Shown here in pieces: positions 1 to 25,270 of a DNA stretch of 25,270 bases. The position numbers were made by a program, and so were the translations under genes. The stretch comes from a bacterium (GTDB taxonomy: Bacteria; Zhuqueibacterota; Zhuqueibacteria; Zhuqueibacterales; Zhuqueibacteraceae). Where the stretch lies: the NCBI GenBank assembly GCA_044869275.1, contig JBIOXB010000076.1, forward strand, positions 1 through 25,270, read 5' to 3'. The notes below the pieces were generated by a model. The model saw nothing but the letters and a program-made list of their open reading frames with translations. It was not told the DNA's origin and did not search any database. Every line of letters begins with the position of its first letter. Within the stretch, counting starts at the first letter, position 1.

Positions 1-429
1 GGCAAAATTGCTTATGCCGCTCATGCGGCCGCGCACGTGCCGGTCAAGCCGCCCGCTTCTTGGAAGGATTTTCAGGCACAACGCACGCGCTATGCTTCGA
101 AAGGCAGATTTTATCCATGGCAAGTAACGCTGGCGTTGGCAGCAGTTTATGTTCTGAACCTGCTGCTGTGCCTCGGCGTTTTATCGATCTTTGCGAGTCA
201 GTTCGAACTCTTTGCCTGCGCTTTCATCTGCGGCGGGCTCAAAGCGGTTTTTGAATATGGCTATTTGCGCCAGGCCGCCGGCTGGTTCGAGGAAGAAGCA
301 TTGCTGCGTTACTTTCCGGTTGCCGCACTGCTGCATCCATTTTATTTAGTTTATTTCGCAACACGCGCGCAATTTGGAACTTTTTTCTGGCGCGGGGAGA
401 GATTTACAGCCCGCACCAGTCTCGCCTGA
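1..429 (+). CDS. Glycosyltransferase family 2, C-terminal part (5'-truncated by window)
   Basis: Frame 1 is open from base 1 (GKIAYAAHAAAHVPVKPPASWKDFQAQRTRYASK). QRxRY resembles the GT2 QxxRW motif. It is followed by hydrophobic helices and a terminal WRG motif. Confidence 0.75.
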   Translation, partial: GKIAYAAHAAAHVPVKPPASWKDFQAQRTRYASKGRFYPWQVTLALAAVYVLNLLLCLGVLSIFASQFELFACAFICGGLKAVFEYGYLRQAAGWFEEEALLRYFPVAALLHPFYLVYFATRAQFGTFFWRGERFTARTSLA

Positions 430-571
430 AATTCTGCAGGAGGGTCGCAACAATCTTTTGACCTCCAATTGACGGTTTTTATCATGCTTCACCATACGGC
501 ATTGCCTATGGTTTTACCTCTGTTTGCCGGAACAAAACTCCACCTTCCTCTTCTCAAAATGCCGGAAAACA

Positions 572-597
572 AAAAGCCTCTCATATGAGAGGCTTTT
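572..597. terminator. Probable bidirectional rho-independent terminator
   Basis: Perfect 26-bp palindrome AAAAGCCTCTCAT-ATGAGAGGCTTTT between convergent genes, with T-rich tails on both strands. Confidence 0.85.
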
Positions 598-617
598 GAT
601 TTTGCTGCCAGCGGAGT

Positions 618-1280
618 TCAAAACAACTTGATCTTCTTGGCAATTCTGCGCAGGCTGCGGCCGAATTTTTTGGGGCGGATGACGATGTGCCGGCTTTCGC
701 CTTCGCCGGCGGAGAGCGTTTCCACACTGCCGAATTCCTTGAGCAGGTTGTGCACGATGAAGCGCTCGTAGTTGCTCATCGGCGGCAGCGCGATTTCCTC
801 GCCGCGCTCGAGTGCCTCCTGCGCCTTGCCTTCCGCGAATTTTTTCAAATTGGCGACCGGAAAGACCCAAAGCACCTGGTCTTCGCCGTCGCGGTAGGTT
901 TTGGTCTCGAACAGCATCTTGCGGCGCTCGAAATACTGGTGAATCTGCTTGCGCTCGAACGGGGCCAGATCTGGCAAACGCAGCGGCTCATGCGACGCAT
1001 TCAACTTGCTTTCCGCGGCTTGAATCATCTCTTGAATGCGTGCATCGACTTCCGGCGGCTGTTCGCGAAAGCCGCGAGGCCCACGCCCGCCGCCTTCGCG
1101 ACGCCCTCGGCCATGGCCGCCGCCTTCCGGCCGGCGCCGCGGGCCATCGCGAAATCTCTTCGGCCGGTCCGCTTCGAAAGCGGCCCTGCTGGTGGACTCG
1201 GAGCTCTGCTCGAAATCATGCTTTGAAGCTTCGGGATGATCTCCCGCGCCAGCGGAAGAATCAGAATTGTTGGGTTCCAT
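618..1280 (-). CDS. Tandem R3H-domain nucleic-acid-binding protein (Jag/EloR/KhpB-related C-terminus)
   Basis: Two R-x3-H motifs: LPDLAPFERKQIH and LPPMSNYERFIVH...GEGESRHIVI. The N-terminus is Arg/Gly-rich. Start placed at ATG 1280, 6 nt after GAGG; 1283 and 1310 are alternatives. Confidence 0.8.
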   Translation of the reverse strand: MEPNNSDSSAGAGDHPEASKHDFEQSSESTSRAAFEADRPKRFRDGPRRRPEGGGHGRGRREGGGRGPRGFREQPPEVDARIQEMIQAAESKLNASHEPLRLPDLAPFERKQIHQYFERRKMLFETKTYRDGEDQVLWVFPVANLKKFAEGKAQEALERGEEIALPPMSNYERFIVHNLLKEFGSVETLSAGEGESRHIVIRPKKFGRSLRRIAKKIKLF

Positions 1281-1334
1281 CATATGCCTCGCACCACTTG
1301 ACCACGCCATAAAAGCGCAACGATGCTCCCCGGT

Positions 1335-2741
1335 TCATCGCGCGCCGTTGAGTTTATCGATCAAGAGCGCTGGCGTTCCCTCGAAATCGCCGTTGCTCAT
1401 GAAAAGCAAAACGTCGCCTTTTTTGAGATGGCGCCAAATATGGTTCGCCATTTCTTCACCGCTGGGCACCACCTCGACGCCAGCGCCCTGCGCGCGAATG
1501 CCTTCGACCACGGCCGGCAAGGAAAGCCGTTCCGCTTCCGGCACTTTGTCCGGCCGGTGCACCGGGGCAAACACCACGCGCTGCGCTGCGGAAAAAGCGT
1601 GGATGTATTCTTGCTCGAAAATTTTACGTTTGCCCGTGGCCGAGCGCGGCTCGAAAATCGCCCACAGGCGGCTTTCCGGAAAACGCTGCTGGAGCGCGGT
1701 GATCGTTTCGCGCACGGCGGTGGGATGATGCGCGAAATCGTCGAAAATTTTAAGGCCGTCACGGTCGTACAACAATTGCAGGCGGCGGCGCACATTTCTA
1801 AACGTTTGCAGCGCGGCGCTGGCTTGATCGAAAGAAATGCCGAGCACACTGGCGGCCGCCAGGACGGCAGTGGCGTTCTTGACATTGTGCTCGCCACTGA
1901 GCGGCACAAAGAATGGCCCGACCTTTTCATTTTGCCGCTGCACGCAAAATTGCGTGCCGCCTTCAAGCACGCGAATTTCCTGCGCGCGCCATTGCGCCTC
2001 CTCCCCGGTGCCAAAAGTGATGACGTTGGCGAAAGCCGCCGGCAGCATGCTGCGCACCGCCGGGTCATCGCTGCAGGCCACCAAGAAACCCCGTGCCGGA
2101 ACGAGATTGATCAACCGGCGAAACGCGATCTTGACATCGTCAAAACTGCGGTAAATATCGGCGTGATCGTATTCCACGTTGTTGAGAATCAGGAGTTGCG
2201 GCAGGTAATGCAGAAACTTCGGCCCTTTGTCGAAAAAGGCGGAATCATACTCGTCGCCTTCGAGCACGAAATGCCTGCCTTCACCCAACCGAAAACCTTG
2301 CCCGAAATTCTCCGGTATGCCGCCGATAAAAAAACCGGGCTCGAGCCCCGCGCAATACAGCGTCCAGGCCAGCAGGCTGCTGGTGGTGGTCTTGCCGTGC
2401 GTGCCGGCGACCACGCACGAGTATTTGCCGCGAATGAAGTGGTTCTTCAGCGTCTCGGGCAATGAAGCATAAGGGATTTGCTCATTCAAAACATACTCGA
2501 CTTCGGGATTGCCGCGTGACATGGCGTTGCCGATGATCACCAAATCCGGAGGCGGCTGCAAATGGGAGGGGTCGAAGCCTTGATAGAGGCGAATACCCAG
2601 CGACTCTAGAAACGTACTCATCGGCGGATACACATTCGCATCCGAGCCGGTGACGAGGCAGCCTCGCTGTTTGAGCATGCCGGCCAATGCCGCCATGCCC
2701 GTGCCGCAAATCGCGATGAGATGAATGCGCTGGGAGTTCAT
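1335..2741 (-). CDS. mpl: UDP-N-acetylmuramate:L-alanyl-gamma-D-glutamyl-meso-diaminopimelate ligase (murein peptide ligase)
   Basis: IHLIAICGTGM, YPPMST, GTHGKTTT, EGDEYDSAFFDK, DDFAHHPTA, FEPRSAT and MSNG motifs, which are typical of Mpl rather than MurC. Confidence 0.93.
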   Translation of the reverse strand: MNSQRIHLIAICGTGMAALAGMLKQRGCLVTGSDANVYPPMSTFLESLGIRLYQGFDPSHLQPPPDLVIIGNAMSRGNPEVEYVLNEQIPYASLPETLKNHFIRGKYSCVVAGTHGKTTTSSLLAWTLYCAGLEPGFFIGGIPENFGQGFRLGEGRHFVLEGDEYDSAFFDKGPKFLHYLPQLLILNNVEYDHADIYRSFDDVKIAFRRLINLVPARGFLVACSDDPAVRSMLPAAFANVITFGTGEEAQWRAQEIRVLEGGTQFCVQRQNEKVGPFFVPLSGEHNVKNATAVLAAASVLGISFDQASAALQTFRNVRRRLQLLYDRDGLKIFDDFAHHPTAVRETITALQQRFPESRLWAIFEPRSATGKRKIFEQEYIHAFSAAQRVVFAPVHRPDKVPEAERLSLPAVVEGIRAQGAGVEVVPSGEEMANHIWRHLKKGDVLLFMSNGDFEGTPALLIDKLNGAR

Positions 2742-3631
2742 TGTCCTCGCGTGGTGTCGGCCGCCGCTCTTCTCGTGCGGTAAGCGCCGCCCGGCCGTTC
2801 CGGAACTACGCCCTCGCGCGTGATCATCAGATTGGCGGGTTTGCCGCTCGGGCCGAGGTTTTCAAGATTTTTGCCGTTCAACCTCAAGCTCAGGGCGCTG
2901 ATGTTGCCTGCGCGCAACTTGAAACTTTCTTTGGCTTGCCAGGTTTGCGTGCTGCCTGCCGTATAAGTCGCTTCCACCGTATCTTTGCCATCGGCAATCA
3001 GTCGCATCCAAACCTGTGCATTGATTCTGGCTTCCAATGCCAGGCCCTGCGGCTCCAGCGTGGAATCCGGCTTGGCGTACGCCTGCTCTTGCTTCACCAT
3101 TTGATCCAAGGTCACTTCCGGGGCCGCTGGTTGCGAAGCGGTTGAAGATTCAATGGCGGTGCCGGAAAAACCGTCGTCCGAGTCACTTTGTCCCGAGCGC
3201 GACACGAGATAAAGCAAGAGCGCGATCGTCAAAATGATGCCCAGGCTGATGGCGATCTCGCGCGCATAGGGTACCCGGTCAAAGATCTCCGACGGTGCAT
3301 TACGAGGCGCGGCCGCTCGCGAGCGCCTGGCCACAGGCGGTGGCTGCTCCAGCCATTGGGACTCCGGTTCGGCAGGCACCGTCGCGGGCAAGCGTGTGGG
3401 CATGGCAAACTTCTCGCGCAGCGGCGCGATGATTTGTTCGCCATTCAATCCGACGAAATTTGCAAAGATTTTCGTGAACGCAATCACATAAGGCTTGGGC
3501 AGAAAATCAAATCTGCCTTGCTCAATGTCCTTCAAGTAAGCGAGACTGATGCGCAGGCGATGGGAAACTTCCTCGAGCGTGATGTTTTTCTCCAAACGTG
3601 CCTGCTTGATTTGTTCGCCGATTGTTATCAT
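2738..3631 (-). CDS. rodZ: RodZ-like protein (HTH, single TM helix, DUF4115)
   Basis: IGEQIKQARLEKNITLEEVS...YLKDIEQG HTH, TM segment IAISLGIILTIALLLYLV, and C-terminal VWMRLIADG...RAGN...LNGK. Start at ATG 3631 after GAAGGTG; the ORF extends to 3682. Confidence 0.85.
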   Translation of the reverse strand: MITIGEQIKQARLEKNITLEEVSHRLRISLAYLKDIEQGRFDFLPKPYVIAFTKIFANFVGLNGEQIIAPLREKFAMPTRLPATVPAEPESQWLEQPPPVARRSRAAAPRNAPSEIFDRVPYAREIAISLGIILTIALLLYLVSRSGQSDSDDGFSGTAIESSTASQPAAPEVTLDQMVKQEQAYAKPDSTLEPQGLALEARINAQVWMRLIADGKDTVEATYTAGSTQTWQAKESFKLRAGNISALSLRLNGKNLENLGPSGKPANLMITREGVVPERPGGAYRTRRAAADTTRGQ

Positions 3632-3690
3632 CACTTCACCTTCCGCCAAAACACTTCTTGAGTATTCGCCTCCCGTCGTCACGCCAAAGC

Positions 3691-4296
3691 TTACTGCATG
3701 CTACTTGCTTGCAAGAAATTCCGCAACGCCACGTAGAAACGCGTCAACGGAAAACCCACTACATTATAAAAGCAACCGTTGATGCGTTCCGTAAAAATCG
3801 CACTGAAATCCTGAATGCCATAGGCGCCGGCTTTGTCCATAGCTGCGCCGGTCTCGACGTAGGCTGCGATTTCCGCCGGCGTCAAGCGCCGGAAGGTGAC
3901 CTCGGTTTTTTCGACCTCGCTGATCTTGCGCTGAGAAGGTTGATCCACGATCGCGAAGCCGGTGTACACCTGATGCGTCCGCCCCGAAAGCAGGGCGAGC
4001 ATTTCGCGCGCTTGCGCGAGCGAAGCCGGCTTGCCGAGCACCTGCTGGTCCAACACCACGGTGGTGTCCGCGGCAATGACCAGTGCATTCGAGAATCTAT
4101 CGGCAACCGCGAGCGCTTTGCGTCGCGCCAATTGCTCCACCATGTCGTGCGGCGGGCAATGTCCTAAATCATCTTCCGGCGCAGCGCTGGCTTGCACGGT
4201 GAATTCCAGTCCGATCTTTTTCAGCAGCTCCGCGCGGCGTGGCGAGGCCGAAGCCAGAATCACCGGCTTGTTGGGAAGCGAAAACGGATATTTCAT
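3691..4296 (-). CDS. maf: Maf/YhdE nucleoside triphosphate pyrophosphatase
   Basis: ILASASPRR, AADT, LGKP, LSGRTH, DKAGAYGIQ and NVVGFP motifs. Confidence 0.95.
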   Translation of the reverse strand: MKYPFSLPNKPVILASASPRRAELLKKIGLEFTVQASAAPEDDLGHCPPHDMVEQLARRKALAVADRFSNALVIAADTTVVLDQQVLGKPASLAQAREMLALLSGRTHQVYTGFAIVDQPSQRKISEVEKTEVTFRRLTPAEIAAYVETGAAMDKAGAYGIQDFSAIFTERINGCFYNVVGFPLTRFYVALRNFLQASSMQ

Positions 4297-4760
4297 GGCG
4301 CTGGTTCCGGCGCAGCTTTTGCGGGAGATTCGAGCATGAAAGTGGCCGGACCGTCATTATGAATTTCGACCAGCATCATCGCCCCAAAAACTCCCTGCGC
4401 CACCTGGATTGGATGTTTTTGCAGTTCTTCGATAAAAATCCGGTAAAGCGGCTCCGCCGTTTCCGGCCGCGCTGCGGCCTCGAATCCCGGCCGCCGGCCT
4501 TTGCGCGTGTCGCCATAGAGCGTGAATTGTGAAATGACCAGAGCACCTCCTCCTGTTTCCAGAAGGGCCCGGTTGAAATAACCGCTCTCATCCGGAAAGA
4601 CGCGCAACTGCACGCATTTGTCGGCCAGATAACGTGCCTCTGCGGGACTGTCGGTCTTGGCAATACCCAGCAAAATCACCAAGCCCGCGTCGATTTTCCC
4701 GACGACTTTGCCGTCCACAGAAACGGCGCCCTTTTTTACTCTCTGCAATAATGCCCGCAT
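4293..4760 (-). CDS. dtd: D-aminoacyl-tRNA deacylase
   Basis: MRALLQRV start, SQFTL, KGRRP, FGAMM and NDGP motifs. The true start is ATG 4760 inside the longer 4293..5327 ORF. Confidence 0.95.
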   Translation of the reverse strand: MRALLQRVKKGAVSVDGKVVGKIDAGLVILLGIAKTDSPAEARYLADKCVQLRVFPDESGYFNRALLETGGGALVISQFTLYGDTRKGRRPGFEAAARPETAEPLYRIFIEELQKHPIQVAQGVFGAMMLVEIHNDGPATFMLESPAKAAPEPAP

Positions 4761-4813
4761 ATTTCTTGCAGCTGCCCGGAAGCTTTGCGCCTCCGGGCGA
4801 AGTCTCAATTCCT

Positions 4814-5695
4814 TCAAAACGAACCCAAGAAAATCGCCAGCAATCCCACCAGCATGCCGGCCTTGAGCACCTGGCTCGTGCGGCGCATGTGCCGCACTTC
4901 CGGCTTGCGCCACACCGTGCACAGGGCGTATCCCAACACCGGATAGACTCCAGCCAACACGCACCACAAATAAGGCTCGCGGTAATAACCAAGCGCGAAG
5001 GGAACGAGGGCGGCGGCAGCCAGCAGCACGAAGGCCGCGGTGGCCACGACTTGCGCCGTTTTCAAGCCATACGCCAAAGGCAGCGTGCGCGCCCGCGCCG
5101 CGCGATCGCCAGCTTGATCTTCGATGTCTTTCACGATCTCCCGGCCAAAATGAAACAGAAAGGCGAGCAGGGCGGGAAACATTCCAGCGCGCCATGCGGC
5201 AGGTGCGAGAGCAGAGGAGGTCGTGTGATGTGCTTCGACGCAGGCTGCAAACGCGCCGAAAATGAAGGCAAGAGCCGTGATCAAACTGACGGCCAAATTC
5301 CCGATGACGGGCTGTCGTTTGAACCAAAGACTATAAGCGATCACAATGATGGTGCTTCCACATGCAATGCACAATGCTGGCAAGTTAATGAATATACTAA
5401 AAAATATTCCGCAAACAAATAGAATTATCGTGTAGAGCTGCGCCGCGCGCCATGAGATGCGGCCGGCAGGCAGCATGCGCTCAGGTCTATTGATCCGATC
5501 GATGGCCAAATCGCACAGGTCGTTGATCACATTCGCGCCCGCGGTGATGAACATGCCCGAAAGTACCGCAAACCACACCGTGCGGCAGGCGACGGAAATA
5601 CTCGCCAATGCCGCCGCCAGCAAAACAGAAAGACCGGTGATCGCGACGTTCAATGGCCGCGTAATGGAGAGCCAGGCGCCTGCCGTGCGCATCAT
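4814..5695 (-). CDS. UbiA-family prenyltransferase, geranylgeranylglycerol-phosphate geranylgeranyltransferase (DGGGP synthase)-like
   Basis: TRPLN, NDLCDLAIDRINRPERMLPAG (NDxxDxxxD), YSLWFKRQPVIGN and REIVKDIEDQAGD motifs, with multiple TM helices. Start 5695/5692, or 5737. Confidence 0.85.
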   Translation of the reverse strand: MMRTAGAWLSITRPLNVAITGLSVLLAAALASISVACRTVWFAVLSGMFITAGANVINDLCDLAIDRINRPERMLPAGRISWRAAQLYTIILFVCGIFFSIFINLPALCIACGSTIIVIAYSLWFKRQPVIGNLAVSLITALAFIFGAFAACVEAHHTTSSALAPAAWRAGMFPALLAFLFHFGREIVKDIEDQAGDRAARARTLPLAYGLKTAQVVATAAFVLLAAAALVPFALGYYREPYLWCVLAGVYPVLGYALCTVWRKPEVRHMRRTSQVLKAGMLVGLLAIFLGSF

Positions 5696-5745
5696 GCCGA
5701 GATTCCAAAAACAAGCGGAAGTGAAATGCAGGAACATAAAGCTTT

Positions 5746-5774
5746 AACTTATCGCAATCTCATCTGAATGTCAA
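5746..5774 (-). promoter_or_regulatory. Sigma70-type promoter for the prenyltransferase-dtd-maf-rodZ-mpl run
   Basis: Minus strand reads TTGACA-17 nt-TAAGTT in the intergenic gap. Confidence 0.65.
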
Positions 5775-5788
5775 GCCTCGGGTGCATT

Positions 5789-7579
5789 CTAAAAGCTATT
5801 CACCAAGCTCACATGCACCTTGCCATTGAGCCAATCGTCCCCTTTGCCGATACCATAGTCCAATCCCACGACGCCAATCGGAGAATCCAGCCGAACCCCG
5901 AGGCCATAAGAGATTTTTACCTCCTCGCTGGTGATCTTGCCCGCGTTCGCCGGCGCTGCTTCTTCGCGAAAATAATAGCCCAGATCGCAAAACATGAAGG
6001 CGCGCGAACGCCGTGCCAACAAATACCGATATTCTATATTGCTCCAGGCCACGCGCGATCCGCGAAATTCGTCCTCCCGATAACCGCGCAACGTCGTGGC
6101 GCCGCCGAAGCGAATTTGATCCGTGATGGAAACAAACGGCTCGTCGGAGGTGACCTGCCGGCCATGCACGGCGAAGCTCACCACTTGCGGCCAAAACGTG
6201 GGCGCGAGCGCGTGAAAGTCCACGGTGACTTGCTGGCGGGTGAACCTTTGCGCGACGGCTGAAGTATCAAGGCGCTTTTGGCCATATGCCAGTGTCGTTG
6301 CAAAATAAATGCCTTTTTGCGGATTGACGAGATCGTCGCGCGAATCGTAGCGCCATCCTGCCAGGAAGTTCGTGGTGCTGCTGCCCGGCACTTGGAGGCG
6401 CAATGCCGCCAGCGAATCCGGGGAGACGCTTTCACGCGCCACCGCGCCGAGCAAAGTGATGCGCTCCGCCCAAGGCACCATTTCCAGCGTGAAATCCCAT
6501 TTGCGTTCCACGTACAAGGTGTCTTGAATCAACTGTTGAAAGCCGCCGGAAACGTGCAGAGGATAGGCGAAGATCCAGGGCTCACGATAGCGCAAGCCCA
6601 GCTCCTGCGTTTCGATTCCCCGTTTTTCCCAGCGCGCACTGAACGCCCGGCCGGTGCCGAGGAGATTATTGAAGTGCACATCAATTAGGCCGGTGAAATA
6701 TCCCTGCTGCGTTCCCGCGGCAGGATTATACCCGGCCACGCCATTAAGAAAATTGCTGTTGCCCTCTTGGACTTCGATCAGCAAGAGATAGCGGCCGCGG
6801 CCGTCCATCAGCAATTCCGGCGGCGCCACCGACTGCAAGAACCCTAGACGCATGAGCCTCTCGGGGATTTTTTGCACCTCTTCGAGATTAAATTTTCCAC
6901 CGGCTTGTACCGGGAGCTCGCGCAACAAAACCTTGGGCTGGGAGAATTTATTGCCGCGAATCAAAATCGAGTCGATGGCCACGAGCGGGCCGGGCACAAA
7001 GCTGAGATAGAGGCGCGCTTGGCGGCGCTCGGCATCTTCTTCATGATGGACTGAATCCAACTGAAATGCCGCTAGCGGATAACCTCGGCAGCCAAAATCA
7101 TACAGCACATTTTCCAAACGTCGCCGCCACTCGTTTTCGTCGTGACGCCCTCGCAACTCGCGCTCAAGGTATTTGTCAGCAGTGCTGCTGTCGCGCCAGG
7201 TGGTGGTGACGTGTAACTCTGTAGGTGTGCCGAGATAAAAGTAAAAATCGATTGTTTGATTGTCCGATTTGTCGCGACGCAATACTTTTGCGCTATCCAG
7301 GCGGGCGCCATAATAGCGCTGCGCGCGTAAATATTCCCACACCCGGCGCAAGCCACTTTCGATGTCCTGACGCTGCAATGCTTCGGCTTTGCTGAAGCCG
7401 GCTAGGCTTTCGAGTTGCGCACCGGCTTTTTTATTCTCACCCAGAACACGCGCGCGATAAAGCAGGCTGTCTGCTGGTGATTGCGCGAGAGCATGCACTT
7501 GCCCCAAGATGAAAGCGGCCAAGAGCAGGTGCCACGGTCTCAACAATTTTTTCATGCGCATTTCATTCATGAACGGCAT
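5789..7579 (-). CDS. Omp85-superfamily (BamA/TamA-like) outer membrane protein with POTRA domain(s)
   Basis: Signal peptide MKKLLRPWHLLLAAFILGQVHALA, POTRA segment IDSILIRGNKFSQPKVLLREL, NNLLGTGR, YREPW, loop motif GGATTLRGY, GLGVRLDSPIG and C-terminal Phe. Start 7579 (TAATG overlap) or 7555. Confidence 0.88.
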   Translation of the reverse strand: MPFMNEMRMKKLLRPWHLLLAAFILGQVHALAQSPADSLLYRARVLGENKKAGAQLESLAGFSKAEALQRQDIESGLRRVWEYLRAQRYYGARLDSAKVLRRDKSDNQTIDFYFYLGTPTELHVTTTWRDSSTADKYLERELRGRHDENEWRRRLENVLYDFGCRGYPLAAFQLDSVHHEEDAERRQARLYLSFVPGPLVAIDSILIRGNKFSQPKVLLRELPVQAGGKFNLEEVQKIPERLMRLGFLQSVAPPELLMDGRGRYLLLIEVQEGNSNFLNGVAGYNPAAGTQQGYFTGLIDVHFNNLLGTGRAFSARWEKRGIETQELGLRYREPWIFAYPLHVSGGFQQLIQDTLYVERKWDFTLEMVPWAERITLLGAVARESVSPDSLAALRLQVPGSSTTNFLAGWRYDSRDDLVNPQKGIYFATTLAYGQKRLDTSAVAQRFTRQQVTVDFHALAPTFWPQVVSFAVHGRQVTSDEPFVSITDQIRFGGATTLRGYREDEFRGSRVAWSNIEYRYLLARRSRAFMFCDLGYYFREEAAPANAGKITSEEVKISYGLGVRLDSPIGVVGLDYGIGKGDDWLNGKVHVSLVNSF

Positions 7580-10500
7580 TAGAAGAATAACCGCATTTCC
7601 ATTTTACCCAAATGCGCTGTGCGCGGCAGGCCGGGCTCGCGGCGGCCGAGATAGGTCAACGACACATTGATGTTGCTGGCGACGCGATACTCAAAAGCCG
7701 CATTCCAGCGAATGGTCGTGCCCGCGCGATTGCCCTTCGCCATTTCATAAGGAATGGTCGCCCCGGCCGGATCCGCCGAGATTCGTATCCATTCGAATTC
7801 ACCCCGCCAGCGTCCTTTGCCGCGCCAAGAATATGTCACGCGCGGCCGCAGCAAGAACCCATACACGGTGAGTGTTTGCTGCGGCGGCGTGGCATTGAGA
7901 TCGCGGTCATAAATCAAACCGAGGGCGTTGGCCACTTCCAGAATCGTTTTCGGGCGGTAGGATAACTCGAAATCGGCCTGGCGAATGCGCAGCTTGCGGT
8001 TGGCGCGGCCGGAAATATCGTAGGTTAGATCTTCATTGCTTAGGCGCAACTCGGTTTGGGTGCCGAGTTGGGGCGAAAGCGCCGCGAGCAGGCGAATCTC
8101 GTGCTGCATCTGCCGGCGTTTGCTGCTGCCTTCCAAAAACTGATTGTTGAGGTCGCGCAGCGCCGTCACGCGGTAGCGCAGAGATTTGTCGCGCCGGTTT
8201 TCCCAAAGAAAAAAATCCTGCTGCACGCTTTGCAGTCCAAAAAGCGTGGTGGAATCATTCAAAAACTTGGAGAGCTGCAGGCGGTAGATTTCCCAGACCT
8301 CGCTCTCCTGGGTTTTTTCTTCCAAGCGCACAAAAGTCTCCATCGAAAGCGCGGACAACGTGCGCCGCCACCACGCCGCTGGCCTGCCGGGCTTTTCCGC
8401 GTCCGGTTTCGCGGCCGAAAAAAACTGATCGAATTTCAAACGCAACTTGCCGCGCAAGCGGACTTCGACGATGGGAATGAATTCTTCCGTGTTCAATACC
8501 CGCAAAATGTAATCACCGAAAACAGGGTCAGGAACGTACTGCTTCAAATCCGGATCGAAGCGATAGTTGCCTTCTCCGCGCGGGACTTGAAGGAAAATCC
8601 GCTCCTGTTTCGAAGCTTGCGTGTTGGTGATTTGATAGAATCCGTCGGCCGTCAGGGCGCGGCGAAAAGGCGCGAATTGCATTTGCAAATCCGCGAGATC
8701 CGAGCGCGTGTCGCTCGCGCCGGCGTCTTTGAAATCCCGCTCCCGGTGAGTAAGATTCATGCCGACGGCCAGCGTTTTCCATTGCGCCAGATTGAGCGAA
8801 TAGTTTTGGCTCCAGGAAGTTGATTTGGGAATCAAGCCGGTATGGAGGCGCGTATCGTCATCGCGTTTGTTCCATGAGGTCGCGAGGCTCAAATGCCTGG
8901 TGGTTTGCCAGCCGAGTCCCGCGGTCACGCTTTCGAAGCGAAAGCCCGCGGTGGTGTCCGCGCTTTCATCCTTGCGATCCTCGGCTTCGTATCCTGCCAG
9001 GGGTTTGAGTCTTCCCAAAGTCCAGCTGAGCGTGCCGCGCTGCCGCAGCCAGGAAGATGCCGGGCCCGCGCTCGTCGAGTCAACAGCTTCATCGCGCGCG
9101 ATGTTCTCGATTTGATATCTTAATTCCGGCCAGCGCGGTTTAATGAGCGCAGTGCCGGCTTCCCAGCGCCGGGATTTTTCCTGCGCGCCGCGCTCCAGGC
9201 TGCCCACATTGCCGAAGAATCTCCAGCCCGTCACCGGCAGATAAGTCAGTGCAGATTCCAGAATTCTCTCCTGCGCCAGTTCCGCAGCAGAAAGATTCCA
9301 GCGTCGGTTGAATTCGACTACGTCGCTGCGATCGATGTCGCGATAATTCGTATCTTTGTTGCGATAAAACAACTGCCACGACATTCGTCCCGGCGAAAAC
9401 TTTCCAAATTGCAGCGGCCGCTCCTCGATCTGCAGGCGCGTCAGCCAGGCACGGCCGGTGTTGTCTTGATCGTCCAAACTCGAGTACAAATTCAAGTCCA
9501 GGCGGCTAATCGCCAATTCGTTGATCCACTGCACGCCACGCCAGGGTTGCAGCACCAGCCGGTTGTCCCAAACTTCCTGCCGTTCTGCCGGCGTCAGCAA
9601 AATCACCGGCAAATAGCGGCCCTGCTGCTTGCCGATGAATTGATAGTGGCCGAAGCTCACGTACTGGTAGTCGCCGCTGCCCTGGCCCACGTCGCTGAAG
9701 GTAACGTCGTAATCGCCGGAATCCTGGCCGGCATAAACCCAGATCGAATCTTGCTTGAAATAATCGCCGCGCTCGGGTGGAATGGCCAGGCGCGCGCCCT
9801 CGCGATAGGCGAGGTTGTCACCCGCGGCCGCGAGCGCAGCTTGATCGCTTTCCGAAAGCGAAACGCCGAGCGGATTGTTTTGGTCATCGCCTTCGCGCAA
9901 GAACGTGGTTTGGAAATCCACCTTGCGCTGCCAGGCCGAGGCGCGGCCCTGCGCGCTGTACAAGCTGCGGCGAAAGCTTTCGTCGGAATATTGAAAATCT
10001 ACCGTGATGCGCGAATCGGCCGTGATCAGGCGCCGGCGGGTGAAAGTGATTTGGCCGTTGCCGTACTCAATGACGTAATCATTGTTTTCGCCGCGCGTCA
10101 TGAGCTCGCCGTCGATCCAAACGCGCTCCGTGCCCGCCAGCACGATGACGTCAATCTGCCCGCGCTCGCCTTTTAATTGATACGGGCCTTGATTGCCTTC
10201 GAGGCCAAGAAATTCATTGGTGACGAATTGGCCGCGCGAGGTCGCACCGGAGACGGTCAAGCCGAGAGCCGAAGACGGAAGTCGAATCAGGGCGCCGCCG
10301 GCTTCAGTGCGAGCGCCAAGCTCCAGTTTTGCGCCCTGCAATTTGCGTGAATAGCGCGCGAACTCGCTGCCGCCGTATTGAATCTCGAAATCGCCCAGCG
10401 TGGCGGCAAAACGCTCGCTGCGCAGCAGCACGGCGACTTTGTCGATTTCACTCAACGTCTGCGTATTGCCTTCCGGCTGGATCGGCGTGTTTTGATCGCT

Positions 10501-11163
10501 CAAGGCCGCGATCACTTCCACGTCTTCGGCAAGCTTGCCCTCGACCTGCAAACGCAAGCCCGAATCAACTTTCAGGGCTTGATCCGTGCCCAGCGAAAGG
10601 CCGCGCGTGATGTTGCCGCGGGTGGTCAAATTCATTGCGGGGGTGCGCGCCGAATAACTGGCGCGCGTGGGTTGAAAGGCGGCGCCAGGCGGCCGCGCGG
10701 CCGCGCTTTCAGGTGGAACAGGTTTTAATGTCAAAAGCGAAAGTTTGGTGGGGAGCTGTATGGGCAGAATGCGATAGGTCAAGATGAGCGTATCGCAAGA
10801 GCCGCCGCCGCCAAACCAAAGGAGGCGCGCGACACCGTATTGCAGGTCATAGTCCTGTCCACGCCGCAACTGTGACCGGCCGCAGCGCAATGTGTCGGAG
10901 CGCGAGAGGATAAAGCTATCCGGCAACGCGAGCACCAGCGTATCATTCGAAGACAGAAAACTGAATTGCCGGAGGGTCAAAGACGAAGGCACGGAGAAGG
11001 GGAGAGCAGATTGCGCGCTGAGCGTTTGCAGATTGAAAAAACAATTCACGGCGAAGAGCAAAAAAAAGCACGCCGGTCCTGCGGTTTTCCTTTCAGATAA
11101 CGTGCGAGCGCCGCGCAGACAAACCAGGCAGAGACTTTTTACGAACGGGCAAAAGGCAAACAT
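7579..11163 (-). CDS. Large (~1190 aa) uncharacterised predicted outer-membrane beta-barrel protein with SprA-reminiscent N-terminal motifs
   Basis: Long ORF with a signal-like N-terminus ending LSAQ, many amphipathic alternating strands and a C-terminal MEMRLFF. Start uncertain (ATG 11163; ORF open to TTG 11223). Confidence 0.7.
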   Translation of the reverse strand: [1194 protein letters not shown]

Positions 11164-11292
11164 ATTTCGCGAAAAGAACGAGTATCCATGACGAAAACGC
11201 CAAGTCTCGAACCACGTTCCCAACCCTGCTGCCCTGCCGTGGAAATCATCTTAAACGGTATCCGCACCTGCGCCTAACCTTTCGGCAAGCGC

Positions 11293-11322
11293 ATCATAAG
11301 ATACTTCCAGCAGGATAGTCAA
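11293..11322 (-). promoter_or_regulatory. Sigma70-type promoter for the large OMP-Omp85 pair
   Basis: Minus strand reads TTGACT-18 nt-TATGAT upstream of the large OMP gene. Confidence 0.65.
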
Positions 11323-11414
11323 AAAAACGGGGGTGAAGACTCAGCGCTCGAGAGCGCATCAGCTCTTCGTGGCTGAACAGCGTTTTGTAGCGCTTTACCT
11401 TTTGCCCTTCTCCT

Positions 11415-12404
11415 TTACTCCAGCGATTTCAACGCAAAAACCTGCACACGATTATTGCCGGCATCGAGCACGGCGACGAGAGCCTCGGGGTGGGCATCCC
11501 GTTCTTTTTGTTCCTGCAGTACCACCACGTCCACTGGCGCAAAGATTTCCTCCGCGCCGCTTCCGGCGTTGCCGAATTGCCCCAGCGGCTCGCCCTGTCG
11601 GTCGAATATGAAAACACCATGGCGTTTGCTATCCGCCACCAAAACGCGGTCGCGCCATTCCGTCATGCCCGCGGGCCGGGAGAGAGTATTTTCGCCCATC
11701 TGCCCGAGAAAATTGCCATAGGCGTCATACCGCATAAGCGCGTGCAGCAGCGAGTCGCTGGCCCAAATCTCGCCGCTGCGCGTCGTGAACAACTTCGCCG
11801 GACGCTCCAATTGGCCTGCGCCCCAACTGAAATCACCGAAGCTGGCTTTGGGCGCGCCGAAAATGTCGAAGCGCAGAATGCGGTTGAAATCATGATCCGC
11901 GAGAAACAATTCGCCCTGCCAGGAAAGCGTGAGCGCGGCGGGATAACCGAACTGCACGCTCACGTCGTAAGCCGGGTCTGAATAAAAAGCAGCGACGAAG
12001 TTCAAATCCTTATCATAACGCTTGACGCGGCGATTGTTGTAATCTGCCACCCAGACGTCCAAACCGTTTGCCGCCCAGACATCGACGGGCCGGTCGAATT
12101 CTTCGTCTCTAAAACCGAATCCGCCGGTCTCCAGCAAAGTATTGCTTTCCCGATTGAATTTGATCACGCGGTTGTTGCCGGTGTCGGCGAGGTAGAGGTT
12201 GCCGTTTGGATCAACCGACAGGCCAAGCGGGCCGGATAAACGGGCCAAACCGATCTTTTGATCCAGCAGCGTTTGCACGAAAACGGCTTCGATCTGAGCG
12301 TGGCCAGCTGTGATTGAAAAAGCAAACGGCAAAAAGCAAACGACACGAAGGAAGGCTTTCTTCGACGGAGCGGAGGGCATAGATTTGTTTTGCTTCAAGC
12401 TCAA
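11415..12404 (-). CDS. Secreted NHL-repeat beta-propeller protein
   Basis: Repeated PxG/DxxxD...lyvADxxNxRv units (LYLADTGNNRV, VWVADYNNRRV, LFLADHDFNRI, VLDAGNNRVQVF) and a signal peptide ending AGHA. Start TTG 12404 or ATG 12380. Confidence 0.88.
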   Translation of the reverse strand: MSLKQNKSMPSAPSKKAFLRVVCFLPFAFSITAGHAQIEAVFVQTLLDQKIGLARLSGPLGLSVDPNGNLYLADTGNNRVIKFNRESNTLLETGGFGFRDEEFDRPVDVWAANGLDVWVADYNNRRVKRYDKDLNFVAAFYSDPAYDVSVQFGYPAALTLSWQGELFLADHDFNRILRFDIFGAPKASFGDFSWGAGQLERPAKLFTTRSGEIWASDSLLHALMRYDAYGNFLGQMGENTLSRPAGMTEWRDRVLVADSKRHGVFIFDRQGEPLGQFGNAGSGAEEIFAPVDVVVLQEQKERDAHPEALVAVLDAGNNRVQVFALKSLE

Positions 12405-12438
12405 AGCATGTCACTCCCAGCGAAGCCTCGGCGTCACT

Positions 12439-12861
12439 TTAAGCAGCGTCTGCTTCACAAGTCTCGGGCTTTGTTTTCTTTTTGAGGCCTGAAAGATTCC
12501 CCTGTATCTTGACAAAAATCCAAGCGCCTAGCGCAACACCAATGCTGTCGGCAATCCAATCGCGCCAATCGGGGGAGCGGCCCGGCACAAAGAATTGATG
12601 AATTTCATCCGAGGCGCCGTAAGCCGAGCCGAGCAACAATGCCAGCCAGAACAACGCGCGTTGCGTCTTCGCCAACCGCCCTTGCGCCACCGCACGCAGC
12701 AATAAAAATCCCAGCGGCAGATAAATCAACAAGTGCGCCCATTTGTCGTCCCATCGACTCAAGTGAAGCGGCGGATCGAGATCGGGAATGGAAGATTGCA
12801 CGAACAACACTGCCGCCCACGCGAGCGGCGCCCAAAAGTTTCGCCAAAAGTTGCCGGTCAT
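12439..12861 (-). CDS. VanZ-family membrane protein
   Basis: DKWAH and YGASDEIHQFFVPGR...DWIADSIG motifs. Confidence 0.88.
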   Translation of the reverse strand: MTGNFWRNFWAPLAWAAVLFVQSSIPDLDPPLHLSRWDDKWAHLLIYLPLGFLLLRAVAQGRLAKTQRALFWLALLLGSAYGASDEIHQFFVPGRSPDWRDWIADSIGVALGAWIFVKIQGNLSGLKKKTKPETCEADAA

Positions 12862-12879
12862 GTTGATATTCTATTCAAG

Positions 12880-12911
12880 AATTGTCCATTGCCAATTGTC
12901 AATGGACAATT
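12880..12911. repeat. Inverted repeat built from 7-mer units
   Basis: AATTGTCCATTG-8 nt-CAATGGACAATT. The units are AATTGTC/CATTGCC/AATTGTC/AATGGAC. Confidence 0.7.
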
Positions 12912-12923
12912 AAAAAACGAGGG

Positions 12924-14510
12924 TCAAGTAGATCCCTGCAATCGCAAGAATGCTTGCGGCAAGGCATTCAAAATATCGCCCGCGATCATTCCCCACACAC
13001 CGAACTGATCCCTGGCCAGATCGCCTGACAATCCGTGCACATAAACACCCAGACCCGCAGCCATCGCGGGCGGCAGGCCCTGCCCGGCCAGACCGGCGAT
13101 CAAGCCGGTTAACACGTCGCCGCTGCCGCCGGTGGCCATGCCCGCGTTGCCGGTGGAATTGATCAGAACTTCCTCGGTGGGCAAAGCCACGATCGTGGGG
13201 GCGCCTTTCAGCACGAGAATATGCCCCAGTTCTTCCGCGATGCGCCGCGCTTTTTCAACCGGAGAGCCCGCGACCAAGATGGGATCGTTGGCCACCAGGC
13301 GTTTCAATTCGCCGGGGTGCGGCGTGAGAATTACACGGCACTTGCTTTTTCGAATCGTCATGAATTCACCCGCCAGAACATTCAAGCCGTCGGCGTCGAG
13401 CACCAGCGTGCCCTCGAAATGCGAAAGCACTTGTTTGGCTAATTCCGCTGCCGCCGGGGAAGTTCCCAGACCGGGGCCGAGGGCGATGACATTCGCCCAT
13501 GACACTCGTTCCTGCAGCGCGTCGAACGCACCCGCAGCGACGCCGCCACGCTCGTCCTCCGGCAACGGCAGTTTTATGATTTCGGTGCTAGCGGCTTCGA
13601 GAGACGCAAGCAACGAAGCCGGAGTTGCCAATACCACCAGTCCAGCGCCCGCGCGTAAAGCCGCGGTGGCAGCCAAACGCGCCGCGCCGCCAAATCCACG
13701 CGAGCCCGCGATCGTGAGAATTTGTCCGACACGATTCTTAAAAGCATCGGGTGGGCGTTGGGGCAGCCAATGGCCCATGCTCCTGCCCTGCAACAAGTAA
13801 CACGGGCCCGCGGCATTCTGATAGGCGAGTTCGGGAAAACCGATATCCGCGACAAGAACTTCGCCGGCATATTCACGGCCGGGGGAAAACTGCAGCCCCA
13901 TTTTGCGCGCGCCGAAAGTGACCGTGATCGCCGCGCGAATGCAAGGGCCTTCCACGGCGCCGCTATCTGCGTCCACGCCGGTGGGCAAATCCAAGGCGAC
14001 GATGGGCTTGCGGCTGGCGTTGAGGTGATTGACGACTTCAGCGAAATGGCCGTGCAGCGCTCCGCGCACACCGGTGCCCAAGATCGCATCAATAATAAAG
14101 TCCTTTTGAGAAAGATCGGGCAATTCGCCACCTAGGGGCAAAGCAATGACGGCATGGCCGAGTTTCTCCAATATTTGATAATTCGCCAGCGCGTCGCCGC
14201 GCAAGTCTTCGGGTTTGCCCAGCAGGAAAATCTCGCACGCCACTCCCGCCTCACCGAGCAGCCGCGCCACGACGAAACCATCGCCGCCGTTGTTGCCTTT
14301 GCCGCAGAACAGCGCCGCGCTTTTTCCGGCCAGAAGCTGCCACTTTGCCCGTATGATCGCAAACGCTTCCCGGCCAGCGTTTTCCATCAACACGCGGCCG
14401 GGAAGGTCCAGCGTTTTGATGGTAAACTCATCGACGGCAGCCATTTCTTGCGCCGTGACCACGCGCGGGAGGTCAAGCAGCAGATCGGATAAATTAAGAT
14501 GGGTATTCAT
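12924..14510 (-). CDS. nnr: Bifunctional NAD(P)H-hydrate epimerase/dehydratase (YjeF)
   Basis: LMENAG, GKGNNGGDG, DAILGTG, DLPTG, GPGLG, DADGL, TPHPGE, LKGA and MATGGSGDVLTG motifs. Confidence 0.96.
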   Translation of the reverse strand: MNTHLNLSDLLLDLPRVVTAQEMAAVDEFTIKTLDLPGRVLMENAGREAFAIIRAKWQLLAGKSAALFCGKGNNGGDGFVVARLLGEAGVACEIFLLGKPEDLRGDALANYQILEKLGHAVIALPLGGELPDLSQKDFIIDAILGTGVRGALHGHFAEVVNHLNASRKPIVALDLPTGVDADSGAVEGPCIRAAITVTFGARKMGLQFSPGREYAGEVLVADIGFPELAYQNAAGPCYLLQGRSMGHWLPQRPPDAFKNRVGQILTIAGSRGFGGAARLAATAALRAGAGLVVLATPASLLASLEAASTEIIKLPLPEDERGGVAAGAFDALQERVSWANVIALGPGLGTSPAAAELAKQVLSHFEGTLVLDADGLNVLAGEFMTIRKSKCRVILTPHPGELKRLVANDPILVAGSPVEKARRIAEELGHILVLKGAPTIVALPTEEVLINSTGNAGMATGGSGDVLTGLIAGLAGQGLPPAMAAGLGVYVHGLSGDLARDQFGVWGMIAGDILNALPQAFLRLQGST

Positions 14511-14589
14511 AGAGATCAGTTCATGCCAACACCGTAAGCACAGAAAGTCGAGCGGCGTTGAGCCCTCGCAACGAGATCACAATCTTTTG

Positions 14590-14958
14590 TCAGATTTCCA
14601 GAATAACCACGGCCGTGGCGTAATGGTCCGCATGCGACAGGCTGAGATGGACTTTAGCCGGTCCCAAACGCGATTGCAGACGCGGGCTCAACAACGGCAA
14701 TGGACGGCCGTCGGGCGCAGTACGAATCGAAAAATCCTTCCACGAAAATGATTCGTTCCAGCCCGTGCCCAGTGCTTTGGAGCAGGCTTCCTTGGCCGCG
14801 AAACGGGCGGCATAGGACGCGGCGCGGTGCGTGCGTCCATCGCACAAAGCGATTTCATCTGCCGTGAAGACTTTGGAGATGAAACGCATTTCCCAGCGCT
14901 CCAGCATCTCTGCGATGCGCGCAATTTCGACGATGTCAATGCCGATGCCGGTAATCAT
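14590..14958 (-). CDS. acpS: Holo-[acyl-carrier-protein] synthase
   Basis: GIGIDIVEI, AARFAAKEA..KALGTG and LSLSH motifs. Confidence 0.96.
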   Translation of the reverse strand: MITGIGIDIVEIARIAEMLERWEMRFISKVFTADEIALCDGRTHRAASYAARFAAKEACSKALGTGWNESFSWKDFSIRTAPDGRPLPLLSPRLQSRLGPAKVHLSLSHADHYATAVVILEI

Positions 14959-14972
14959 GAAAGGCTTTTCAC

Positions 14973-15001
14973 TTGCTTGTTAGCACCTTTTCATTTACAT
15001 T
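14973..15001 (+). promoter_or_regulatory. Sigma70-type promoter for the ECF sigma gene
   Basis: TTGCTT-17 nt-TACATT in the short divergent gap. Confidence 0.55.
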
Positions 15002-15013
15002 TCCGCGCAAAAA

Positions 15014-15610
15014 ATGCACATCATGGGCGCTATGGCGACGAAACGTTCAGATGCTCCTCTGGTTTCCAAAGCTCTGCAAGGCGATCAAAAGGCCTTTGCC
15101 GAGTTGATGGCACGCCATCGCGGCCCATTGTACAACCTGCTCTACAACATGGTGCACCACCGCGAAGAGGCCGAAGATCTGGTCCAGGAAGCGTTCATGA
15201 AGGCCTTCGCCGCACTCGCCAGTTTCAACAAGGAATTCGCCTTTTCCACCTGGCTGTACAAAATTGCGATCAACACCACGATCGACCACCTGCGCAAGAA
15301 GAAGCTGCAAACTTATTCGATGGACAAGCCGATACAGTCCAAAGAAGGGGAGTTGAAGCGCGAATATGCTGATATCGATACTTCCACCGACAACGACATT
15401 CTTTCCACCGAAAAAAGCTCGCTGATTTCCAGAGCCATTGCCGAACTCCCGCCACATTACCGCGAAGCCATTATTTTGCGCCACGCCGAAGAAAAGTCCT
15501 ACGAGGAAATTGCGGATCTCACCCGTGTGCCGCTGGGCACGGTGAAAGCCCGAATCTTCCGCGCGCGGGAAATGCTCAAGCGCAAGCTCAAGGGCAAATT
15601 GTTGATCTGA
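15014..15610 (+). CDS. ECF RNA polymerase sigma factor (RpoE/SigW-like)
   Basis: Region 2 AEDLVQEAFMKAF...FSTWLYKIAIN and region 4 SYEEIA...LGTVKARIFRAR. Start may be 15023 or 15032. Confidence 0.93.
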   Translation: MHIMGAMATKRSDAPLVSKALQGDQKAFAELMARHRGPLYNLLYNMVHHREEAEDLVQEAFMKAFAALASFNKEFAFSTWLYKIAINTTIDHLRKKKLQTYSMDKPIQSKEGELKREYADIDTSTDNDILSTEKSSLISRAIAELPPHYREAIILRHAEEKSYEEIADLTRVPLGTVKARIFRAREMLKRKLKGKLLI

Positions 15611-15611
15611 A

Positions 15612-15665
15612 GCTGGATACTGGAAACTCGATACGCTGATGATCCAGAATCGAGCATCGAGGATC
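15612..15665. repeat. Inverted pair of short heptamer tandem arrays
   Basis: GCTGGAT ACTGGAA ACTCGAT ... ATCCAGA ATCGAGC ATCGAGG between convergent genes. Confidence 0.65.
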
Positions 15666-15689
15666 ATTCCTCCCGCCTCAAGCCTTCCA

Positions 15690-16916
15690 TCATTCGTACA
15701 TCAAATGCTTTGCCCGCTTTTCGCGATACGGTTTCAGCTCATACTCCAGCGTCCGATAGATCGAATCCGGCGGCACGCCGCGGCGCAGGCGCAGCTTCAC
15801 CATATCCGTGCCCATGGCCTGGTCGAAATTTTTCACCCGGTCAGTGTTGAAAATATCAATTGACGGATAAAGTTGCAAGAGCGCAGCAATAATATGCAAT
15901 TGCACCAGCATGGGCCGGAACACACGCGCGGCCGTAATATGCACTTGCACGCCGTAAAGCTGCTGATCTTTGTTTGAGAAATAGTAGGGCCGGTAATACA
16001 GTGGCCGGAAAATAACTCCCGGCAGTTTTTTGGCATTCAGGGTCTGCGCCAGTTCACGGCCGTCAATCCAGGTTTGGCCGATGAGCTCGAACGGTAGGGT
16101 ATAACCCACCCCTTCATTCACCACCCCCAGCTCACCCAAGCAGCCGGAGGCCGCGAGGTGAAGCGCCGTGCTCGCACGCGGGACGTGAGGCGAAGTGAGC
16201 ACCCACGGCAGGCCGGTATCTTCGTACAGCATGTTTCTCTTCCAGCCTTGCATGGGCACGACGGTCAAATTCGCGCCGAGATTGAATTCTTCATTGAAAA
16301 ACTTTGCCAGCTCGCCGACAGTGAGACCGTAAACATAGGGAATCGGATAGAGGCCGATGAAGGACTTGAACCGCTCATCGAGCATCGGGCCTTCAATCAA
16401 ATCGCCGCCCAACGGATTGGGACGGTCCAGCACCAGGAAAGGAATACCCTGCTGCGCCGCCGCCTGCATCGAAAGCGCCATGGTATAAATGTACGTGTAG
16501 GCGCGCGAGCCGATGTCTTGAATATCGTAAATCAAAACCTCAACGTTTTTCAGCATTTCTGATGAAGGTGCACGATTCGTGCCGTACAGCGAAAACACCG
16601 GCACGCCCGTGCGCGCATCGACGGAATCATTGACGTGCTGGCCGGCAAACGCGTCGCCGCGCACGCCGTGCTCCGGGCCGAACAATGCCACCAGCTTCAC
16701 TTCGGGAAGCGCGTGCAAGGCGTCAATGGTGGAAATCAGATCCGCCGTGACCCCGGTGGGATTCGTGATCAAGCCCACGCGTTTGCCGCGAATAAGATCC
16801 ATTCTTTCCGACAATAATACTTCGATGCCCGGCTTGACTTGCGCCGGCAGGGAAAAGGCAAAAGGAAATAGGCAAAATGCAGACAGATAGCATAACCGGG
16901 TGGCCGTCATTTTCAT
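15690..16916 (-). CDS. namZ: Exo-beta-N-acetylmuramidase NamZ (DUF1343/YbbC)
   Basis: RVGLITNPTG, FGPEHGVRG, SLYG, DIQDIGSRAYTY, VLDRPNPLGG, GLTVGELA, TSPHVP and EGVGYTLPFE motifs, plus a signal peptide. Confidence 0.93.
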   Translation of the reverse strand: MKMTATRLCYLSAFCLFPFAFSLPAQVKPGIEVLLSERMDLIRGKRVGLITNPTGVTADLISTIDALHALPEVKLVALFGPEHGVRGDAFAGQHVNDSVDARTGVPVFSLYGTNRAPSSEMLKNVEVLIYDIQDIGSRAYTYIYTMALSMQAAAQQGIPFLVLDRPNPLGGDLIEGPMLDERFKSFIGLYPIPYVYGLTVGELAKFFNEEFNLGANLTVVPMQGWKRNMLYEDTGLPWVLTSPHVPRASTALHLAASGCLGELGVVNEGVGYTLPFELIGQTWIDGRELAQTLNAKKLPGVIFRPLYYRPYYFSNKDQQLYGVQVHITAARVFRPMLVQLHIIAALLQLYPSIDIFNTDRVKNFDQAMGTDMVKLRLRRGVPPDSIYRTLEYELKPYREKRAKHLMYE

Positions 16917-17092
16917 GTGCAATTCGAATTGTTGATGTCCCTTAATTGACGCTACAGAAATTTTACGAAATCTGCCGGAAATTTCTCCGGCTTTTCCTCA
17001 AACTGACTGGCAAAGCCCGGTGAGATTGAGCGTTTCCAGTTTGCAACCGCATGATCTTGCAGCAACCATCCTTTCGTCATTCTGCAAGAATC

Positions 17093-17208
17093 AGACTGTG
17101 TGAAAACTTGGGGATGCCGCACCCTGAGCTTGTCGAAGGGTGCGAAGTTCAAAAATCCGGCTTCGACAAGCTCAGCCGGCGTTGAAACCAAGCGTTTTCA
17201 CACAGTCT
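17093..17208. mobile_element. 116-bp MITE-like non-autonomous element containing a REP-like doublet
   Basis: Perfect 15-bp terminal inverted repeats AGACTGTGTGAAAAC/GTTTTCACACAGTCT flanked by a 5-bp direct repeat GAATC (17088-17092 and 17209-17213). Internal inverted 15-mers CTGAGCTTGTCGAAG/CTTCGACAAGCTCAG. Confidence 0.85.
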
Positions 17209-17328
17209 GAATCCTGCTCGGCGCAACAAACACCTCTGATTTTAACAAGATTCCCGTGGAGTAACAGGGCAAGGCAGGAGGAGCAGGAGAAACAACCGCA
17301 AGGTCAGCGCAGCAACCGAGGTGATGCG

Positions 17329-18228
17329 CTACAATTTTTTGCGATACCTCCAAAATACACGCGCGATCCTGGCGCCGGCGTAATGCCAATAGAAGCCGTG
17401 GGGCCCGACCCAGGGGATGACCGCCAGGCGATGCCCTTGCGCTTTGAGATCGGCAAGGCAGCGCTGCAACAAAACACCGCCCAAGCCCTGGCTGCGGTGC
17501 GCCGGATCCGTCCCCATTGGACCGAACCAGCCCGTGTTGAGATTGTTGCTATCATACGCCGAGAACGCAATGATGCGATCCTGCTGCAGCGCGAGATGCA
17601 GGCTGATGGGATAATTCATCAGTGCGCGCTCGACTTCTGGAATCCACGCGTCCCAGTGTTGTTGCAGGAACCCGCACAAGTCATCGCGGTCGCCCATGAT
17701 GGCGCGGCGCATTTCAAAACCGCGGCGGCGCAGTTCGGCCTCTGTGCTTTGGGTGTCGAAGTCGCGCGCGTGCAGGTCGACTTCCATGTTTGCGGTATCG
17801 CCGAAGCGCTCATAGCCGCGGCGCTCGAAGAAAGCCAGCAATGCCGTATACCGCGGATCGATACCAGGCAGCAAATAGTTCGGCGCGCTGTCGAAGACGC
17901 GCATCAAATAAGCCCCTTGATTCTTGACCTCGGTTTCAACCGCCTCCACCAGCGCCGTGCCGATCCCCAGGCGGCGATAGGCCGGATCGACCGCCAGGAG
18001 TTTCACAAAACCGATCACGCCATGGGCGTCTTGCCGTTTGGTGCCGGAAACAAATCCGGCGATACGCTGGTCGCGTTCGGCGACCCAGTTGAGCTGGGGC
18101 TGGTAGGCCAAATCGTCAAATATTTTTTCATCCAACAATTCGGGAGTGAGCCGGTCGTGCACGGCGTTGCGATTCCACAGGGATAGAATCGTGGCGAGAT
18201 CGTGATCATGCAAAGGGCGCAGGTTCAT
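17329..18228 (-). CDS. Tandem-GNAT N-acetyltransferase
   Basis: Two acetyl-CoA-binding motifs: LAVDPAYRRLGIG and FGPMGTDPAHRSQGLG. The real start MNLRPL at 18228 overlaps the clpS stop (ATGA). Confidence 0.88.
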   Translation of the reverse strand: MNLRPLHDHDLATILSLWNRNAVHDRLTPELLDEKIFDDLAYQPQLNWVAERDQRIAGFVSGTKRQDAHGVIGFVKLLAVDPAYRRLGIGTALVEAVETEVKNQGAYLMRVFDSAPNYLLPGIDPRYTALLAFFERRGYERFGDTANMEVDLHARDFDTQSTEAELRRRGFEMRRAIMGDRDDLCGFLQQHWDAWIPEVERALMNYPISLHLALQQDRIIAFSAYDSNNLNTGWFGPMGTDPAHRSQGLGGVLLQRCLADLKAQGHRLAVIPWVGPHGFYWHYAGARIARVFWRYRKKL

Positions 18229-18563
18229 TCTTCTTGCTCCGCCGCAGGCTCGATATGGGCGCTCATCGACCCCTTGCAGTGCGGAATGCGCCAGTCCGCG
18301 CCGTAGGAATGAATCTGATCGCGCTTCAATTCCGCGCGCTCCAAAGTTGTGGTATCGACGATGACGCGGCCGTGCGCATCGACCTCGCACGCGAGCAAAA
18401 AAGCCTGCTCGCGGCCGTGGTTGAACAGCGTCACGAGCATTTCGATGACATAGTCATACGTGTGATCGTCGTCGTCCAACAACACCACGTGAAAACGAGG
18501 AATGGGGCGAGTACGCGTGTGTGCGCGCGTGCGAGGCGATTTGACCGGCGAGGCAACTTCCAT
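18225..18563 (-). CDS. clpS: ATP-dependent Clp protease adaptor ClpS (atypical pocket)
   Basis: FHVVLLDDDDHTYDYVIEML...EVDAHGRVIV...ERAELK...SAHIEPA matches the ClpS core. Confidence 0.9.
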   Translation of the reverse strand: MEVASPVKSPRTRAHTRTRPIPRFHVVLLDDDDHTYDYVIEMLVTLFNHGREQAFLLACEVDAHGRVIVDTTTLERAELKRDQIHSYGADWRIPHCKGSMSAHIEPAAEQEE

Positions 18564-18581
18564 GGCGTAATCATAATGAAC

Positions 18582-18616
18582 AAAAAAAGCATAATCCCAC
18601 CGTACGGAATTATGCT
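18582..18616 (-). terminator. Rho-independent terminator-like hairpin between the DUF151 gene and clpS
   Basis: Minus strand reads AGCATAATTCC-GTACGGT-GGGATTATGC followed by T7. Confidence 0.65.
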
Positions 18617-18640
18617 CATTTTTACCAAGGCAAAAATCAG

Positions 18641-19198
18641 CTAACGTTCGCTGCGGCGTTCTTTTTTGTAAGCGTTGATTTCGTCCCGCAGCCGGGCTGC
18701 TTCTTCATAGCGTTCTTCTTCCACCGCTTTCTGCAGCTCGAGGTTCAAACGTTCGAGGCGATCCACCGGCAGCGGCCGTTCTTCGCGCTCCGCATCGCGC
18801 TCGGAGACCGAAGCTTTGCGCATGACCTCTTCGGAAACGAAAATTGGCGCCTGCGTACGCAGCGCCAGGGCAATGGCATCGCTCGGCCGGGCATCGACTT
18901 CCACGCTGCGGCCATTGAGTTTGACCCCGATGACGGCGAAATAAGTGTTCTCGCGCAAATCACTCACCACGATGCGCGAAATCCGCGCTTCAATCGAATC
19001 CAGCAAGCTCTTCATCAAATCGTGCGTGAGCGGGCGCGGCGGAATAATGTTTTCCATTTGCAGAGCGATCGCTTGCGCTTCGGACGAGCCGACCACGATG
19101 GGCAGCCAGCGATTGTGCACGTCGTCGCGCAAGATCACCACGAAGCGGTTTGCCGTCGTATCCAGCGTGACGCGATCGACGCGGACAGAAATCAGCAT
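18641..19198 (-). CDS. Bifunctional nuclease family protein (DUF151) with C-terminal UVR domain
   Basis: LPIVVGSSEAQAIA, RPLTHDL and DARPSDAIALALR motifs. The C-terminal LQKAVEEERYEEAARLRDEI is a UVR coiled coil. Confidence 0.93.
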   Translation of the reverse strand: MLISVRVDRVTLDTTANRFVVILRDDVHNRWLPIVVGSSEAQAIALQMENIIPPRPLTHDLMKSLLDSIEARISRIVVSDLRENTYFAVIGVKLNGRSVEVDARPSDAIALALRTQAPIFVSEEVMRKASVSERDAEREERPLPVDRLERLNLELQKAVEEERYEEAARLRDEINAYKKERRSER

Positions 19199-19285
19199 GT
19201 GCAACCTTCCGAACTGGGCATTGAAGAAGAAATCTCCTGAGGAATGGCCTTGAGAGCGGCAATACCTGTTTACAATCCGCGGGCA

Positions 19286-19314
19286 ATATTAAAGATTATC
19301 TGTAAAACAGTCAA
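19286..19314 (-). promoter_or_regulatory. Sigma70-type promoter for the DUF151 gene
   Basis: Minus strand reads TTGACT-17 nt-TAATAT. Confidence 0.6.
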
Positions 19315-19437
19315 GCAAAATTCCAGTGGAAATTGCCCGCGCTCATGAGTACATGCATACACGCACAAATCCGGAGGGCCTCGCGAAAATCGCTTACCCT
19401 CGTCGGGTTCATCCGGGCCGCGCCTCCGAGTTTCCTG

Positions 19438-19466
19438 TTGATTTTCGCGAGCGAATGCTTTACTTT
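19438..19466 (+). promoter_or_regulatory. Sigma70-type promoter for the envC-like gene and holB
   Basis: TTGATT-17 nt-TACTTT, ending 5 nt before ATG 19472. Confidence 0.5.
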
Positions 19467-19471
19467 TTGCC

Positions 19472-20782
19472 ATGCCGGTATTTGACGTTGGCGGTGTTCG
19501 CACACCCGTGTTTCTTTTCTTTATTAGTATTTTAACGCTGGCCTTTTTCTTCGCGCTGCCCGCGCGTTCGCAAGAACAACAGCAATTCGATGATTTGCGG
19601 CGCAACATCGAGCGTTTGCAATCAGAGATTTCCAATTTCGAAAAAAACGAGAAAGCCACTCTGGATTATCTGCGCAGCCTGGATCACGAAGTGGATCTCA
19701 CCCGCCGCTTGGTCGGCGAGTTGCGCAAGAAGGAAGCCGAGAAGCGCACCGAGATTGGAAAAATCTCTCAAGGCTTGCAGCAATCGGAAATCGAATTGGC
19801 GCGTTTGCAGGAAATGGCGAAGCGCCGCGCGGTGTTTTTCTATAAATATGGCCGCATTCCCGACGTCGAAATGCTGCTCACTTCACGCTCGCTGAACCAG
19901 GTGCTGCTCTGGGCGGAATATCAGCGGCGCATTTCGGAGAATGACCGCCGCCTCATGGCCGGGTTGAGCGCCAAGCAGAAGCAGATTCGCGTGCAGAAGG
20001 ACAAACTCTTGCCGGAACTGGAAATTCAAGCGAAGCTGCTCGGGGAAAAGTTGAAGCAGGAAGAAGCGTTGCGCGATCGCAAAAAGGAGCGCCAGCAGGT
20101 TCTAAACTCGATTCGCAAAGACAAGTCCTTTTACCAAGCGCAATTCAACGAAAAGAAACAGGCGGCCGACGCGATCGCACGTTTGATTGCGGCCGATGCT
20201 CCGCGCGAAAACCCTGGCAGAGCGGAAACAAATGCCGCGGCACGCGAACCTGCCGCGGGCAAAAATGCCAGTGCCGCCGCCAGCCCGCGCCCCGAGACCG
20301 CACTGGCATCTAATGCCAGCCCGCCGCCCGATCTCGTTCCGCCCCGGCTGCCGAATTACGATGGCTCTTTTACGAATTTGAAGCGCAAGCTGCCGTGGCC
20401 AGTGGCGGGCAAAGTGCTCTCGCCCTACGGCACCTATCGCCATCCCGTGTTGAAAACCATCACGACGAATCTGGGCATCGACATTGCGACGCAACCGGGT
20501 GCCACCGTGCGCACCGTGGCGCCGGGCCGCGTGATGACGATCACCTGGCAACGCGGCTATGGCAATGTCGTGATCGTCAATCATGCCGACGGCTTTTATA
20601 CGGTTTATACGCATCTCGGCGATATTTTGATCTCACCCAACCAGGAAGTCGAGGGCGGTGAAGCGATCGGCAGAATTTCGGAAGACGGCAGCGTGGAACA
20701 AGCGGTTTTGCATTTTCAAATTTGGCAGCGCAGCAAAGACCGCCGCTCGCAGGATCTCAATCCGCAAGAATGGCTGCAATGA
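19472..20782 (+). CDS. envC: EnvC-like murein hydrolase activator (coiled coil plus degenerate M23/LytM domain)
   Basis: Signal peptide, long coiled coil, then LPWPVAG, NLGIDI, GYGNVVIVNH, YTHL and LHFQI. Zn ligands are partly lost. Start may be GTG 19508. Confidence 0.82.
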   Translation: MPVFDVGGVRTPVFLFFISILTLAFFFALPARSQEQQQFDDLRRNIERLQSEISNFEKNEKATLDYLRSLDHEVDLTRRLVGELRKKEAEKRTEIGKISQGLQQSEIELARLQEMAKRRAVFFYKYGRIPDVEMLLTSRSLNQVLLWAEYQRRISENDRRLMAGLSAKQKQIRVQKDKLLPELEIQAKLLGEKLKQEEALRDRKKERQQVLNSIRKDKSFYQAQFNEKKQAADAIARLIAADAPRENPGRAETNAAAREPAAGKNASAAASPRPETALASNASPPPDLVPPRLPNYDGSFTNLKRKLPWPVAGKVLSPYGTYRHPVLKTITTNLGIDIATQPGATVRTVAPGRVMTITWQRGYGNVVIVNHADGFYTVYTHLGDILISPNQEVEGGEAIGRISEDGSVEQAVLHFQIWQRSKDRRSQDLNPQEWLQ

Positions 20783-21936
20783 AGCTGAGCGAATCCAAAA
20801 TCATTCAGCACTCCCGCGCCCGTGCGGTGTTGCAGCGCGCGCTTCGCCACCAGCGCCTGGCGCATGCGTTTTTCCTTTTCGGTCCGGACGGCTCCGGCAA
20901 AGAGGCGCTGGCCCTGGCGATGGCGCAAACCTTGTTGTGCGCCAAGCGCGACGAGGCCACGGCTCCGCCAACCGCGGACTTGTTCGGCGGTTCCGCGGTG
21001 CGGGTTGCGCGCGACTGGGCCTGCGGCGAATGCAGCAGCTGCAAGCGCGTGGCGGAGGCGGCGCATCCGGATTTGCACATCGTGCTGCCGCGGCCGGCCT
21101 CGGCGGCGGAGCTGGATCGCCTGGAGGTTCTGCAAAGTTTCGCCGCGCAGCCCTTCAATCGCCTGCGCCCGTGGGAAAATCCGTTTATTTTGATCGACGA
21201 CGTGCGCGAGCTCAAAAAGAGTTTTGCCGTGTCGAGTTATGAAGGTCATGGCGCTGTGGCGCTGATTCTCGAAGCGCAACGCTTGAAAGCCGAATCCGCC
21301 AACGCGCTGCTCAAGATTCTGGAGGAGCCGCCGGCAGACAAGTATTTCATTTTGACGGCGGTTTCGGAAGAAAGCGTGTTGCCGACCATCGTTTCGCGCT
21401 GCCAGCCGATCGCAGTGTCGCCGCTCTCGCGTGCGGTCATTGCAGAGTTTTTGCAGCAACACCAAAACCTGCCGGCGGAACGCGCGGATTTCGCCGCGAT
21501 GATCGCCAACGGCAATCTGCGTCACGCGTTCGAATTGCTGGCCGAAGAATGCGAGATCATGCGCAAGGCCGCGGTGGAGTACTTGCGCATGGCGTTCAAA
21601 TTCAACAAACCGGTGGAGCAGGTGGAATTCCTGAATCGCCTCACGCACGACTACGACCGTCGTGAGCTGCAGCAGCTCTTGCAGTTTTGTTTGTTGTGGA
21701 TTCGTGACGCCTACGTTTTGAAAGCGAACCCTGCGGCCGCAGAGCAAAACCTCGTCAATGCGGATTTTCGACAAGCATTGCTGGAGCTGATCAAGAATCT
21801 GCCGCAATTTGATTTTGACGGTGTGCTGGAGGAAATCGAATACGCCATTCACTGCCTGGAACGATACGTGCAGCCCTGGCTGGTGTTGATGGTGCTGCTG
21901 CAGCGCATTCGACAGTTGGCGAGAGCGAGGCGCTGA
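20779..21936 (+). CDS. holB: DNA polymerase III subunit delta'
   Basis: RLAHAFFLFGPDGSGK, C...CGECSSC, HPD, ANALLKILEEPP and LPTIVSRC motifs. ATGA overlap with the upstream stop. Confidence 0.93.
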   Translation: MKLSESKIIQHSRARAVLQRALRHQRLAHAFFLFGPDGSGKEALALAMAQTLLCAKRDEATAPPTADLFGGSAVRVARDWACGECSSCKRVAEAAHPDLHIVLPRPASAAELDRLEVLQSFAAQPFNRLRPWENPFILIDDVRELKKSFAVSSYEGHGAVALILEAQRLKAESANALLKILEEPPADKYFILTAVSEESVLPTIVSRCQPIAVSPLSRAVIAEFLQQHQNLPAERADFAAMIANGNLRHAFELLAEECEIMRKAAVEYLRMAFKFNKPVEQVEFLNRLTHDYDRRELQQLLQFCLLWIRDAYVLKANPAAAEQNLVNADFRQALLELIKNLPQFDFDGVLEEIEYAIHCLERYVQPWLVLMVLLQRIRQLARARR

Positions 21937-22039
21937 GACGGCGCCACTTTTTACGCATGACGAAGGGCCGGCCACGCCGAGCAACATGCGTGATTCGTAA
22001 GCAACGCGCAGTTCAATCCGTTCAAAGCATGGAGATCAC

Positions 22040-22900
22040 GTGCAAAATCTCATACAAGTCAAATTCAAAGGCGAGCGTAAAAGCTACTATGCCAATCCGC
22101 TGCATTTTCCGTTTCGCGTGAAGGACTTCGCCATCGTCGAGGCGGAAAAAGGCGAAGATCTCGGCGTGGTGAATCTCATCGACGTGCAACCGCCGGCAGT
22201 GAAGCTCGAACCCAACGAGCCGCTGCGCAAGGTTCTGCGCATGCCCACGGACGCTGATTTGGTGAAATATCAGGCGAACCGCGCCTCGGAGCTGCGCGCG
22301 CGCGAAGCCTGCCGGCAGAAAATTGTCGTGCACAATTTGGACATGAAACTGGTCGATTGCGAGTACCAGTTTGACGGCAACAAGGTCACATTCTTCTTCA
22401 CCGCGGAGAAACGCGTCGATTTTCGCGAGCTGGTGAAAGATTTGGCGGCGGAATATCACACGCGCATTGAGCTGCGGCAAATCGGCGTGCGCGACGAGGC
22501 CAAGCGCCTGGGCGGCTACGGCGTGTGCGGTCGCGAGCTGTGCTGCTCGAGTTGGATCGGCGAATTTGCGCCGATCACCACACAAGCGGCGAAAGAGCAG
22601 AACCTGCCGCTCAATCCCAACAAGCTCGCGGGCGTGTGCGGCCGCCTGAAATGCTGTCTGATGTACGAGCGTGATTTTTACAATCACGCGATCGCGCAAT
22701 TTCCGCATCTCGCCAAGCCCATCAAAACCGAAAAGGGCGAAGGCACGATTCTAAAGATCGATATCTTCCGCGATACGCTCACGGTGAAATATGCCAGTGG
22801 CGAAACCGAAGTGCTGGCGCTCGCGGCGGTGAAAGAGAAAATCTACAAATGTGAGAATGATTGCGGGCACGGGCATGGGAATTTGGAGGAATTGCACTAA
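22040..22900 (+). CDS. ricT: PSP1-domain protein RicT/YaaT (Fe-S regulatory complex subunit)
   Basis: MKLVDCEYQFD, RVDFRELVKDLA, RIELRQIGVRDEAK, GVCGRELCC and KLAGVCGRLKCCLMYE motifs. GTG start after GGAG. Classic position after holB. Confidence 0.92.
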   Translation: MQNLIQVKFKGERKSYYANPLHFPFRVKDFAIVEAEKGEDLGVVNLIDVQPPAVKLEPNEPLRKVLRMPTDADLVKYQANRASELRAREACRQKIVVHNLDMKLVDCEYQFDGNKVTFFFTAEKRVDFRELVKDLAAEYHTRIELRQIGVRDEAKRLGGYGVCGRELCCSSWIGEFAPITTQAAKEQNLPLNPNKLAGVCGRLKCCLMYERDFYNHAIAQFPHLAKPIKTEKGEGTILKIDIFRDTLTVKYASGETEVLALAAVKEKIYKCENDCGHGHGNLEELH

Positions 22901-22968
22901 CTTCATGGTTTTTTGAAGCGTCTTTTTATGAAAAGCTGGTCTTCACATTCTTGCCGGCATGGGATTGA

Positions 22969-23108
22969 GCTCCGGCCGAATGGATCGACTTCAGAATCAG
23001 GAGGCAAAAATGACCAGCCAGGAAAAATTTGTTGAGCAAAAAGTGACCTATACGTTGTTTAAAGATGGGAAATTCTACCTTCAACTCTCGGTTCTGGCTT
23101 GTAACTAG
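22969..23108 (+). pseudogene. Remnant of a DUF4258 toxin / YgiT-type (MqsA-like) antitoxin pair
   Basis: APAEWIDFRIRRQK* overlaps (ATGA at 23010-23013) a 32-codon ORF MTSQEKFVEQKVTYTLFKDGKFYL... with an AGGAGG RBS. These resemble a DUF4258 C-terminus and a YgiT-type N-terminus as recalled. Confidence 0.6.
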
Positions 23109-23173
23109 TCCTATATCACAATACGACCTATCTGATAATTGTCGTGACTTCATTTTAGAGGACAACATCCGCT

Positions 23174-25261
23174 TTGACTTCCCCCGAAAAAATTCTCGTC
23201 ACCAGCGCCCTGCCCTATGCCAACGGCCCGGTGCATCTCGGCCATTTGGCCGGCGCGTATCTGCCGGCGGATATTTATGTGCGCTATCAACGCCTGCAAC
23301 AACGCGACGTGCTGTTTGTGTGCGGCACCGATGAGCACGGTGTGGCGATCACGATTGCGGCTGAAAAACAAGGCAAAACCCCAAGAGCATTCGCCGATTA
23401 TTACTACGAAGTGATTCGCAAAGCTTTCGCCTCCGCCGGCATTCATTTCGACATTTTTTCACGCACCACCACGCCGGTACATTATCCGCAATCGCAAGAG
23501 TTTTTTCTGACCATGTATAAAAAAGGCCTGCTGGTCGAAAAAACCATCAAGCAGTTTTATTGCGTGAACGATCAGCGCTTTCTCGCCGATCGCTACGTCG
23601 AAGGCACGTGCCCGCATTGCGGCGCCCCGGGCGCGCGCGGCGATCAATGCGAGACCTGCGGCAAATGGATCGATCAAATTACGCTCAAAGACCCGAAGTG
23701 CATGGTCTGCGGCACGCCGCCCGAGATTCGCGAGACCAAGCATCTGTTCATTCCGCTCGGGCGTTTTCAAGAACAAATCAAAAACTGGCTCGACACGAAA
23801 ACGCATTGGCGCGACAACGTGCGAAATTTCTGTTACGGCTGGATCAAAGAAGGTTTGGAAGACCGCGCCATCACGCGCGACCTGGCTTGGGGTGTGCCGG
23901 TGCCGCTGCCGGGCTATGAAAACAAAGTGCTGTATGTTTGGTTCGATGCGCCCATCGGTTACATTTCTGCGACGCGGGTGTGGGCACAGCAAGTGGGCCG
24001 CCCCGAAGCGTGGAAGGATTATTGGATGAACCCCGGCACCAAGTTGGTGCATTTCATCGGCAAAGACAACATCGTGTTTCACGCTATTGTGTGGCCGGCC
24101 ATGCTGATGGCGCAGGACGGCTACGTGTTGCCGGCCGACATTCCCGCCAACGAGTTTTTGAATTTGGAAGGAAAGAAGTTTTCCACCAGCCGCAATTTCG
24201 CGGTGTGGCTGCATGAATATTTGGAGAGATTTCCGCCGGATCCGCTGCGTTACGCCCTGGCTGTCAACATGCCAGAAAACAAAGACGCGGATTTTTCCTG
24301 GAAGGAATTCCAAACCCGCAACAACAGCGAGCTTGCGGATATTTTGGGCAACTTCGTCAACCGCACGCTCACCTTCGTGCAGAAAAATTTCGGCAACGTT
24401 GTGCCTGAAGCCGGCAGCTTGAATGACGCCGACCGCGCCATGCTCGCCGCGCTGCAATCCTGGCCGCACCAAATGGCGGAGGCTTACGAGAATTACGAAT
24501 TCCGCCGCGCGACGAAACTGTTGCTGGATCTGGCCCGCGACGCGAACAAGTATTTCAACGACGAACAGCCCTGGCGTACATTGAAAAGCGAGCGTGCACG
24601 CTGCGCGGCGACGATGAATACCTGCTTGCGCGTTTGCAAAGCGCTGGCGGTGCTGATGAGCCCGACGCTGCCGTTCACCGCCGAACGGTTGATCAAGATA
24701 CTCAATCTCTTGAGCGAGCATAAACCGATCCATTGGCTGAGAACTCCCGCCGAACCGTTCAATGCCGGCCACCAGTTGGGCGAACCGGAAATTTTGTTCA
24801 CGAAAATCGAAGACGAGCACATTGCTCCTGAACTGGAAAAACTAGAGAAAGCCTTGCGTGCTATGAATCCTGAGACAGCCCCTGCACCTGCCACGCCCGT
24901 GGCGGAAGTGAAAACCGCCGCCGGAGCACAAAAACCGCTGATCAGTTATGAAACTTTTCAACAAATGGATTTTCGCGTGGCGGAGGTCTTATCTGCTGAA
25001 AAAGTGGAAAAGGCGGACAAGCTGCTGAAACTCAAAATTCGTGTGGGCGGAGAAGAGCGCCAGCTCGTGGCTGGCATCGCCAAGCACTACGCGCCTGAGA
25101 CTTTAGTGGGCAAGAAAGTCGTCATCGTTGCCAATTTAGAGCCCGCCAAGATTCGCGGCATTGAATCGCAGGGCATGATTCTCGCGGCCTCAACGGACGA
25201 CGGGGTACTCAGCATCATTTCGCCGGAGCGCGAGATTGCCAGCGGCGCGGTAGTGAAGTGA
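23174..25261 (+). CDS. metG: Methionyl-tRNA synthetase with C-terminal tRNA-binding domain
   Basis: TSALPYANGPVHLGH (HIGH), GTDEHG, CPHC...DQCETC, YVWFDAPIGY, KFSTSR (KMSKS) and C-terminal NLEPAKIRGIESQGMILAA. TTG start. Confidence 0.97.
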   Translation: MTSPEKILVTSALPYANGPVHLGHLAGAYLPADIYVRYQRLQQRDVLFVCGTDEHGVAITIAAEKQGKTPRAFADYYYEVIRKAFASAGIHFDIFSRTTTPVHYPQSQEFFLTMYKKGLLVEKTIKQFYCVNDQRFLADRYVEGTCPHCGAPGARGDQCETCGKWIDQITLKDPKCMVCGTPPEIRETKHLFIPLGRFQEQIKNWLDTKTHWRDNVRNFCYGWIKEGLEDRAITRDLAWGVPVPLPGYENKVLYVWFDAPIGYISATRVWAQQVGRPEAWKDYWMNPGTKLVHFIGKDNIVFHAIVWPAMLMAQDGYVLPADIPANEFLNLEGKKFSTSRNFAVWLHEYLERFPPDPLRYALAVNMPENKDADFSWKEFQTRNNSELADILGNFVNRTLTFVQKNFGNVVPEAGSLNDADRAMLAALQSWPHQMAEAYENYEFRRATKLLLDLARDANKYFNDEQPWRTLKSERARCAATMNTCLRVCKALAVLMSPTLPFTAERLIKILNLLSEHKPIHWLRTPAEPFNAGHQLGEPEILFTKIEDEHIAPELEKLEKALRAMNPETAPAPATPVAEVKTAAGAQKPLISYETFQQMDFRVAEVLSAEKVEKADKLLKLKIRVGGEERQLVAGIAKHYAPETLVGKKVVIVANLEPAKIRGIESQGMILAASTDDGVLSIISPEREIASGAVVK

Positions 25262-25270
25262 AGGAGAGTG

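Follow-up and report, generated by a model that had tools for sequence, protein, structure and literature searches.

A window of 25,270 nucleotides carries a very long open reading frame that overlaps an Omp85 gene, which raises the question of whether these genes encode an outer-membrane translocation system. The original prediction described a discrete two-gene unit, in which a compact relative of the type IX secretion (T9SS) translocon SprA is accompanied by its own Omp85 protein.

Organization of the locus

The long frame (7579..11163, minus strand) encodes 1194 amino acids, in agreement with the roughly 1190 first estimated. It runs from ATG 11163 to a stop at 7581-7579, and stays open upstream to TTG 11223. 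The predicted signal-like stretch and terminal Phe were both confirmed. By inspection, the signal-peptide region was assigned to residues 1-50 (11014..11163, minus strand), a hydrophobic stretch before Ala-Gln (Gln51); the true start is uncertain, and homologues share the Ala-Gln boundary but have variable N-termini. The TAATG overlap with the Omp85 gene (5789..7579, minus strand) was also confirmed in the window sequence.

The two genes had been considered a discrete pair on the basis of one promoter on either side. This argument is not supported: four sites were detected in 11 kb, versus 4.9 expected from shuffles. The upstream site, between the NHL and barrel genes (11293..11322, minus strand), matches the sigma-70-like consensus at 10 of 12 positions, which is not above chance, and a match of at least 10 is conserved there in only 3 of 60 loci. 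The other site (5746-5774) combines an exact TTGACA with a second hexamer that matches at only 3 of 6 positions, and is absent from the list produced by the promoter scan.

The bicistronic unit was not upheld either, as the conserved unit comprises three genes, encoding an NHL propeller, the giant barrel and the Omp85 protein. The NHL beta-propeller gene (11415..12404, minus strand; NHL E 1e-25) has a signal-like N-terminus and was assigned to the module from its conserved position and co-occurrence. It lies upstream of the barrel gene in 39 of 40 KSB1 loci, which were chosen for barrel-Omp85 adjacency. It overlaps the barrel frame or lies at most 50 nt from it in 33 of 60 loci, a count based on mechanically set ORF starts; the gap in this window is 191-251 nt. 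Operon order is conserved across KSB1, Calditrichota and Latescibacterota.

Strand ladder of the giant protein and its relation to SprA

Searches of Pfam and of PDB sequences with the 1194-aa protein gave no match, and the ESM Atlas held no model of it. The nearest named family in the Atlas was SprA_N (0.86-0.87), taken as a lead only. Covariation was analyzed in 712 homologues. For 34 of 37 consecutive strand pairs, the signal lay above the 99th percentile for the 629 pairs that are not neighbours, which supports a predicted 38-strand antiparallel ladder in the barrel region (7582..10635, minus strand). Long loops (441 residues) follow odd strands and short turns (87 residues) follow even strands. 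The C-terminal residue is Phe in 90% of profile weight, the remainder being gap. The even strand count and the alternating loops would fit a self-closed barrel. No covariation was detected between strands 1 and 38 in the same analysis (empirical p 0.86); this missing seam is weak evidence, because the seam between strands 1 and 16 of the Omp85 protein was also silent (96 sequences). TonB-dependent receptors have 22 strands and LptD has 26. Both identities were rejected on the basis of the 38-strand ladder and the lack of a Pfam match to either family; thus, the protein is not a standard 22-strand receptor barrel.

SprA/Sov, the T9SS translocon (PMC10994853), is represented by family model TIGR04189. 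The giant protein scored 12.3 bits against this model (E 0.016), below the cut-off of 200. Permissive whole-length hhalign gave unreliable alignments, and segment tests were used instead: the barrel was split into segments and compared by hhalign with an 18-sequence SprA profile, reversed-SprA controls giving E 0.21 or worse. Four blocks, distributed between strand 2 and the C-terminal strands, aligned collinearly with SprA (E 2e-4, 3e-9, 0.02 and 8e-4), while three of the eight segments gave no SprA match beyond the reversed-control level. This four-block match supports the proposal of a compact SprA paralogue, for which no family is named. The three motifs noted as SprA-like all fall inside aligned blocks, the third in the loop domain that separates strands 7 and 8. 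The likeness extends further than first thought: it reaches the C-terminal strands and is not limited to the N-terminal region of SprA.

A small beta domain is common to both proteins. The copy at the N-terminus (10741..10947, minus strand), presumably periplasmic, matches the loop domain (hhalign E 5e-13) as well as SprA 667-733 (E 2e-13). The loop domain itself (9970..10230, minus strand), DUF2460-like and probably extracellular, matches SprA 682-764 (E 3e-9). Its conservation is 0.65, versus 0.34-0.41 across strands 8-37, and DUF2460 matches, weak and below cut-off, were obtained in 2 of 5 full-length orthologues. The loop rich in Gly and Tyr that joins strands 9 and 10 (9583..9891, minus strand) has no SprA match and is missing in short forms of about 1000-1050 aa, profile positions about 385-483 being unmatched in many genomes. 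Nearly all orthologues measure about 1000-1250 aa. The search for longer fused forms yielded one candidate, a Calx-beta fusion of 2359 aa confined to one contig, which was discounted as a likely chimera.

Both proteins would be very large single-chain barrels with an FCB range, and they occur in the same genomes. However, the giant barrel has half the length of SprA (a protein of about 2000-2700 aa whose extracellular cap is large), about 38 inferred strands compared to 36, and about 440 loop residues, whereas more than 150 kDa of SprA lies outside the membrane (PMC12611786). SprA opens laterally, binds PorV, Plug, PPI, SprE and SkpA, and exports CTD cargo (PMC10994853). The giant barrel is accompanied by an Omp85 protein and a propeller, not by PorV, Plug, SprE or SkpA. 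Across 233 barrel loci, no T9SS gene recurred as a neighbour, the matches being one to the PorV family and none to SprA. Among known transmembrane barrels made of a single chain, SprA has been called the largest (PMC13440311); the present family would have more strands in half the length, and is relevant to the origin of the T9SS translocon.

A distinct Omp85 clade and its co-inheritance with the barrel

The downstream gene encodes, as predicted, an Omp85/POTRA protein (596 aa; Pfam Omp85 E 6e-22, POTRA E 6e-11). It is TamA-sized and has no lipobox. Pfam finds two POTRA stretches and the barrel, the length suggests a third POTRA, and 16 barrel strands were assigned by hand. In the tree, the protein belongs to a clade separate from BamA and from the TamA of the same genome (support 0.99). 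Its score against the TamA model NF047950 was 33.4 bits, below the cut-off of 625, and assignment to TamL (NF052279, 19.3 versus 400, with no Cys in the signal region) was rejected. BamA was also rejected (TIGR03303, 114.7 bits versus 297, at 596 aa); BamA proteins have about 800 aa and five POTRA domains, and a 779-aa Omp85 paralogue of the host clusters with BamA-sized proteins. Canonical SprA, BamA and TamA/TamB are all present in the host genome, a member of KSB1, apart from the module. A GldM search in this genome gave no match, but was uninformative since controls were likewise silent.

The giant partner had been judged unlike TamB, and its outer-membrane-type barrel and terminal Phe set it apart from AsmA/TamB proteins. 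PF04357 (TamB) gave no match on the module contig, and the host TamB adjoins a different Omp85 on another contig. The module resembles TAM (TamA-TamB; TamL-TamB in Bacteroidota) in that a TamA-sized Omp85 lies beside a long beta-rich partner gene, but differs in its barrel partner, in the partner gene coming first and in the separate Omp85 clade. BamA-BamG, in the Bacteroidota BAM (BamA, D, G, H; PMC12611786), provides a precedent for an Omp85 with a second transmembrane barrel. However, the module Omp85 is not BamA, a separate 779-aa gene, and its partner is far larger.

Among 333 genomes, 264 contained both the barrel and the module Omp85 clade, 58 neither, and one the Omp85 alone. In KSB1 (121 genomes), the barrel was found in 116, the Omp85 in 114 and both in 113, with adjacent genes in 90 of these 113. 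In Bacteroidota, all 101 genomes with the Omp85 fell within the 103 with the barrel (lowest match 6e-87), and 48 genomes without the barrel contained no module Omp85. A Latescibacterota-centred sample (61 genomes) gave 51 barrels and 50 Omp85 orthologues, all among the barrel-positives; the other 10 have SprA and lack the Omp85 orthologue. Strong NHL orthologues (70 of 151) were confined to barrel-positive genomes, and none was found in Bacteroidia-type genomes. The separate clade and the near-perfect co-inheritance with the barrel support the idea of a dedicated Omp85. Universal linkage does not hold, since in Bacteroidota the genes mostly lie apart. Covariation between the two proteins (96 pairs) did not rise above three shuffled pairings, in an underpowered test whose depth recovered just 14 of 37 intra-chain neighbours.

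The barrel is found almost only in SprA-bearing genomes. SprA was present in all 103 barrel-positive Bacteroidota; one genome had barrel and Omp85 without a SprA match. Another 17 Bacteroidota genomes have SprA but neither barrel nor Omp85. On the SprA tree they fall at eight separate places, next to close relatives that retain both genes, suggesting about eight separate joint losses. SprA occurs without the module Omp85 in 27 genomes, indicating that large barrels do not need this Omp85 for assembly; the giant barrel is likewise dispensable in 27 SprA-positive genomes.

In Flavobacterium, the module Omp85 orthologues (551-568 aa) have rpsL, a SusC-like gene or both as neighbours. Judging from position and size rather than direct sequence comparison, the orthologue is probably the orphan 'TamA' Fjoh_0402. 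This protein has 566 aa, three POTRA domains, a non-lipoprotein signal and no flanking tamB (PMC12045153), and adjoins SusC Fjoh_0403 (PMC12611786). It is non-essential, its deletion leaving growth unaffected, and was seen in membranes only when cells were depleted of TamL (PMC12045153). No partner is named in that study; we propose the giant barrel ABQ03574.1 as a candidate, and giant barrels as possible partners for the Bacteroidota orphan 'TamA', so far unexplained. As Flavobacterium johnsoniae contains both genes and deletion of the probable Omp85 is on record, the idea is directly testable there.

Possible functions of the module

The three genes very probably serve one function. With a probability of about 0.5, they would encode a second protein-conducting, SprA-type, small-capped pore, served by an Omp85 of its own and by a propeller in the periplasm. 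In this three-part FCB machine, the long protein would be an ancient SprA paralogue that forms a barrel of about 38 strands from one chain and retains the ladder and one small cap domain, most of the large extracellular cap being gone. The TamA-sized Omp85 would insert it, and may stay bound as a side partner, like PorV for SprA. From the periplasmic side, the exported propeller could gate or plug the wide pore; alternatively, it could bridge pore and POTRA domains. Protein cargo would come from the periplasm and encounter conserved loops at the side of strands 1-13, the pore working next to the canonical T9SS; no cargo gene linked to the module was found. The genes, the SprA homology, the strand ladder, the distinct Omp85 clade and the co-inheritance are observed, while the closed barrel, the subcellular locations, the physical complex and the protein cargo are inferred.

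More tentatively, the module might be an undescribed FCB transport system built on the largest single-chain beta-barrel (38 strands), permanently paired with an Omp85, possibly via an open seam, propeller-gated, and exporting or displaying cargo outside T9SS and BAM. The literature searched contained neither a description of the module nor a characterised SprA paralogue, and the supplement of PMC13440311 contained no Omp85 terms, although supplements of bioRxiv preprints, PMC12611786 and PMC10994853 could list the proteins.

A rather unlikely alternative is an accessory machine for outer-membrane assembly, in which the Omp85 is an insertase for difficult clients, the propeller is BamB-like, and the giant protein, instead of forming a secretion pore, permanently accompanies the Omp85 as a chamber, as a canopy or as a hybrid barrel connected with its gate. 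The RGY motif in loop 6 of the Omp85 and its conserved first and last strands are consistent with this, as are the missing closure signal, the appearance of Fjoh_0402 upon TamL depletion and the proposal that BamA-like Omp85s are assembly factors (PMC4104836). However, the strand number and loop pattern match a self-closed barrel, and the nesting of the barrel in SprA-positive genomes is left unexplained. Export of lipids or glycoconjugates, through an LptD/TAM-like backup by which the outer leaflet would receive a lipid-linked anchor or a glycolipid, is improbable. It could also account for Fjoh_0402 emerging on TamL depletion, and a UbiA-family prenyltransferase gene lies 3' of the Omp85 gene in this window as well as in 6 of 78 loci. 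Nevertheless, this link is local, no AsmA/TamB or Lpt neighbour recurs, homology points to a protein translocon, and the barrel profile shows polar residues where strands face inward.

Still less probable is an energised uptake pore for large solutes, plugged by the N-terminal domain or the propeller. Of 20 Bacteroidota neighbourhoods, 5 have genes that we take to be ExbB/ExbD-like 3' of the barrel and in its orientation, but in one family only; SusD-like or degradative neighbours do not recur, and the ladder and Pfam results argue against a TonB receptor. Finally, independent core genes sharing only ancestry would suit the unlinked Bacteroidota genes, the non-independence of kin and the 31 SprA-negative genomes that may represent few clades, but this reading is largely refuted by the apparent eight joint losses beside relatives retaining both genes, the 10 further joint absences in a third phylum and the operon order conserved in KSB1, Calditrichota and Latescibacterota.

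Gene organisation and relationship to SprA

The barrel gene (ATG at 11163, stop at 7581-7579, minus strand) is an open reading frame for a 1194-aa protein, and its stop overlaps the start of the Omp85 gene (5789-7579, minus strand; 596 aa), as the original prediction had described. A gene encoding an NHL propeller (11415-12404, minus strand; 329 aa) lies upstream. The promoters proposed to delimit the pair did not stand up, with 4 consensus sites in 11 kb versus 4.9 expected and a second site that is good in its -35 box only. A perfect TTGACA precedes a UbiA-family gene (4814-5737, minus strand), for which the nearest models are geranylgeranylglycerol-phosphate geranylgeranyltransferases (193.7 bits versus a cut-off of 296); such a gene also comes after Omp85 in 6 of 78 related loci. 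Nearer the window start, a gene at 618-1310 (minus strand) encodes a 230-aa protein with a low-complexity N-terminus followed by two R3H domain matches.

The 1194-aa protein had no match in Pfam, the SprA model gave only 12.3 bits, and PDB sequences were not matched by the single barrel sequence or by a 144-sequence profile. Its close named homologues are hypothetical proteins, mostly from candidate division KSB1. An alignment of 18 KSB1 SprA proteins was compared with a 65-sequence barrel profile cut into eight segments (barrel residues are numbered from window position 11010, ORF residue 52). Four blocks matched in the same order in both proteins: 137-261 with SprA 241-349 (E 2e-4), 288-371 with 682-764 (E 3e-9), 490-553 with 818-890 (E 0.02) and 939-1073 with 2060-2186 (E 8e-4), each value being for a single pairwise comparison, with reversed controls at E 0.21 or worse. 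Segments 385-480, 600-760 and 760-900 scored no better than these controls. The three SprA-like motifs recognised originally all fall inside the first two blocks. The N-terminal domain resembles SprA 667-733 (E 2e-13) and is a repeat of the loop domain in the barrel itself (E 5e-13). By these profile comparisons, the barrel is a true but distant SprA paralogue that has only short versions of SprA's long insertions.

Co-inheritance of the barrel with Omp85, SprA and NHL

Co-inheritance is the strongest result of this analysis. Among 151 Bacteroidota-sample genomes, 103 carried the barrel, 120 SprA and 101 the Omp85 orthologue (threshold 1e-45, with no match between 6e-87 and 1e-45). All 101 orthologues were found within the 103 barrel genomes, and none in the 48 lacking the barrel. 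The two remaining barrel genomes have divergent barrels and weak Omp85 candidates of 511 and 557 aa, one of which was placed in the Omp85 tree and joined the clade. SprA was present in 103/103 barrel-positive genomes, and 17 further genomes had SprA with neither barrel nor Omp85. In a SprA tree of these 17, 23 of the 103 positives and the window's genome, the double-negatives were scattered over eight distinct positions, and some of them were sister to positives (the very long branch of one positive, G160, may reflect a wrong frame). When 8 of the 17 were searched again under relaxed settings, only weak matches came back (E 1e-28 or worse), the best being larger paralogues of 645-950 aa.

In a Latescibacterota-centred sample of 61 genomes, the barrel was found in 51 and Omp85 in 50, all within the 51, at a line (E 4e-88 or better) set after the gap to BamA-sized matches had been seen. 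The 10 genomes lacking the barrel carry SprA and have no Omp85 orthologue; one genome with barrel and Omp85 gave no SprA match. The barrel profile found matches in 117 of 121 genomes of the KSB1 phylum; one match was weak (4e-6), which leaves 116 counted. Of the 121, 114 had the Omp85 orthologue and 113 both. Summed over the three samples (333 genomes), the barrel was present in 270, Omp85 in 265, both in 264 and neither in 62, a sum that mixes different profiles and thresholds, "neither" holding at these thresholds. The Bacteroidota and Latescibacterota-centred samples supply 58 of these 62; related genomes in the samples do not count as independent, and many of the assemblies are drafts.

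At E 3e-37 or better, strong NHL orthologues were present in 70 of the 151 Bacteroidota-sample genomes, all barrel-positive, and Bacteroidia-type genomes had only weak full-length candidates. NHL still adjoins the barrel in several lineages whose Omp85 has moved away. Three SprA-positive, barrel-negative genomes lack NHL, and their relatives carry it.

The window's genome (94% complete) has a canonical SprA on a separate contig (2237-aa frame). It also gave 20 PorV-family matches above cut-off, 150 or more matches to T9SS C-terminal domains and 17 Omp85-family matches (frames of 413 to 1276 aa), including a BamA-sized 779-aa protein and a 666-aa protein adjoining TamB. Thus, the window's pair replaces none of these components. 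GldM gave no match in this genome, in a search where no control scored either.

Range, linkage and the Omp85 clade

The barrel profile matched 2898 cluster representatives at E 0.001 or better and 1833 at 1e-30. Orthologues occur in KSB1, Calditrichota, Ignavibacteria, Latescibacterota and Edwardsbacteria records, and in proteins, nearly all "hypothetical", named from Flavobacterium, Polaribacter, Rhodothermus, Roseivirga, Flavisolibacter, Balneola and Edaphocola. In the 113 KSB1 genomes with both genes, 90 pairs were adjacent, 4 lay within 1.5-5.4 kb and 19 were split between contigs, several of them lying at contig ends. The NHL-barrel-Omp85 order is also found in Calditrichota and Latescibacterota. 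In Ignavibacteria the barrel stands alone amid unrelated genes, and in the Bacteroidota sample barrel and Omp85 were no more than 8 kb apart in only about 5 of 101 genomes (counted by eye). At Ignavibacteria-type loci (L046-L091) the barrel often lies between what we take to be ABC-permease genes and a NUDIX gene; in one Bacteroidota family (L113-L117) a presumed ExbB-like gene and two presumed ExbD-like genes come after it on the same strand. In one lineage (loci L148 and L174-L177), an opposite-strand gene of 1166-1190 aa and 2-3 housekeeping genes separate barrel and Omp85. Finally, two genomes have sprA and the Omp85 orthologue on opposite strands at a distance of about 5 kb (G285:C53:185486-196662 and G296:C281:4125-15317).

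In a FastTree analysis of the last 400 residues, 13 Omp85 orthologues spanning the range grouped with the divergent candidate in one clade (support 0.99), separate from BamA-sized proteins and from the window genome's 16 other Omp85s. Flavobacterium orthologues are 551-568 aa long and adjoin genes that we take to be rpsL and susC. From position and size, we infer that Fjoh_0402 of F. johnsoniae is orthologous to the barrel-linked Omp85. Fjoh_0402 is described as a non-lipoprotein "TamA" of 566 aa that has three POTRA domains and no tamB beside it, can be deleted without growth defect and was detected only in membranes of TamL-depleted cells, homologues being present in 11 of 30 species (PMC12045153); Fjoh_0403 is given as SusC (PMC12611786). 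F. johnsoniae has one barrel orthologue (P0431, ABQ03574.1), probably Fjoh_0538, because of its accession and because Fjoh_0533 is fructose-bisphosphatase, the barrel's neighbour in relatives. Fjoh_0538 is not named in the part of the PMC12045153 supplement searched.

Full-text searches of a mostly open-access collection turned up no account of any SprA paralogue, of the NHL-barrel-Omp85 trio or of Fjoh_0536-0538. BamA-like Omp85s of unknown function have been catalogued (PMC4104836) and SprA is called the largest single-chain barrel known (PMC13440311). Altogether, the module is real, widespread and undescribed, and is a combination, itself unknown, of known kinds of parts.

Predicted fold and putative role

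Thirty-eight amphipathic strands were placed by hand on the barrel profile, with about 38 already expected, and most of the hand-drawn hairpins reappeared in an unbiased search for covariation ladders in 712 homologues (effective 355). With these hand-drawn bounds, 34 of 37 consecutive strand pairs scored above the 99th percentile of the 629 non-neighbour pairs, and the other three gave p 0.02-0.05; strands 1 and 38 showed no covariation in the same homologues (p 0.86). Loops that follow odd strands sum to 441 residues and turns that follow even strands to 87, an alternation typical of outer-membrane barrels. By simple geometry, 38 strands would make a barrel about 76 A in diameter, versus 72 A for 36. 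Conservation peaks in the strand 3-4 loop (0.78), the loop domain (0.65), strands 1-7 (0.57) and the last strand (0.56).

SprA is described as a capped 36-strand pore whose lateral opening is served by PorV or Plug (PMC10994853). A SprA paralogue retaining one third of this cap would have a very wide pore in need of a gate, and the exported NHL propeller, encoded by the closest neighbour gene, would be a natural candidate. Since Omp85 is lost together with the barrel, it may either insert this single client or remain as its partner; size by itself does not account for this dependence, because SprA occurs without this Omp85 in 27 genomes. The favoured reading is a putative second pore that would conduct proteins and be allied to the T9SS (probability about 0.5). 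An accessory assembly machine is a doubtful second reading, and lipid export, ranked third, is improbable. Uptake comes last and is more improbable still.

Short natural barrels of about 1000-1050 aa (L271-L275 and others) are devoid of the Gly/Tyr-rich loop. One 2359-aa protein (P0268), from a single contig, joins the barrel's N-terminal part to Calx-beta repeats and is likely an assembly chimera.
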